Assembly (NCBI GenBank): GCA_963727505.1 | Contig: CAVSGP010000004.1 | Location: 576,001 to 640,000 of the forward strand | DNA length: 64,000 nt | Reading direction: 5' to 3' | Source of the DNA: an uncultured Trueperaceae bacterium | GTDB taxonomy: Bacteria; Deinococcota; Deinococci; Deinococcales; Trueperaceae | Part shown: positions 1-64,000 of the stretch, one piece after another | Position numbering within the stretch: position 1 is the stretch's first letter | Layout: the number at the start of each line of letters is the position of its first letter | The notes under the pieces: model-generated | The model's input: the letters and a program-made list of their open reading frames with translations, nothing else | Told to the model about the DNA's origin: nothing | Databases searched by the model: none | Translations under genes and position numbers: made by a program

Positions 1-1487
1 CAGGCCCGGGCATGGGCGTACTGAACGTAGGGGGCGCTGTCCCCTTGCAGGGAGAGCGCCTGCTCCCAGCGGAAGTCGATGACCTTGCGGGCCTCGCTCT
101 TGAGCATCCCGAAGCGCAGCGCTCCCACTCCGACCTGGCGCGCCACCGTGTCGATGCTCGGCAGCTCCGGGTTCTTCTCCTCCACCACGGCCCGGGCGCG
201 GCGCCGCGCTTCGGCCAGCACGTCGTCGATGGACAGGGTGACGCCCTTGCGGCCGCTCATGGGCTGGCCCTCCAGGGTCACGACCTCGTAGGCCAGGTGG
301 TGGGAGTTCCGGTGGGCCCGCCGCCCCTCCTCGGTGTTCGACAGGGCCAGCGCGGTCCGGACCAGGGTCTGCGGGTGGCTCTGCCGAACGTCGATGACGT
401 TGATGATCTCCTGCCCGTGGGCGAAGGTGTGGCCGTCGGGGTGCATCTCCCCGTCCGGCGCACTGGAGTAGAGCACCTTGCCGGACGGCTGGCGCTCGAA
501 GTCGCGGAAGCGCAGCCCCTCGAAGATCCCCGCCTTCCAGAACTGGTACCCGATGTCCTTGGCGACGTACATGGCGTTGCCGTCGCTTCGCACCAGCACC
601 ACGTGCGTCTCCTCGAGACCGGGCAGGAACTCCGACACGTCCATGACGAGCGCGCCCGCGAACTTGCCTTCGGTGGGGCGCGACACGTAGGGGCTGGCCT
701 CGAGGACGTCGAGGCCGCGCCGCAGGAAGCCGCCGTGCACCACGTCGGACTCCCACACGAGCAGATCGTACTCGGCGCCGAGCGCGTGGAAGGTCTCGAG
801 CTGCGCCGCCACGACGCGCTCGACCTCCGCGCGAAGCTCGCCGCGCTCGAGACGATGCATGACCTCCGAGACGCCCGCATCGATGCGTTCGCCGTCGCTC
901 TCCTTGGCCTCGCCGAGGCGGACGTAGAGCTCGCCGAGCCAATGGTCGTACTTGCGTTCGCCGTCGTAGCGCTCCCCGAAGTACTCGGTCGCGAACAGGC
1001 TCTCGGCCGCCTGCCGTCCGGTGTCGTCGATGTAGTTCTGTACCTCGACGTCGTTCCCGGCCGCCTGCAGGATGCGGGCGCAGGCGTCGCCGAGCACGAT
1101 GTTGCGCAGGTGCCCGACGTGCGCCTCCTTGTTGGGGTTGACCGACGTGTGCTCGAGGACGACCTTGAGACCGGCTCCCGCCGGGGGCGGTGGCGCCTGC
1201 ACGACCTGGGCGACGAAGTCGCCTGGCACGAGGTGGAAGTTGATGTAGGGGCCGACGGCGTCGGCGCGCGCAACGCCGATGGGCAACGCGAGCGCGGCGA
1301 TGATGTCCTGCGCGATAGTAACGGGGTTGCGCCGCAGACGGCGCGCGAGCGTGAAGGCGACGGGGGTGCCATAGTCGCCGGGCTTGTCGGCGGGCACCTC
1401 CTGGATCGCGACCTCGGCGTCCTCCACCTCGAGGCTCGCAAGCGCGGCCTGGACGGCCTCTCGTAGGGCTTGGGTGACGTCGGCCAT
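1..1487 (-). CDS. argS: Arginine--tRNA ligase (runs off window start)
   Basis: Translated by hand from ATG 1487: MADVTQALREAV...PGDYGTPVAF...VGPYINF...EHTSVNPNKEAHVGHLRNIVLGD (HIGH-type motif). Absent from the ORF track because there is no stop in the window. Confidence 0.95.
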   Translation of the reverse strand, partial: MADVTQALREAVQAALASLEVEDAEVAIQEVPADKPGDYGTPVAFTLARRLRRNPVTIAQDIIAALALPIGVARADAVGPYINFHLVPGDFVAQVVQAPPPPAGAGLKVVLEHTSVNPNKEAHVGHLRNIVLGDACARILQAAGNDVEVQNYIDDTGRQAAESLFATEYFGERYDGERKYDHWLGELYVRLGEAKESDGERIDAGVSEVMHRLERGELRAEVERVVAAQLETFHALGAEYDLLVWESDVVHGGFLRRGLDVLEASPYVSRPTEGKFAGALVMDVSEFLPGLEETHVVLVRSDGNAMYVAKDIGYQFWKAGIFEGLRFRDFERQPSGKVLYSSAPDGEMHPDGHTFAHGQEIINVIDVRQSHPQTLVRTALALSNTEEGRRAHRNSHHLAYEVVTLEGQPMSGRKGVTLSIDDVLAEARRRARAVVEEKNPELPSIDTVARQVGVGALRFGMLKSEARKVIDFRWEQALSLQGDSAPYVQYAHARA

Positions 1488-1707
1488 GGCGCGCTCACGC
1501 TACCACAAGGCCCTCACGCGCCCTCGCTGCCCGGCGTAGGCGCGCGTTCGGCAACGCATGCGCGGCAGCGGGGCGGGCAGTTTATACTGTTGGGACTGGC
1601 CCGACGTCTCTTTCGCCGGGATCCGCCCCGCGGGCGGGATCGCGAGCATCGTCGGCGCGCCGGAGAAGGTAAGCCACCTTCCAGCTGAGCCGCACAACTG
1701 CAGTAAA

Positions 1708-1728
1708 CTTGACAAGTGTTGACTCAGG
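1708..1728. promoter_or_regulatory. HAIR-like (HspR) operator upstream of lon
   Basis: CTTGACA-N7-ACTCAGG, 11/14 match to CTTGAGT-N7-ACTCAAG, preceded by AAA. Confidence 0.6.
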
Positions 1729-1825
1729 TTTCGACGTTCATTCGGTGCGCGGTCCACAGGCCCGCACGCGGTCACGTTCACCCTCGTCCCCAGCGCCCCG
1801 CGCTTCGCGCAGGCTAGGAGAGCCC

Positions 1826-4291
1826 ATGGCAGAGACTCCCACCCCCACCGACTTCAGCGCTCCGATCCCGGTGTGCCCGGTGCGCGGCAGCGTGCTCTAC
1901 CCCACCATGGTCATGCCGATCGACGCCGGGCGAGGCATCTCCATTCGCGCCATCAACGCCGCGCTCGACCGCGACCGCACGATCGTCATCGCCAGCCAGC
2001 GCGACCGCGACGTGGAGGAGCCCAAGCCCGAGGATCTCTACGAGGTCGGCACCGCCTGCAACATCATGCGCATGAAGAAGAATCCCGACGGCAGCATCCA
2101 GATGCTGGTGCGGGCCTTCGCGCGCGTGCACATCGATCGCTACCATGGCTCAACCGGCCTCATCGAGGCCGATGTGAGCCCCATCGAGGTCCCCGAGGGC
2201 AACGACGTGATGGTCCAGGCGACCTTCCGCGAGCTCAAGGAGAAGTTCGCCGATCTGGTCGAGAACGGTAGCCGGCAGGTCCAACACGAGGTCGCCCAGT
2301 TCGTCATGAACCTCGAGGACGCCGGCCAGTTCGCCGACTACGTCGCCTACCACCTCGATTTCAAGCTGCCCGACAAGCAGAGCGTGCTCGAGGCGACCAC
2401 GGTCGAGGAGCGCCTGCGCAAGGTGTTGCTGCTGATCGACACCGAGCTCGAGCTCCAGGAGACCCAGCGCCGTCTGCAACGCGAGGTCAAGGAGGAGATC
2501 GACCGCAACCAGCGCGAGTTCTTCCTCCGCGAGCAGATCAAGGCGCTGCAGAAGGAACTCTCCGGCAACGACGAGGACGAGGACGAGGTCGAAGCCTTCC
2601 GCGAGAAGCTCGAGGCGCTCGAGCTGCCCGAGGTCGTGATGAAGGAGGCGCAACGCGAGCTCAACCGGCTGTCGCGCATGCACCCCGACTCCGCCGAGGC
2701 CTCGGTCATCCGCACCTACCTCACGACCCTCACCGAGCTGCCGTGGAACAAGCGCAGCGAGGACCGGCTCGACATCGGCAAGGCCGGCAAGATCCTGGAA
2801 GAGGACCACTACGGCCTGGAGAAGGTCAAGGACCGCGTGATCGAGTACCTGGCGGTGCGCAAGCTCAAGGAGGAGCGCGCGCAGAAGGGCGAGCTCGACG
2901 CTTTCGAGGTCAACAAGGGACCGATCCTCCTGTTCGTGGGGCCGCCCGGCGTCGGCAAGACCAGCATCGCCAAGTCGATCGGCAAGGCGCTCGGGCGCGA
3001 GTACGTGCGCATCTCGCTGGGTGGTGCGCGCGACGAGTCGGACATCCGCGGGCACCGGCGCACCTACATCGGTTCGATGCCGGGCCGCATCATCCAGGGC
3101 ATCCGCCAGGCCGGCACCAAGAACCCGGTGTTCCTGCTCGACGAGGTCGACAAGCTGGGCGCCTCCTACCAGGGCGACCCCTCGTCTGCCCTGCTCGAAG
3201 TGCTCGACCCGGCGCAGAACAACAGTTTCGTCGACCACTACCTCGGCGTCCCGTTCGACCTCTCCGAGGTCCTCTTCATCGCCACGGCCAACTACGCCCA
3301 GCAGATCCCCGAGGCGCTGGCCGATCGCATGGAGATGATCGAGTTCTCCAGCTACATCGAGCAGGAGAAGATGGAGATCGCCAAGCGCTACCTCCTGCCC
3401 CGACAGATCACCGAGAACGGGTTGAAGGCCAACCAGCTCAGCATGTCCGACGGCGCGCTGTCGAGCGTCATTACCTCCTACACGCGCGAAGCGGGTGTGC
3501 GCAATCTCGAGCGCATCATCGGAACGCTCTGCCGCAAGGCCGCCAGGCGCATCGCCGAAGGCGACGCCAAGCGGGTGCGCATCACCGAGCGCAGCCTGGA
3601 AGGGTACCTGGGCGCTCACCGATTCACCCCCGAGTCGGAAGCCGAGGACAACCTCGTCGGTGTCGCGACCGGCATGTACTACACCCCAGTGGGCGGGGAC
3701 ATCCTGTTCGTCGAGACCTCCATCACGCCCGGCAAGGGCGGGCTGGTCCTGACCGGGCAGCTCGGCGACGTCATGAAGGAGTCCGCCCGGGCCGCCCTGA
3801 CCTACGCCAAGTCGAACGCCGAGCGCTTCGGTATCCCGAAGGGGACGCTGGACGAGAGCGAGATCCATATCCACGTGCCGGCGGGCTCGACGCCCAAGGA
3901 AGGGCCCAGCGCGGGCGTGGCCCTCGCCACCTCGTTGATCAGCGCGCTCACGGGCACGCCGGTTCGCAAGGACGTCGCGATGACGGGCGAGATCACGCTG
4001 CGGGGCCGCGTGCTGCCCATCGGCGGCCTGAAGGAGAAGATCCTGGGTGCCAAGCGGGCGGGGATCAAGCACATCCTGTTCCCCGAGAAGAACAGCGCAG
4101 ACATGAAGGACATCGCCACCCACCTCACCAAGAGTCTGCAGCTCCACGAGGTCACCGATCTGGACGGGGTGCTCGAGGTGGCGCTGGTCGGTGGGCTCAA
4201 GGCGCTCGAGCAACGCAAGGCCAGCGGTGGTGGCGGCAAGCGCAGTCGCCGCAGGAGCGGCAAGGCAGGCGAGGCGGGCGTCCAGGCCTGA
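1826..4291 (+). CDS. lon: ATP-dependent Lon protease
   Basis: LON N-domain, Walker [29 protein letters not shown] catalytic Ser; AGGAG RBS before ATG 1826. Confidence 0.97.
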
Positions 4292-4318
4292 GGCCGCCGC
4301 CTGCCATCGATCGGAAGC

Positions 4319-4349
4319 GAGGGGCCGGGCCGCGAAGGTCCGGCCCCTC
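4319..4349 (+). terminator. GC-rich hairpin after lon
   Basis: GAGGGGCCGGGCC-GCGAA-GGTCCGGCCCCTC; no clear U-tract. Confidence 0.5.
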
Positions 4350-4402
4350 CCCGTGCCCGCTCCCGGTCCCGGGAACGCACGACGGCTGCGGTATCCTGGC
4401 GC

Positions 4403-5179
4403 ATGTCATCGCCGAACGCCCACATCCGACCCCTCATCGCTGGCAACTGGAAGATGCACAAGCTGCCCAGCGAGGCCACTGCCTGGCTGCGCGCCTTCCT
4501 CCAGGGCCTCGACGCCACCGACCACGACCACTGCGACCTCCTGCTCAGCGTTCCCTTCACGCACCTCGCGCCGATGGCGGCGCTGGCCCGCGGCACCAAC
4601 GTGGCGCTGGGCGCGCAGGACGTCAGCGCACACGAGCAGGGCGCCTACACCGGAGAGGTCTCGGCGGCCATGCTCCGCGATGCGGGCGCGCGTTACGTGG
4701 TCGTCGGCCACTCCGAGCGCCGCGCCTACCACGGCGAGGACGACGCGCTGATCCACGAGAAGCTGACGCGCGCGCTCGAGGCCGGACTGGTGCCCATCCT
4801 GTGTGTCGGTGAGCGCGAGGAGGAGCGCGTCGCGGGACGGGCACGCGACGTCGTCCTGGGGCAGCTCGAGGGCGACCTGGAGGGCATCGAACTGACGGGG
4901 CCCGATGCCCTGGTCATCGCCTACGAGCCGGTCTGGGCCATCGGCACAGGCCGCACCGCCACCGCCGACGACGCGCAGGAGATGGGGGCTGCCCTGCGCG
5001 AGGCCGTCGTGAAGCGCTACGGCGACACCGGACAGGCGCTGCGGCTCCTCTACGGCGGCAGCATGAAGCCCGCCAACGCGGCCGAGCTGCTCGCGATGGG
5101 CGACGTGAACGGCGGCCTCATCGGCGGCGCCAGCCTCGACACCGACCAGCTCCTGGCCATCGTGGAGGCGGCACGGTGA
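4403..5179 (+). CDS. tpiA: Triosephosphate isomerase
   Basis: IAGNWKMH, VGHSERR, AYEPVWAIGTG, LYGGS, GGAS motifs. Confidence 0.97.
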   Translation: MSSPNAHIRPLIAGNWKMHKLPSEATAWLRAFLQGLDATDHDHCDLLLSVPFTHLAPMAALARGTNVALGAQDVSAHEQGAYTGEVSAAMLRDAGARYVVVGHSERRAYHGEDDALIHEKLTRALEAGLVPILCVGEREEERVAGRARDVVLGQLEGDLEGIELTGPDALVIAYEPVWAIGTGRTATADDAQEMGAALREAVVKRYGDTGQALRLLYGGSMKPANAAELLAMGDVNGGLIGGASLDTDQLLAIVEAAR

Positions 5180-6225
5180 GCCTGTTGCAGGACGTGCGGG
5201 GCAAGCTGACGGGCATCGGCGCCCGTGCCCTGCTGGTGACGGCGCCGGCCAACGTGCGCTATCTCTCCGGGTTCACCAGCCCCGAGGACGGCGTGGTCGT
5301 GGTCACCGGCGAACGAGCCGCCCTGCTCACCGACGGCCGCTACACCGCCCAGGCGGCCGAGGAGTCCCGGCTCGAGGTCGTCATCACCCCGAACTGGGAG
5401 GAACACCTTTCCGAGATGGTGGGCGATCGGCGCCTCGCCGTCGAGAGTGAATACCTCAGCCTGCAGCGGTTCCGGCGCATCGCCGAGCGTCTGGGGGCCG
5501 AACCCGTGGCGACCGAGGCGTTCCTGGCGTCGTTCCGGCTCATCAAGAACGCGCAGGAGATCGCCAAGCTGCGGGAAGCGGCGCGCATCACCGACGAGGC
5601 CTTCGAGAAGGTCGTGCCGATGCTACGGCCGGGGGTGCGCGAGATCGAGGTCGCCCTCGAGCTCGAGCGCCACATGCGCCTGGCCGGCTCCGGTGGGCCG
5701 GGCTTCCACATCATCGTGGCGAGCGGCCTGCGCAGCGCGATGCCGCACGGCGTCGCCTCGACCAAGACGATCGAGGCCGGCGACCTGGTCACGCTCGATT
5801 TCGGCGCCGTGTACGAGGGCTACCACGCCGACATGACGCGGGCAGTGGCGGTCGGCGACATCGACCCCGAGCTCCGCCGCCTCTTCGACGCCGTGCTTGA
5901 AGCGCAGGAGGCGGCCCTGGCGACCGTGGCGCCGGGGCGCTCGGGCCGCGAGCTCGACGCGGTCGCGCGCGATCTGCTGGCCGGCCACGACCTCGCCGAC
6001 GCCTTCGCGCATTCGCTGGGCCACGGCACCGGGCTCGAGATCCACGAGGGCCCGCGGCTGTCCACCCGCTCCGACGACCTGCTCGCCCCGGGCATGTCGG
6101 TGACCATCGAGCCCGGGGCCTACCTGCCGGGCTTCGGCGGGGTCCGCATCGAGGACCTCGCCATCGTCACGGAGGACGGCCACGAGCTGCTGTCCAAGAG
6201 CCCGAAGTCGTTCCGGCAGGTGTGA
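5176..6225 (+). CDS. Xaa-Pro aminopeptidase (M24B family)
   Basis: TDGRY, HSLGHGTGLEIHEGP, TIEPGAY, GGVRIED; GTGA overlap with tpiA stop. Confidence 0.9.
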   Translation: MSLLQDVRGKLTGIGARALLVTAPANVRYLSGFTSPEDGVVVVTGERAALLTDGRYTAQAAEESRLEVVITPNWEEHLSEMVGDRRLAVESEYLSLQRFRRIAERLGAEPVATEAFLASFRLIKNAQEIAKLREAARITDEAFEKVVPMLRPGVREIEVALELERHMRLAGSGGPGFHIIVASGLRSAMPHGVASTKTIEAGDLVTLDFGAVYEGYHADMTRAVAVGDIDPELRRLFDAVLEAQEAALATVAPGRSGRELDAVARDLLAGHDLADAFAHSLGHGTGLEIHEGPRLSTRSDDLLAPGMSVTIEPGAYLPGFGGVRIEDLAIVTEDGHELLSKSPKSFRQV

Positions 6226-6255
6226 AGGAGGCACGCGCGTGTGCGGCACCGGGGT

Positions 6256-7665
6256 TCAGCCGAGGGTGTCGATCCAGGCGCGCGCCGCGTCGAGCAGAGC
6301 CCTCACGTCCTCGGGCGTGGGGGCCTCACAATAGATGCGGAGCACCGGTTCGGTGCCGCTCGGCCGATAGAGCAACCAGGCGTCGTCCGACAGGTTGAGC
6401 TTGACGCCGTCGAGCCGTTCTACCGAGGTGACCTCGCGCGCGCCCACGCGCGCAGGCGGGTCGCGCAGCTCCGCCAGCACCCGCTCCTTGAGCGCATTGC
6501 CTGAAAGGTGGAGGTCCAGCCGGTCGTAGGCGTGGCGCCAACCGGCCTCGCGCTCGATGCCCGCGAAGCGCTCGGGCAGCGATTGCCCGCTGCGCACCAC
6601 GCTCTGCACCAGCAGCAGCGTGTTGACGATGCCGTCGCGTTCGGGGATATGCCCCGCCACGCCGATGCCGCCGGACTCCTCGCCGCCGATCAACACGTCT
6701 TGCGACAGCATGGCATCGACGATGTACTTGAAGCCGACCGGGGTCTCCACCACGGTGCGGCCCCGCTTGGACGCAAGGCGCTCGATGACGCGCGACACCG
6801 TGAAGGTCTTCACCACCGTGCCCGCGCGCCCGTCGTGGGCGAGCTCGTCGAGTAGCACCGCGAAGATCTGGTGGGCGTCGAAGAACGCCCCGCCGGGAAG
6901 GACCACGCCGAGCCGGTCGCCGTCCCCGTCGGTGGCCGCGGCGAACCAGGCATCGGCCCCTAGCATGCGCTCGCGCGTGTCGGCGAGGTTGACGGCGATC
7001 GGCTCTGGATTCACGCCGTAGAACAGCGGGTGCGGCTCCCCGTGCACAGGTTCGATCTGGAGCGCCAGTCCCCGCGAAGACGCGAAGCCGGTGAGCCATC
7101 CGCAAGCGGCGCCACCCATGGCATCGTGCAGGATGCGTCCCTCCGCCCGGGACAGCACGTCCATGTCGAGCACGCCGTCGAGGGCCCCGTAGTAGGCCTC
7201 CCGCACATCGAAGCGCTCGATCCCCTTCGGGTCGGCGTCGCCTGCCAGTCTGGCCGTTCCCACACGCCGCGCCACGTCGCGGTAGATCTCGTCCGTGGCG
7301 GTCCCGCCGTACGGACCCTTGAGCTTGAACCCGTGGTAGCGCGGCGGGTTGTGCGACGCCGTCAGCATCACGCCGCCGCCCGCGCGATAGTGCGCCACGG
7401 CGTACGAGAGCGCCGGCGTGGGCAGGTATCCGTCGGAGATCAGCACCTCGAGCCCATGGCCGGCCAGCTCGCGGGCAGCCTCGAGCGCGAACAGTTCGCC
7501 TCCGAAACGGGTGTCGTGACCCACCACCACGCGGCGGGCGTCACGTTCGAGGAGATGCTCGGCGTACGCAGCCGCCGCACGGCGCACGTTGGCCACCGTG
7601 AACCGGTCGGCGATGACGTCACGCCAACCGTCGGTCCCGAAGACCAGGGATGGGAATGGGTCCAC
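6256..7665 (-). CDS. Phosphoglucomutase/phosphomannomutase family protein
   Basis: FGTDGWR, TASHNP, DGDGDR, GEESGG, RPSGTEP; GTG start at 7665 with GAGGAG RBS. Confidence 0.92.
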   Translation of the reverse strand: MDPFPSLVFGTDGWRDVIADRFTVANVRRAAAAYAEHLLERDARRVVVGHDTRFGGELFALEAARELAGHGLEVLISDGYLPTPALSYAVAHYRAGGGVMLTASHNPPRYHGFKLKGPYGGTATDEIYRDVARRVGTARLAGDADPKGIERFDVREAYYGALDGVLDMDVLSRAEGRILHDAMGGAACGWLTGFASSRGLALQIEPVHGEPHPLFYGVNPEPIAVNLADTRERMLGADAWFAAATDGDGDRLGVVLPGGAFFDAHQIFAVLLDELAHDGRAGTVVKTFTVSRVIERLASKRGRTVVETPVGFKYIVDAMLSQDVLIGGEESGGIGVAGHIPERDGIVNTLLLVQSVVRSGQSLPERFAGIEREAGWRHAYDRLDLHLSGNALKERVLAELRDPPARVGAREVTSVERLDGVKLNLSDDAWLLYRPSGTEPVLRIYCEAPTPEDVRALLDAARAWIDTLG

Positions 7666-7822
7666 CTCGTCTCCTCTCCCCCTCGAGCAACGGGCGGCGC
7701 CGCGGCCGGGAACCGCCCGCCGCCACGGCAAGGCGCGTCCGAATCTACCACGGACCCCGTCCGGCACGCTGTGCCGGCCTCCTGGCCGAGCGCGCATCGT
7801 CCATGCCGGGCTAGACTGGCAC

Positions 7823-8593
7823 ATGCCCGTGGTCGTCAAGTACGGCGGAAACGCCATGACCGACGACGCCACCCGCCTGACGGTGGCCTCGGAGATCCGC
7901 GCGCTGTTCGAGGCCGGGGAGGATCCAGTGGTCGTGCACGGCGGCGGCCCCTTCATCAACGCTGCGCTCGACGAGACCGGACTGGAGCACCGCTTCGTAC
8001 GGGGATTGCGCGTCACCACACCCGAGAGCCTCGCGGTGGTCGAACGGGTGCTCACGCTGCTGGGCAAGCGGCTGGCGCAGGACGTCGGCCCCGCCCTCGG
8101 CCTGAGCGGGCGGGACGCCACGCTGCTGCGCGCCGAGCTACTCGATCCGGCGCTGGGACGCGTCGGCCGGGTCACCGGCGTCAACCGGGGCGCGCTCCGG
8201 GCGCTCCTGGCGGCACGCTTCGTGCCGGTGCTGGCCTGCCTGGCGCTCGACCCCGACGGTGCTCCGCTCAACGTCAACGCCGACGAGGTCGCCGGCGCCG
8301 TCGCCGGCGCGCTCGGCGCCGGTTGCGTCTTCCTCACCAACGTGCCCGGCGTGCTGGACGACGCCGCGCGCCCCGAGAGTCTGCTTGCAACCCTGACGCG
8401 CCGGGACGTCCAGGCTCGCGTCGAGGACGGCCGCATCGACGGCGGCATGATCCCGAAGGTCGAGGCGGCCCTGCGCGCCATCGACCTCGGCGCCCCCTAC
8501 GCTGTCATCGCCGACGGGCGGAGCGCAGAAGGCGCCCGCCGTGGGCTGCGCCGACGGGGCGGCACGCGCGTGCTCGGCGACGACGGCGGATGA
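7823..8593 (+). CDS. argB: Acetylglutamate kinase
   Basis: VVKYGGNAM, VHGGGP, GLRVT, NVNAD, GGMIPKV; TAGACT 5 nt before ATG. Confidence 0.85.
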   Translation: MPVVVKYGGNAMTDDATRLTVASEIRALFEAGEDPVVVHGGGPFINAALDETGLEHRFVRGLRVTTPESLAVVERVLTLLGKRLAQDVGPALGLSGRDATLLRAELLDPALGRVGRVTGVNRGALRALLAARFVPVLACLALDPDGAPLNVNADEVAGAVAGALGAGCVFLTNVPGVLDDAARPESLLATLTRRDVQARVEDGRIDGGMIPKVEAALRAIDLGAPYAVIADGRSAEGARRGLRRRGGTRVLGDDGG

Positions 8594-8661
8594 CGACGAT
8601 TGAGAATGTCGTAAGTGAGCCGCTGCTAGACTCCCCTCGATCCAAGGCGAGAGGAGCCCGC

Positions 8662-8862
8662 ATGCTCGAACGACTCTCCAAGCTCCCCAATCAGGCGCTC
8701 CATTGCGAGGCACGCAGGCTCGAGCGCAGGCTCATCGAAGGCGTCGCCGACGGCCCCGAGATCGATGCTTACGTCGCCTTCGAGAGCGAGCTGGGTCGGC
8801 GCTGGCTGCTGGCGATCGAACTTCCCGACGCCCTGGACGGGCTTCTCGACCCGCGCGACTGA
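8662..8862 (+). CDS. Small hypothetical protein (66 aa)
   Basis: GAGGAG RBS then MLERLSKLPNQALHCEARRLERRL...; alternative start at 8590 overlaps the argB stop. Confidence 0.55.
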   Translation: MLERLSKLPNQALHCEARRLERRLIEGVADGPEIDAYVAFESELGRRWLLAIELPDALDGLLDPRD

Positions 8863-8983
8863 GTTGTGCGTCGGAGGTCGAGCCGCGCTTCGCGCGTCAT
8901 GTTCGACCAGCAAGCAACTTCACCCTCTCCCGAGATGAATTCTTTCCACTCGCGGTCGCGCCGGTTCTGGTAACCTAGCCGAG

Positions 8984-10147
8984 ATGCCTCGTCGCCGCCC
9001 GCTCTTCGTCCTTGGCTTGACGCTCGCCTCGCTGACCTTCTCGGCGGCCTGGGCTCAGAACTCGACCATCACGGTGCAACCTGGCGATTCCCTGTGGGGA
9101 CTCGCGCAACGCTACAGCACCACCGTCGACGCCCTGCGACAGGCCAACGGCCTGGTGGGCGACGCGCTGAAGCCCGGCACCAGCCTGAAGCTGCCGCAGG
9201 GCGGCAACGCAACGCCCGATGCCTACGTTGTCCAGCCGGGCGACACCCTGTACGACATCGCACTGGCGTTCCACCTGCGGGTGGACGACCTCATCGCATA
9301 CAACAACCTCAGCGGCTCCACCATCAAACCCGGGCAGACGCTCAAGCTGCAGCCGAGCACGCCCGCGCCGGCACCACTGGTCATCACGGTCCAGCCCGGC
9401 GATACGCTTTGGAACCTCGCTCAGAGCTACCAGGTCACGGTCGCGACGCTGGCCAGCGCCAACGACCTGAGTTCTGGAGGCATCCTCCACCCGGGCGACA
9501 GCCTCAAGGTTCCCGGCCGCTATGCCAGTCCCAGCACCGACACCGGCGGCCCCGTGCCGCCGACGGTGACGGTCAACAAGGGCGACAGCCTGTGGTCGAT
9601 CGCGCACCGCTACAACACCACGATCGCGGCGCTCATGAGCGCCAACGATCTGCCCTCCAGCAACCTGTTCGCCGGGCAGACGCTGCGCATCGTGCCGGCC
9701 GGCGAGCTCGGGGCCGCACGCACCAACTACGCCACCCCGACGCCCGCGCCCGCCTCGGGCATGATGTGGCCCATCCACGGGCCCATCACCTCGCACTTCG
9801 GCTACCGCCAGCTTCGCGTTGACGGCTCCAACTTCCACACCGGCCTCGACATCGCCGGCAACGCGGGGGAGGCCATCCATGCCGCGGTCGGAGGCACCGT
9901 GGTCCTGGCGGGCTGGAACGGCGGGTACGGCCTGTGCGTGATCATCAAGAGCGGCAACACCGCCTACTACTACGGCCACGCGTCCGCCCTACTCGTACAG
10001 CAGGGGCAGCAGATCCAGGAGGGTCAGGTGATCGCGCGGGTGGGCACCACCGGGCACTCGACAGGCCCGCACCTCCACTTCGAGATCCGCGTCGACAACG
10101 ATCCGGTCGATCCGCTTCCGCTCCTCCAGACCCAGGCCAGTCGCTAG
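8984..10147 (+). CDS. Secreted 4xLysM + M23 peptidoglycan endopeptidase
   Basis: Signal peptide, four VQPGD(S/T)LW-type LysM repeats, HTGLD and HLHFE M23 motifs. Confidence 0.93.
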   Translation: MPRRRPLFVLGLTLASLTFSAAWAQNSTITVQPGDSLWGLAQRYSTTVDALRQANGLVGDALKPGTSLKLPQGGNATPDAYVVQPGDTLYDIALAFHLRVDDLIAYNNLSGSTIKPGQTLKLQPSTPAPAPLVITVQPGDTLWNLAQSYQVTVATLASANDLSSGGILHPGDSLKVPGRYASPSTDTGGPVPPTVTVNKGDSLWSIAHRYNTTIAALMSANDLPSSNLFAGQTLRIVPAGELGAARTNYATPTPAPASGMMWPIHGPITSHFGYRQLRVDGSNFHTGLDIAGNAGEAIHAAVGGTVVLAGWNGGYGLCVIIKSGNTAYYYGHASALLVQQGQQIQEGQVIARVGTTGHSTGPHLHFEIRVDNDPVDPLPLLQTQASR

Positions 10148-10259
10148 CGCCAATCCCGCCGATGGGCGCCGCATCTCCGACCGCACCCCTCGCCTCCGAC
10201 CGCGGGCACAGCCGCCGGGCGCCCAGCCTGGTAGCGAGGCGTGAACGCAGAGGCCTGCC

Positions 10260-11045
10260 GTGCGCGTGATCGTCGTCGGGGACATCCACATGCAGGCCGA
10301 CAAGCTCTGGCGCATCCTGCGGGAGGCGGAGCTTGCCGACGAAGGGCACCGGCCCACCACCGCCTTCGTTCAGGGCGACAGCCGACTGGTGCTGCTCGGT
10401 GACCTGGTGCACGCCAAGAGCCGCGAGCGCTACGCCGATCTCATCAACGTACGCCGGTACGACGAGTACAACCCGCGTCACCTGGAACGCGCCGAGAAGG
10501 CTCAGACGACGTTCCTCCGCGAGGTCAAGGGGTTCCAGGACCGCCTGCCAGAGGGCAAGATGGTCATCCTGATGGGCAACCACGACTTCAACGCCGTGCA
10601 CCCCGAACAGGGGCCGCTGCGCACGGACGACGTCTCGCACCTCGAGTGGAAGGTCGGCTATGGCGGCGAGATGGACCCCGAGATCCGGCAGTGGATCCTC
10701 GCCTGGCCCTCCCAGGTCGTGATCGAGGACCTGCACCTGGCGCACGTCGGCCCGCTCCCCGAGCACAACACCTACGACAACGGCTTCTACCTCGAGAATC
10801 GGCGCCGCTGGATCTACGAGGAGAAGGACTTCCTCGAGGAGACCCCCTACCGGCTCGGAATCTACGGCCACACGCCGGTACGCGGCGGCGTGAACATCGC
10901 ATCCCAGGGGCGCGCCATCCTGCTCGACACCAACGGGTACCAGGACGAATACAGCTATCTCGACGTGGACGTCGCCGAGCAGCGCTACCGACTGCGCATG
11001 CGGGGCCTGTTCTTCGACGAGACCGTCGCGCGCGCCGACGACTGA
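10260..11045 (+). CDS. Calcineurin-like metallophosphoesterase
   Basis: GDIH, GDLVH, GNHD, GHTP, LDT motifs. Confidence 0.85.
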   Translation: MRVIVVGDIHMQADKLWRILREAELADEGHRPTTAFVQGDSRLVLLGDLVHAKSRERYADLINVRRYDEYNPRHLERAEKAQTTFLREVKGFQDRLPEGKMVILMGNHDFNAVHPEQGPLRTDDVSHLEWKVGYGGEMDPEIRQWILAWPSQVVIEDLHLAHVGPLPEHNTYDNGFYLENRRRWIYEEKDFLEETPYRLGIYGHTPVRGGVNIASQGRAILLDTNGYQDEYSYLDVDVAEQRYRLRMRGLFFDETVARADD

Positions 11046-11058
11046 GCGAGCACGCCTA

Positions 11059-13098
11059 CTACTGCTCGACGCGCTGATCGTAGGTCGGCGTCATCACGAA
11101 CCACGTCTGGAACGGCGCCAGGTCGACTGGCTGGCCGCCCTCCGTCACGAAGCGCACACCGTCGGCCATGTCCCAGTGTCCGCGGACGGCGCGCCCACGC
11201 ACGTAGAGGGTCGCCGGCCCTCCCTGCAACGGGATGTAGAGCCGGCCCTCGGGGTCGTCGGGCAAGGGGCGCGCGCTGATCTTGGCCATCACCACGGCGT
11301 CTACCAGCACGTTCTCGCCGGACGCGTCGCTGGCGCCACTGCCATTGCGGACCCAACGGTATCTGTCGAGCGTCGGGAGGTACCGGAAGCCCGTCTTGTA
11401 GTCCGCGCTGAAGCGGTCGGTAACGCTGATGACCGTGGGAGCGTCGCTGGGAGGCCGGAACAACGTACCCGTCAACACGCGCGTGCGCGACGGGAGCAGC
11501 CGGTTGACGGCGCGACGTAGGGCGTCGCCCTGGCTGTAGAGGTTGTACGGCGCCTGGCGCTGGCTGGCGCGCTTGAACAGATCGCCGCGGTGGAGGGCGT
11601 CCAGCGTCGGCAAGGCACCCTGCTTGATGGCGATCATGGCGCCCGGCGACCCGCCGTCGTGCACCAGCACGGCGTTCATCGAGTCGGTGATCTTCACGAA
11701 GTAGTCGCGCGCACTGCGGATGGGCCCGACCTGGCCGGGATCTGCGGTGTCGTAGATAAGCATGAGCCGCGTCAGGCCACCCTCGACCGGCATCTCGACG
11801 ATGCTCGAGGCCTGCTTCAAACCTGCCTGCGGGTAACCGTGGACATTGTCGACCAGCACCGCCAGCGGCCGCTCGAGCTGCTGCCGGAAGGGGGCGGGCG
11901 CAGTGACGGGCGATCCCGTGCCGGTGGCGCTTCCGTCCGGTGACGTTGCACTGCCACGACCGGCCGCGTTGGCCTGGGTGGTGCCGCCCACCTGCCCGGC
12001 CGACGGCGCGTTCCCGCCCGGGGTGCGGCTGCCCGCACGGTTCGTGGCTACGTCGGCACTGCCCGGCGGAGCACCGCTGCTGCTCGGCGCACCCGTTGCC
12101 GGCGCCGGGGCCCGCACGTCGGCTCGCACCGTCGGGAGTGGTACCTGCTGCGCGGCGCTGACGGAAACCTGCGGCGTCACCTGCACGTTGCGGGCGTTGC
12201 CGGCCGTAGCGCTCGCCTGCGGCGCCGACAGGGCGCGCGGCGCCGCCACCGATGCCGACGCCTGGGGCGCGTCCAGGGATCGCGGCGCGGCGACCTGCGC
12301 CGACGCCTGCGGTGCCTGAAGCGGCTGCGCCGCGGCGACCTGCGCCTGAGCCTGGGGCGCCCGGAGACTCTGCGCCACGCTAACCGACGCCTGAGGCCGG
12401 GGAACAGCCTGGGCCGGGGCCACCTGCGCCTGCGTCTGCGGCGAGGGCACACTCTCCGCCGGCGTCACGCTGGACTGCGGCGTGATGGCCAGGCTCGTAG
12501 CCTGTGGCACCTCGGCCTGCACTTGCGGCTTGGGGATCGTGATCGAAGGGGCCGCCTGCCTGGGCTGCAGCTGCACCGGGTTGATATCGGGCAAGGTGGC
12601 CGCGGTGGTCGCCCCCGACCGCTGCGCGGGTGCCGGGGCAGCCGGCGCGGGCGGGGTCGGAGACGTCAGGCTGGGCGCCGGAGCCTCGGCCGCCTGCGCG
12701 GGCGGCGCCTGCGGTTGCGGGGCCGGCTGCCGCACTTGAGGCTGCGGCTGGACCGGGGCCGGCGGCTGCGCAGTAGCCTGCTGCGGCTCGGGCGCCTGCG
12801 GTTGGGGCTGCGGGGCGCTCCTCGCCTGTGGCTCGCCGATCGTTCCGGAGGCCACCTGCGGCTGGGACGTTTGCGGCGCGGGCGCCTCCGCCGCCGGCGC
12901 CTGCGTCGTGGTCTGGGACTGCTGTGGCGAGCCCAGGGTGACGACCAGATAGTGCTCCAACTTGCGCGGTTTGGGGGCGCTCAGGAACACCGCCAACAGC
13001 AGCAGCGCCACCAGATGGACGGTGACCGAGAGCAGGAGGGCGCGCCGCCTGTCCGGATCGCGCCACGCATCGGCGAGGCGGGTCACGCCCGTGATCAA
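11059..13098 (-). CDS. TonB/TolA-like membrane-anchored Pro/Gln/Ala-rich protein with C-terminal DUF3048 domain
   Basis: TM helix LLLSVTVHLVALLLL, long low-complexity stalk, then RPLAVLVDN..PQAGL..EGGLTRL..GPIRSARDY..GGS..APYNLY; alternative GTG start at 13086. Confidence 0.8.
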   Translation of the reverse strand: MITGVTRLADAWRDPDRRRALLLSVTVHLVALLLLAVFLSAPKPRKLEHYLVVTLGSPQQSQTTTQAPAAEAPAPQTSQPQVASGTIGEPQARSAPQPQPQAPEPQQATAQPPAPVQPQPQVRQPAPQPQAPPAQAAEAPAPSLTSPTPPAPAAPAPAQRSGATTAATLPDINPVQLQPRQAAPSITIPKPQVQAEVPQATSLAITPQSSVTPAESVPSPQTQAQVAPAQAVPRPQASVSVAQSLRAPQAQAQVAAAQPLQAPQASAQVAAPRSLDAPQASASVAAPRALSAPQASATAGNARNVQVTPQVSVSAAQQVPLPTVRADVRAPAPATGAPSSSGAPPGSADVATNRAGSRTPGGNAPSAGQVGGTTQANAAGRGSATSPDGSATGTGSPVTAPAPFRQQLERPLAVLVDNVHGYPQAGLKQASSIVEMPVEGGLTRLMLIYDTADPGQVGPIRSARDYFVKITDSMNAVLVHDGGSPGAMIAIKQGALPTLDALHRGDLFKRASQRQAPYNLYSQGDALRRAVNRLLPSRTRVLTGTLFRPPSDAPTVISVTDRFSADYKTGFRYLPTLDRYRWVRNGSGASDASGENVLVDAVVMAKISARPLPDDPEGRLYIPLQGGPATLYVRGRAVRGHWDMADGVRFVTEGGQPVDLAPFQTWFVMTPTYDQRVEQ
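12187..12450 (-). repeat. Six degenerate ~15-aa (~45-bp) coding tandem repeats
   Basis: VPSPQTQAQVAPAQA/VPRPQASVSVAQS/LRAPQAQAQVAAAQP/LQAPQASAQVAAPRS/LDAPQASASVAAPRA/LSAPQASATAGNARN. Confidence 0.85.
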
Positions 13099-13502
13099 CC
13101 CCCCGTCGCGATGGCGAGGCGTTTCGCGCCGGCCTGCTTGATCAGGTCCATGACGCGCACGACGAGACCGTGGGGGACGGTCGTGTCGGCGCGGAGCACG
13201 ACGGTGGTGTACCCGGTGGCCGCCATCCGGCCGCGCACGACATCGACCAGCTGCGCCTGCGACACGGCGCTGCCACCCACGAAGATCTGCTCGTCCTTGG
13301 TGATGGTGACCGTGGGGAGCGTCGAGGGCTCGGTGACGGCCGTCTGCGCCGACGGCAGGTCGACCGGAAGGCCCGACTCCATGGTGATGAAGGTGGTGGA
13401 CACCATGAAGAAGATCACCAGCAGGAACACCACGTCGACCATCGGGGTGAGGTCGATGCTGGGCGCTGCTCTCAGGCGGCTGCGGCCGCGCGACTCACGC
13501 AT
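13095..13502 (-). CDS. exbD: ExbD/TolR family protein
   Basis: IDLTPMVDVVFLLVIFFMV with the conserved TM Asp, VDLP, VVLRAD. Confidence 0.92.
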   Translation of the reverse strand: MRESRGRSRLRAAPSIDLTPMVDVVFLLVIFFMVSTTFITMESGLPVDLPSAQTAVTEPSTLPTVTITKDEQIFVGGSAVSQAQLVDVVRGRMAATGYTTVVLRADTTVPHGLVVRVMDLIKQAGAKRLAIATGG

Positions 13503-13511
13503 GGTGGTCCC

Positions 13512-14198
13512 CTACGCCTGCGAGGCGGCCCGCGCCGCGGAGGGCTCCCGCTCGGCGGCCTGAGGCTCCGTTCGAGACGTCTCCTCCTTGCGCGCCGCGA
13601 CGGCCTGAACCACGTTCCCCATCAGCTCCTCGCGGCGCCGGTCGATCTCCATCAGGATGGTGTCGACCCGGCTCGCCAGGTAGTTCTGGCCGATGACGGT
13701 GGGGATGGCGACGATCAGGCCGGCTGCCGTGGTGACCAGTGCCTGCCCGATGCCGTCGGCCAGCACCGACGGGTTGCCGGTGCCCTGGTTGGCGATCTCT
13801 GAAAAGGCGAGGATCATGCCGGTCACGGTACCGAGCAGGCCCAGCATGGGGGCGATCTGTGCGATGGCCGCCAGCGGCCGCAGACCGCGGGTTAGGTTCT
13901 GCTCCTCCTGGAGGGAGGCCTCCTGGAAGGCCGCCTCGACAGCGGAGCGACCGTACGGCAGCCGCAGCAGCGCCGCGCGTAGCACCCGGGCGACCGGGCC
14001 GCCGTGCTGCTCGCACGCGGCCAGCGCCAGCTCCAGATCGCGCTCGCGTACCGCAGCGTTGACACGCCCCATCAGCACATCGCTATCGAGGCGCTCCTTG
14101 GAGAGCTTGAAGAAGCGTTCGAAGAACAGGTAGACGGCGTACAGCGAAACGAGCAGAATTGCGACCAGAACGGGGCCGCCGCTCATCAGAAGACTCAT
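13512..14198 (-). CDS. exbB: MotA/TolQ/ExbB proton channel family protein
   Basis: APMLGLLGTVTGMI, GIGQALVTTAAGLIVAIP. Confidence 0.92.
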   Translation of the reverse strand: MSLLMSGGPVLVAILLVSLYAVYLFFERFFKLSKERLDSDVLMGRVNAAVRERDLELALAACEQHGGPVARVLRAALLRLPYGRSAVEAAFQEASLQEEQNLTRGLRPLAAIAQIAPMLGLLGTVTGMILAFSEIANQGTGNPSVLADGIGQALVTTAAGLIVAIPTVIGQNYLASRVDTILMEIDRRREELMGNVVQAVAARKEETSRTEPQAAEREPSAARAASQA

Positions 14199-14314
14199 GC
14201 GCGACTCCTCATCGTAGGACCGTCAGCATAGGTGGCTTCGCAATGAACGCCATGAGACGGTTATACCAGAGGCTTCATGCGACTTCATCCAACATTGGGT
14301 CCGGGAACGGCCCC

Positions 14315-17056
14315 TCAACCGGTGTTGCGCATCCCCGCTGCCACGCCGAGGAGCGACACCAGTACCGCGTACTCCAAACCCTCGCGCTCCGGGCTCTCCT
14401 CGGGCAGCGCGCGCAGCCTGCCCAGCAGCTCGACCTGGAGGAAGCTGATGGGGTCGACGTAGGGGTTGCGGAGCTCGATGGAACGCGCCAGCGTGGGATC
14501 GTTCTCGAGAAGACCATGACCGGTGGCGCGCTCGACCTGCTCGACCGTCCGGACGTGCTCCTCGTGGATGATGGCGCGGAAACGCTCCCGCAAGCCCTGG
14601 GGCACCAGCTCCAGATAGCGCTCGAAGATGTCGAGATCGGCCTTCGCTAGGCTCATCTGCGCGAAGTCGATGAGGGTGCCGAAGAACGGCCATTCGCGCA
14701 CCATCTCCGCGGTGAGCTCCGGCGGCAACACCGCCAGCCCCGAGCCGAGCCCGAACCAGCCCGGGAGGTTGGCCCGGCACTGTGTCCAGGAGAACACCCA
14801 CGGGATCGCGCGGAGGTTGTCGAGCGAGCGGTCTCCGGCACGGCGGGCAGGCCGCGAGCCGATATCGAGGCGGCTGATCTCCTCGATGGGGGTCACGGTG
14901 TGGAAGAAGTCCAGGAAGCCGTCGCTCTCGAGGAGGGTGCGATAGCGCTCCCTCGCGGCGCGCGAGGCGCGCTCCATGGCCTCGCGGTAGCGCTCGGGGA
15001 GCTCGGGGAGCGGGCCGGCATCGCGTGCCGAGGAGAGGATGAAGGCGTGCGCGACCTGCTCCAGGTGACGGTGAGCGAGGTCGGAATCGGCGTAGCGCGC
15101 CGCCAGTGCTTCCCCCTGCTCGGTGATGCGCATCCGGCCCCCGAGGCTTCCCGGCGGCTGTGCCAGGATGGCCCGCCCGGCGGGGCCACCTCCCCGACCG
15201 ATGCTGGTGCCGCGGCCGTGGAAGATCCGCAGCGGCACGCCGGCCTCGCGGCAGATCTTCGCCACGCCGTCCTGCGCCTGGTAGAGCGCCCAGTTGGCGG
15301 CCAGGAAGCCGGCGTCCTTGTTCGAGTCCGAGTACCCGATCATGACCTCCTGCACCCCGCGGCCCTCCACGTGGCGGCGGTAGGCGGGGACCGCGAACAG
15401 GCGCTCGATGACGCCGGGCGCGGCCCGCAGGTCGGCCTCCGTCTCGAACAGCGGGGTGGCGTCGATGGCCGATACGCCCGCCTGCTTGGCCAGCACCAGC
15501 GCCTCCAGGATGTCGGACACCCCTTCGGTCATGCTCACCACGTAGCTCCCGGTCGCCTCCTCGCCGAAGCGCGCCTGCGTGCGGCGGACCTCCTCGAGGA
15601 AGGCCAGCGCGCGCTCGGCCTCCGGTCCCAGCGCCGCTTCGGGCGGAGCCAGAGGACGCGGCGAGCCCAGCTCGCGTTCGAGCAGCGCGACGCGGACGTC
15701 CTCGTCGAGCGAGGCGTAGTCGTCCACGACCCCGGCGTGGCTTAAGAGCTGCGCCACCGCCCTCTCGTGCACCTGCGAGTGCTCGCGCAGGTCGAGCGGA
15801 GCGAGGTGGAAGCGGAACGCGCTGGCACGGTGCAGCGCGGGTCGCACGAACGACCGGGCCGCGCGCTCGCCCTGACCGGCCTCGAGCGTGCTCTCCACCA
15901 ACGCCAGGTCGTCGACGAGCGCCTGCGCGCCACCTGGGTATCCGACCGGCCCTTCGCGGCGCAGCGCCGCGCGTTCGCGCTCGAGGAAACGATGCACGTA
16001 CGCCAGTTTCTGCCGGTAGGGCTCCTCGTGGAAGCGCACGGGCGGACCCTCCGTCTGCAACAGGCGCTGCAGGTCGTCGCGGAAGGGCTTGGTCAGGGTC
16101 ACCCTCCGCTCCCACAGCGACAATCGCTGCACCAGGGCGTCCACATCCGCGAGATAGGCGTCGAGCGCGACCTCCGCCTGCAGGGTGATCGCCTCGCGGG
16201 TGACGTCGGGCGTGACGAAAGGGTTGCCGTCACGGTCGCCGCCGATCCACGAGCGGAATCCCAGCACGGTCGGCAGGGGCGGGTTCTCCGCGACGCCGTA
16301 GACGGCGTCGAGCGCCTCCTCCATGTCCTGCATGAGGCGCGGGATGGCGTCGAGCAGCGAGCGACGGAAGTAGTAGAGGGCGCTCTTCACCTCGTCGAGC
16401 ACGGTCGGCTTGACCGCGAACAGCTCGCGCGTCTGCCACAGGGTGGCGATCTCGGCGAAGACTTCGTCGTTCAAGCGGACCTCTTGCTGCGGCGACAGCT
16501 CGTGCTCGCTCGAACGTCGCAGGGCCGCCGCGATACGCTCGAGCTTGAGTCGAACGGTGTAGCGCTTGACCTCGGTGGGATGCGCGGTCAGGGTGAGCCC
16601 GACGTCGATCTTCTCCATGAAGGAGCGCACCTGGCCGCGCGTCCATCCCTGGTCGCTCAGGCTCCTCACCGCCGCTGCCACCGACTCGGGACGCGGCGAT
16701 TCCGGGGTGGCGTGCGCGTCGCGCAGGCGGTTCACGCGCACGCGATGGATCTCCTCGGCAAGGTTGATGAGCTGGAAGTAGACGGTGAAGGCCCGAAGCA
16801 GTCGCTCGGCCGTTGCCAGATCGAGCTCTGCGATACGCTCCTCGAGCGCATCCGCGGCACCGGCCTGGCCCGCGCGGCGCTGCTTGGTGCCGGCGCGCAC
16901 GCTCTCCACCAGGTCGAACAGTCGCTCCCCCTCGAGCTCGCGCAGGACCGTGCCCAGTGCGCTTCCCAGGAACCCTACGTCTGCCCTGAGTTGTTCGAAG
17001 GCGTCCTGTGGGCTGTCGTGCAGCTTCTCACGGTCGTTCTCTGCCTCGGGGTCCAC
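14315..17056 (-). CDS. ppc: Phosphoenolpyruvate carboxylase
   Basis: LTAHPTE, SWIGGDRDGNP, MIGYSDSNKD, FHGRG, LRAIPWVF, GMRNTG end; TAGAAT 7 nt before GTG 17056. Confidence 0.97.
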   Translation of the reverse strand: MDPEAENDREKLHDSPQDAFEQLRADVGFLGSALGTVLRELEGERLFDLVESVRAGTKQRRAGQAGAADALEERIAELDLATAERLLRAFTVYFQLINLAEEIHRVRVNRLRDAHATPESPRPESVAAAVRSLSDQGWTRGQVRSFMEKIDVGLTLTAHPTEVKRYTVRLKLERIAAALRRSSEHELSPQQEVRLNDEVFAEIATLWQTRELFAVKPTVLDEVKSALYYFRRSLLDAIPRLMQDMEEALDAVYGVAENPPLPTVLGFRSWIGGDRDGNPFVTPDVTREAITLQAEVALDAYLADVDALVQRLSLWERRVTLTKPFRDDLQRLLQTEGPPVRFHEEPYRQKLAYVHRFLERERAALRREGPVGYPGGAQALVDDLALVESTLEAGQGERAARSFVRPALHRASAFRFHLAPLDLREHSQVHERAVAQLLSHAGVVDDYASLDEDVRVALLERELGSPRPLAPPEAALGPEAERALAFLEEVRRTQARFGEEATGSYVVSMTEGVSDILEALVLAKQAGVSAIDATPLFETEADLRAAPGVIERLFAVPAYRRHVEGRGVQEVMIGYSDSNKDAGFLAANWALYQAQDGVAKICREAGVPLRIFHGRGTSIGRGGGPAGRAILAQPPGSLGGRMRITEQGEALAARYADSDLAHRHLEQVAHAFILSSARDAGPLPELPERYREAMERASRAARERYRTLLESDGFLDFFHTVTPIEEISRLDIGSRPARRAGDRSLDNLRAIPWVFSWTQCRANLPGWFGLGSGLAVLPPELTAEMVREWPFFGTLIDFAQMSLAKADLDIFERYLELVPQGLRERFRAIIHEEHVRTVEQVERATGHGLLENDPTLARSIELRNPYVDPISFLQVELLGRLRALPEESPEREGLEYAVLVSLLGVAAGMRNTG

Positions 17057-17148
17057 GCGGCCGATTCTATCGCGGCGGGCCGCGCGACCCGGATCACGGG
17101 CCGGCCGAAACGCCGATCGGCCCGCGCCTCCCCGCGCCCACCACAGCG

Positions 17149-17931
17149 TTAGTCCTCTCGATCCCCGTCCGGCGCCGGCCACTGCAGCCGCCGGATCGAG
17201 CGTGCGCGCCGCCCCTCCAACTCGAGCACCACACCGCAGAGGGTTCCGCGGCCCTGGGCGGGCCGGTAGCGGCGCGGCAGCTTGTGCACGAAGCGGGCGT
17301 GCACCTCTTCGAAGCCCATGCCGATGGACGACGCCTGCACACCGCTCATGCCCGCATCGGTGATGTAGGCAGTGCCGCGTACGATGGTCTCGTCGGCAGT
17401 CTGGACGTGCGTGTGCGTGCCGATGACGGCGCTCGCCCGGCCCGCCAGGTGGTAGAGCATCGCCTTCTTCTCGCTGGTGGCCTCGGCGTGGAAGTCGACC
17501 AGCAGCGCCTGACCCTCCGGAACGTCCTCGACGACGCCGTCGACGGCCCGGAAGGGGTCGTCGAGTGCATCCATGAAGACGCGCCCCATCGCCTGCGCCA
17601 CGGTGATGCGCTCGCCGTTACGGGCCTGGAAGGCCGCAGCGCCCACCCCTGGGGTTCCGGGAGGGTAATTGGCGGCCCGGATCAACCGCGGGGTCTCCTC
17701 GGCCAGCTCGACGGCTTCCCCCTGGTCCCAGCCGTGGTTGCCGAGGGTGACGACGTCGACTCCGGCCTCGCGGAGTTGCTGGAAGTGCCGCCGCGTGATG
17801 CCGAACCCGCCGGCCGCGTTCTCACCGTTGGCGATGATGAAGTCGTAATCGTCGCGGGCCTGTTCGAGGTAGGCCTGCACGACCTTCATGCCTGGCGTGC
17901 TGAAGATGTCGCCGATGAACAGGACGCGCAC
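17149..17931 (-). CDS. ymdB: YmdB/TIGR00282 family metallophosphoesterase
   Basis: FIGDI, NGENAAGG, TLGNH, DFHAEATSEK, GTHTHVQTAD. Confidence 0.9.
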   Translation of the reverse strand: MRVLFIGDIFSTPGMKVVQAYLEQARDDYDFIIANGENAAGGFGITRRHFQQLREAGVDVVTLGNHGWDQGEAVELAEETPRLIRAANYPPGTPGVGAAAFQARNGERITVAQAMGRVFMDALDDPFRAVDGVVEDVPEGQALLVDFHAEATSEKKAMLYHLAGRASAVIGTHTHVQTADETIVRGTAYITDAGMSGVQASSIGMGFEEVHARFVHKLPRRYRPAQGRGTLCGVVLELEGRRARSIRRLQWPAPDGDRED

Positions 17932-17933
17932 AG

Positions 17934-18015
17934 CGCATGCTACCAAGGGGCCGGCATGCGCCGCATGCTACCAAGGCCGGCATGCGCCGCATGCTACCAA
18001 GGCGCGAGCATGCGC
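17934..18015. repeat. Three tandem 26-28 bp repeats in the divergent promoter region
   Basis: CGCATGCTACCAAGG(N4-6)CATGCGC at 17934, 17962 and 17988. Confidence 0.9.
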
Positions 18016-18112
18016 CGCAGGCGACCGCGCGGCCGGCTCGTGGTGAGCGCCGTCAACCGCATACGTACGCCGAGGCCGGCGCAGCGCCGCCGTGCTAGGC
18101 TTTCCATGCACC

Positions 18113-18574
18113 ATGGACTTCGACGCCGTCGACCGCAGCATCCTTCACATCTTGCGCGAGGACGGACGCGCGTCGCACGCCAGCATCGCCAAGGCGGTCG
18201 GGCTGTCGGCGCCCGCCGTGGGCGAGCGCATCCGCAAGCTCGAACAGGCGGGCGTCATCCGCGGCTACCGGGCCGTGCTCGAGCCGCACGGCGTCGGCCT
18301 CCCGATCTGCGCCTTCGTCGCCATCGCACCGCAGCCCCGCAAACCGGCGCAGGGCCTGGTCGAACGCCTGCTCACGCTGCCCGAGATCGAGGAGCTGCAC
18401 GCGGTCGCCGGCACCTACTCCTACATCGCCAAGGTGCGCGTCGCCTCCACCCAGGCGCTCGACGGCTTCCTGGACCGGCTGTTCATGCTCGAGGGTGTCG
18501 AGCGCACCGAGACCACCATGGTCCTGCGCACCAACGCCGAGCGCCCGATGTACCTGCCTTTCGAGGCGGGATGA
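18113..18574 (+). CDS. Lrp/AsnC family transcriptional regulator
   Basis: DAVDRSILHILREDGR..VGLSAPAVGERIRKLEQAGVIRGY. Confidence 0.93.
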   Translation: MDFDAVDRSILHILREDGRASHASIAKAVGLSAPAVGERIRKLEQAGVIRGYRAVLEPHGVGLPICAFVAIAPQPRKPAQGLVERLLTLPEIEELHAVAGTYSYIAKVRVASTQALDGFLDRLFMLEGVERTETTMVLRTNAERPMYLPFEAG

Positions 18575-19740
18575 GCCAGCGCTTCGAGCTGCGCCCGTTG
18601 CGCGAGGAGGACCTCGCGGGCCTGCTCGAGGACCTGTCGATCGCCTTCGGTGAGGTCCCCGCCGCCGCCAAAGACCGCATCGTCGCCGAGATCCGATCCC
18701 ACCTGCCCGTCACCCTCGGTAGCTTCGAGGACGGGCGGCTGGCGAGCAGCGCGGTGATGCTGCCCTTCGAGATGCACGTCGGTGGCGTGCGCCAGCGCGT
18801 GGGCGGCCTGGCGAGCGTGCAGACCGCGCCCTGGGCGCGGCGGCGCGGCCACGTCGCCCACCTCCTGCGGGCGTGGTTCGAGCGCCTGCGGCAGGACGCC
18901 GTGGGCTGGTGTGCCGAGCACCCGTTCGATCCCCGCTTCTACGCGCGCTACGGCTTCCAGTCGCTTCCCAACGGACGCTCGCTGGAGGTGCCGCCGAGCT
19001 ACTTCACCGCAGGCCGACCGCCCGACGCAGAGCGCCTGACCGGCGGCGACTTGACGGTCCTCAAGCCCATCCACGAAGCCTTCGCCCGCCGCTACAGCTT
19101 CGCGCTCACGCGCGACGACGACGCACGCGACAGCTGGGGTCTCGTGGCCCGCAGCTGGACCGGCGAGCAGCGGCACGCCTTCCTGCTGGAGGACGCCTAC
19201 CTCGTGTTCGCCCGCTTCCAGGACGGCACCCGTCAGCTGCGCGTGAGCGACCTGGCCTGGGCCACACCCGCCGGACGCGAGCGCCTCGGACACTTCCTGC
19301 GGGCGTTCGAGGGCCAGGTCGAGCGGGTGCACATCCACCTGCCACCGGGCGACGCGTTGCTGCTCGACGCCACCGCCCGCCACGCCGTGCGCACGCCGCT
19401 GCTGCAGGTGCGACTGGTCGACGTAGCCGCAGCCCTCGCTCCGCTGACCGCTCCGCGCCCCAGCCACTGGCGCCTGGCGCTCGAGGACGAAACGTGCCCG
19501 TGGAACCGTGGCGTGTTCGCCGTAGCACTGGGACCCGAGGGTTGCGCCGTCGAGCCCGACGACGGCGCGGCCGACGTGAGACTCCACGTGCGCGAGCTGG
19601 CGGCGCTGCTCACGGGCGCGGCCACGCCCGAGACGCTGCTCGCCGACGGACGGGCGGAAGGCGAACCGCAGGCGCTCTACGCTCTGGCGGAGTTGATGCG
19701 CGGTCAGCCGCCGTTCCAGACCGAGAGCGACCGATTCTGA
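18571..19740 (+). CDS. Eis-like GNAT acetyltransferase with SCP2-like C-terminus
   Basis: GLASVQTAPWARRRGH, HPF..FYARYGF, DETCPWNRG; ATGA overlap with the Lrp gene. Confidence 0.85.
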   Translation: MSQRFELRPLREEDLAGLLEDLSIAFGEVPAAAKDRIVAEIRSHLPVTLGSFEDGRLASSAVMLPFEMHVGGVRQRVGGLASVQTAPWARRRGHVAHLLRAWFERLRQDAVGWCAEHPFDPRFYARYGFQSLPNGRSLEVPPSYFTAGRPPDAERLTGGDLTVLKPIHEAFARRYSFALTRDDDARDSWGLVARSWTGEQRHAFLLEDAYLVFARFQDGTRQLRVSDLAWATPAGRERLGHFLRAFEGQVERVHIHLPPGDALLLDATARHAVRTPLLQVRLVDVAAALAPLTAPRPSHWRLALEDETCPWNRGVFAVALGPEGCAVEPDDGAADVRLHVRELAALLTGAATPETLLADGRAEGEPQALYALAELMRGQPPFQTESDRF

Positions 19741-19767
19741 GGCTCCCCCGGCGACAGCGCCGCCCCC

Positions 19768-21318
19768 TCAATCCTGCTGGATCGCCTCCAGGAACCACGA
19801 GGGGAAGCGCCCGTGTTGTCGCCGCAAGTAGCCCGGGAAGTCGGCGTCGAGCAGGTAGGTGACGGCGTAGTCGTTCTCGCTGCGCACCGAGCGACCGTAG
19901 GCCTGCACCACGCTCAAACAGGTCCGCCAGTCGTACCAGCCCGGGTCCAGCTCCATGCGACGCGCCACTTGCGGGTCGCCCAGATAGGGATAGGGGATCT
20001 TGCAGAGCACCTGCCACCGTGCCAGGTCCTCGGCCAGGTCGATCCCCTCGGTCATGCTCGGCGACAACAGGATGGTCGGTTCGTCGGATTCCAGGTGAGC
20101 GTTGAGCGCAGCGTCGCGTTCGCTGGCGTCGCGGTGGGTCACCAGCCGCCAGGCGTGCTCGCGCGGCAGACCGCGCTCGATCGCCTGCGCGATCCGGTAG
20201 GAGTGCGCGTGGATGATGCCCTTCTCGTCGGCATGCCGTTCGCACAGCTCGGCGATGGCCTGCACGAGCTTGGGCAGCCCGGCGACGAGGTAGTGCCGCG
20301 TGAGGCGGGTGGTGGGCAGCAACACCAGCGGCCGGTTCTCGGGCGGGAAGCTCGAAGGCGTGCGGATCACCGCGGCATCCTCCTGCTCGATACCGAGCCC
20401 GCGCAGGAACGTCCCCGGATCGAGCACCGTCGCCGATAGCATGAGGACGTGCGCGTGGCCGTGGAACAGGAGCGGCTCGGCGAAAGGCGCCACCTCGACC
20501 GGCTTGAACACCAGCGCCTCGCCGGCCTGCGAGCGCCGGCGCTCCGCCACCCACTCCACCCCGTCCTCGTCACGGCTGTTGACCAGCAGCTCGAGGCGTG
20601 CGAGCTGCCCGTCGAGCCACTGCTTCGTCTGCAACCGCGACAGCGCGGCGCTCTCGGGAAGGTCCTCCGTGCGCAACTCGAGGTCGAGCTCGCGGCCGCG
20701 CTCCAGCAGCTCCGGCACCAGCTCCTCGGCGAAGTCGAAGTAGGCGTCCGTTCCCAAGGGCGGTGGGAGCCGCCGTTCGATGCCCGCCCGTGCCAACCAG
20801 CCCTCCCCGAGGGTGACCTGCACGAATCCCATCAGCGCCCCCTCGGCGTTGTGTGCCTCGTCGAGCACCAGCAGCTCACGCTGGCGGAACCCGCCGGCGT
20901 AGTTGAGCTCCGCCAGGTAGTAGGCGTAGTTCAGCGTCGCCGACGAGGCGGCCATGGCGACGTCCTTGGCCATGAAGTAGGGGCAGTCATCGCAGGCGGG
21001 GAAACGGCGGCCGGCGATGCACGGCGCCGCCGCCGCGTGCGTCGGCGCGACCAGGCAGGGGTAGTTGCTGCGCCCCTTCATCAGCGCGAGTTCGGGGAAG
21101 TCGCGGGTGTACTGTTCCTGGAGCACCTTCTGGGCCGTGAGGACGTAGCTCGAGCCCGCCTCCCGCGCCAGCGCCACGGCGATGGCCGACTTGCCGGAGC
21201 CGGTGGGCGCCTCCACGATCACGAAGCGCTTGCCCTCGTCGAAGGCGTCGCGCGCCGCATCGAGCGCCTCGCGTTGGCCGTCACGGTAGCTGGCGAAGGG
21301 GAAACTGCCCGAGGGCAC
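19768..21318 (-). CDS. DinG/XPD-family ATP-dependent helicase
   Basis: EAPTGSGKS, KGRSNYPC plus Cys cluster, DEAH, LSAT, EGID, QAYGRSVR. Confidence 0.88.
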   Translation of the reverse strand: MPSGSFPFASYRDGQREALDAARDAFDEGKRFVIVEAPTGSGKSAIAVALAREAGSSYVLTAQKVLQEQYTRDFPELALMKGRSNYPCLVAPTHAAAAPCIAGRRFPACDDCPYFMAKDVAMAASSATLNYAYYLAELNYAGGFRQRELLVLDEAHNAEGALMGFVQVTLGEGWLARAGIERRLPPPLGTDAYFDFAEELVPELLERGRELDLELRTEDLPESAALSRLQTKQWLDGQLARLELLVNSRDEDGVEWVAERRRSQAGEALVFKPVEVAPFAEPLLFHGHAHVLMLSATVLDPGTFLRGLGIEQEDAAVIRTPSSFPPENRPLVLLPTTRLTRHYLVAGLPKLVQAIAELCERHADEKGIIHAHSYRIAQAIERGLPREHAWRLVTHRDASERDAALNAHLESDEPTILLSPSMTEGIDLAEDLARWQVLCKIPYPYLGDPQVARRMELDPGWYDWRTCLSVVQAYGRSVRSENDYAVTYLLDADFPGYLRRQHGRFPSWFLEAIQQD

Positions 21319-21394
21319 GGCTCAGGCTATCACGGCACCGGCGGGCCCCCCGGCCGGGCTCGGCAGCGGCGCAGCGGACCGCGCCCGCTCCCGA

Positions 21395-22498
21395 TCAGGC
21401 CGGCGCTTCGCCACCGCCCCCGGGAGGCTCGAGCTCGCAGCAGTTGCGTCCCCGCGCCTTGGCCCGGTAAAGAGCGTCGTCGGCGCGTTCGACCAGGCGC
21501 TCCAGCACATCGCCACGCCGGTAGGCGGTCACACCGAAGCTGGCCGTGACGGGACGCACGTCCCAGGCATGCAGCTCGAGCACCGCCCGCAGACGCTCCG
21601 CCAGGCCCAGGGCCTCGTCGGCACCCGTGTTCGGGGCCACCACCAGGAACTCCTCGCCGCCCCAGCGACCCAGCTCGTCCTCGGTGCGGAGCGTATCGCG
21701 CACCACTGCGGCCAGCTCCATGAGCACCGCGTCGCCGGCGCCGTGACCGTGCACGTCGTTCAGGACCTTGAAACCGTCGATGTCGAAGAGGATCAGCGCG
21801 AACGGGGAACCGCTCCGCCGGGAGCGCGCGATCTCACGGCGGACGGCGAGCTCGGTGGCGCGGCGGTTCGCCTGGCCCGTGAGCAGATCGGTGAGGGACT
21901 CCCGCTCCGCCTCCTGCATCCGAACCTGTGCCTCGCCCAGAGCGGTGCGCCAGGCCGCCAGGGCCGAGGCCAGAACGATCGCCACCAGCCCGCCCCCCTG
22001 GAACTGCAAGAAGGCGGCCACGTCCGCGAAGGTCGTCGCCGGCGCCAGCGCGGCCGGCAGGCCCGCGAGCCAGATCAGCGACCAGGAGACGCCCGTGAAC
22101 CAGCGTGCGGAGCGCGCCGAGAGCACGTAGAAGGCGTAGATGTCGATCAGGTACAGCCACAGGCCGGCCGACAGCAGAGTGGCGGCGCTGAGGCCCTGCA
22201 CGGTGAGGGCCAGGAATGCGTGCGCCAGGAACGCAATGGTGAGCAGCACGAGGCCGGTGAGCTCCCAGGGCCGCGAGACGGCCCGCCGGACCAACAACCG
22301 CACGATGAACACCGCACCGATGAGGATCACCAGCAGGCGGGCGGGGACGTCGCCGCCGTAGCCCCACATACCGGTCCGGCTCAGCGCCACGTCCGCCACG
22401 TACACGAACCAGCCCACCAACAACACCTGCAGGTGGTTGCGCAGGTGGATACGTTCGATGCTGGCGTGGGCGTCGATCCCTGGGTGCGTCCCTACCAC
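21395..22498 (-). CDS. Membrane-bound diguanylate cyclase
   Basis: Multiple TM helices, TDLLTG, FKVLND, RTED I-site, GGEEF active site. Confidence 0.9.
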   Translation of the reverse strand: MVGTHPGIDAHASIERIHLRNHLQVLLVGWFVYVADVALSRTGMWGYGGDVPARLLVILIGAVFIVRLLVRRAVSRPWELTGLVLLTIAFLAHAFLALTVQGLSAATLLSAGLWLYLIDIYAFYVLSARSARWFTGVSWSLIWLAGLPAALAPATTFADVAAFLQFQGGGLVAIVLASALAAWRTALGEAQVRMQEAERESLTDLLTGQANRRATELAVRREIARSRRSGSPFALILFDIDGFKVLNDVHGHGAGDAVLMELAAVVRDTLRTEDELGRWGGEEFLVVAPNTGADEALGLAERLRAVLELHAWDVRPVTASFGVTAYRRGDVLERLVERADDALYRAKARGRNCCELEPPGGGGEAPA

Positions 22499-22569
22499 GC
22501 TTCCAGGATGCGACGAGGTGGGTAACGGAACGCTTACCCGGCAGCCGTCCAGGCCGCCATGGAACAGCA

Positions 22570-22598
22570 GAACGGGCCGGCGGTTGGCCGGCCCGTTC
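22570..22598 (-). terminator. Hairpin terminator after tRNA-Leu
   Basis: 12-bp stem GAACGGGCCGGC/GCCGGCCCGTTC directly 3' of CCA. Confidence 0.7.
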
Positions 22599-22601
22599 GC
22601 G

Positions 22602-22689
22602 TGGTGCCGAGGAGGGGACTTGAACCCCTACGACCTAAGCGGTCACTAGCCCCTCAAGCTAGCGCGTCTACCAATTCCGCCACCTCGGC
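22602..22689 (-). tRNA. tRNA-Leu(GAG)
   Basis: GCCGAGG acceptor stem, CTAGC-TTGAGGG-GCTAG anticodon arm, long variable arm, GTTCAAGTC, encoded CCA. Confidence 0.95.
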
Positions 22690-22724
22690 AAGCCCTCAGA
22701 GCGGCCGTGCAGCGCGCAAACTGG

Positions 22725-22754
22725 ATGATACGTCGGGCGCTACGGGAGTGTCAA
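22725..22754 (-). promoter_or_regulatory. Sigma-A promoter for tRNA-Leu
   Basis: TTGACA-N18-TATCAT. Confidence 0.75.
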
Positions 22755-22818
22755 GAACGTTCACTCCTGGACGGCGTTCGTGCCTCCTCCGCCGGCTCGC
22801 GCCCGGTATCCTTGGGGC

Positions 22819-23499
22819 ATGACCGAACGCCGCTTCCGCCGCATCCAGGAGGTCCTGGACCGACGCCAACCGGACCTGACGATCCTCGCGGAGGACGTGT
22901 ACAAGCCGCACAACCTGTCGGCCATGCTGCGCTCGAGCGACGCCGTGGGCATCGGTACGGTCCATGCCGTGAGGCCCACGGGGGGCGTGCCCACCTACAA
23001 CGCCACCAGCGGCTCGGCCGAGAAGTGGGTGGCACTCCGCGTCCATGACACCCTGGAAGGGGCCCTCGTCCGTGTGCGCGCCCAGGGCATGCAGGTGCTC
23101 GCGGCGCACTTCTCCGACGCCGCGGTCCGCTACGACGCCGTCGACTACACCCGGCCGACGTGCGTGGTGTTCGGCAACGAGAAGGAGGGCGTGTCGCCGG
23201 CGTGTGCCGCCGCCGTCGACGGACACGTGGTGATCCCGATGCTAGGCATGGTGAGCTCGCTCAACGTTTCGGTGGCGACGGCGGTCATCCTCTTCGAGGC
23301 ACAGCGCCAGCGCCGCCGGGCGGGGCTCTACGACACCCCGCGCCTCGACGAGGCGGAGCGCAACGCGTTGACGGTACGTTGGCTGCACCCGCGTCAGGCC
23401 CGCTGGCTCCAGGCCCGCGGCCTGCCCCTACCCCGCCTGCTCCCCGACGGCTCGCTGCCCGCCGAGACGGTGGCAAGGCTCGCTGACGGGGAGCCGTAG
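22819..23499 (+). CDS. trmH: tRNA (guanosine-18-2'-O)-methyltransferase
   Basis: KPHNLSAMLRS, FGNEKEGVS, IPMLGMVSSLNVSVA. Confidence 0.92.
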   Translation: MTERRFRRIQEVLDRRQPDLTILAEDVYKPHNLSAMLRSSDAVGIGTVHAVRPTGGVPTYNATSGSAEKWVALRVHDTLEGALVRVRAQGMQVLAAHFSDAAVRYDAVDYTRPTCVVFGNEKEGVSPACAAAVDGHVVIPMLGMVSSLNVSVATAVILFEAQRQRRRAGLYDTPRLDEAERNALTVRWLHPRQARWLQARGLPLPRLLPDGSLPAETVARLADGEP

Positions 23500-23517
23500 C
23501 GCCGCTAAGCTGAGGTC

Positions 23518-24660
<1,143 letters not shown>

Positions 24661-24708
24661 ACACCCATGACGCGCAGCTTCCCGGGGACCCGGCGGGGGC
24701 GCTGGTAG

Positions 24709-26366
<1,658 letters not shown>

Positions 26367-26405
26367 GCGAGCCGACGCGCTCCTGCAGGGCGGCGTTCGC
26401 CGCCT

Positions 26406-26960
26406 CTAGCCGTTCTCTTCCGCTTCCAGCGCAGCTTCCTTCTGTCGCTGGTAGGCCTCGATGGTCGACCCGATGAGGGCGTGCGTCTCGTCCATGCCGT
26501 GCCATTCGTCGACGTGGGTGTGTTTCCCCTCGAGCTCCTTGTAGATGGTGAAGAAGTGCTCGATCTCGCGCAGACGGTGACGTGAGACGGTGTCGAGGTG
26601 GCGGTTGCTGTCGTATCGCGGGTCATCCACCGGCACGGCCAGGAGCTTCTGGTCGCGCCCCTTCTCGTCGCTCATCTCCAGGAAGCCTAGCGGCCGCGCG
26701 CGCAGCACCGCACCAGGGAAGGTGGCGCGCGTGATCAGCACCAGGATGTCGACCGGGTCGCCGTCCTCGGCGAGCGTTCCGGGGACGAAGCCGTAGTCGC
26801 CGGGATAGTGCATCGGGCTGTAGAGGACGCGGTCGAGCCGGAAGATCCCCAGCTCGGGGTCGTACTCGTACTTGTTGCTGCTGCCGGAGGGCACCTCGAT
26901 GACGGCGTTGACGACGTCCGGTGCGTTCACGCCGGGGCTCAGGTCCTTGAGGTTGGTCAC
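26406..26960 (-). CDS. ppa: Inorganic pyrophosphatase
   Basis: NKYEYD, YPGDYGF, EDGDPVD, HFFTIYKELE; GTG start overlaps the pdxT stop. Confidence 0.95.
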   Translation of the reverse strand: MTNLKDLSPGVNAPDVVNAVIEVPSGSSNKYEYDPELGIFRLDRVLYSPMHYPGDYGFVPGTLAEDGDPVDILVLITRATFPGAVLRARPLGFLEMSDEKGRDQKLLAVPVDDPRYDSNRHLDTVSRHRLREIEHFFTIYKELEGKHTHVDEWHGMDETHALIGSTIEAYQRQKEAALEAEENG

Positions 26961-27595
26961 GTTGGCTCTCCTGTCTCGAGGGCGGGCTCCGGCCGCACGC
27001 CGCACACGGTGTCGAGGAATAGGGCGTGCACGCGGTCGTCGCCGAGAAGCTCGGGGTGGAACACGGTGGCCATCAGGCGCTCGTCCACAGCAGCCACGAT
27101 GTCGTCGTCGTAGCGTGCCAGCACACGCACGCTCTCCCCCACCCGGGTGATGCGCGGCGCCCGGATGAACAGGGCGTGGAAGGGCACGGCGAGGCCGTCG
27201 ATGTCGAGGTCGGCCTCGAACGAGGCCACCTGCCGCCCGTAGTCGTTACGGGTCACGGAGATGTCCATGAGGCCGAGGCGCGGTTGATGCGGGTAGCCCA
27301 CGATGTCCACGGCCAGCTCGATGGCTCCGGCGCACGTGCCCCACAGCGAGCCGCCCTCGCGGTAGAAGCGCTCCAGCGCGGTGTCGAGCCCGTAGTCACG
27401 CATGAGCTTTGCCATGGTGGTCGACTCCCCGCCCGGGATCACCACGCCCTGCAGACCGTCGAGGTGACGGGGCAAACGCACCTCGACCACCGTCACGCCG
27501 AGGCGCTCGAGCGCCAGGCGGTGCTCGCGGAAGGCGCCCTGCAGGGCCAGCACGCCGACGCGTCGAGAGGGGGCGGGGTCGTCCACGGCAGTCAT
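26957..27595 (-). CDS. pdxT: PLP synthase glutaminase subunit
   Basis: GVLALQGAFREH, PGGESTT, GTCAG, FIRAP, FHPEL. Confidence 0.95.
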   Translation of the reverse strand: MTAVDDPAPSRRVGVLALQGAFREHRLALERLGVTVVEVRLPRHLDGLQGVVIPGGESTTMAKLMRDYGLDTALERFYREGGSLWGTCAGAIELAVDIVGYPHQPRLGLMDISVTRNDYGRQVASFEADLDIDGLAVPFHALFIRAPRITRVGESVRVLARYDDDIVAAVDERLMATVFHPELLGDDRVHALFLDTVCGVRPEPALETGEPT

Positions 27596-27650
27596 TGTGT
27601 CACGCCGATGGCCCGCACCGAGCGGCGCGGGACGACGCGCCCGTCCCTGC

Positions 27651-28640
27651 CTAGGCTTCCATCCCAGCCAGCACGCCCTTCACCAGGGCCCGGGCCACGA
27701 CCGTCTGAACGGCGACCGAGAGGCCGTAGAGCGGCGCCGACGGACCCCGCCCGGTGCTGAGGACGAAGGTCGTGTCACCGTCGAACACCGTGTGTGACGG
27801 CCGAGTGACTCGAGCGATGCCCATGTGTGCGCTCTGTGCCAGCGCCCTCGCGCCGGCCTTCGTGAGGGGAGCGTCGGTAGCGACGACGACGAGCGTCGTC
27901 TGCGTCCCGAGTCGGGCGAGCGCGAAATCGACGGCAGCCTCCGAAAGCGCCTCTCTCGGTCCCGCCACGAGGCTCCCCGACTCGGCATCGACGATGCTCC
28001 CGGCCGCGTTGCTGATGCCCAGCGCGGCGACGACCGCACCTCCGACTTGCATCGCCGCGCTGCCGACGCCGCTGCGCACGGCGGCCCCCGGACCGCCGAA
28101 CTGGCCCACCGTGGCGCCGGTTCCGGCACCTACGGCCCCCACGAGGACGGGCGCCGACGTCGCCGCCTGCGCAGCGGCCGCGCCGGCGGCGGCGTCGGGC
28201 CGCACCCCCGCGTCACCGACGTTGAGGTCGAACAGCGCGGCAGCCGGCACGATCGGCACACGACCGTACGGCGTGACGTGGCCGCGTCCCATCCCCTCGA
28301 GCCAGCGCATCACCCCGTCCGCAGCCGCGAGGCCGAAGGCGCTGCCTCCCGTCAGCAGCACCGCGTCCGCACGCTCGACGGTCTTCTCCGGCGCCAGAAG
28401 GGCGGTCTCGCGCGATCCCGGGGACGCACCCATCACCAGGCCCGAGACGACGCAACCGCCCACCGGACACACGACGACGGTGCATCCGGTGCGGGCAACG
28501 GCCTCGGTCCAGTGGCCGACGAGGATGGCCTGGACGGCCGTGAGGCTGTCGTTTTCGATGGCTGTGCTCCCCTCTCCGGCGGATCGCGCCTCAGCCGCCG
28601 GCCCGGAACGACCGGGCGGGCGCGGGAGCGCCGGCTGCAT
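27651..28640 (-). CDS. P1/S58 (DmpA-like) aminopeptidase
   Basis: VGHW..TGCTV, GSRET, LTGGSAFGL, VGAGTGA, HTVFDGDT; start uncertain (family-like sequence begins near 28560). Confidence 0.8.
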   Translation of the reverse strand: MQPALPRPPGRSGPAAEARSAGEGSTAIENDSLTAVQAILVGHWTEAVARTGCTVVVCPVGGCVVSGLVMGASPGSRETALLAPEKTVERADAVLLTGGSAFGLAAADGVMRWLEGMGRGHVTPYGRVPIVPAAALFDLNVGDAGVRPDAAAGAAAAQAATSAPVLVGAVGAGTGATVGQFGGPGAAVRSGVGSAAMQVGGAVVAALGISNAAGSIVDAESGSLVAGPREALSEAAVDFALARLGTQTTLVVVATDAPLTKAGARALAQSAHMGIARVTRPSHTVFDGDTTFVLSTGRGPSAPLYGLSVAVQTVVARALVKGVLAGMEA

Positions 28641-28660
28641 ACCCTCGCCGAGACCGACCG

Positions 28661-30934
28661 TCAGCGACCGCTAGGAGACGCGCTCCCAACCGTTGAGGAC
28701 GTACCCCCCGTCGAGGCCGTGGGGCCTACCTGGGCCCCCGCCGGCAGGTACTGATCGACGTTCTTGGGGTCCACCTCGATCATCTCGATCTGGTCGGGTG
28801 GGGTATCGACGGTGGCGCGCTTGCCGGTGCGCTTGTCGATGGGCAACTGCAGCTTCACGGTGGACAGGAACCCCTGCGTGCTCAGGTCGGTGGTCGACTT
28901 GAAGGCCGCCTTGGTGCCGGTCGGGTCGAGCGCCCCCGTCTTCAGGTCGATGTTGTGGAAGACGACGCCGTCCGGGACCGGGAAGCCGCTGGAATCCGCG
29001 GAGTGACCCCGCAAGGCACCCTGCGCGAAGGTGTTGAACGCGAAGATCGGCTGTTGCGAGCTGGTCACCAGATGGCTGGTGCCGTCGGCGTAGGTCATGT
29101 GCCTCGGCATCGGCTTGTTGTCATCGTTCCCGATCCACACGGCGCCGACCAGACCCGGCGTGAGCCCCACGAACCAGATGTCGCGCTCCGAGTCGGTGGT
29201 GCCGGTCTTGCCGGCCAGCCAGTGGCCCGGAACCTCCGCCCGCCACGAAAGCGCCCAGTTCGGCTTCCGATCGACGATGTTGCCGTGCATCATGTCCAGC
29301 ATGATGTAGGCCGTTTGCGGGCTCCATACCCTGGCCCGGCGCGGATGCGCCTCGTAGAGCACGTTGCCCTGGGAGTCCTCGACCTTGTTGACGAAGTAGG
29401 GCACGGTGTACACGCCGCCGTTGGCGAAGGCCGCGATGGCGGCGGCATGCTGCAGCGGCGTCACCTCGAAGCTGCCGAGCGCCATGCCGAGGTAGGGCTT
29501 GACGCTATAGCCGAGCTCACGCGCCTTCTCGGCGACGGCCTCCGGCGTGGCAGCCTCGAGGGCCTTCACTGCCGGGATGTTGCGGCTGCGGTCGAGGTTC
29601 TCGCGCGCCGTCTGGTAGCCGTCGTAGGCGTTGTCCCACTCTTTGGGCTGGTAGTCCGGCTGGCCCTTGACCTTGAAGATCGTCTTGTCGTCGACCAGGA
29701 TGCTCGCCTGGTTCAACGCCCCCTGCTCGACGCCGGTGCCGTACACGATGGGCTTGAACGACGAGCCGGGCTGGCGATAGGCCTGGATGGCGCGGTTGAA
29801 CTCCTGCGGAGGCTGGTTCGGTCCGAGCTTCTGCCCGACCATCGCCAGCACCCCGCCCGACTGCGGGTCGATGCCCACGATCGCCATCTGGGCGCCGGCC
29901 GGGATCTCGGTGGTGCGGCTGGCCTCGTTGGCCGCCTTCTGCGCCTGCACGTCGATGGTGGTGTAGACCTTGAGCCCGCCGCGCCCGAACACCATGTTCT
30001 CGCCGTAGCGTTGCGTCAGCCAGTTGCGCACCGCCAGCACCACACCGCGGGACAGGTCGGAGCTGATGCTCGATTGCACCACGACGTTCTCGCCGGTGCG
30101 GGTGGCCTTCACCACGTCGCCCTTGTCGTCGTAGGTGACGTTCCAGCCGCGCGGCTCGAGCTTGTAGCTCCACGCCCTCTGCGCCGCCTCCTTGGAGATG
30201 GTGCCACGCCGGACCATCTTGTCCAGCACGTCCCGCATCCCCTGGCGCGCAGCGGTGAAGTTGTCGTGCATGGCGTTGGGCGCGGGGATCAACCGCGCCA
30301 GGTAGAGCCCCTCGGCAAGGTTCAGCTCGATGGGGTTCTTGCCGAAGTAGGCCTGCGAAGCGGCCCGGATGCCGTAGACGTTGCCGCCCCAGAACACCAC
30401 GTTGATGTAGCGCTGCAGGATCTCCGGCTTGGTCAAGCGACGCTCCAGCTCGACCGCCAGCATGATCTCCTTGGCCTTGCGCTCCAACGAACGCTCGCCG
30501 GCGATGTTCTGCAGCACGGTGTTCTTGATGACCTGCGTGGTGATGGTGGAGCCGCCGCGGTTGGAGTGCGCGAAGAACTCCTGGTAGGTGGCCTTGGCGA
30601 TGCCGGGCAGATCGAAACCGTAGTGCCGGAAGAACTGGTCGTCCTCCGAGGCCACGATCGCCTCCAGCGCCGCCGGGGACACCTGGCTCAACGTGACCGG
30701 GATGCGGTTGGTCGGCTCCTTGTTCTTCCCCACCGCCGGCACGATCGTCCCGATGCGCGTTCCGTCCTGCGCGTACACCTCGGTGTTGGACGTGTACTCG
30801 AGCGCGTCGACCTGATCGAGCGAGGGCAGATCCTGTGCCCAGTGCAACGCCGACGAGCCCACGAGGGCCACGAACGACAGGACCGCCGCGAGGGCGAGCA
30901 GGTAGAGCCCCTGGACGACTTTCACGAGGTTCAT
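28661..30934 (-). CDS. Class A penicillin-binding protein (PBP1A-like)
   Basis: TM anchor, SEDDQF, GGSTITTQ, RKAKE, SSFK, SRN, KTGT. Confidence 0.93.
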   Translation of the reverse strand: MNLVKVVQGLYLLALAAVLSFVALVGSSALHWAQDLPSLDQVDALEYTSNTEVYAQDGTRIGTIVPAVGKNKEPTNRIPVTLSQVSPAALEAIVASEDDQFFRHYGFDLPGIAKATYQEFFAHSNRGGSTITTQVIKNTVLQNIAGERSLERKAKEIMLAVELERRLTKPEILQRYINVVFWGGNVYGIRAASQAYFGKNPIELNLAEGLYLARLIPAPNAMHDNFTAARQGMRDVLDKMVRRGTISKEAAQRAWSYKLEPRGWNVTYDDKGDVVKATRTGENVVVQSSISSDLSRGVVLAVRNWLTQRYGENMVFGRGGLKVYTTIDVQAQKAANEASRTTEIPAGAQMAIVGIDPQSGGVLAMVGQKLGPNQPPQEFNRAIQAYRQPGSSFKPIVYGTGVEQGALNQASILVDDKTIFKVKGQPDYQPKEWDNAYDGYQTARENLDRSRNIPAVKALEAATPEAVAEKARELGYSVKPYLGMALGSFEVTPLQHAAAIAAFANGGVYTVPYFVNKVEDSQGNVLYEAHPRRARVWSPQTAYIMLDMMHGNIVDRKPNWALSWRAEVPGHWLAGKTGTTDSERDIWFVGLTPGLVGAVWIGNDDNKPMPRHMTYADGTSHLVTSSQQPIFAFNTFAQGALRGHSADSSGFPVPDGVVFHNIDLKTGALDPTGTKAAFKSTTDLSTQGFLSTVKLQLPIDKRTGKRATVDTPPDQIEMIEVDPKNVDQYLPAGAQVGPTASTGGTSSTVGSASPSGR

Positions 30935-31061
30935 GCTACCAGGGCGAGCCATGAGCCGGAGTTAAGCAGTCGCACACGGACCCTCATGCTCGTTTCCGCG
31001 CGAGGCGCGCGCTCGTCGATCGTCGGACCGGCAGCCCACACGGCGACGACGCCTTCGGTCC

Positions 31062-31985
31062 TCACCAGCCGCGCGTGGCGAGCAGCTCCTCCTCCTTGAG
31101 GGTGTCGAGGTTGATGCCGACCATGGCCTCTCCGAGGTTCCGCGACACCTGCGCCAGGATCTCCGGGTCCTCGAAGTGGGTGACCGCCTTGACGATGGCC
31201 TCGGCACGCCGCAGCCACGCCTCATGACGCTTGCCGTCGTCCTGCTCGCTCATGGCCGACTTGAAGATGCCGGAGCCCACGAAGACACCGTCGAGACCGA
31301 GTTGCATCATCATGGCGGCGTCCGCCGGGGTGGCGACGCCACCGGCTGCGAAGTTCACCACGGGCAGCTTGCCGGTCTCGTGGATGGAGCGCACCAGGTC
31401 GACGGGTGCGCCGTGGTCCTTGGCGTAGGCCATGAGCTGCTCGGGGCGCATCGCCTGGATGGCGCGGATCTCCCCCATCACGGCGCGCGCGTGGCGCACC
31501 GCCTCCACCACGTTGCCGGTGCCGGCCTCGCCCTTGGTGCGGATCATCGCCGCGCCCTCCCCGATGCGCCGGAGCGCCTCGCCGATGTTCGTGGCCCCGC
31601 ACACGAACGGCACCGTGAAGGCGAACTTGTCGATGTGGTAGGCCTCATCGGCCGGCGTGAGCACTTCCGACTCGTCCACGAAATCCACGCCCAGCGCCTG
31701 CAGGATCTGCGCCTCGACGAAGTGGCCGATACGGACCTTCGCCATCACCGGGATCGAGACCGCATCGATGATCTGCTCGACCAGCCCGGGATCGCTCATG
31801 CGGGCCACCCCGCCCTGCGCCCGGATGTCGGCCGGCACGCGCTCCAGCGCCATCACCGCCGTCGCTCCGGCATCCTCCGCGATACGCGCCTGATCCGCCG
31901 TGACGACGTCCATGATGACGCCACCCTTGAACATCTCGGCAAATCCGGTCTTCACCTTGGTGCTGCCGATCTTCTTCTCTGCCAT
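31062..31985 (-). CDS. pdxS: PLP synthase subunit
   Basis: [44 protein letters not shown] end. Confidence 0.97.
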
Positions 31986-32167
31986 GGCCACTCCTTCTCG
32001 CCTTCTCCCCGGACCTCGCCGCCGATGCCAACGCACGCCGACGCGGGCGTCGCCTCGGGGGGCGCGCTCGCCTTCGTTCTATCCATTGTGCCGCAGTCCT
32101 GCCGCGGACGCTTGGAGTATACGCGACGCGGGGCCGCGACGCGGCCCCGCATGGTGCCCTGCAGCGC

Positions 32168-33211
32168 TCAGGAACGCGTGAAGGAGATGTAGTCCTCGAG
32201 CTTGCGCAGCGCCGAGCCATCGGCGATCAGCTCGAGGGCACGCTCCACCCCGCTGCGAAGATCGTCCACGGCGTCGGCGAGGTACAGGGCGGCTCCGCTG
32301 TTGAACGCCACCACGTCGCGCTTGGCGCCGTCGATGCTCCCGTCCAGGACGCCGCGAAGCACGGCGGCGTTGGCTTCGGCGTCGCCGCCGGACAGCTCCT
32401 CCAGCCGGGCGCGTTTGAGCCCCACTTCCTCGGGCGTCACGACGTAGGTGCGCCTGTCGCCGCTGGCCATCAGCTCGGTCACCTTGGAGGGGCCGGTCAC
32501 CGTGAAGTCGTCGATGCGGTCGCCGTGCACCACCAGTGCGCGCTCGACGCCGAGGCCCGCCAGCACGTCCGCCAGACGCTCGGTCAGCTCGGCGTCGTAG
32601 ACGCCCATGAGCTGCCGGTTCGCCGACGCCGGGTTGGTCAGCGGGCCGAGGTTGTTGAAGATGGTGCGCGCCTTCAGGTCTGCCCGGATCGGCGCCACGA
32701 ACTGCATGGCGGGGTGATGGTTGCGCGCGAACATGAAGGCAAGGCCGACACGGTCGACGGCCTCGGCGAGGCGCTCGGGACTCTGATCGAGCTCGGCGCC
32801 CAGCGCCCGCAGCACGTCGGCCGAGCCGGACTTGCGGGTCACGCCGATGTTGCCGTGCTTGGCGACCCGCACGCCCCCGGCAGCGATGACGAACATGGCA
32901 CTGGTGCTGATGTTGATGGTGTCGATACCGGTGCCGCCCGTACCGCAGGTGTCGAGCAGGACCCCGCCCGGCCGCACCGGCACGTGGATGGCGCGCTCCC
33001 GCATGGCCTCGGCGAAACCGATGATCTCGTCGACGGTCTCGCCGCGCGTGCGCAGCGCGGCCAGCAACGCCGCGGCCTGCATCTGCGACAGGCGCCCGTC
33101 CATCAGCCGGCCCATGACGTCGCGCGCGATCTCGCGGCTGAGGGTCTCGCCGTTGAAGACGGCACCCAGGATCGGCGCGATATCGGACTTCGGATTCAGC
33201 TGCTCACTCAT
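32168..33211 (-). CDS. trpD: Anthranilate phosphoribosyltransferase
   Basis: DTCGTGG, NIST, KHGN, GSAD, GPLTNP. Confidence 0.96.
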   Translation of the reverse strand: MSEQLNPKSDIAPILGAVFNGETLSREIARDVMGRLMDGRLSQMQAAALLAALRTRGETVDEIIGFAEAMRERAIHVPVRPGGVLLDTCGTGGTGIDTINISTSAMFVIAAGGVRVAKHGNIGVTRKSGSADVLRALGAELDQSPERLAEAVDRVGLAFMFARNHHPAMQFVAPIRADLKARTIFNNLGPLTNPASANRQLMGVYDAELTERLADVLAGLGVERALVVHGDRIDDFTVTGPSKVTELMASGDRRTYVVTPEEVGLKRARLEELSGGDAEANAAVLRGVLDGSIDGAKRDVVAFNSGAALYLADAVDDLRSGVERALELIADGSALRKLEDYISFTRS

Positions 33212-34056
33212 GCGGACTCCTCCACGGTGCTGCCCTCACGGTCGCACGCGCCCTCCAGGTAGGCGCGCTCGTAGGCGACGCTGCCGCCGCCGAGGCGTTG
33301 GAACCATCGGCCCAGCCCGATGCCGAAGACCAACCGCTTCCCGACCACCTGCAGCGGGTGGAGCCCGAGCCGCCAGCGCAGGGGCGGGTGGCGCTCGACC
33401 AGGCGCGCGGCGTTGGCGCCTGCGGCCCTCGCCTTCGCCGGGTCGGCACCCCACCGCGGATCGGGGCCGAGGTGCACGGCCGAAGCGGAAGGCAACGCGC
33501 GGAACACCAGCCCCGCACGAGCCAGCCGATAGCCCAGCTCGATGTCCTCCCCGCCATAGCCCACGAGCTCTTCATCGAAGCCGCCGACCTGCCGGAACGT
33601 GACCGCCGGAACGCTGCTGTTGGCGCCGTTCAGGTTCCAGAAGCCCACGCGTGGGGGACGCCACCAGCGGCGCTCGCCATCCACCTCGAACGCCACGCTG
33701 CCGATGGCGGCGCACAGGCCCTTCTCCTGCTCGGCCACGTGCCGCGCCAGGGCGTCGGGTGCGGGAAGGCAATCGTCGTCGGAGAACAGCAGGATGCTGC
33801 CGCATGTGCGCGCGGCGCAGGCGTTGCGGGCGGCCCCCGCTGACAGCTGCTCGTCGGTCTCGAACAGCTTGAGCGGGAACGGGAGCTCGAGGGCGGCGAG
33901 GTCGGCCGCGCTGCCGTCGTCACCGCCGTTCAGGCACACCACCCACTCGAAGCGCTCGGGGTCGAGCGTCTGCGCCGCCAGCGCGTCGGCCTTGCGCCGC
34001 AATGCGCGGGGCCGCCCCCCGGCGACGGTCAACACACTGATGTACGGACAGGGCAC
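33208..34056 (-). CDS. Family 2 glycosyltransferase
   Basis: AARN, LLFSDDDC (DxD), GANSS, GGFDE..YGGEDIELGYRL. Confidence 0.88.
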   Translation of the reverse strand: MPCPYISVLTVAGGRPRALRRKADALAAQTLDPERFEWVVCLNGGDDGSAADLAALELPFPLKLFETDEQLSAGAARNACAARTCGSILLFSDDDCLPAPDALARHVAEQEKGLCAAIGSVAFEVDGERRWWRPPRVGFWNLNGANSSVPAVTFRQVGGFDEELVGYGGEDIELGYRLARAGLVFRALPSASAVHLGPDPRWGADPAKARAAGANAARLVERHPPLRWRLGLHPLQVVGKRLVFGIGLGRWFQRLGGGSVAYERAYLEGACDREGSTVEESA

Positions 34057-34068
34057 GGAACGCTTCCC

Positions 34069-34644
34069 CTACAACCGGTCCAGGAAGCGCTGCAGCATGG
34101 CGTGCCCGGTGTCGGTAAGGATGCTCTCAGGATGGAACTGCACGCCCCACACCGGATGATCCCGGTGCACCACGCCCATCACTACCTCTACCCCGTCGTC
34201 CTCGCACCAGGCGTTGACGCGCAGCTCGCCCGGCAGGTCCTCGATCACCAGCGAGTGGTAGCGCGTGGCCGTCAGCGGGCTCGGCAGGCCCTCGAAGACG
34301 CCGCTCCCGTCGTGCTCGACGAGGCTGGTCTTGCCGTGCATCAGGCGCCGCGCCCGTACCACCGACGCGCCGTAGGCCGCTCCGATGGCCTGGTGACCGA
34401 GGCAGACGCCGAGGATCGGAATCTGCGCGCCGTAGCGACGGATGAGCTCGACCGACTGTCCGGCCTCCGCCGGCGTGCAGGGGCCCGGCGACACCACGAT
34501 GCCTGCCGGCGCCGTCCGCGCGACCTCGTCGAGATCGAAGGCGTCGTTGCGCCATACGACGGGCTCCGCGCCCAGCTCACCGAGGTACTGCACCAGGTTG
34601 TAGGTGAAGGAATCGTAGTTGTCGATGACCAGGACCTGGGCCAT
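34069..34644 (-). CDS. trpG: Anthranilate synthase component II
   Basis: IDNYDSFTYNL, SPGPC, GVCLGHQ, QFHPES. Confidence 0.95.
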   Translation of the reverse strand: MAQVLVIDNYDSFTYNLVQYLGELGAEPVVWRNDAFDLDEVARTAPAGIVVSPGPCTPAEAGQSVELIRRYGAQIPILGVCLGHQAIGAAYGASVVRARRLMHGKTSLVEHDGSGVFEGLPSPLTATRYHSLVIEDLPGELRVNAWCEDDGVEVVMGVVHRDHPVWGVQFHPESILTDTGHAMLQRFLDRL

Positions 34645-34648
34645 GGCG

Positions 34649-36085
34649 TCACCCGAGCCCTTCGGTGGCCATCTCGACGGCGCGTCGCAGTGCCGCCAGC
34701 TTGTTGAGCGACTCCTGCCACTCCGCCGCAGGATCGCTGTCGGCTACCACGCCACAGCCGGCCTGCAGGTGGAGCCGCCCGCCCGCGGCCACCACGGTTC
34801 GCAGCGTCAGCGCCATGTCCATGGAGCCGGAAACGCTCAGGTAGCCGAAGGCGCCGGCATAGGGGCCGCGCCGCACCGGCTCGAGCTCGTCGATGATCTC
34901 CATGGCACGGATCTTCGGCGCGCCCGACGCCGTCCCCATCGGCAGGGTCGAGGCGAGCGCATCGAGCGGCGTGCGCCCCGGTGCCAGCTCGCCCTCGACC
35001 CGCGAAACCAGGTGCATCACGTGGCTGTATCGCTCCACCCGCATCAAGTCGGACACGCGCACGCTGCCGAAGCGACACACCCGGCCCAGGTCGTTGCGGC
35101 CGAGGTCGACGAGCATCACGTGCTCAGCACGCTCCTTCTCGTCGGACAGGAGCTCCGCGGCCAACGCCGCGTCCTCTCCGGCATCGGCGCCGCGAGGGCG
35201 GGTGCCGGCGATGGGACGGGTCTCGACCTTGACCCCGTCGCTGCGCACGAGGCTCTCGGGGCTGCTGGACACCAGCGTGACCGGCCCGAGATCGAGATAG
35301 CCGAGATAGGGGCTGGGATTGATCGAGCGCAGCGCGCGGTAGATGGCGAAGGGATGGACGCCCAGTTCCGCGCTCAGGCGCTGGCTCGGAACTACCTGGA
35401 AGATGTCGCCGGCGCGGATGAACTCGACGGCGCGCTCGACCGCGGTCATGAAGGTCTCGCGCGTGAAGTTGCTGGCGAAGCTGCTCAGGCGGCCGGCGCG
35501 ATCGCCGGGCACGCCCGGCAGCGGGCCTCGCAGGCGCTGGTAGGTGGCGTCCACCAGGGCTCGCGCTCGCGCCTCGTCGCCGGGGTCGCCGTCGACGGCA
35601 GGCGCGACGACGTACAGCCGGCGCAGCAGGTGATCGAAGATCACCAGCACCTCGGGCTCGATGAAGAGCAGGTCAGGGAGGTTCAGCTCGTCGGGGTTGG
35701 CGTCCGGGAGCTGCTCGTAGAGCCGGATGAGATCGTAGCTGGCGTAGCCGACCGCGCCTGCCCAGAAGGGGGGAAGCTCGGGGGGCGCAGCCGCCGGCCG
35801 AACCGTCATGTCCCACAGCGCCCGCAGGGGGTCGCGGGTGGTGAAGCGGTCGGTGCCGCCCGGGCCGGTGAGGGTGACGCGGTCACCCCGCACCTCCATG
35901 CGGCGCCGCTGACCGGTGCCGATGAAGGAGTAGCGTGCCACGTGCTCGCCCTGCTCGACGCTCTCGAGCAGGAACGAGGGGTGGCCGGCGACCTTCAGGT
36001 AGGCCGTGAGGGGGGTCTCGAGGTCGGCCAGCAGCTCCCGGAATACCGGGCGCACGCGGCCTTCGACGCGAGTGGGGTCAGTCAA
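34649..36085 (-). CDS. trpE: Anthranilate synthase component I
   Basis: LLES, NPSPY, RPIAGTR, EHVMLVDLGRND, GAPKIRAM; TTG start. Confidence 0.95.
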   Translation of the reverse strand: MTDPTRVEGRVRPVFRELLADLETPLTAYLKVAGHPSFLLESVEQGEHVARYSFIGTGQRRRMEVRGDRVTLTGPGGTDRFTTRDPLRALWDMTVRPAAAPPELPPFWAGAVGYASYDLIRLYEQLPDANPDELNLPDLLFIEPEVLVIFDHLLRRLYVVAPAVDGDPGDEARARALVDATYQRLRGPLPGVPGDRAGRLSSFASNFTRETFMTAVERAVEFIRAGDIFQVVPSQRLSAELGVHPFAIYRALRSINPSPYLGYLDLGPVTLVSSSPESLVRSDGVKVETRPIAGTRPRGADAGEDAALAAELLSDEKERAEHVMLVDLGRNDLGRVCRFGSVRVSDLMRVERYSHVMHLVSRVEGELAPGRTPLDALASTLPMGTASGAPKIRAMEIIDELEPVRRGPYAGAFGYLSVSGSMDMALTLRTVVAAGGRLHLQAGCGVVADSDPAAEWQESLNKLAALRRAVEMATEGLG

Positions 36086-36147
36086 GGGACTCTCTCCGAT
36101 TCCGAACCTTGGGCCGGGCCGCCGCAGGGCGGCCGATCATGCGGACG

Positions 36148-36207
36148 TCAGACGCCGCCGTGGCGCCATCGCCCGAGGGCCCCGGTCCAGGAATGGAGCA
36201 CGGACAT
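36148..36207 (-). CDS. trpL: Putative trp leader peptide MSVLHSWTGALGRWRHGGV
   Basis: Hand translation; TATACT 6 nt before ATG; two Trp codons; stop 62 nt before trpE. Confidence 0.6.
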   Translation of the reverse strand: MSVLHSWTGALGRWRHGGV

Positions 36208-36315
36208 GACGAGAGTATACCGAGTGCGGGCAGCGATCCGGGGCGGTGCCGGCCACGCCTCGAGGGCGTCGCCAGCGCACTCCCACTGCACGTGCGCTCC
36301 TTGCAACGTGGGCGC

Positions 36316-37116
36316 TCAGTCCTCCTCGGCCTCGGGTAGGAACATCCCGATGGCGTGGTAGCCGGCGTCGACGTAAACGGTCTCCCCCGTGACGCCACCG
36401 CCCAGCTCGTCGCACAGCAGCGACAGGCTGAGACCAGCGACCTCGCTGCCCTCGATGTTGCGGGCGAGCATGCTGCGGGCCCCGGCCTCGGAGTACATCT
36501 CACCGAACCCGCGGATGGACCGAGCCGCGACCGTCCGCACCGGTCCCGCGGAGATGGCGTTCACGCGGATGCCCTTCGGCCCCAGGTCGTAAGCCAGGTA
36601 ACGCATGCTGGCCTCGAGCGCCGCCTTGGCAACGCCCATCACGTTGTAGTGCGGCACCACGCGCTCGGCAGCGAGGTAACTCAGCGTCACCATGCTCCCG
36701 CCGCCCTTCATCAACCTGGCGGCCCGGTTCGCCACGGCCACGAGGGAGTAGGCCGAAACGTCGAGCGCGGTGCTCCAATCCTCCCGACGGGTGTTGACGA
36801 AGGGCCGCTCGAAGGTGACGGGCGGCGCGAAGGCCAGGGCGTGCACCACGTAGTCGAGGTGCCCCATCTCGGAAGCGAGGGTGTCGAAGAGGCCGTCGAG
36901 TTGCTCGTCGCTGGTCACGTCGCACTCCGCCAGCACCGTTCCCTCGAGATCCGCGGTGAGCTTCTCCAGGGTGGGCCGCAGCCGCTCCCCCTGGTAACTG
37001 AACGCGAGACGAGCGCCGGCCTCCGCCAGCGGCTGCGCGATGGCCCACGCCAGCGAGCGCTGGTTGGTGACTCCCATGACCAAGCCGTTCTTTCCGGTCA
37101 GATCGATGCCGAACAT
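36316..37116 (-). CDS. fabI: Enoyl-ACP reductase
   Basis: GVTNQRSLAWAIA, SAYSL, YNVMGVAKAALE, AGPVRT. Confidence 0.95.
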   Translation of the reverse strand: MFGIDLTGKNGLVMGVTNQRSLAWAIAQPLAEAGARLAFSYQGERLRPTLEKLTADLEGTVLAECDVTSDEQLDGLFDTLASEMGHLDYVVHALAFAPPVTFERPFVNTRREDWSTALDVSAYSLVAVANRAARLMKGGGSMVTLSYLAAERVVPHYNVMGVAKAALEASMRYLAYDLGPKGIRVNAISAGPVRTVAARSIRGFGEMYSEAGARSMLARNIEGSEVAGLSLSLLCDELGGGVTGETVYVDAGYHAIGMFLPEAEED

Positions 37117-37236
37117 GGTGCTCCCTCCCGATCGTCCGCCACCGCGCCTGCCACGGACCGGCCGATCGCTCACAGGCTGCTGCGCCAGTCTACCGGGCGT
37201 GCCTATCGGTCGTGCTTCGTTGCCACGTGGGTGTCG

Positions 37237-38286
<1,050 letters not shown>

Positions 38287-38382
38287 CACTCAAGTCTACT
38301 CCACGGTTCTGCGCGGCGCGTATGAAGGAATCGACCAGCTGGGCGACGACGGGCCGGGACCCACACCACGCAGGAGCGGGGC

Positions 38383-38574
38383 TCAGCCATGCCAGGACTC
38401 GGTCTCCTGGTAGTGCACCAGCGCCGAGAACTCGACCGTGGTCTCCAGCGCAGCGGTCGAGAACTTGACGTCGACGATCAAGGTGTCCCGGTCGAGGGAG
38501 GCGATGAAGTCGTTCAGCCGCGCCTCGAAGAGCTCGAAGTTGTTGGAGCTGATGAGCTTGAACTTGGGTTCCAT
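38383..38574 (-). CDS. Small hypothetical protein (63 aa)
   Basis: GGAGG RBS, strong GC3 codon bias, MEPKFKLISSNNFELFEARLNDF. Confidence 0.75.
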   Translation of the reverse strand: MEPKFKLISSNNFELFEARLNDFIASLDRDTLIVDVKFSTAALETTVEFSALVHYQETESWHG

Positions 38575-38579
38575 GGTCC

Positions 38580-39392
38580 CTATCCTCCTGCGCTCGAGCT
38601 TCGCAGCTCGCTCGGATCATCACCCATGATGGCGTCCACCCCCACGCCACGCAAGGCGCGCATGGCGTCGGGATCGTTCACCGTCCACACGTTGACAGCC
38701 ACCGCTCGTGCGTGCGCCGCACGCACGAAGTGCTCGTCCACCAGCGAATGGTGCGGGTGGAGGGCGTCGACGTGCAACCATCCCGGCCGCGGCAGGCCGC
38801 CGCGGAGCTTCACGGTCGACGCGTCGTACAGCAGTGCCACGCGTAGACCCGGCGCCAGCAGCCGCACACGCGCCAGCGACAACGGGCTGAAGCTCGACAC
38901 CAGGACCCGCTCGGCCAGGCCGGAGGCGTTCACGGCGCGAACGACCGCGCGCTCGAGCCCGTGGGTGCGCCAGCCGCTGGCCTTGATCTCGAGGTTGAGC
39001 AGCCGCCCTGGATAGCGCCGCGCCAACGCGAACAGCTCGTCCAGCGTCGCCAGCTCGGGAAGCCGCTCGCGCAGCTGCCCGTAGCTCTGGGCCGCGACCG
39101 GTCGGCCCCCCACCTCCGCGTCGTGGGTGAGCACCAGCTCGCGGTCGAGGCTGCGCTGCACGTCGAACTCGACCCCGTCCAGTCCGTCGTCGAATGCCCG
39201 TGCGAAGGCGGCCAGGGTGTTCTCCGGCTCGACGCCACGGGTTCCACGGTGGCCCACCAGCAGCGTGCGCCCGCCGGGCACCCCGGGAAGGGCACGTCCC
39301 CGCCAGATCGCACGCCACAGGCCGAACGCGAGCACGAGCAGCACGACGTAGGTGAGCGCGTCCGGCACGGAACCGAAGGGACCCGGGAGCAT
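38580..39392 (-). CDS. Glycerophosphodiester phosphodiesterase, N-terminal TM
   Basis: GHRG, ENTL, EFDVQ, HD, NLEIK, SSF, WTVN; TATACT 7 nt before ATG. Confidence 0.9.
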   Translation of the reverse strand: MLPGPFGSVPDALTYVVLLVLAFGLWRAIWRGRALPGVPGGRTLLVGHRGTRGVEPENTLAAFARAFDDGLDGVEFDVQRSLDRELVLTHDAEVGGRPVAAQSYGQLRERLPELATLDELFALARRYPGRLLNLEIKASGWRTHGLERAVVRAVNASGLAERVLVSSFSPLSLARVRLLAPGLRVALLYDASTVKLRGGLPRPGWLHVDALHPHHSLVDEHFVRAAHARAVAVNVWTVNDPDAMRALRGVGVDAIMGDDPSELRSSSAGG

Positions 39393-39498
39393 CGCCGCGA
39401 GTATAGCGCGCCAACACTTGCCTGGCTCCGGTCGCGCCGGTAGGAACGTGCGCAGGGACGGATTCGGCCACGCCGGGCCTCTGCTAGCATGAGGCGTC

Positions 39499-40338
39499 GT
39501 GGACATCCCCAAGGCCAGCAAGCCCCGCCCGCGTCGCGAGTGGATCATGCGTGCGGTCCAGCCGCTCGCGAGCCGCTGCGTAACGTGGGCGGCGCGGCGG
39601 CGCATCGATCCGATGGCCGTCGTGGCCGCGCACGCCCTGACGGGACTGGCGGCGGCGGTCCTGCTGACACGCCAGGCGAGCGTCGCCCTCATCGCGGCCG
39701 CTGTGTTGCTGCAGCTCAAGACCCTGCTCGACAACGTCGACGGCGGCCTCGCACGCGTGAGCGGACGGGTCACCGAGGCCGGTCGCTACCTCGACACGAC
39801 GGCCGACCTGGTCGTCAACGTCGCCCTCTTCGTCGCTCTGACACGCCACGGGCCCGCCCTGCCGGCGCTGCTCGCCCTGCTCGTCCTGACGCTCCTGCTG
39901 TCGCTCGACTTCAACCTGGAGGGGCGATACCGGGAGCTGCGGGCCCCGCTCCCCGCTGCGCCCGCCCCGCTCCCGCCCGGCATGCCACGGTGGCTTCTGA
40001 ACGTGCCGAGGGGCGTGTACCGGGTCTTGCTCGAACCGCAGGACCGCTGGCTGCGCCACCTGGATCGGGCTCTGTTCGAGCGCATCTCCGGCCGGACCGA
40101 GGCATCCGCCCCCGCCCACCTGCGCCTGGCCTGGAACGACCTCTTCTCCACGGCGACCCTCGTCAACCTCGGCCTGAGCAGCCAGCTCGTTCTGCTCGGA
40201 GCGCTCTGCGTGCTCGGGCGACCCTACCTGTACGTGGTGAGCGTCTACCTCCAACTCGCCTACGTCCTCGCGGTGCAGGCCGTGCGGGTCGCCCGCCTCC
40301 GCAGGACGCTGCGCGAGGGGCGCGGGAGCGCGGCATGA
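39499..40338 (+). CDS. CDP-alcohol phosphatidyltransferase family protein
   Basis: DNVDGGLAR....GRYLDTTAD signature, TM helices. Confidence 0.85.
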   Translation: MDIPKASKPRPRREWIMRAVQPLASRCVTWAARRRIDPMAVVAAHALTGLAAAVLLTRQASVALIAAAVLLQLKTLLDNVDGGLARVSGRVTEAGRYLDTTADLVVNVALFVALTRHGPALPALLALLVLTLLLSLDFNLEGRYRELRAPLPAAPAPLPPGMPRWLLNVPRGVYRVLLEPQDRWLRHLDRALFERISGRTEASAPAHLRLAWNDLFSTATLVNLGLSSQLVLLGALCVLGRPYLYVVSVYLQLAYVLAVQAVRVARLRRTLREGRGSAA

Positions 40339-40787
40339 CCGCCGGCTCCAGCATGCCGCGCCCTCTCGCCACCGTCGGCGCGCTCGTCGTCGGTCCGTCC
40401 GGCCGTGTGCTGTTGATCCGCACCCACAAGTGGCGGGACCGCTGGGGGGTACCCGGCGGCAAGATCGAGTACGGCGAGACGATGGCTGCCGCGGTGCGCC
40501 GCGAGGTGCGCGAGGAGACCGGCCTGGATCTGGACGACGTCCGCTGGGCACCGGTCCAGGAAGCGGTGGAGAGCCATGAATTCCACCGGCCCGCCCACTT
40601 CGTGTTGCTGAACTTCGTGGCCCGGAGCCCTTCCGAACAGGTGCACCTCAACGAGGAGGCGCAGGCGTTCGCCTGGGTGGAGCCGGAGGAGGCCCTCACG
40701 ATGGATCTCAACCGACCGACCGCCGTTCTGGTGCGGCATTTCCTGGAACGCGGCTTCGACACGCCGCCGCTGGAGCACCGTGCTTGA
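40335..40787 (+). CDS. NUDIX hydrolase
   Basis: Nudix box GGKIEYGETMAAAVRREVREETGL. Confidence 0.9.
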   Translation: MTAGSSMPRPLATVGALVVGPSGRVLLIRTHKWRDRWGVPGGKIEYGETMAAAVRREVREETGLDLDDVRWAPVQEAVESHEFHRPAHFVLLNFVARSPSEQVHLNEEAQAFAWVEPEEALTMDLNRPTAVLVRHFLERGFDTPPLEHRA

Positions 40788-41511
40788 GCCCACGGTTCCC
40801 CGACCCACGGCGCTGGTGACGGGCTCGGCGCGCGGCATCGGTCGGGCGCTGATCCTGGCGCTGGCCAAATCGGGTCACGACGTCGCCGTCCACTACCGCA
40901 ACAGCGCCGCCGAGGCCGCCGAGGCCGCCGAGGAAGCGCGCTCGTTCGGGGCGCGGGCCGTTGCGCTGCAAGCCGACGTCACGATCGAAGCGGAGGCGCG
41001 CGCCCTCGTCGAGACCGCCCGCAGCGAGCTGGGACGCCTCGACGTGCTCGTGAACAATGTCGGCGACTACCACTTCGGTCCGCTCGACGAGCTCGACGCG
41101 CAGCGCTGGCATGCCATGTTCGACAGCAACCTGCACGCCACCTTCTACACATGCCAGACGGCGGTGCCGATCCTGCGCGCACAGGGCGGCGGGCGCATCG
41201 TGAACATCGGCTATGCCGGCGCCGAACTCGTCAAGGCCCGACCGTCGATCGTGGCCTACGCCGCCGCCAAGACCGGCGTCATCCTCTACAGCAAGGCGCT
41301 CGCCAGGAGCGAGGCCGCCCACGGCATCACCGTCAACGTGGTGAGTCCTGGAGTGATGGAGAACAGCGTCACCCAGCCAACCGGCGAGGTGCCGATGGGT
41401 CGCGCAGGCAGGTTCGAGGAGCTGGTGGCGGCGGTCCGTTACCTGCTCTCGGCCGAGGCCGCCTACGTCACCGGCGCGACCATCGAGGTGGCCGGCGGCT
41501 GGAACCTGTGA
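40780..41511 (+). CDS. tmpR: SDR, TmpR-like dihydropteridine/dihydrofolate reductase
   Basis: TGSARGIG, VHYRNS, NNVG, YAAAK, SPGVMENS, VAGGWNL end. Confidence 0.7.
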   Translation: MLEPTVPRPTALVTGSARGIGRALILALAKSGHDVAVHYRNSAAEAAEAAEEARSFGARAVALQADVTIEAEARALVETARSELGRLDVLVNNVGDYHFGPLDELDAQRWHAMFDSNLHATFYTCQTAVPILRAQGGGRIVNIGYAGAELVKARPSIVAYAAAKTGVILYSKALARSEAAHGITVNVVSPGVMENSVTQPTGEVPMGRAGRFEELVAAVRYLLSAEAAYVTGATIEVAGGWNL

Positions 41512-41517
41512 CGTGCG

Positions 41518-42114
41518 CTAGAGGTCGTCCTCTTCGAAGCGGAGGCTGCCCCTGGCGTGGTCGCCGGTACCGTGACTGACGTCGAACACGCCCCCCGCCT
41601 GCTTCAGGTTGATCGTCACGAAGTCGTGGTGCTGCAGGACCTCGAACGCTTCCAGGGGCGCGTCCCGACGCGGGAGGAGCACGCGCGCGCCGTGGAGATC
41701 CTGGAAGGGCCGGTCGGTGAACACCGTGTGGAGATAATCCGACACCCGCTGTTCGGGCATCAGGTAGAGCCGCCCGGTGAGCACGTAGCTGGCGTACATC
41801 ACGTAGACCAGGCGCGCCTCGCGGCGAACGTGCTCGCTCGGCTCCTCGGCGTGGCCCCCCACCACCCACATGATGTGCTCCTTGGGCACAGCGGCGAAGT
41901 CGGTCTCGTACTGCAGCGCGTTGTTCGCCGGCGGATGGCGGAAGCCCGCGTCGTAGACCATGCAACGCGTCACGGGCAGGTATGGACGATCGGTGAGGTT
42001 GAGGAGGCGGGCGGTGCTCACGATCTCCGGTAGATGAAGGAGGCCATAGAGGCGGAACTCGTTGGTGTAGACCCGTCCTTCGGTCGGCGTGACGCGACGT
42101 CCGTTGACGACCAT
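41518..42114 (-). CDS. Hypothetical protein with two internally similar beta-rich halves
   Basis: Halves FRLYGLLHL..LLN.TDRPYLPV and YVLTGRLYL..YLH..TDRPFQDL; TAGCGT 5 nt before ATG 42114. Confidence 0.7.
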   Translation of the reverse strand: MVVNGRRVTPTEGRVYTNEFRLYGLLHLPEIVSTARLLNLTDRPYLPVTRCMVYDAGFRHPPANNALQYETDFAAVPKEHIMWVVGGHAEEPSEHVRREARLVYVMYASYVLTGRLYLMPEQRVSDYLHTVFTDRPFQDLHGARVLLPRRDAPLEAFEVLQHHDFVTINLKQAGGVFDVSHGTGDHARGSLRFEEDDL

Positions 42115-42199
42115 GCAGGACGCTACCACGTGCGTCCTGGCCGCCCCCGGGGCGAGCACCCGAGAGCACCCGCGCCCTCCGCGACGCTATGCTGGCCCC

Positions 42200-44833
42200 A
42201 TGGCCCGGGACGACGAGGGCGGCGGGGAACAGCGCGGCCGCAGCGCGGCGCAGGACAGCATGTTCGCGGCCCCGGGCGCGGAAGCCGGCCCGACCTTGCG
42301 CAACGACGTTGGCGGGGCGGGAGCCGCCGGGTCCGGCGTTCCCGCTCCCGGCGAGCGGGTCGTGGTCATCGATGGGCACGGCCTCGCCTACCGCAGCTAC
42401 TTCGGCGTGGGCGATCTCTCCACGTCCAGGGGGCAACCGACGCAGGCTATCTACGGCTTCCTGCGGACGCTGCTCGCTCTGCTCAGGGAGGGCGACGCCG
42501 TCGTGGTCGTCACCTTCGATGCCCCCGCCCCCACCTTCCGGCACGAGCGCTTCGAGGATTACAAGGCGGGACGCGCGCCCACACCGGAGGATCTGCCCTC
42601 GCAGATCGCCGTGATCAAGCACCTCCTCGACCTGATGGGGGTTCCCAGGCAGGAGGTTCCCGGGCTCGAGGCCGACGACCTCATCGGCACCATCGCCGTG
42701 CGCTGCGCCGCGCAGGGCTACCGGGTCGAAGTAATCACCAGCGATCGCGACGCCCTGCAGCTCGTCAGCGAGCGCGTGCGGGTGCGCAGCCCGGATCGCC
42801 CCGACGCGCTGGGGGCCGAGCAGGTGGAGGCGCGCTACGGCGTAACGCCCGCTCAGTGGGTCGACTATCGCGCGCTCACCGGCGACAGCAGCGACAACCT
42901 GCCGGGCGTACGAGGGATCGGCCCGGTGGCCGCGCGCACGCTGCTGCAACGCTACGGATCGCTCGACCGCGTCCTCGCGGACCTCGACGCCGTCGAACCC
43001 GCCTCCTACGCCCGCAAGATCGCGGCCGATCGCGACGCTCTGACGCTGTCGCGCGAGCTCTCCCGCATCCGCACCGACGTCGACATGGCGGTGGACCCCG
43101 AGGCCTGGGCGCGCCGCGTACCGGACCGAGAAGCGCTCACCGCGCTGTTGCGAGAGCTGGAGTTCGGCTCCGTGCTCCACGAGCTCGGCCTGGAGCAACG
43201 GACCGAGTACCGCAGCGTCACGTGGGAGGAGCTGGCGCCCGACGGAGCGATCGGATTCGTGCTGGACGGCGAACGCGCCACCTCGGCGCGGGTCCTCGAG
43301 CTGGCGCTCGCCCGCGGGGGCCGCGTGGCATGCGCCGCCGACCGGGCCGAGCGCGCCGAGGCGCTGGGGCGCTCGACGCCTCTGGATGCCTGCGACGCCA
43401 AGGCGCTGACGGTGGCGACCCGGCGGCAAGGGCTCCCGGCGAGACCCGGCGACGATCCGCTGCTCATGGCCTACCTGCTGGACCCGAGCGGAGCCTCCCC
43501 CGAGCGCCTGGCGCGCCGCCACGGCGCGGGCACCTGGGGGGCCGACGCCCGCAGTCGCGCCGTGACCACCGCCGAGCTGCTGCGCATCCTGGGCCCGCGC
43601 CTGGAGGGCGACCAGCGCACCGTCTACGACGAGCTGGAGCGCCCCCTCCAGGCCGTGCTGGCGGAGATGGAGCTCGCCGGCGTGCGTCTCGACGTGGGTC
43701 GCCTGCGGCGCCAGTCCGAAGCGCTGGCCGAGCGCATCGAACGCATCGAAGGGCGCATCCGGACGCTGGCCGAGCAACCCGACTTCAACGTGAACTCCCG
43801 CGACCAGGTCGCCTGGCTGCTCTACGGGAAGCTGGGTCTGCGCGCGGGCCGACGCACCGCCACCGGCAAGCGCAGCACGGCGCTCTCGGCGCTCGAGCCG
43901 TTGCAGGGCGAGCACGAGGCCGTCGATCTGATCCTCGAACACCGGGAGCTCAGCAAGCTCAAGAGCACCTACCTCGACCCCCTGCCGGAGCTCGTCGACC
44001 CCGTCACCGGCCGGCTCCACACCACCTTCAACCAGGCCGTGGTGGCGACGGGGCGCCTCTCCTCGACCCACCCCAACCTCCAGAACATCCCGGTCCGCAG
44101 CGAGCTCGGCCGCGAGATCCGACGCGCCTTCATCGCCGCCGAGGGGGCGCGGATCCTGGTCGCGGACTACAGCCAGATCGAGCTGCGGGTGCTGGCCCAT
44201 ATCGCCGATGAACCCGTCCTGATCGACGCTTTCAACCGCGGCGAGGACGTCCACCGGCGGACGGCAGCGGAGGTGTACGGCGTCGACGCGCCGCAGGTCA
44301 GCGCCGAGATGCGCAGGCGCGCGAAGGTCGTGAACTTCGGCATCCTCTACGGCATGGGGCCGCGCCGTCTCAGCACCGATCTGGACATAAGCCTGCGGGA
44401 AGCGGAACGTACCATCACCACCTACTTCGAGCGCTACCCACGGGTACGCGCCTACATCGACGCCACCCTGGACTACTGTCGCGAGCACGGGTACGTCACC
44501 ACGCTGCTGGGCCGGCGTCGCATGATCCCCGACATCCACAGCCCGAACCGAAGCGCCCGCGAGTACGCCGAACGCACCGCGTACAACATGCCCATCCAGG
44601 GAACGGCGGCAGACATCATGAAGCGGGCGATGCTGAACCTGGCGCCGGCGTTGCAGTCGCTAGGTGGTCGCCTGCTGCTGCAGGTCCATGACGAGATCGT
44701 GGCGGAGGTCCCGGTCGACGCCGCCGCGGCCGCCGTCGCGGCCGTGCGCGAGGCGATGGCGGCCGCTGCCAGCTTGCGGGTCCCGCTAGTGGCCGAGGTG
44801 GGTGTGGGACCCAACTGGCTGGAGGCGAAGTAG
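42200..44833 (+). CDS. polA: DNA polymerase I (Taq-like, vestigial proofreading domain)
   Basis: IDGH, EADD, GDSSDNLPGV, DYSQIELR, KVVNFGILYG, QVHDE. Confidence 0.97.
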   Translation: MARDDEGGGEQRGRSAAQDSMFAAPGAEAGPTLRNDVGGAGAAGSGVPAPGERVVVIDGHGLAYRSYFGVGDLSTSRGQPTQAIYGFLRTLLALLREGDAVVVVTFDAPAPTFRHERFEDYKAGRAPTPEDLPSQIAVIKHLLDLMGVPRQEVPGLEADDLIGTIAVRCAAQGYRVEVITSDRDALQLVSERVRVRSPDRPDALGAEQVEARYGVTPAQWVDYRALTGDSSDNLPGVRGIGPVAARTLLQRYGSLDRVLADLDAVEPASYARKIAADRDALTLSRELSRIRTDVDMAVDPEAWARRVPDREALTALLRELEFGSVLHELGLEQRTEYRSVTWEELAPDGAIGFVLDGERATSARVLELALARGGRVACAADRAERAEALGRSTPLDACDAKALTVATRRQGLPARPGDDPLLMAYLLDPSGASPERLARRHGAGTWGADARSRAVTTAELLRILGPRLEGDQRTVYDELERPLQAVLAEMELAGVRLDVGRLRRQSEALAERIERIEGRIRTLAEQPDFNVNSRDQVAWLLYGKLGLRAGRRTATGKRSTALSALEPLQGEHEAVDLILEHRELSKLKSTYLDPLPELVDPVTGRLHTTFNQAVVATGRLSSTHPNLQNIPVRSELGREIRRAFIAAEGARILVADYSQIELRVLAHIADEPVLIDAFNRGEDVHRRTAAEVYGVDAPQVSAEMRRRAKVVNFGILYGMGPRRLSTDLDISLREAERTITTYFERYPRVRAYIDATLDYCREHGYVTTLLGRRRMIPDIHSPNRSAREYAERTAYNMPIQGTAADIMKRAMLNLAPALQSLGGRLLLQVHDEIVAEVPVDAAAAAVAAVREAMAAAASLRVPLVAEVGVGPNWLEAK

Positions 44834-44952
44834 GCACACGGGCGAACGAGCCGGTGACGGCCGAGCCATCGCGCCGATCGAGCGGCACCTGGACGCTGGT
44901 GGGCCTCCCCGGGAGCCCCGCGCCGACGCGCGCCCGGGCTAGAATGGCTCTC

Positions 44953-46290
44953 ATGGCAGACAGGCGATACTTCGGCACCGACGGCATTCGAGGGGTCGCC
45001 GGCGAGTCCCCCATGACGGGAGCGTTCGCCTTCAGGCTCGGTGTCGCAGCCGCGGAGGGGTTACGGCGCCGCGGCGCCGCACGCCCGCATGTGGTGGTGG
45101 GCATGGACACGCGGCTCTCGGGACCGATGCTGGCCCATGCGGTGTCGGCGGGACTGGCATCCCGCGGCGCCGACGTCACCTGGCTCGGCGTGATGCCCAC
45201 GCCCGGCGTCTCCTACCTGGCGCGGACGCTGGAGGCGGACGCGGGCGTGGTCGTGAGCGCCAGCCACAACCCCTTCGGGGACAACGGCTTGAAGCTCTTC
45301 AATGGCGCCGGGGAGAAGCTGTCCGACGCCCTCGAGGAGGAGATCGAGTCTCTGATGGAACAGGATGTGGACGGCCTCGAGCCCGTGACGGGGAACGCCG
45401 TCGGCTCCGCAACGCGCTACCGCACGAGCGAGGGCCACTACCTGCAGCACCTGCTGGCCAACGCGCCCTACCTGGACGGCATGCGGGTGGCGCTCGACTG
45501 CGCCAACGGCGCGAGCCATGTGATCGCCCCCACGGTCTTCGAGAAGATCGGCGCCAGGCTCGACCTCACCCACGCCCGGCCGGACGGGGAGAACATCAAC
45601 GTCGATTGCGGCAGCACCCATCCCGACGCCATCCGTGAACGGGTGCTGGCGCACGAGCTGGACGTCGGCGTGACCTTCGACGGCGATGCCGACCGGGCCC
45701 TGCTCGTCGACCGGCGCGGCCGCCTCGTGACCGGCGACCACATCCTGGCGATCTGCGCGCTGACCGCCGGCGATACCGAGGTGGTGGCCACGCTGATGAG
45801 CAATCTGGGTGTGGAGCGCTACCTGCAGGGGCGGGGCGTGCAGATGCACCGCGTCCAGGTGGGCGATCGCTACGTCCATGAGGAGCTGACGCGGCGTGGG
45901 TTGCGCCTCGGTGGGGAGCAGTCGGGCCACGTCCTGTTCCTCGACAAGGCGCCCACCGGGGACGGCATCCTCACGGCGCTGCAGCTCCTGGCCGCCGTGC
46001 GCAAGTCGGGCCGGCCGCTGGAGGCGTGGATGGACGAGATCCCCGTCTACCCGCAGAAGCTGGTGAACGTCCGGGTGCCGACATCGGCAAAGGCGGCCGT
46101 CCTTCATTCGACCCCGGTCCGGGACGCGTTGGAAGCGGCGCGCGCCCGGCTGGGCGACGCCGGACGCATCAACCTCCGGCCGAGCGGCACGGAGCCGCTG
46201 GTGCGCGTCATGGTCGAGGCCGAGGACGAGGCGCTGGTGGAACGGCTCGCGCACGAGGTCGCTGCGTCCGTCGAGGCGGCAGCGGGCTGA
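44953..46290 (+). CDS. glmM: Phosphoglucosamine mutase
   Basis: FGTDGIRG, SASHNP, DGDADR, VGDRY, GEQSGH. Confidence 0.95.
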   Translation: MADRRYFGTDGIRGVAGESPMTGAFAFRLGVAAAEGLRRRGAARPHVVVGMDTRLSGPMLAHAVSAGLASRGADVTWLGVMPTPGVSYLARTLEADAGVVVSASHNPFGDNGLKLFNGAGEKLSDALEEEIESLMEQDVDGLEPVTGNAVGSATRYRTSEGHYLQHLLANAPYLDGMRVALDCANGASHVIAPTVFEKIGARLDLTHARPDGENINVDCGSTHPDAIRERVLAHELDVGVTFDGDADRALLVDRRGRLVTGDHILAICALTAGDTEVVATLMSNLGVERYLQGRGVQMHRVQVGDRYVHEELTRRGLRLGGEQSGHVLFLDKAPTGDGILTALQLLAAVRKSGRPLEAWMDEIPVYPQKLVNVRVPTSAKAAVLHSTPVRDALEAARARLGDAGRINLRPSGTEPLVRVMVEAEDEALVERLAHEVAASVEAAAG

Positions 46291-46350
46291 GCCCTGCCCG
46301 ATGGGCGCTGCCGGCCGGCATGCGCGCCGCGCGCCGAGTATAGTGCCTGC

Positions 46351-46554
46351 ATGAGCGAACGACCGGGCGGCACCGATTGGACCACCCTCAGCGGCTACGC
46401 CCTGGGCTTCGGCATCTGCTCCGTGGCGTCGTTGGGTGTGTGGCTCCAGTACTCGACCCAGACCTTCACCGCCTGGACGGGCGGGGCGCTCAGCCTGGTC
46501 ATCGGGCTGGTCGTGGGCGGCGGCTGGTACCTGCTACACCTCCGTGACACCTGA
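46351..46554 (+). CDS. Small two-TM membrane protein
   Basis: TATAGT 6 nt before ATG; two hydrophobic segments. Confidence 0.65.
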   Translation: MSERPGGTDWTTLSGYALGFGICSVASLGVWLQYSTQTFTAWTGGALSLVIGLVVGGGWYLLHLRDT

Positions 46555-46602
46555 CCCGACGGTTCCTCCCGACGGTTCCTTCCGGCGAAGTGCCGCCGGC
46601 CG

Positions 46603-47550
46603 TCAGCGCGACGGGCGGGCGTGGCAGGCGGTCGACCCGCTGTCGTGGAAGCTTGCGCCAGCTGCGGGCCGGAAGGCCCAATCGTAGGCGTCCTTCCCGA
46701 GCGTCAGCTCGAGCACCCCGAACGTCCCCACCTTGAGCGCCTGGCTGTGCGCCCGCCGCCACAGCACCACGTACTGCGGCGCGCCACCGGTGCCCACCAC
46801 GAACTCACGGATGCCGTGGGCGGGGTCCAGCCGCCCACGGGCGTCCTGCAGCGCGAACCGCTCGTAGTCGTGATCGTGACCCGACAGCACGATGTCCACG
46901 CCGCCCGCTTGCAGCGCCGTCCAGAAGGGCGCCATGCGCTCGTCGTTGCCGTGGGGGCCCGAGCTGAAGCGCGGATGGTGGAAGAAGGCCAGCGTGCACA
47001 GGCTGGGATGCGCCTTCAGATCGGCGGCGATCCAGCGCACCTCGGGTGAGTCCGAGCCGCATCCGCCCACCGCGGGGCAGTTCGAGTTGAGCGCGAGGAC
47101 GTGCCAGGCGCCCAGGTCGAAGCTGTAGTAACCCTTCGACGGATCGCCGGCACGCGCGCCCCAGTACGCGAAGTAGCCGTCCGCGCCCCGGTAGTACTCG
47201 TGGTTGCCCGGCACCGGGTAGGTGATGGCCTTGAAGCGGCCCCAGCTGCGCTCGTACGCGGCCCGGAACGACGCCAGGGAGCCGAAGGGGTACTGCAGAT
47301 CCCCGACGGCCAGCACGGCATCGGGATGGAGGCTCGCCGTCAGGTCGGCAGTGGCCTGCTGCTGGCACGCCCGCGGGCCCGGAGCGGCGCCCGGCTCGCA
47401 CGCGATGTCCCCTACCGCCACAACGGTGACGGAGGCCGTACCCGGCTGCGCGCGCGCGGATCCGGTGAGGAAGTAGGCAGCGACGAGAGCCGCCGCCAGC
47501 AGCATGGGCGCCAGCACACGTCGCCGAGCCGGGAGGGTGTCACGCGTCAT
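46603..47550 (-). CDS. Secreted metallophosphoesterase (purple acid phosphatase-like)
   Basis: Signal peptide, GDIA, GDLQY, GNHE, GHDHDYER. Confidence 0.88.
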   Translation of the reverse strand: MTRDTLPARRRVLAPMLLAAALVAAYFLTGSARAQPGTASVTVVAVGDIACEPGAAPGPRACQQQATADLTASLHPDAVLAVGDLQYPFGSLASFRAAYERSWGRFKAITYPVPGNHEYYRGADGYFAYWGARAGDPSKGYYSFDLGAWHVLALNSNCPAVGGCGSDSPEVRWIAADLKAHPSLCTLAFFHHPRFSSGPHGNDERMAPFWTALQAGGVDIVLSGHDHDYERFALQDARGRLDPAHGIREFVVGTGGAPQYVVLWRRAHSQALKVGTFGVLELTLGKDAYDWAFRPAAGASFHDSGSTACHARPSR

Positions 47551-47621
47551 GGTCGCCACGCTACCGGGCCCGTCCGCCGGCCGGGTGAGAGACACCCGGC
47601 ACCGACGTTTAGCATGGGTGC

Positions 47622-48230
47622 ATGATCGATATCACGCGCGAGCTCTCCGAGGGACACCCAGTGTGGCCGGGCGACAGCGCCTTCCGCCTCGAGCAGGTCA
47701 GCAGCATCGACGAGGGGAGCGCCGTCAACGTCATGCGCCTGAGCACCACCACCCACCTGGGCACGCACCTCGACGCGCCCTGGCACTACGCGCGCACCGG
47801 CGCCACGCTCGTTGCGGTCGGGCTCGAGACCCTGGTGGGCGAGGCGCTGGTGATCGACGCGCGCGGCGAGGGCGAGGTACGGGCCAGCGTGCTGCCAGAC
47901 GCGCCGCTGCCCCCACGGGTGCTCCTGCGGACCGGGCAGCCCGAGCGCTGGGAGGGGTTCCCGACCTTCCGGCCGCTGCTCCCTGAGCTCATCGAAGCGC
48001 TCGGACGGAAGGGCGTTCGCCTGCTCGGCACGGACGCGCCCAGCGTCGACGCGCTGGACAGCAAGGATTTGCCCGCGCACCAGGCGTGCTTCCGGAACGA
48101 CATCGCCATCGTGGAGGGGTTGGAGCTCAGCCGCGTGGAGCCGGGCCGCTACCGACTCATCTGCCTGCCGCTGCGCATGCCGCACGCCGACGCCTCTCCC
48201 GTAAGGGCGGTGCTCGAGCCGCTCGTCTGA
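47622..48230 (+). CDS. kynB: Kynurenine formamidase / cyclase family
   Basis: HLGTHLDAPWH, GTDAPSVD, EGL, DASPVRA. Confidence 0.8.
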   Translation: MIDITRELSEGHPVWPGDSAFRLEQVSSIDEGSAVNVMRLSTTTHLGTHLDAPWHYARTGATLVAVGLETLVGEALVIDARGEGEVRASVLPDAPLPPRVLLRTGQPERWEGFPTFRPLLPELIEALGRKGVRLLGTDAPSVDALDSKDLPAHQACFRNDIAIVEGLELSRVEPGRYRLICLPLRMPHADASPVRAVLEPLV

Positions 48231-48244
48231 CGCCCGGCACGACA

Positions 48245-48279
48245 GCGCGGGCGGGCACCCGGAGGCGCCCGCCCGCGCT
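48245..48279. terminator. Hairpin between convergent kynB and cupredoxin genes
   Basis: AGCGCGGGCGGGC...GCCCGCCCGCGCT. Confidence 0.55.
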
Positions 48280-48319
48280 CGATCCGCGCCGCATCAGCGG
48301 CGACGGACGTGTCGGAAGA

Positions 48320-48829
48320 TCAGCGCACGACGAGATAACCCGCCATGTAGCCGTCCTGGCTCGGGCCGTCGAAGCCCTTGCTCATGCCCCAGTGGGTCGG
48401 GCCGTCGCACGGGAGGGCGCAGTACCAGCGGTAGTAGCCGACCTTGGCGGGCGCAGTGAAGGTGAAGGTGGTCTTGCCGGGCGTGAAGCCGGTCTCCTTG
48501 CCGCTAGCGTCCTTGGTGAAGGTTCCGCCCTTGGCGACGAGGTTCATGTTGATCTCGGGGGCCGTGATGCTGTGGTCGCCGTCATCGTAGTTGATGACGG
48601 TCAGAGTGACCTGCTGGCCGGGTTCCACGACCATGTCCGAGGGCATGAACGCGTCGTGGTTGGTGCCGTCGGGGCCGGGCTTGCCGAGCACGCCTGCCAC
48701 GCTGTTGCTGTGCATGATGACCATGGTCAGGCTCACGGGGGCCGGCGTGCTCGCCGCCAGTGCCGGCATCAACGCCATGAGGCCGAAGGTCGCTGCGATC
48801 AGGACTGCACCCTTGCGAACGCTATGCAT
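48320..48829 (-). CDS. Secreted cupredoxin-fold protein
   Basis: Signal peptide; VINYDDGDHSIT; GYYRWYCALPCDGPTHWGM...GYMAGYLVV; GAGGAG RBS. Confidence 0.78.
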   Translation of the reverse strand: MHSVRKGAVLIAATFGLMALMPALAASTPAPVSLTMVIMHSNSVAGVLGKPGPDGTNHDAFMPSDMVVEPGQQVTLTVINYDDGDHSITAPEINMNLVAKGGTFTKDASGKETGFTPGKTTFTFTAPAKVGYYRWYCALPCDGPTHWGMSKGFDGPSQDGYMAGYLVVR

Positions 48830-48924
48830 GATGGACTCTCCTCTTCTGAACTCGCTTCGGAGTTCGCGGTGGCCGCGCTCGGCCAACGAGCGCCATGGTC
48901 GCTCCGACATCTCTCCGCCGAACA

Positions 48925-48956
48925 GGGACATTCGCCCCGTTCAGGACATATGTCCC
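48925..48956. promoter_or_regulatory. Tandem GGGAC-N4-GTCCC-type boxes (DosR/NarL-like)
   Basis: GGGACATTCGCCCC (48925) and AGGACATATGTCCC (48943) in the divergent intergenic region. Confidence 0.5.
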
Positions 48957-49030
48957 GAGTTGCGTTCGGCCTGCCTTGGCGGCCGGAGGGCGCTCATGGC
49001 TCACACCTTGCCGGCGGTAGTCTGACCCCC

Positions 49031-49741
49031 GTGAACGGCACGCGTACCTGGCGCTATCTGTCGCTCGGCGGGGCGGTGGGGCTGCTCTGCGGCCTCGCGC
49101 TGTTCCTCTGGCCCGGCCCCGTTGCGAGGGTGGCGGGGGCTCCCGCACCGCTGCCGAAGCTCTTCCGAGCGCCGAGCTACGCGCTGACGGACCAGCTCGA
49201 CCGGAAGGTGCAATCCCGCGACTTCCTCGGCAAAGTGCGCATCGTCGTGACCATGGACCCGTACTGCACCACACTCTGCCCGCTCACGGCCTCGAAGGTG
49301 CTGAACCTGGAGCAGGTCCTGAAGCGCCGTCACCTGACCCGGGACGTGCAGATCGTGGCTTTCGACATCGACAAGGCAACGGGCCCCAAGGATCTGCGTG
49401 CGTTCCTCGACCAGGAGGGCGTGAATCCCGACGCGCACTGGCTGGCCTACCTCACCGGGCCCGCCAGGACCGTCCGAAGCGTGGTCCACGACGGCTACCA
49501 CAGCAGCTACTCCAGCGTGAGCAACGCGCAGGCCGAGAAGCTCGCCCCCAGCGCGTTCCAGGCGCGCATGAGCAATCCGGTGGCCGAGCAGGCGAGCGCA
49601 CCGTTCGCGGTCATGCACCAGAGCCCGCTGTTCGTCGTCGATCGCAAGGGCTGGGTGCGGGCCGCCTTCGGCGACGCCAGCACGACGCCGACCGCGGAGA
49701 TCGCGGGGGACGTGGCGCGGCTGGCGGGGACCGGCGGATGA
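49031..49741 (+). CDS. SCO1/SenC copper chaperone (canonical)
   Basis: TM anchor, LTDQ, YCTTLCP (CxxxC), YLTG, VMH copper His. Confidence 0.88.
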   Translation: MNGTRTWRYLSLGGAVGLLCGLALFLWPGPVARVAGAPAPLPKLFRAPSYALTDQLDRKVQSRDFLGKVRIVVTMDPYCTTLCPLTASKVLNLEQVLKRRHLTRDVQIVAFDIDKATGPKDLRAFLDQEGVNPDAHWLAYLTGPARTVRSVVHDGYHSSYSSVSNAQAEKLAPSAFQARMSNPVAEQASAPFAVMHQSPLFVVDRKGWVRAAFGDASTTPTAEIAGDVARLAGTGG

Positions 49742-50526
49742 GCCCCGCTCCGCGCCCCTCCCGCCCCACCCGCGCGGCGCAGATCGCGGTCGGCCTGCTC
49801 GTGGGGTTGGCGCTGGCGTTCGCGGGGAGCGAGCTCTACCACAGCGCGTCGAGCCCGGCCGCGATCGCTGCCAGCCAGGCGGAGCATGGCTACGCCGTCC
49901 GCGACCTCGGCGCGGCTCCGAGCCTGCGGGGCTTCACCGACCAGCAGGGGCAGCCGTTCGACCCCAAGACCTTGCAGGGCAAGGTCCAGGTGGTCAGCTT
50001 CCTCGATCCTCGCGGCACACGCATCAGTCCCGTGATCGGCGTCAACCTCCTGATGGCGGTAAAGAACGATCTGAAGGCCACCGGAAGGTTCGGGAAGGAC
50101 GTCGTGTTCGTTTCGTTGAACGTCGACCCGCAGGCCAGCAACCCGGCGACCACCGCGAGCTTCCTGAAGCGCGTGGTCGGGTACGGGAAGGTCCCGGCCC
50201 CGGCGGCCCAGTGGCCGTTCTTGAGCGGCTCGGCCACCCGTGTCGCGCAGGTCGTGCGCGACGGCTACGGGGTGCCATACCGGCGCCTCGGCGGGGCAGC
50301 GCTGCGAAACGCCACCACGCAGCAGAAGGCCCAGGGCACGTACTTCTACGCCAGCGCCTGGAACCCCCTGGCCGAGAACGACCTGCCGACGGTGATCGGG
50401 AACGCGACCCTCGTCATCGTCGGGCCCCACGGGCGCATGCGAGCCCGCATCCCGCGCGCCTACCAGGTGTCGAGCGTGGCCGTCGAGCAGACGATCGACG
50501 CTGTGCTGGCGAAGAGCGGCCACTGA
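49738..50526 (+). CDS. SCO-family protein lacking copper ligands
   Basis: FTDQQG, SLNVDP, WPFLSG; RGTRISP replaces CxxxC; ATGA overlap with the first SCO. Confidence 0.75.
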   Translation: MSPAPRPSRPTRAAQIAVGLLVGLALAFAGSELYHSASSPAAIAASQAEHGYAVRDLGAAPSLRGFTDQQGQPFDPKTLQGKVQVVSFLDPRGTRISPVIGVNLLMAVKNDLKATGRFGKDVVFVSLNVDPQASNPATTASFLKRVVGYGKVPAPAAQWPFLSGSATRVAQVVRDGYGVPYRRLGGAALRNATTQQKAQGTYFYASAWNPLAENDLPTVIGNATLVIVGPHGRMRARIPRAYQVSSVAVEQTIDAVLAKSGH

Positions 50527-50567
50527 CGCCGGGGATCACCCCCGCGGCGCACCCGGTAGCGCACCCG

Positions 50568-50984
50568 TCACCCTTCCATCCCCGTGGCTCGGGCCCTCAG
50601 CCGCGCGGCCAGCGCCTCGGCGAGATCCTGCGCCTGCGGATCGTCGCTGGCGCCGATGGCCACGAGGACCGTCCCGTCCGCTCTAGGGACCAGCGTCACG
50701 GTCACACGGGCCGTGTTCGTGCGGCAACGGTAATCGGCGAACCGGAACGGCACGTAGCCGCAGGTCCTGTAGCTCATCTCGGCCGACACGAAGGCACTGC
50801 TCGGATCGGCCTGCGTGATGATCCAGCCACCCATCGTCGCCGGGTACGGCTGCGTATCGATGGTGGCGACCGTGGCCGCGTAGGCGTCCGGAAGCGTGAG
50901 CGGCGTGATGGTCTGTCGGGGCTTGACGATCGCGGGAGCACAGCCGGAGAGCAGGATCAGGAGGATCGCGGCGCCCAGCCACAT
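50568..50984 (-). CDS. Putative lipoprotein
   Basis: MWLGAAILLILLSGC lipobox; possible in-frame upstream start at 51182. Confidence 0.65.
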   Translation of the reverse strand: MWLGAAILLILLSGCAPAIVKPRQTITPLTLPDAYAATVATIDTQPYPATMGGWIITQADPSSAFVSAEMSYRTCGYVPFRFADYRCRTNTARVTVTLVPRADGTVLVAIGASDDPQAQDLAEALAARLRARATGMEG

Positions 50985-51009
50985 CCCCGTCCGTGCGGAG
51001 CTCCGCCGC

Positions 51010-51156
51010 GACCGGCCGCGTCGGACCGGGCCGCTTCGAACCGGCCCGATTCGGACCGGGCCGCCTCGCATCGAGTTGCGCTTCCTCGCGATCCGCTTGA
51101 TCGAGGGCCGTCTGATCGAGGGCCGTCTGATCGAGGTCCCCATGATCGAGGTCCCC
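51010..51156. repeat. Two arrays of 4 x ~15-bp tandem repeats
   Basis: GACCGGGCCGCTTCG-like at 51010-51068; TGATCGAGG(G/T)CC.. at 51098, 51113, 51128 and 51143. Confidence 0.85.
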
Positions 51157-51231
51157 TTCCCGTCGCTCGCTTGCCCTTCCATGGTAGTTCCCATACCCCG
51201 CGTTCGGCGGTGTCGCGCAGGGTGGACGGCA

Positions 51232-51267
51232 CCGTGTGAGTGGCGACCCGGGTCGCCACTCACACGG
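51232..51267. repeat. Perfect 36-bp palindrome
   Basis: CCGTGTGAGTGGCGACCC|GGGTCGCCACTCACACGG. Confidence 0.95.
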
Positions 51268-51784
51268 CCCGGAACCCCAGCGAAGCGTTCAGGTCGAGGA
51301 TCGGGGTGTTGCCGACGTGGTTCCACGTCAGTACGGCGTCGACGCCATGCTCTTGCGCACGTCGTAGCGCCAGCACCTTCAGTGCGCGGGCCACGCCGCG
51401 CCGGCGGTACGCCCGGCGCACCACGCTGATGCCCATCTCCGCTTGCTCGGCGGTCCGAAGCTGCAGGTTCACCAGCCCGACCCAACGCTCGCCGTCCGCG
51501 GCCAGGAACTGCGCGTCGGCCCAGCGCCAGTAGAACGGCTCGAAGAGCTCTGCGGCGAAGCGCTCGAACGGCAGGAAGTCCGCGTCCCCGCCCGGATCAT
51601 CCACGACCCCGAGGCGCACCAGGTCGTAGACCTCGCGGCGTACCTGCGGGGTGGAGCCGGCGTCCAGGAGGGTGAACCTGCGCAGGCCGAGGCGCGCGAG
51701 GTCGCGTTCGGCCTCCCCTGCGGCCTCTACCCCGATCGGGGCGGTCTCGGGCCGCCACGCGAGCTTCGTCATCCCAGACGCCAT
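51260..51784 (-). CDS. GNAT family acetyltransferase
   Basis: VRRAYRRRGVARALK, NHVGNTPILDLNASLGF. Confidence 0.85.
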   Translation of the reverse strand: MASGMTKLAWRPETAPIGVEAAGEAERDLARLGLRRFTLLDAGSTPQVRREVYDLVRLGVVDDPGGDADFLPFERFAAELFEPFYWRWADAQFLAADGERWVGLVNLQLRTAEQAEMGISVVRRAYRRRGVARALKVLALRRAQEHGVDAVLTWNHVGNTPILDLNASLGFRAV

Positions 51785-51921
51785 GCGCCCATGATGCACC
51801 CGTGCGATCCGGGCCTCCCCCCTAACGGCTACCTTCTGCCTCCACGAGCGAAGGTGGGCCCCATGTCACATCGGGGGCGCTGCAGTCCTGGTCCCGAACG
51901 AGCATCTGCTCCCGAACGAGA

Positions 51922-51949
51922 AGAAGCCCCGCCGATCGGCGGGGCTTCT
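51922..51949 (-). terminator. Terminator after the tRNA cluster
   Basis: AGAAGCCCCGCCGA/TCGGCGGGGCTTCT followed by a pyrimidine run on the minus strand. Confidence 0.75.
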
Positions 51950-51954
51950 CACTG

Positions 51955-52031
<77 letters not shown>

Positions 52032-52056
52032 GCGCGTCGTGAACGCGGGAGCTGCT

Positions 52057-52149
52057 TGGCGGAGAGGGAGGGATTCGAACCCTCGATGGAGGTTTTGCCC
52101 CCATACTCCCTTAGCAGGGGAGCGCCTTCAGCCGCTCGGCCACCTCTCC
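52057..52149 (-). tRNA. tRNA-Ser(GCT)
   Basis: GGAGAGG acceptor, CTCCC-CTGCTAA-GGGAG, long variable arm, CCA. Confidence 0.96.
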
Positions 52150-52172
52150 CGATTGTGCTCCGACCGGACTCT

Positions 52173-52262
52173 TGGCGGAGGGTGAGGGATTCGAACCCCC
52201 GGACGGGTCGCCCCGTCAACGGTTTTCAAGACCGCCGCTTTCAACCACTCAGCCAACCCTCC
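52173..52262 (-). tRNA. tRNA-Ser(TGA)
   Basis: GGAGGGT acceptor, GCGGT-CTTGAAA-ACCGT, long variable arm, CCA. Confidence 0.96.
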
Positions 52263-52346
52263 GGTCAGCGGCAGCTTGCGGCCGAACCCTCCGGACGGCG
52301 CCGCGAAGGCAACCCTCCAGGACCGGCCGTCCGGTCAGCGTCGGGT

Positions 52347-52376
52347 AGTATACCCACCCCTCTTTCCCGCTGTCAA
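52347..52376 (-). promoter_or_regulatory. Sigma-A promoter of the Ser-Ser-Arg tRNA operon
   Basis: TTGACA-N18-TATACT; the -35 overlaps the upstream gene's stop codon. Confidence 0.8.
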
Positions 52377-53170
52377 CGCTCTTCCTTGCGCCCGGGGAGC
52401 CGCTCCGGCGGCTGCTCGGCCGCCCACATCACCTGGCTCACCAGGCCGCGCAACGCCGCCACCTCGCGCGGCGTGAGGGCGACCCGGTCGAACATCCCCC
52501 GGTAGACGCGGAGGATCGCCCGTTCGCGCTGCGCGTCGGTGTAGCCGATGCGGTGGAACGCCTCCACGAGCTGCCCGTAGAAGCGCTCGAGCTGCTCCCG
52601 CGGCGCCCGCTCGACGGTCGCAGGTACGGCTGCGGGCACGGCCCCGGGCGCCGCCGCGGGCACGGTCTCGCCCGCCCCCATGGCATCGGACACGGGTGCG
52701 GCGTGGCGCGCCAGGTGCACCTCGCACGCGACCAGCAGCACCGCCTGGGCCAGGTTGAGCGAGGCGTACGCGGCGGTCGGGATCGACACGTAGCCCTGGC
52801 ACACGTTCAGGTCCTCGTTGCTGAGGCCGTGGTCCTCGGGCCCGAACAGCACCGCCACGCCGTCGTCGAGCAGGTGCGGCGCCGCCTGGCGGGGCGACCA
52901 GGTAGGCAGGGTGTCCGTTCCCCGCAGCCGCGCGCTGGTCCCGAGCACGAAGCGGCGGTCGGCGATGGCCTCCTCCACCGTGTCCACCACCCGGGCCGCC
53001 TCCAGCACGTCGACGGCGTGCGAGGCGAGTGCGCGGGCGCGGTCGTCGATCTTGCAGCGCGGAGCGACCAGCACCAGTTCCCCGAGACCGAAGTTCTTCA
53101 TGGCGCGGGCGGAGGCGCCGACGTTGGCGGAGTCCTTGCTGCGGACCAGGACGATGCGGGGTTCTGCCAC
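52373..53170 (-). CDS. trmJ: TrmJ/LasT family RNA methyltransferase
   Basis: NVGASARAMKNFG, GTSAR, FGPEDHGLSN, SLNLAQAV. Confidence 0.88.
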   Translation of the reverse strand: MAEPRIVLVRSKDSANVGASARAMKNFGLGELVLVAPRCKIDDRARALASHAVDVLEAARVVDTVEEAIADRRFVLGTSARLRGTDTLPTWSPRQAAPHLLDDGVAVLFGPEDHGLSNEDLNVCQGYVSIPTAAYASLNLAQAVLLVACEVHLARHAAPVSDAMGAGETVPAAAPGAVPAAVPATVERAPREQLERFYGQLVEAFHRIGYTDAQRERAILRVYRGMFDRVALTPREVAALRGLVSQVMWAAEQPPERLPGRKEER

Positions 53171-53292
53171 GCACCAAGCTATCAGGGTCGCGTACGGCGC
53201 AGCGGCGTGGTCCGCCGCATCCGGTCGGCGTCGAAGCCGGAAATCGTCGTTGGGGACAAGGTTGCATGCCTCCTCCGTGCTAGCGTGGACGC

Positions 53293-53877
53293 ATGAACCG
53301 CCGGTTCTTCTCCAAGCGCCCCGACGACGAGCGCCTGCCGCCGGGGCAGAGCCTCGTCAGGGGCTTCCCGGTACTGACCTACGGGCCCACCCCGCGCCTC
53401 GCCAGGCAGGAACTGAAGCTCACCGTCAGCGGCCTGGCGAAGGCTCGCACGTTCGGTTGGGACGAACTCATGGCGCTTCCGCAGACCGACGTTCGCCGCG
53501 ACTTCCACTGCGTCACCCGGTGGTCGAAGTACGACGTGGGGTGGACGGGCGTACTCACGCGCGACCTGATGGAGCAGCTGGAGGTCGACGGCGCGGCCAC
53601 CCACGTGATGCTGCGCTGCTACGGCGGCTACAGCACCAACCTCGGCCTGGAGGACTTCCTGGCCGACGGCTGCCTCCTCGCCCACCGCCTCGAGGGCGAG
53701 GATCTCGCCGTCGAACACGGTGGACCTCTTCGCGCCATCGTCCCCCACCTGTACGCCTGGAAGAGCGCCAAGTGGCTCTCCGAACTGCACTTCATGGACC
53801 AGAACGTACCCGGCTTCTGGGAACGCAACGGCTACCACACGCGGGGCGACCCGTTCGCGGAGGAGCGCTTCAGCTGA
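53293..53877 (+). CDS. Sulfite oxidase-like molybdopterin oxidoreductase
   Basis: LPPGQ, DFHCVTRWS, EHGGPLR, YAWKSAKW, GFWERNGYH. Confidence 0.9.
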   Translation: MNRRFFSKRPDDERLPPGQSLVRGFPVLTYGPTPRLARQELKLTVSGLAKARTFGWDELMALPQTDVRRDFHCVTRWSKYDVGWTGVLTRDLMEQLEVDGAATHVMLRCYGGYSTNLGLEDFLADGCLLAHRLEGEDLAVEHGGPLRAIVPHLYAWKSAKWLSELHFMDQNVPGFWERNGYHTRGDPFAEERFS

Positions 53878-53969
53878 CGACGGCTCGAGCACCGACCCCG
53901 CCGAGCCACGAAGAGCGGGCGCCGTTCTCATCGAACGGCGCCCGTGATCGCACATCTCACACTTGAACG

Positions 53970-54251
53970 TCAGGAACTCGGTTGACTTTCCTTGATCGCA
54001 TTGAGGTGACGTGCCAGGCGCGCCTTCTTGCGCGCGGCGGTGTTCTTGTGGACCGTGGACACCTTGGTGGCCTTGTCGACCAGGCTCTGCACGACCTTCT
54101 GGTACTTGGCCGCGGCCTCGAAGTCGCCGGACTCGGCCGCCGCCACCGCCTTCTTGGTGAAGGTACGGATGGTGCTCTTGCGCGCCCGGTTGGCGAGCCG
54201 GGCCTTCTCGGACTGGCGATGGTACTTCATCGCGGACGGGTTCCTGGCCAT
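53970..54251 (-). CDS. rpsT: 30S ribosomal protein S20
   Basis: SAMK..RQSEKAR..NRARKS, HKNTAARKKARL; AAGGAG RBS. Confidence 0.95.
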   Translation of the reverse strand: MARNPSAMKYHRQSEKARLANRARKSTIRTFTKKAVAAAESGDFEAAAKYQKVVQSLVDKATKVSTVHKNTAARKKARLARHLNAIKESQPSS

Positions 54252-54342
54252 GGTTCTCCTTCGAGTCTCTCCAGGCGCGCCCTTCCAGGCGCGCGGACTG
54301 ATGTCACGACGAACGGTCCGGTACGGGACCGGCAGCCTTTGA

Positions 54343-54371
54343 ATGCTAGCACGACGTGGCGTCCATGGCAA
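54343..54371 (-). promoter_or_regulatory. Sigma-A promoter of rpsT
   Basis: TTGCCA-N17-TAGCAT. Confidence 0.7.
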
Positions 54372-54504
54372 CGGGACGTTTCCCGTCCCGGGCGTGACGT
54401 GTCGCTGCAGACGACGCTGCAGGCGTCGGCGGCGTAGAATGCCAAGGCTAAGTCCGCACGGTCTTGAGGTCCTCTCGGCCGGTGGTGAGCCAGGAGGGAT
54501 CCCT

Positions 54505-55926
54505 TTGAGTTTCGAACCCTATAACCTCGATGCCCGCATCCAGGCGGGCATCCGAGCAGCAGGCTACGTGAACCCCACCCCCATCCAGGAGCGTGCGCTG
54601 CCGCCCGCGCTCGCGGGACGCGACGTGCTGGGCCTGGCCCAGACCGGCACCGGTAAGACCGCCGGCTTCGTCCTCCCTATCCTCCAGCGTCTGCTGGACG
54701 GCCCCCGTGGCCGGTTGCGCGCGCTGATCGTGGCGCCCACCCGGGAGCTGGCCGAGCAGATCCACGTCGAGATCGGCAAGCTCGGCAAGAAGACCGGCCT
54801 GCGCAGCGCCACCATCTACGGCGGTGTCGGCTTCGCCCAACAGGAGGCCGCGCTGCGCGGCCGTGCCGAGATCGTGGTGGTGTGCCCAGGCCGCTTCCTC
54901 GATCACCTGGGCCGGGGCAACGCCGACCTTCGCGCGCTCGAGGTGGTCGTGCTCGACGAGGCCGACCATCTACTCGACATGGGCTTCCTGCCCGACGTCC
55001 GGCGCATCCTTGCGAAGGTGCCGGATGGTGCCCAGCGCATGCTCTTCTCCGCCACCATGCCGAGCGAGCTGCGCGGGCTGGTGAACGACATGCTCGACGA
55101 CCCCATCACGGTGGAGGTCGGCCGCCGCGAGCCCGCCAAGACCGTTGAGCAGGCACTCTACCCGGTGCTCGGCACCGAGAAGACCGAGCTGCTCAGGCAC
55201 GTCCTGCGCGAGCACGACCCGCGCTCCGCGCTGGTGTTCACGCGCACCAAGCACCGCGCGAAGAAGCTCGCGGCGCAGCTCGATCGCGAGAACCACTTCG
55301 TGACCGCGATCCAGGGCAACCTGTCGCAGAACAAGCGCCAGAAGGCGTTGGACGGGTTCCGCGACGGGCACTACCACATCCTCGTCGCGACCGACATCGC
55401 CGCCCGCGGCATCGATGTCTCGCTCATCTCGCATGTCATCAACTACGACATGCCGGACACCGTGGAGGCGTACATCCACCGCATCGGCCGCACCGGCCGC
55501 ATGGAGCACAGCGGCCAGGCGCTCACCTTCGTGACACCGGACGATGGCGCCATGGTCCGTGCCATCGAGAAGCGCCTGGGTCGTCGCATCGACCGCGTGC
55601 GGATCGACGGCTACGGCGCGGGCAGCGACGCGGTCCAGGCGGACGAACCCGATGCCCGGGGCCAACGCCCCGCCAAGCGCTCGGGCGGCAGGCCGTCCGG
55701 CAACGGCTCGCGTAACGGCTCGCGTAACGGCTCGGGCAACGGCTCGGGCACGCGCGCCGGCAACAGCGCCCGCAACAACGCGGGCAACAACGCCGGTAAC
55801 AGCACGGTTGACAGAACCGCGAACAACCCCGGGGGCGGTCCGCGGCGTCGCCGCGGTCGTCGCCGCGGGCGCGGCGGATCGCAACAGGGCTCGTCGACCT
55901 CCGGAGGGGGTCCGCGAGAGCGCTGA
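54505..55926 (+). CDS. DEAD-box RNA helicase (RhlE-like)
   Basis: Q motif, AQTGTGKT, PTRELA, DEAD, SAT, ARGID, HRIGRTGR; AGGAGG RBS with TTG start; Asn/Gly/Arg-rich tail. Confidence 0.95.
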   Translation: MSFEPYNLDARIQAGIRAAGYVNPTPIQERALPPALAGRDVLGLAQTGTGKTAGFVLPILQRLLDGPRGRLRALIVAPTRELAEQIHVEIGKLGKKTGLRSATIYGGVGFAQQEAALRGRAEIVVVCPGRFLDHLGRGNADLRALEVVVLDEADHLLDMGFLPDVRRILAKVPDGAQRMLFSATMPSELRGLVNDMLDDPITVEVGRREPAKTVEQALYPVLGTEKTELLRHVLREHDPRSALVFTRTKHRAKKLAAQLDRENHFVTAIQGNLSQNKRQKALDGFRDGHYHILVATDIAARGIDVSLISHVINYDMPDTVEAYIHRIGRTGRMEHSGQALTFVTPDDGAMVRAIEKRLGRRIDRVRIDGYGAGSDAVQADEPDARGQRPAKRSGGRPSGNGSRNGSRNGSGNGSGTRAGNSARNNAGNNAGNSTVDRTANNPGGGPRRRRGRRRGRGGSQQGSSTSGGGPRER

Positions 55927-56175
55927 TCGCGCAGTTGCGGGAAGCTGCGGGCTGCAGCGGACATCATGAACTCCGAGGGGGCGCCGACGGCGCCCCCTTC
56001 CTCGTAGACGACCACCGGGCCCATCTACCCGGGTGCGCGCGCGCTGCGACACGTCGGTTGTCACGCGCCGAGCGGACCAGGGCCGCGACCCACGATCGGC
56101 ATCGCCACGATGCCCTATCATGACTCCATGGCCCATCTGGTCACTGCGTCATGTCCGTCGCGGGCGGCCTGAGCC

Positions 56176-56787
56176 GTGCCGCGCACCTTCTCCAAGACCG
56201 ATCGGGAGGTCATCCGCCAGGCGCTCGCCGATGCCGGAAGGGAGAGCTTCTTGCGCTTCGGGCTGCGCAAGACGAGCGTGGAACAGCTCACCCACACGGT
56301 GGGCATCGCCAAGGGCAGCTTCTACAGCTTCTTCGATTCCAAGGAAGATCTGTGCGCAGCGATCTTCGAGCAGGAGGAGGCGCAGCGCTACGACGCGCTC
56401 GACGCGATCCTTGCGAAGTCCTCCGATCCGCGCCAGACCCTGCGATCGCTGATGCGGCTCGCCCTGGACTTCGTGCAGCGCGACTCGCTGATCGGCGCCC
56501 TTCGGGAGAGCGGAGAACTGGCGCAGATCATGCGCGGCAGGAACGAGGAACGCTGGTCGGAGCACTTCCGCCACGACACCGTCTTCGTTCGCAAGGTCCT
56601 GGAGGCATGCCGTCGCGAGGGAGCCGCGTGCGACATCGACCCGGAGATCGCCACGGGCGTCTTCCGCGCCGTCACCACGCTCGGGTTCCACGAGGCGGAG
56701 ATCGGCTCGGACGTGTTCCCGGAAGCCGTCGATCGGATCGTCGACTGGGTGGCCGAAGGGATCGCCGGGGGGAAGGTACAGCCATGA
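56176..56787 (+). CDS. TetR/AcrR family regulator
   Basis: FGLRKTSVEQLT..VGIAKGSFYSFFDSKEDL. Confidence 0.92.
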   Translation: MPRTFSKTDREVIRQALADAGRESFLRFGLRKTSVEQLTHTVGIAKGSFYSFFDSKEDLCAAIFEQEEAQRYDALDAILAKSSDPRQTLRSLMRLALDFVQRDSLIGALRESGELAQIMRGRNEERWSEHFRHDTVFVRKVLEACRREGAACDIDPEIATGVFRAVTTLGFHEAEIGSDVFPEAVDRIVDWVAEGIAGGKVQP

Positions 56788-57746
56788 GCGGAACCGCGGC
56801 CGCGCGGCGTCGCTCCGATGCGACGCCGGCCCCATCGGCAGAGACGGCGGCGATCCTCACGCAGGAGCTCACCAAGCGCTTCGGTGATGTCATGGCGGTG
56901 GACACGCTGTCCATGTCGATCGCCCGCGGGGAGATCTACGGCTTCCTGGGCCGCAACGGCGCCGGCAAGACCACCACCATCCGGATGCTGGTGGGTCTCG
57001 TGCGTCCGACGCGCGGGAGCGTGGCGATCTTCGGACGCGATGTGGCCCAGCACCGCAGGCGGACCGTCGAAGACGTCGGCGTGCTGGTGGAGACGGCCAC
57101 GTCTTACGGCAATCTCACGGTGCTCGAGAACCTGGAGATCCAGCGTCGCCTCACCCGCTCGCCTCGGGAAGCGATCGACCGGGTGGTGGCGCTCCTGGAC
57201 CTGGAGGAGCTCGTCGACCGCCGCGCCGACCGCCTGTCGCTGGGGAACAAGCAACGGCTCGGCGTCGCCCGCGCCATGCTCGCCCGACCGAAGATCCTCG
57301 TCCTGGACGAGCCCGTCAACGGGCTCGATCCGGTGGGCATCGTGGAGATCCGTCATCTGCTGCGTCGTCTGGCAGACGACGAGGGCGTGACCGTGTTCCT
57401 GTCGAGCCACAACCTCGGCGAGGTCGCGCAGCTCGTGGACCGGATCGGGATCATCCATCGCGGGCGCCTCGTCGAAGAGGTCGACATGAGCGCGGCCTCC
57501 GGCGAGGTGCGTATCGAGATCGTCGTGTCGGACGCGGCGGCGGCACGCGGGGCGCTCGCATCGCAGTGGCCGCGCGTCGGGGTCCGCGATCTGGGGCCGG
57601 ACAGGCTGGAGGCGGCGTGCGGCGACGTCGCGCCCTCGGCCGTGATCCGAACGCTGGTCGAAGCGGGGATCGAGGTCGGCGCCGCCTGTCCGCTGCGCAA
57701 CGACCTCGAGACGCACTTCCTGCGCCTGACGGGAGAGGAGCCATGA
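56784..57746 (+). CDS. ABC transporter ATP-binding protein (BcrA/LanF-like)
   Basis: GRNGAGKTT, LSLGNKQRLG, LDEPVNGLDP, SSH. Confidence 0.9.
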   Translation: MSGTAAARRRSDATPAPSAETAAILTQELTKRFGDVMAVDTLSMSIARGEIYGFLGRNGAGKTTTIRMLVGLVRPTRGSVAIFGRDVAQHRRRTVEDVGVLVETATSYGNLTVLENLEIQRRLTRSPREAIDRVVALLDLEELVDRRADRLSLGNKQRLGVARAMLARPKILVLDEPVNGLDPVGIVEIRHLLRRLADDEGVTVFLSSHNLGEVAQLVDRIGIIHRGRLVEEVDMSAASGEVRIEIVVSDAAAARGALASQWPRVGVRDLGPDRLEAACGDVAPSAVIRTLVEAGIEVGAACPLRNDLETHFLRLTGEEP

Positions 57747-58522
57747 TGCTGCTGCAGGCGATCTACTGCGAGCTTCTCAAGCTCAAGCGCGCGCGGATCA
57801 CCTGGATCGTGGCCGCGGTCTACCTGTTCGCGTCGCTGATGCTGGGGCTCATGATGGTCGTGCTGATGCACCCCGATGTCGGCCGCAGCATGGGGCTCCT
57901 TACGGCCAAGGCGCAGCTCACCATCGGCGTCGCCAACTGGACCACCTACCTCACCACCATCGCCGCCCTGATCGCCGGCGGTTTGATCGTCCTGGCGGTG
58001 GTCGAGGCGTTCGTGTTCGGACGCGAGTACGCCGAAGCCACGGCCAAGAACCTGCTGACGCTGCCGGTCGGCCGCGCGACCCTCGTCGCCGCGAAGCTCG
58101 CGGTGTCGGCCGTCTGGTTCGTGGCCATGGCCGCCGTCGTGTACGCGGTGGCTCTCGCTATCGGATTCGCGATCGGCCTACCGGGCTACCAAGGAGCCCT
58201 GCTCGCCAGCAGCGCCGGTACCGTCGCCATGCTGGTGCTGCAGGTCCTGCTCGCGGGCGCCGCCGGCGCGTGGCTCGCCGTCGTCGGCCGCGGCTACCTT
58301 GCGCCGATCGGCGTGACGGTCCTTCTCCTCCTCATCGGGAACCTCTTCGCCCACACCGGCTGGGGCCCCTGGATCCCCTGGTCGATCGTGCTCATGACCG
58401 CCGGTACGGTACCCGGCGGGGCCCCCATCGGCGCAGCGTCGATGGCGATCCTCGTGATCTTCTTCGTGGTAGCGGCGTTCGCGACCTACCTCGCCATGGA
58501 CCGCTCGGACAACACGCAGTAG
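57743..58522 (+). CDS. ABC-2 type permease (BcrB/LanE-like)
   Basis: ELLKLKR, FGREY...KNLLTLP, about 6 TM, PW motif. Confidence 0.88.
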   Translation: MMLLQAIYCELLKLKRARITWIVAAVYLFASLMLGLMMVVLMHPDVGRSMGLLTAKAQLTIGVANWTTYLTTIAALIAGGLIVLAVVEAFVFGREYAEATAKNLLTLPVGRATLVAAKLAVSAVWFVAMAAVVYAVALAIGFAIGLPGYQGALLASSAGTVAMLVLQVLLAGAAGAWLAVVGRGYLAPIGVTVLLLLIGNLFAHTGWGPWIPWSIVLMTAGTVPGGAPIGAASMAILVIFFVVAAFATYLAMDRSDNTQ

Positions 58523-58591
58523 CGCCCGCGGACAGCTCGAGGCGGCCGTGACGAGATGGCCGGTCGGGCACCGAGACAGGTCGTCGCCGAG

Positions 58592-59296
58592 CTACTCCGC
58601 AAGCTCGACCGCGATAGTGTCGATGGGATCGAGCGCGTACCGGACCTGCGTGGGGCCTTCCGCGCGGATCGGCGGGATGATCGAGCCGGTGATGACGACC
58701 TCGCCCTCCCGCAGCGTCTCCCCCATCGACGCGAGAAGGTTCGCGACGTGCATGACGTTGGCGAGCAGGTCGCCGGGGGCAGCCTGGAGATCGTCGACGG
58801 TGCCGAGCGGTACCCCGTCGCGCTCGACCCTGCCGACAAGGCCCTCGAGGTTGCCGCCCGCACGCGTCCGGTCGCGACGGCCGAGGACGACGTGCCGCTG
58901 GAAGACGTCGGCGGCGAGGATGGCCTCCACGTTGTCCGGCGCGAAGCTCAGATCGGCGAGTTCGATCGCGGGCCCGAGAGCGCCGATCGCGTCGCTCACC
59001 GTTCGGCGATCGGTGGTCGCCGGCAGGTCACGGCCCATGGTCACGGCGATCTCCGGCTCGATGACGGGGTTCGTCCAGCCGGCGATGGACACGCGGGCAC
59101 CCGGGTCCACCTCCGCCCCATGCAGCAGGAACCCGACCAGGGGAGCGTCCGTACCGAGCCCCTCCATCGCCGACGGCGTCCCGAAGCCGAGCTTCCAGCC
59201 GAGCGGCGCGTCGCCGCCGGCGAGGCGAGAGCGCCGCAGCCCCAGCTGGCGCTTCATGCCGGCCACGATGCGGGGGTCCTGCGCAGCGGCGCTCAC
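58592..59296 (-). CDS. 2-keto-4-pentenoate hydratase / FAA hydrolase family
   Basis: GWKLGF, IEPEIA, PAIELAD, VITGS; GTG overlaps the cupin stop. Confidence 0.8.
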   Translation of the reverse strand: MSAAAQDPRIVAGMKRQLGLRRSRLAGGDAPLGWKLGFGTPSAMEGLGTDAPLVGFLLHGAEVDPGARVSIAGWTNPVIEPEIAVTMGRDLPATTDRRTVSDAIGALGPAIELADLSFAPDNVEAILAADVFQRHVVLGRRDRTRAGGNLEGLVGRVERDGVPLGTVDDLQAAPGDLLANVMHVANLLASMGETLREGEVVITGSIIPPIRAEGPTQVRYALDPIDTIAVELAE

Positions 59297-59733
59297 CGGC
59301 CGGACCCGCGCGGCGGCAACGCGCCATCCGACCCTTCGTCGCCGCCCGCGACCTCGTAGCCGGCAGCCTCGAGCGACCCCGCCCCGCTCCATCCCCAGAC
59401 GAGGACGACGTCTTCGTCGGTCGTGTTGTCGAAGCCGTGCCAGTGGCCCCGTTCGGTGTACACCACGTCCCCCTGGCCGGCGGGCTCCTCGCCCTCGTCG
59501 GTGTAGATGACGCCGCTCCCCTCCAGCACGAGCAAGAACTCGTCGGCATGGAAGTGGCGGTGCCGCTCGTGGCGCGCGCCGGGCGGCAACACCGTCCAGC
59601 CGAGCACGAGCTTGTCCGATCCCGCGCTCTTCTGGTCGAGGAGGAACTGCACCTGCATGTCGATCCAGCCCTCGTCGCGCGACAGCCCCTCGACGTGGGG
59701 CACCTCGTCCCGATTCGTCCGGTAGGGGCTCAC
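59293..59733 (-). CDS. Cupin domain protein
   Basis: HERHRHFHADE and GHWHGFDN metal motifs. Confidence 0.85.
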   Translation of the reverse strand: MSPYRTNRDEVPHVEGLSRDEGWIDMQVQFLLDQKSAGSDKLVLGWTVLPPGARHERHRHFHADEFLLVLEGSGVIYTDEGEEPAGQGDVVYTERGHWHGFDNTTDEDVVLVWGWSGAGSLEAAGYEVAGGDEGSDGALPPRGSGR

Positions 59734-60614
59734 GACTCGGATCCTCCCAGGCGACGGTAGACCTCGTGGGCTGTGACGAAGTCGCGGCGATCCAGCCCGA
59801 GCCCGCGGCAGGCGTTCATCATCTCGTTGGCGGCCGCCGCCAGGGGCACGGGAGAGCCGAGCCTTCTACCCTGCTCCAGCACGAGCATCATGTCCTTCTG
59901 CTGGAGGTTGACGTCGGCGAGCGCCTGCTCGGGCATGTTGCCCTCCAGGATGAACGGACCCCGGTAGCCGAGCACGGGCGAGGCGGCCACGCTGCCCAGC
60001 ATCGCGTCCACCGCGACCCGCCGGTCGACGCCCCCCTTCTCCGCCAACGCGATCCCCTCGCCGAATGCGATGACCTCGACCATCAGCACGAGGTTGATGG
60101 ACAGCTTCATCTGCGCCGCCATCCCGCTCGCGCCGATGTAGGAGGCCCTGGCGCCGATGTCGAGCAGCACCGCTTCGACCCGTTCGAAGGCTTCCCTGTC
60201 GCCGCCGACCATGATGGACGCCTTCCCCTGCTCTAGCGTCACAGGGCTGCCGGAGAGCGGCGCGTCGAGCATCGTGAGCCCCTCCGCCGCGAAGGCGGCG
60301 GCCACGGCCCGGCTCTCGGCCGGGTCGATGGTGCTCATGTCGAGGTAGACGCCGTCGCTCCGGAGCCCCGACACGATCCCGGCGTCGCCGAGAGCCACGT
60401 CGCGGACCGCGGCCGCGTCCGTCACGATGGAGAAGACCACCTCCGACGCGCGGGCCACGTCCGCGGGGCTGTCGGCCCAGGCCATGCCCGCGTCGATGAG
60501 CGCCGACGCCTTCCCCTTCGTCCTGTTCCACCCGGTCACCCGGTGTCCGGCCGCGAGCAGACGCTCCACGATCCCGGCACCCATGGTCCCGATTCCGACC
60601 ATTCCGACGTTCAT
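59730..60614 (-). CDS. NAD(P)-dependent beta-hydroxyacid dehydrogenase family
   Basis: GIGTMG, DMSTI, LDAPLSGS, MKLSIN, KD. Confidence 0.9.
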   Translation of the reverse strand: MNVGMVGIGTMGAGIVERLLAAGHRVTGWNRTKGKASALIDAGMAWADSPADVARASEVVFSIVTDAAAVRDVALGDAGIVSGLRSDGVYLDMSTIDPAESRAVAAAFAAEGLTMLDAPLSGSPVTLEQGKASIMVGGDREAFERVEAVLLDIGARASYIGASGMAAQMKLSINLVLMVEVIAFGEGIALAEKGGVDRRVAVDAMLGSVAASPVLGYRGPFILEGNMPEQALADVNLQQKDMMLVLEQGRRLGSPVPLAAAANEMMNACRGLGLDRRDFVTAHEVYRRLGGSES

Positions 60615-60949
60615 GCGTGCTCCCTACATTTGCGCGTTGGACGCTATTGTATGCGTCCGACCGATCTCGGACAAGGGCCCGGTCCGCCGCCACAAGGCCA
60701 CGACTCCCACGAATTGCCTGAGAGATGGCCACCCGAAGGCTGCGCCCCCCGAGGCGCTGCCGATGTTCCGGCGAAGCCGACGACGGCAGCGACGTCGGAC
60801 TCCAGGATCGGGTCGTCGACGAGGCCCAACCCGACTTCAGCTCACCGTTGTTCGGCCGGAGACCGGCGAACCCCTTCGCCACCGTCGTCGGCGCCAACAG
60901 CAACCGTCGGTTGGGCGAGATCGTCTCAGGCCTTCCGTGCGGAATCGAA

Positions 60950-61290
60950 CGCGCCGGGGCTCTCTCGAGAGAGCGTTCCTGTGGGCGCTCCGCGGCGTCC
61001 TGCCCCCGGCCAGGGACAACCAGCGAGCGGCGGACCTCCTGGTCGAGGAGATCGGGCCGAACAACCCGTTCACACAGTGGGTGGTGGTCCGACCGGACAC
61101 GCTCCTCGAGGGCGATGTCTCGGAGTACACGTTGCACGGGGGCCTCGTGGACAGCCTCTTCAAACCCGGCAAGACGACCATGACCAACGTCGCGCACTTC
61201 ATGTGCGAGCTGGTGACGAGCCCGAGTGCGTGGGCCGACTGGAAGGGCAAGCAACCGGTGGTCGTCAACGCCCCTTCGAAGCCTGCCTGA
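60950..61290 (+). pseudogene. C-terminal remnant of an NAD(P)H-binding (atypical SDR) protein
   Basis: LERAFLWALRGVLPPARDN..WVVVRPDTL..NVAHFM..GKQPVV, with no GxxGxxG N-terminus or credible start. Confidence 0.6.
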
Positions 61291-61521
61291 TCGGCATGAA
61301 CTCGAGCACCCTGTCGAAGACGGACGTTGAACCGTCTGGAAGCCTTGGGGCCGTGGGAATGTTCAAGAGCTTGCTGTGCGGGCCGAGAGACACGAAGTCG
61401 GTACGAGAGGCACGGTAGCTCTCCAGTACCGACTTCGCAGGCCGACGGCCACAGACTCGATCAGCGGCAAGCAGATGCCACGACGTGCGACCACCGCCCG
61501 TTCGCGTGCGACTCGACAGCG

Positions 61522-62751
61522 CTACTGACTGAGCTGACCGATGATCGAGAACATCGGCAGGAACATGCCGGCCACGATGAAACCCACGATCACGCCGAGG
61601 AAGACGATGAGGGCCGGCTCGAGCGCCGCGGTCAGGCTATCGACAGCCTCGTCGACCTCACGCTCGTAGAACGCGGCGATCTTCTCGAGCATGTTGTCCA
61701 CCGCGCCGGTCTCCTCGCCGATGGCGATCATCGAGCTGACCAGGGGTGGGAACACCAGCGGGTACTTCGACAGCGTCTGGCTGATCTGCTCGCCGCGCTG
61801 CACCGCGTCCTTGGTCTCGTCCAGGATGTCCTCGACGATGACGTTGCCAGACGTGCCCTTGGTGATCTCGATCGACTCGATGATGTTGACGCCCGAATGG
61901 AGCAGCAAGCCGAAGGTACTGGAGAAGTTCGCGATGGAGGTCTTCTGGATCAGGGGGCCGAAGATCGGCAAACGTAGGAGCAGACGGTCGATGTTGTGGC
62001 GCCCGTTATCGGTCCGGTAGTAGAAGTTGATGCCCACCACGATCGCCACGATGACGCCGATCAAGATGTACCAGTCGAAGCGCAGGAAGTTCGAGATCGC
62101 GATGAGAACCTTCGTGATGCTCGGTAGCTCGCCGCCGAGCTGGCCGAGGATGCTGGCGAACTGCGGCACGATGCCCGTGAGCAGGAAGTAGGAGACGCCC
62201 AACGCGATGAACAGCACCACGACGGGGTAGGTCAGGGCTGTGCGGATCTTGCCGCGCAACTCCGCCTGCTTCTCCTGGTAGGCGGCGATGCGCTCGAGGA
62301 TGCCGTCGAGATTCCCCGAGACTTCCCCGGCCCGCACCAGGTAGACGTACAGGTTGTTGAACAGCCGGGGGAACTTGGCCAGCGCGTTGGAGAGCGGCTG
62401 ACCGGTCTCGACGTCCTCGCGCACGCGCCGGAGCGCGTCCTTGAGGCCCTCCTTGGGCGACTGGCGTTGCAGGATCGCCAGCGACTGGACCATCGGCAGG
62501 CCCGCGTTGATGACCGTGGCGAACTGGCGCGAGAAGATGGTGATGTCGCGGATGGTGGGCTTGCTCCCCAGATCCAACCACTTCGGCAGCTTGAGCTCGG
62601 CGTTCAGCCCCGACTTCGGCGACTTGATCTCGCTGATGAAGTAGCCCTTGTCACGCAGCGCGGAGGCCACGTCGCGCTGCGACGCCGCCTCCATGGTGGC
62701 CGCGATCACCTTACCGGAGCGGTCGCGCGCCTTGTACTCGAATACGGGCAT
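61522..62751 (-). CDS. pilC: Type IV pilus platform protein
   Basis: MPVFEYKARD, FSRQFAT, AGEVSGNLD, ALTYP, IGEETG, LEP, MFLPMF; AAGGAGG RBS. Confidence 0.93.
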   Translation of the reverse strand: MPVFEYKARDRSGKVIAATMEAASQRDVASALRDKGYFISEIKSPKSGLNAELKLPKWLDLGSKPTIRDITIFSRQFATVINAGLPMVQSLAILQRQSPKEGLKDALRRVREDVETGQPLSNALAKFPRLFNNLYVYLVRAGEVSGNLDGILERIAAYQEKQAELRGKIRTALTYPVVVLFIALGVSYFLLTGIVPQFASILGQLGGELPSITKVLIAISNFLRFDWYILIGVIVAIVVGINFYYRTDNGRHNIDRLLLRLPIFGPLIQKTSIANFSSTFGLLLHSGVNIIESIEITKGTSGNVIVEDILDETKDAVQRGEQISQTLSKYPLVFPPLVSSMIAIGEETGAVDNMLEKIAAFYEREVDEAVDSLTAALEPALIVFLGVIVGFIVAGMFLPMFSIIGQLSQ

Positions 62752-62906
62752 CCTGCCTCCTTCGCGCACCTTCGGGCGGGGCCCTATGGAGTCGCCCGCA
62801 GTCTACCGAAGCGCCCCGCCAGGAGGCTGGCGAATAGCTCACTTGGCGTGCCCGGCACGCTCCCGGCACCGCGACGCGCCCCACCCCGGAGGCTATGATG
62901 GCGCCC

Positions 62907-63557
62907 ATGCCACGCGAGAGCCAGGCCCGCAAGCGCGAGCGCGCCGCCCGCGTGCTGTCGGGCCTGAAGGCGCTCTACCCGGACGCCGAAACCGAGCTCG
63001 ACTTCCGCACACCGTTCGAGCTCCTGGTCGCCACCGTGCTCTCGGCCCAGGCCACAGACGTCAGCGTGAACCGGGCAACCCCCGCGCTGTTCTCCCGGTT
63101 CCCGGACGCTTCCGCCCTGGCGGACGCGGACGCCGGGGAGGTGGAGCCGCTCATCCAGACCATCGGGCTGTACCGCTCGAAGGCGAAGAACCTGACCGCC
63201 GCAGCACGGCTCCTGGTCGAGCGCCACGGTGGCGCGGTGCCTTCCACCCTGGACGAGCTCACGGCGCTGCCGGGCGTCGGACGCAAGACCGCCAACGTGG
63301 TGCTGGCCAACGCCTTCGGCCAGCCCACCATCGCCGTGGACACGCACGTCGGGCGGCTGGCCCGCAGACTGCGCTTCAGTCGCCACGACAACCCCGACAG
63401 GGTCGAGCGTGACCTCCAGAAGCTGTTCGACGAGGACGACTGGGTGTTCGTGCACCACGGCCTCATCCTGCACGGTCGCCGCGTGTGCAAGGCGCGCAGG
63501 CCGGAGTGCGAACGCTGCCCGTTGTGCTCCGAGTGCCCCTCGTGCGCCGTTCCATAG
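62907..63557 (+). CDS. nth: Endonuclease III
   Basis: LSAQATD, LPGVGRKTANV, VDTH, CxxxxxxCxxCxxxxxC. Confidence 0.96.
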   Translation: MPRESQARKRERAARVLSGLKALYPDAETELDFRTPFELLVATVLSAQATDVSVNRATPALFSRFPDASALADADAGEVEPLIQTIGLYRSKAKNLTAAARLLVERHGGAVPSTLDELTALPGVGRKTANVVLANAFGQPTIAVDTHVGRLARRLRFSRHDNPDRVERDLQKLFDEDDWVFVHHGLILHGRRVCKARRPECERCPLCSECPSCAVP

Positions 63558-63627
63558 GCCGGTGTTCCCTAGGCGCCTGTCGCAGGCGGTCCGCGGGCGC
63601 TCGAGCCGGTCTGCTAGGGTAGTCGGC

Positions 63628-64000
63628 ATGGTTGACCTGGCCATCGTGGGCGCCGGCCCCATCGGCATCGAGACCGCCATCCTCGCGAAGCGCGCCGGGC
63701 TGGATTACCGGCTCATCGAGAAGGGCTCCATCGTCAACGCCATCGCCGGCTACCCCACCTACATGACCTTCTTCACCACCTCCGAGCGGCTCGAGGTCGG
63801 CGGGCACCCCCTGGTAACGGCCACCGACAAGCCGACCCGCAAGGAGGCCCTCGACTACTACCGCAAGGTCGTCCAGAACGAGCACCTCGAGCTCACCTCC
63901 TTCGCCGAGGTCACCGCGGTGGAACGCCGCGGCGAGGGGTTCGCCGTCCACATGCGCTCGCGTGCGCCCGCGGGCGGGGTCGAGCGCGTCCTCGAGGCGC
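63628..64000 (+). CDS. ypdA: YpdA family bacillithiol disulfide reductase (runs off window end)
   Basis: Hand translation: MVDLAIVGAGPIG..IEKGSIVNAI..YPTYMTFFTTSERLEVGG..KPTRKEALDYYRKV. Confidence 0.85.
   Translation, partial: MVDLAIVGAGPIGIETAILAKRAGLDYRLIEKGSIVNAIAGYPTYMTFFTTSERLEVGGHPLVTATDKPTRKEALDYYRKVVQNEHLELTSFAEVTAVERRGEGFAVHMRSRAPAGGVERVLEA

Follow-up and report, generated by a model that had tools for sequence, protein, structure and literature searches.

A putative ExbB/ExbD-driven transducer with a DUF3048 head in Deinococcota

In 2025, Williams-Jones et al. (Mol Biol Evol, PMC12204202) described TolA/TonB-like transducers that carry a vWA head and are encoded beside tolQR-like genes. 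In that report, these proteins combine a Ser/His helix, a linker of about 100 residues and a foreign head with adjoining tolQR-like genes, and their hosts are Proteobacteria, Planctomycetes, Verrucomicrobia, Bacteroidetes and Rhodothermaeota. We find the same combination, beside a TolQ/ExbB-TolR/ExbD motor, in a member of the Deinococcota, with a DUF3048/YerB head instead of vWA and a stalk of about 340 residues; Atribacterota-like bacteria also have a DUF3048 cassette, with S-x3-N in the anchor. The terms “Deinococc”, “Thermus”, “Truepera” and “DUF3048” are absent from the main text and one supplement of PMC12204202, and we found no published version of a DUF3048-headed transducer in the literature. 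Because vWA-headed transducers are already published, the machine is not a new kind; it is a variant of the idea in print for vWA, and probably an undescribed one.

Like TonB of E. coli, the protein described here has a Ser-x3-His anchor and a Pro-rich periplasmic spacer, and from gene linkage we infer that it too depends on an ExbB/ExbD-type motor. It differs from TonB in having no TonB_C domain, in belonging to a genome without TonB-dependent receptors and in the strict linkage of its gene to the motor. With TolA it has in common the motor-motor-transducer order and one dedicated transducer per motor, but TolA domain III is missing from its Pfam matches and the genome has no TolB_N or OmpA/Pal gene. 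Its head has the two-domain fold of B. subtilis YerB (PDB 2psb), which is treated as a putative lipoprotein in PMC13068155 and PMC3416734 and has no function assigned as of 2026 in the account of PMC13068155, whereas here the domain is joined to a motor-linked anchor and a long stalk. Deinococcota and other “atypical diderms” are reported in PMC8871954 and PMC12204202 to have TolQ/TolR-like motors without TolB or Pal and with no TolA or TonB recognised; PMC8871954 gives pal and tolB as lacking and tolA as doubtful at most.

The operon and its motor

The locus lies on the minus strand of the window, a 64,000-nucleotide stretch from an uncultured Trueperaceae bacterium. The original prediction, made from this DNA alone, described an exbB/tolQ gene and an exbD/tolR gene 9 nt apart, with a third gene at the exbD stop, and all of these are where it placed them. 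It was also correct on the host phylum, Deinococcota; the close relatives are labelled Trueperaceae, Deinococcales or Deinococcota.

13512-14198, minus strand: exbB/tolQ-type motor subunit, 228 aa (PF01618, E = 4.6e-31, Pfam scan)
13095-13502, minus strand: exbD/tolR-type motor subunit, 135 aa (PF02472, E = 9.2e-32, Pfam scan)
11059-13098, minus strand: putative transducer gene encoding anchor, stalk and DUF3048 head, 679 aa from the TTG at 13098 (ORF list)

The TTG start of the third gene (13098-13096) overlaps the exbD TGA (13097-13095); an alternative GTG start lies at 13086, and GTG is the start that fits several relatives. In databases, the product goes by no name more specific than “DUF3048 domain-containing protein” or “hypothetical”. 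A search for RNA sequencing runs that contain this stretch gave none.

MotA_ExbB is encoded by one gene in this genome. Judged by sequence, the motor is a member of the superfamily and of neither the named Ton nor the named Tol system; all four NCBIfam equivalog scores fall below their cut-offs (for ExbB, tolQ 86.9 versus 221 bits and exbB 69.9 versus 206.2 bits; for ExbD, tolR 74.3 versus 127.3 bits and ExbD_1 62.7 versus 152.95 bits). The pair has both domains of an ExbB/ExbD-type motor, along with its Thr-ring residues and its transmembrane Asp: ExbB Thr124 and Thr157 occupy the positions of Thr148 and Thr181 in E. coli ExbB, ExbD Asp23 aligns with E. coli ExbD Asp25 and TolR Asp23, and these proton-path residues are kept in 45 of 45 aligned rows. 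In the cryo-EM work reported in PMC12215075, the first-helix serine of the motor (ExbB Ser34, TolQ Ser28) contacts TonB Ser16/His20 and TolA Ser18/His22. Our ExbB has Ser18 at this position and Pro166 at that of the TM3 proline (E. coli ExbB Pro190, TolQ Pro187), whereas the TM1 Trp beside the serine in E. coli ExbB and TolQ is not conserved and is replaced by Val, Leu, Ala or Ile.

Anchor, stalk and head of the third protein

The third protein consists of a signal-anchor helix, the stalk, and DUF3048 followed by DUF3048_C, and its features are as follows.

12976-13041, minus strand: sole transmembrane helix, N-terminal, residues 20-41, with an R-R-R patch before it
13015-13029, minus strand: S24-x3-H28 motif, SVTVH (translation and alignment A1)
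12925-12951, minus strand: hydrophobic strand-like segment YLVVTLGSP, residues 50-58, a candidate motor box (sequence pattern)
11899-12924, minus strand: low-complexity stalk, residues 59-400 (composition)
12214-12376, minus strand: tandem 45-nt (15-aa) repeats inside the stalk (Tandem Repeats Finder)
11503-11880, minus strand: DUF3048 N-terminal domain, residues 407-532 (PF11258, E = 6.7e-34, 117.6 bits)
11101-11415, minus strand: DUF3048_C domain, residues 562-666 (PF17479, E = 2.2e-8, 34.9 bits)

The predicted N-terminal helix with its SVTVH motif is borne out by the translation as S24-V-T-V-H28, giving the protein the Ser-x3-His transmembrane helix of the TonB type. In alignment A1, D14, D16, R18, R19, A20 and H28 are invariant and S24 is found in 16 of 17 sequences. 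In hhalign (Prob 72.9%, E = 3.1e-5), the anchor maps to residues 8-32 of E. coli TolA, in register with TolA Ser18/His22. After the helix, V52, G56 and P58 are invariant in A1 and nearly invariant in A5. The term motor box comes from PMC12204202, where it is applied to a predicted beta-strand after the helix, and residues 50-58 are a candidate for this element.

The stalk had been foreseen as about 350 residues of Pro, Gln and Ala, and residues 59-400 are indeed rich in these (Ala 23%, Pro 18%, Gln 15%) with zero aromatics, a composition that fits the Pro-rich periplasmic spacer of the TonB family. Two overlapping repeat arrays of period 45, with 2.1-2.3 copies each, encode three copies of a 15-aa peptide, at residues 243, 258 and 273. 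Stalk length is variable among relatives, whose transducer open frames range from 592 to 1029 aa. In GC-rich DNA with many long spurious ORFs, such a stretch could be a spurious frame fused in silico to a free DUF3048 gene downstream, and the stalks of some relatives (loci L005 and L010) do contain frame breaks or an in-frame TGA. However, the full-length frame is open in almost all genomes, the N-terminal 60 residues are conserved as protein across genera at 40-50% overall identity, and the same architecture appears in Atribacterota-like contigs, whose AT-rich DNA contains few spurious ORFs. We therefore give an annotation artefact almost no credence.

At the C terminus, the Pfam scan returned what had been anticipated, DUF3048 and DUF3048_C above their cut-offs (25 bits for each), and neither TonB_C nor any third family at E <= 0.01. 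The head matches YerB by phmmer (E = 2.1e-28), with conserved sequence blocks common to both, and the match to 2psb spans DUF3048_C as well as DUF3048. A structure model of the head (pLDDT 93.5) has the YerB fold (Foldseek TM 0.83; VIA Z 32.9, with 266 residues superposed at rmsd 2.2 A and 27% identity). Fold comparison gave no hint of function for DUF3048 or of what it binds; YerB was the sole match (Z 32.9, runner-up Z 3.5), and the vWA fold was not found in the head. DUF3048 is a family of more than 5000 representative clusters and is widespread in lineages named Bacillota, Actinomycetota and Chloroflexota in a short-leader or lipoprotein form. The short leader or lipoprotein signal and the stand-alone gene of that form are not features of the protein studied here.

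Conservation, head exchange and the case for a transducer

The order exbB-exbD-DUF3048 is conserved in all 19 relatives' loci surveyed. Of 101 comparable Deinococcota genomes, 96 have exbD on the strand of the DUF3048 domain and 0.96-1.8 kb upstream of it, and in the remaining five the matches sit at contig ends. Transducer orthologues occur in 24/24 genomes of the same family and 4/4 of family f3. Because every relative whose sequence is intact has this gene order and this anchor motif, the arrangement is not due to chance. The synteny survey came out as the original prediction expected, and its expectation of a conserved SxxxH held in part. Every one of the 75 Trueperaceae-type loci that reach the N-terminus has [S/T]-x3-H (His in 75, with 74 S and one T), whereas family f3, whose gene order is unchanged and whose head is DUF3048, has the anchor His in 0/5 and mostly lacks the Ser. 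S-x3-H is therefore not conserved throughout Deinococcota, and either the motif is dispensable or f3 coupling works in another way. On the motor side, the ExbB TM1 Ser is present in 38/38 sampled motors whose partner retains His or Asn and in 92/92 non-f3 rows of a larger set, and is replaced by Thr in 5/5 f3 motors, whose partner is without His. This co-variation is only a lead, because it represents a single evolutionary event.

A second kind of variation shows that the head is modular. The gene that follows exbD in families f2, f4 and f5 retains the His-bearing anchor and the Pro-rich stalk and carries another head. This head is a two-Cys domain of approximately 115 aa that matches no Pfam family, and its distribution is complementary to that of DUF3048. 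Fold comparison of a model of this head (pLDDT 80) gave one match, to the middle domain of Treponema pallidum Tp0624, with 105 residues aligned at Z 10.5 and rmsd 3.5 A; the runner-up reached Z 2.4. The motors of these sister cassettes form one clade with that of the window in an E. coli-rooted tree (99/97), and the TM3 Pro is found in 0/10 of them. In the control genomes of D. radiodurans and T. thermophilus, ExbB/ExbD are present and DUF3048 is absent.

The domains, gene order, anchor register and contact Ser of ExbB support the Ton/Tol-like transducer originally predicted, and we think it likely that exbB, exbD and the third gene together specify a single Ton/Tol-type machine that is driven by protons and crosses the envelope, with the third protein as force transducer and DUF3048 holding the target. 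In this model, ExbB and ExbD would form the usual 5:2 inner-membrane motor, the N-terminal helix of the third protein would dock on the outside of ExbB through its Ser-x3-His face, and the short strand after the helix would engage ExbD. The stalk of about 340 Ala/Pro/Gln-rich residues could then span the thick Deinococcota periplasm and wall, and the C-terminal YerB-type domain would grip the target.

The third protein might instead be a passive tether, a membrane-anchored wall enzyme or binding protein merely co-transcribed with a motor that serves an unlinked partner or itself. DUF3048 proteins elsewhere operate without a motor, the f3 anchors lack His, and one DUF3048 protein (P0166, locus L169) has a similar S-x3-H anchor with no exbBD upstream. 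Against this, the gene order is held across two phyla while every other neighbour changes, start and stop codons overlap, the genome has no other TonB-like anchor or TonB_C, anchor and stalk survive the head swap, and contact residues are kept on both the motor side and the anchor side. We consider such a tether unlikely.

Partners, target and origin

The genome, 97.4% complete, was searched for partners. It contains one motor, one SxxxH anchor of this type and one DUF3048. We found no match to TonB_C (PF03544; the control search was positive in E. coli, Caulobacter and Bacteroides), none to Plug (PF07715) or TonB_dep_Rec_b-barrel (PF00593), and none to TolB_N (PF04052) or the OmpA/Pal family (PF00691). 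The clients of a TonB and the partners of a TolA are thus both missing, and the observation that the window holds no TonB-dependent receptor, tolB or pal extends to the whole of this assembly.

One further explanation is a Ton-like importer, in which DUF3048 would act as TonB_C and grip an unrecognised outer-membrane channel, for example an SLH-anchored barrel, for nutrient uptake. In its anchor, its Pro-rich stalk and its linkage to exbBD, the protein resembles TonB, and a long stalk would reach an outer membrane. SLH-anchored barrel proteins are typical of Deinococcota, and an open frame of 1088 aa encodes the one SLH protein of the genome. However, no Plug or TonB-dependent receptor barrel is found in the genome, nothing links the head to any barrel protein, and DUF3048 is widespread in Bacillota, Actinomycetota and Chloroflexota, which mostly have no outer membrane, so its ligand is likely independent of that membrane. 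Taken together, this makes an importer improbable.

For the proton-driven transducer that we favour, a cell-wall or wall-associated component is a more likely target than an outer-membrane plug protein, because the genome is without TonB-dependent receptors, TolB and Pal and because DUF3048 elsewhere occurs tethered to the membrane in bacteria of the monoderm type; we base this idea only on where DUF3048 is found across taxa and on the absent Ton/Tol partners. If the target is the wall, the job would be closer to that of Tol, in envelope maintenance or remodelling, than to import by Ton.

Related cassettes exist outside Deinococcota. Among 27 metagenome loci encoding Atribacterota-like DUF3048 proteins, exbD is directly upstream in 16, and exbB as well in 11 of these 16. 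In this group the anchor motif is S-x3-N, and a strand-like segment equivalent to residues 50-58 comes after the anchor. A giant TPR gene lies upstream at the Atribacterota-like loci, as PMC12204202 notes for loci of vWA-headed transducers. YerB-related forms have a short leader and a length of about 320-400 aa, and no motor linkage of these short-leader genes was seen in the contigs examined (L170-L176). One scenario would make the DUF3048 transducer the ancestral ExbB/ExbD partner of diderm Terrabacteria (Deinococcota, Atribacterota), acting in a proton-driven, Tol-like way on peptidoglycan, with motor-less YerB lipoproteins as remnants left after the outer membrane and motor link were lost. 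The E. coli-rooted motor tree is compatible with an older DUF3048 head that was later replaced, once, by the two-Cys head, and the head tree speaks neither for nor against a single origin. We regard this scenario as speculative and rather doubtful.

With this locus, the orphan motor of Deinococcota gains a candidate partner, a stalk of the TonB/TolA type whose working end is different and has been exchanged at least once within the phylum. The finding raises the question of what role a Ton/Tol-like machine plays in an envelope without TonB-dependent receptors and Tol-Pal. It also provides a first functional context for DUF3048/YerB, a family with a structure (2psb) and an unassigned function, as the tip of a putative proton-driven transducer. 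If the ancestral scenario were true, an ancient system for energising the wall or outer envelope would have DUF3048 as its working end.

The exbB-exbD-DUF3048 cassette and its conservation

The original prediction described an ExbB-ExbD motor operon in which a third gene, abutting the exbD stop, encodes a TonB/TolA-like protein tipped with DUF3048. Open reading frames and Pfam matches agree with this layout: exbB and exbD are 9 nt apart, and the transducer starts at a TTG (13098) overlapping the exbD TGA, with a GTG at 13086 as an equally possible start that suits several relatives.

Features of the cassette and its flanks (window coordinates, or residues of the transducer)
8984-10147, plus strand: four LysM domains and an M23 peptidase, converging on the cassette; syntenic in 46/80 loci
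10260-11045, plus strand: calcineurin-like phosphoesterase (metallophosphoesterase), converging on the cassette; syntenic in 48/80 loci
11059-13098, minus strand: transducer gene, 679 aa, third open reading frame in the row
13029-13015, minus strand: S24-x3-H28, inside a 22-residue hydrophobic helix (the anchor) that follows an R-R-R patch
Residues 50-58, minus strand: short hydrophobic segment after the anchor helix
342 residues of the transducer, minus strand: stalk, 23% Ala, 18% Pro, 15% Gln, zero aromatics
Residues 407-532, minus strand: DUF3048, Pfam E 6.7e-34
Residues 562-666, minus strand: DUF3048_C, Pfam E 2.2e-8
13095-13502, minus strand: exbD, 135 aa, Pfam ExbD, E 9.2e-32
13512-14198, minus strand: exbB, 228 aa, Pfam MotA_ExbB, E 4.6e-31
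14315-17182, minus strand: ppc, upstream of the cassette; syntenic in 54/80 loci

The position of the SVTVH motif, the Pro/Gln/Ala stalk (which contains 15-aa repeats) and the C-terminal DUF3048 had been described correctly in every particular. As had also been expected, Pfam at E <= 0.01 finds DUF3048 and DUF3048_C in the transducer and no further family, TonB_C included. Both motor proteins score far under the NCBIfam equivalog cut-offs of TolQ/TolR and ExbB/ExbD, and an NCBIfam scan of the transducer gave no match. A word-indexed homologue search with the transducer returned only proteins of the same type, named "DUF3048 domain-containing" or "hypothetical", and a promoter and terminator scan of window positions 10800-14500 returned no sites. 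The 15 sequencing runs listed for this stretch are all recorded as DNA, none as RNA. The stalk shows frame breaks in locus L005 and three in-frame TGA codons in L010 (genome G005), both from the same genus; these are probably assembly errors in a repetitive GC-rich stalk rather than signs of pseudogenes.

The predicted synteny is borne out by two surveys. Among 19 loci from relatives, exbD lies directly upstream of the transducer orthologue in all 19 and exbB is also visible in 18, the nineteenth locus stopping inside exbD. Across 300 evenly sampled Deinococcota genomes from five families, DUF3048 is found in 100/102 genomes of the window's family (f1), 14/14 of f3, 0/112 of f2, 0/62 of f4 and 0/10 of f5, and ExbD in 97/102, 13/14, 109/112, 11/62 and 2/10, respectively. 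The DUF3048-positive genomes number 115, including the source genome, and 101 of these have ExbD among the 150 ExbD matches listed. Within those listed matches, ExbD shares contig and strand with DUF3048 and lies 958-1800 nt upstream of it in 96/101 genomes; in the remaining five the two are on separate contigs, each genome with at least one match no more than a few hundred bases from a contig start. Leaving out one of these five, the unpublished genome G257, gives 96/100.

We considered whether ppc, the metallophosphoesterase and the LysM-M23 peptidase are parts of the same machine, and we reject this. In the loci examined from f2, f3 and the Atribacterota-like contigs (the last are described below), none of the three flanks the cassette. 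Given that they are syntenic within Trueperaceae only, we take their proximity as inherited synteny, and because the neighbours differ in other families the conserved unit is the three genes.

Anchor and motor contact residues

The serine-histidine motif of the anchor had been predicted to be conserved across Deinococcota. This stands for the 75 loci with an N-terminus among 80 further loci, five of which are cut by a contig end and which partly overlap the 300-genome sample: in 75/75 the His is present, and the position four before it holds Ser in 74 and Thr in 1. It does not hold in f3, where the His is found in 0/5. A profile built from 34 anchors matches residues 8-32 of E. coli TolA (hhalign Prob 72.9%, E 3.1e-5, 25 columns), with the basic pair, Ser and His in register and the last two falling on Ser18/His22. 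The short segment after the helix, in which V52, G56 and P58 are invariant, lies where passages of PMC12204202 place a beta-strand "motor box" in TolA and TonB, and by its sequence pattern it is a candidate for such a box.

The residues that receive the anchor can also be compared. In E. coli cryo-EM structures, as presented in parts of PMC12215075, TonB Ser16/His20 contact ExbB Ser34 and Trp38, TolA Ser18/His22 contact TolQ Ser28 and Trp32, and these contact residues link to Pro190/Pro187. The window's ExbB has Ser18 aligned with Ser34/Ser28, Pro166 (13701-13703) aligned with Pro190/Pro187, and a Val at the position of the E. coli Trp. Wherever the partner carries S/T/A-x3-H or S-x3-N the ExbB Ser is kept (f1 18/18, f2 6/6, f4 3/3, f5 1/1, Atribacterota-like 10/10), and in a larger set it is present in 92/92 non-f3 rows. 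Both pore Thr residues and the ExbD Asp are retained in 45/45 rows, so the motor, judged from its sequence, looks functional. Taken together, gene order, anchor register and motor contact residues make it very likely that the DUF3048 protein is a Ton/Tol-like transducer, as originally predicted. As a separate observation, the TM3 Pro is kept in sampled DUF3048-linked motors (f1 18/18, f3 5/5, Atribacterota-like 10/10) and Leu, Val, Met or Thr stands in its place in 10/10 motors linked to the second head described below.

Gene order and the DUF3048 head are unchanged in f3, and besides lacking the His its anchors mostly lack the Ser; further f3-like proteins are likewise without the His and mostly without the Ser. 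In exactly the genomes with the altered anchor, ExbB Ser18 is replaced by Thr (5/5 f3 motors), and ExbD Met21, invariant in 105/105 other rows, is Leu or Phe in f3. Since the f3 changes represent one evolutionary event, we treat the co-variation of these ExbB/ExbD substitutions with anchor loss as a lead and not as evidence.

Heads: fold, exchange and phylogeny

The model of the DUF3048 head (pLDDT 93.5) closely resembles YerB (PDB 2psb), the type DUF3048 protein from B. subtilis (phmmer E 2.1e-28, Foldseek TM 0.83, VIA Z 32.9). YerB is the single Foldseek match at E <= 0.001, and the next best of 48,161 chains in VIA-align reaches Z 3.5. An ESM Atlas search with the head returned DUF3048 clusters only, the nearest labelled Bacillota, Actinomycetota and Chloroflexota. 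Across 50 heads many positions do not vary, and conserved blocks are common to YerB, which points to a conserved site in the head. YerB/DUF3048 is listed as unassignable in the portions consulted of a 2026 paper (PMC13068155), and the consulted parts of the literature on B. subtilis lipoproteins mention YerB only in passing.

A different head occupies this position in f2, f4 and f5. There the gene after exbD encodes a basic patch, a His-bearing helix (10/10; the residue four before the His is Thr in 5, Ser in 2 and Ala in 3) and a Pro-rich stalk. It ends in a domain of ~115 aa that matches no Pfam family and in which two Cys are invariant; we call this domain head X.

Transducers ending in head X
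L105:3866-5647 (-), L112-L119 and L122-L151: loci with the second orphan head on the same chassis

Head X is detected in 52/53 f2, 8/19 f5, 8/52 f4, 0/23 f3 and 1/53 f1 genomes, the f1 case being a weak match elsewhere (E 5.9e-4), a distribution complementary to that of DUF3048. Its model (pLDDT 80.2) has one match, the uncharacterised middle domain of Treponema pallidum Tp0624 (5jir; Z 10.5, rmsd 3.5 A over 105 residues, next best Z 2.4; Foldseek probability 0.98, E 0.05). We therefore reject the idea that head X is a diverged TonB_C or TolA-III, its fold matching the Tp0624 domain only. Given that anchor and stalk persist while the head differs, they form a stable chassis on which the head is exchangeable.

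DUF3048 transducers also occur beyond Deinococcota. Used as query in a full HMMER search, the head matched 5416 representative clusters (E <= 1e-3). The top matches are long proteins with a C-terminal DUF3048; most others have a short leader and a length of 320-420 aa. Of the more distant long proteins, P0236 (cluster names Thermatribacter velox, Atrimonas thermophila and Candidatus Atribacteria) has an S-x3-N helix, and P0166 and P0196 have S-x3-H. A metagenome scan seeded with these proteins gave 27 loci, in 16 of which exbD is directly upstream on the same strand; exbB is visible too in 11 of the 16, the rest running out of flank. The other 11 loci show no exbBD (different architectures, or too short); on the P0166 contig, the upstream position is taken by a divergent gene. 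All three cassette proteins are confirmed by Pfam in two Atribacterota-like loci, and in one the exbD stop overlaps the next start. Atribacterota-like anchors carry S-x3-N followed by a strand-like segment; in TonB, His20 can be functionally replaced by Asn. In both loci examined, the gene of a giant TPR protein (879-958 aa; TPR_6, YfiO-like repeats) immediately precedes exbB and shares its strand, and the Trueperaceae cassette has no such flanking gene. In L153, lgt follows the transducer.

Giant TPR genes of Atribacterota-like loci
L153:4-2877
L160:6-2642

Other long proteins place DUF3048 differently. P0167, P0184, P0198, P0207, P0233 and P0249 form a separate 810-941-aa family with DUF3048 mid-protein. 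Before the domain comes a helical N-terminal region whose start is conserved, and after it a long tail rich in Ala and Pro that ends in a conserved acidic-aromatic motif; in the head tree this family is a clade by itself (98). DUF3048 is also combined with several other extracytoplasmic modules: P0156 (1022 aa) has two copies behind cohesin/dockerin-like regions, and in P0161 (914 aa) the domain lies behind RCC1-like repeats.

A tree of ExbB plus ExbD (33 rows, with f1 subsampled to every fifth row, 18/82) separates f1+f3 from f2+f4+f5 (SH-aLRT 99), and with 10 Atribacterota-like rows added these join f1+f3, again at 99. This unrooted tree would allow a transfer of the cassette from Atribacterota to Trueperaceae and f3. 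Such a transfer appears less likely once the tree is rooted on E. coli TolQR and ExbBD, which puts every Deinococcota motor in one clade (99/97; two outgroup rows only, with long branches and deviant composition flagged). Inside it are a head-X clade (100/99) and f1+f3 (87/73), and the Atribacterota-like motors are its sister. The rooted tree, with its flagged long branches, allows DUF3048 to be the older head, replaced once later. In a tree of 141 DUF3048 domains, a branch (99) sets the Deinococcota-type heads apart, and Atribacterota-like heads fall, with weak support, among short-leader and lipoprotein forms; on this tree a single recruitment of DUF3048 and several are both possible.

The source genome and the relation to Ton and Tol

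The source genome (3.26 Mb, 97.4% complete; close relatives are titled Trueperaceae, Deinococcales or Deinococcota) has exactly one MotA_ExbB match, one DUF3048 match and one anchor (profile of 34 anchors, E <= 10). It has no matches to TonB_C, Plug, TonB_dep_Rec_b-barrel, TolB_N or the OmpA family, each of which rang as expected in control genomes. The absence of a TonB-dependent receptor, tolB and pal, noted at first for the window, thus extends to the whole 97.4%-complete genome. A single SLH domain was found (G000:C2:183620-183751 (-)), within a 1088-aa open frame. This protein fits a Deinococcota-type outer envelope; presumably it is a tether to the outer membrane of the SlpA/OmpM type and a candidate partner of the machine.

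Transducers of TolA/TonB type with a foreign vWA head are a published class, as set out in sections of PMC12204202, and the present machine fits that foreign-head class. It departs from the vWA-headed proteins in those sections by its DUF3048 head, by a stalk that is much longer and by the phyla of its hosts. We found no description of a DUF3048-headed transducer in the literature, including PMC12204202 in its main text and one of its supplements (the others could bear on the point), nor such a machine among the titles listed on Deinococcus ExbB/ExbD/TonB.

Based on our analysis, the machine appears to be Ton/Tol-like in its working and a member of neither system, because the defining heads and clients of both were sought and are absent. 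The Atlas labels, the lipoprotein-type DUF3048 members with Pro/Thr-rich linkers among the metagenome loci, and a source genome without Ton and Tol clients lead us to suggest that the DUF3048 ligand may lie in or on the wall. In our judgement the feature is real and conserved, and it is very probably a force transducer coupled to the motor.
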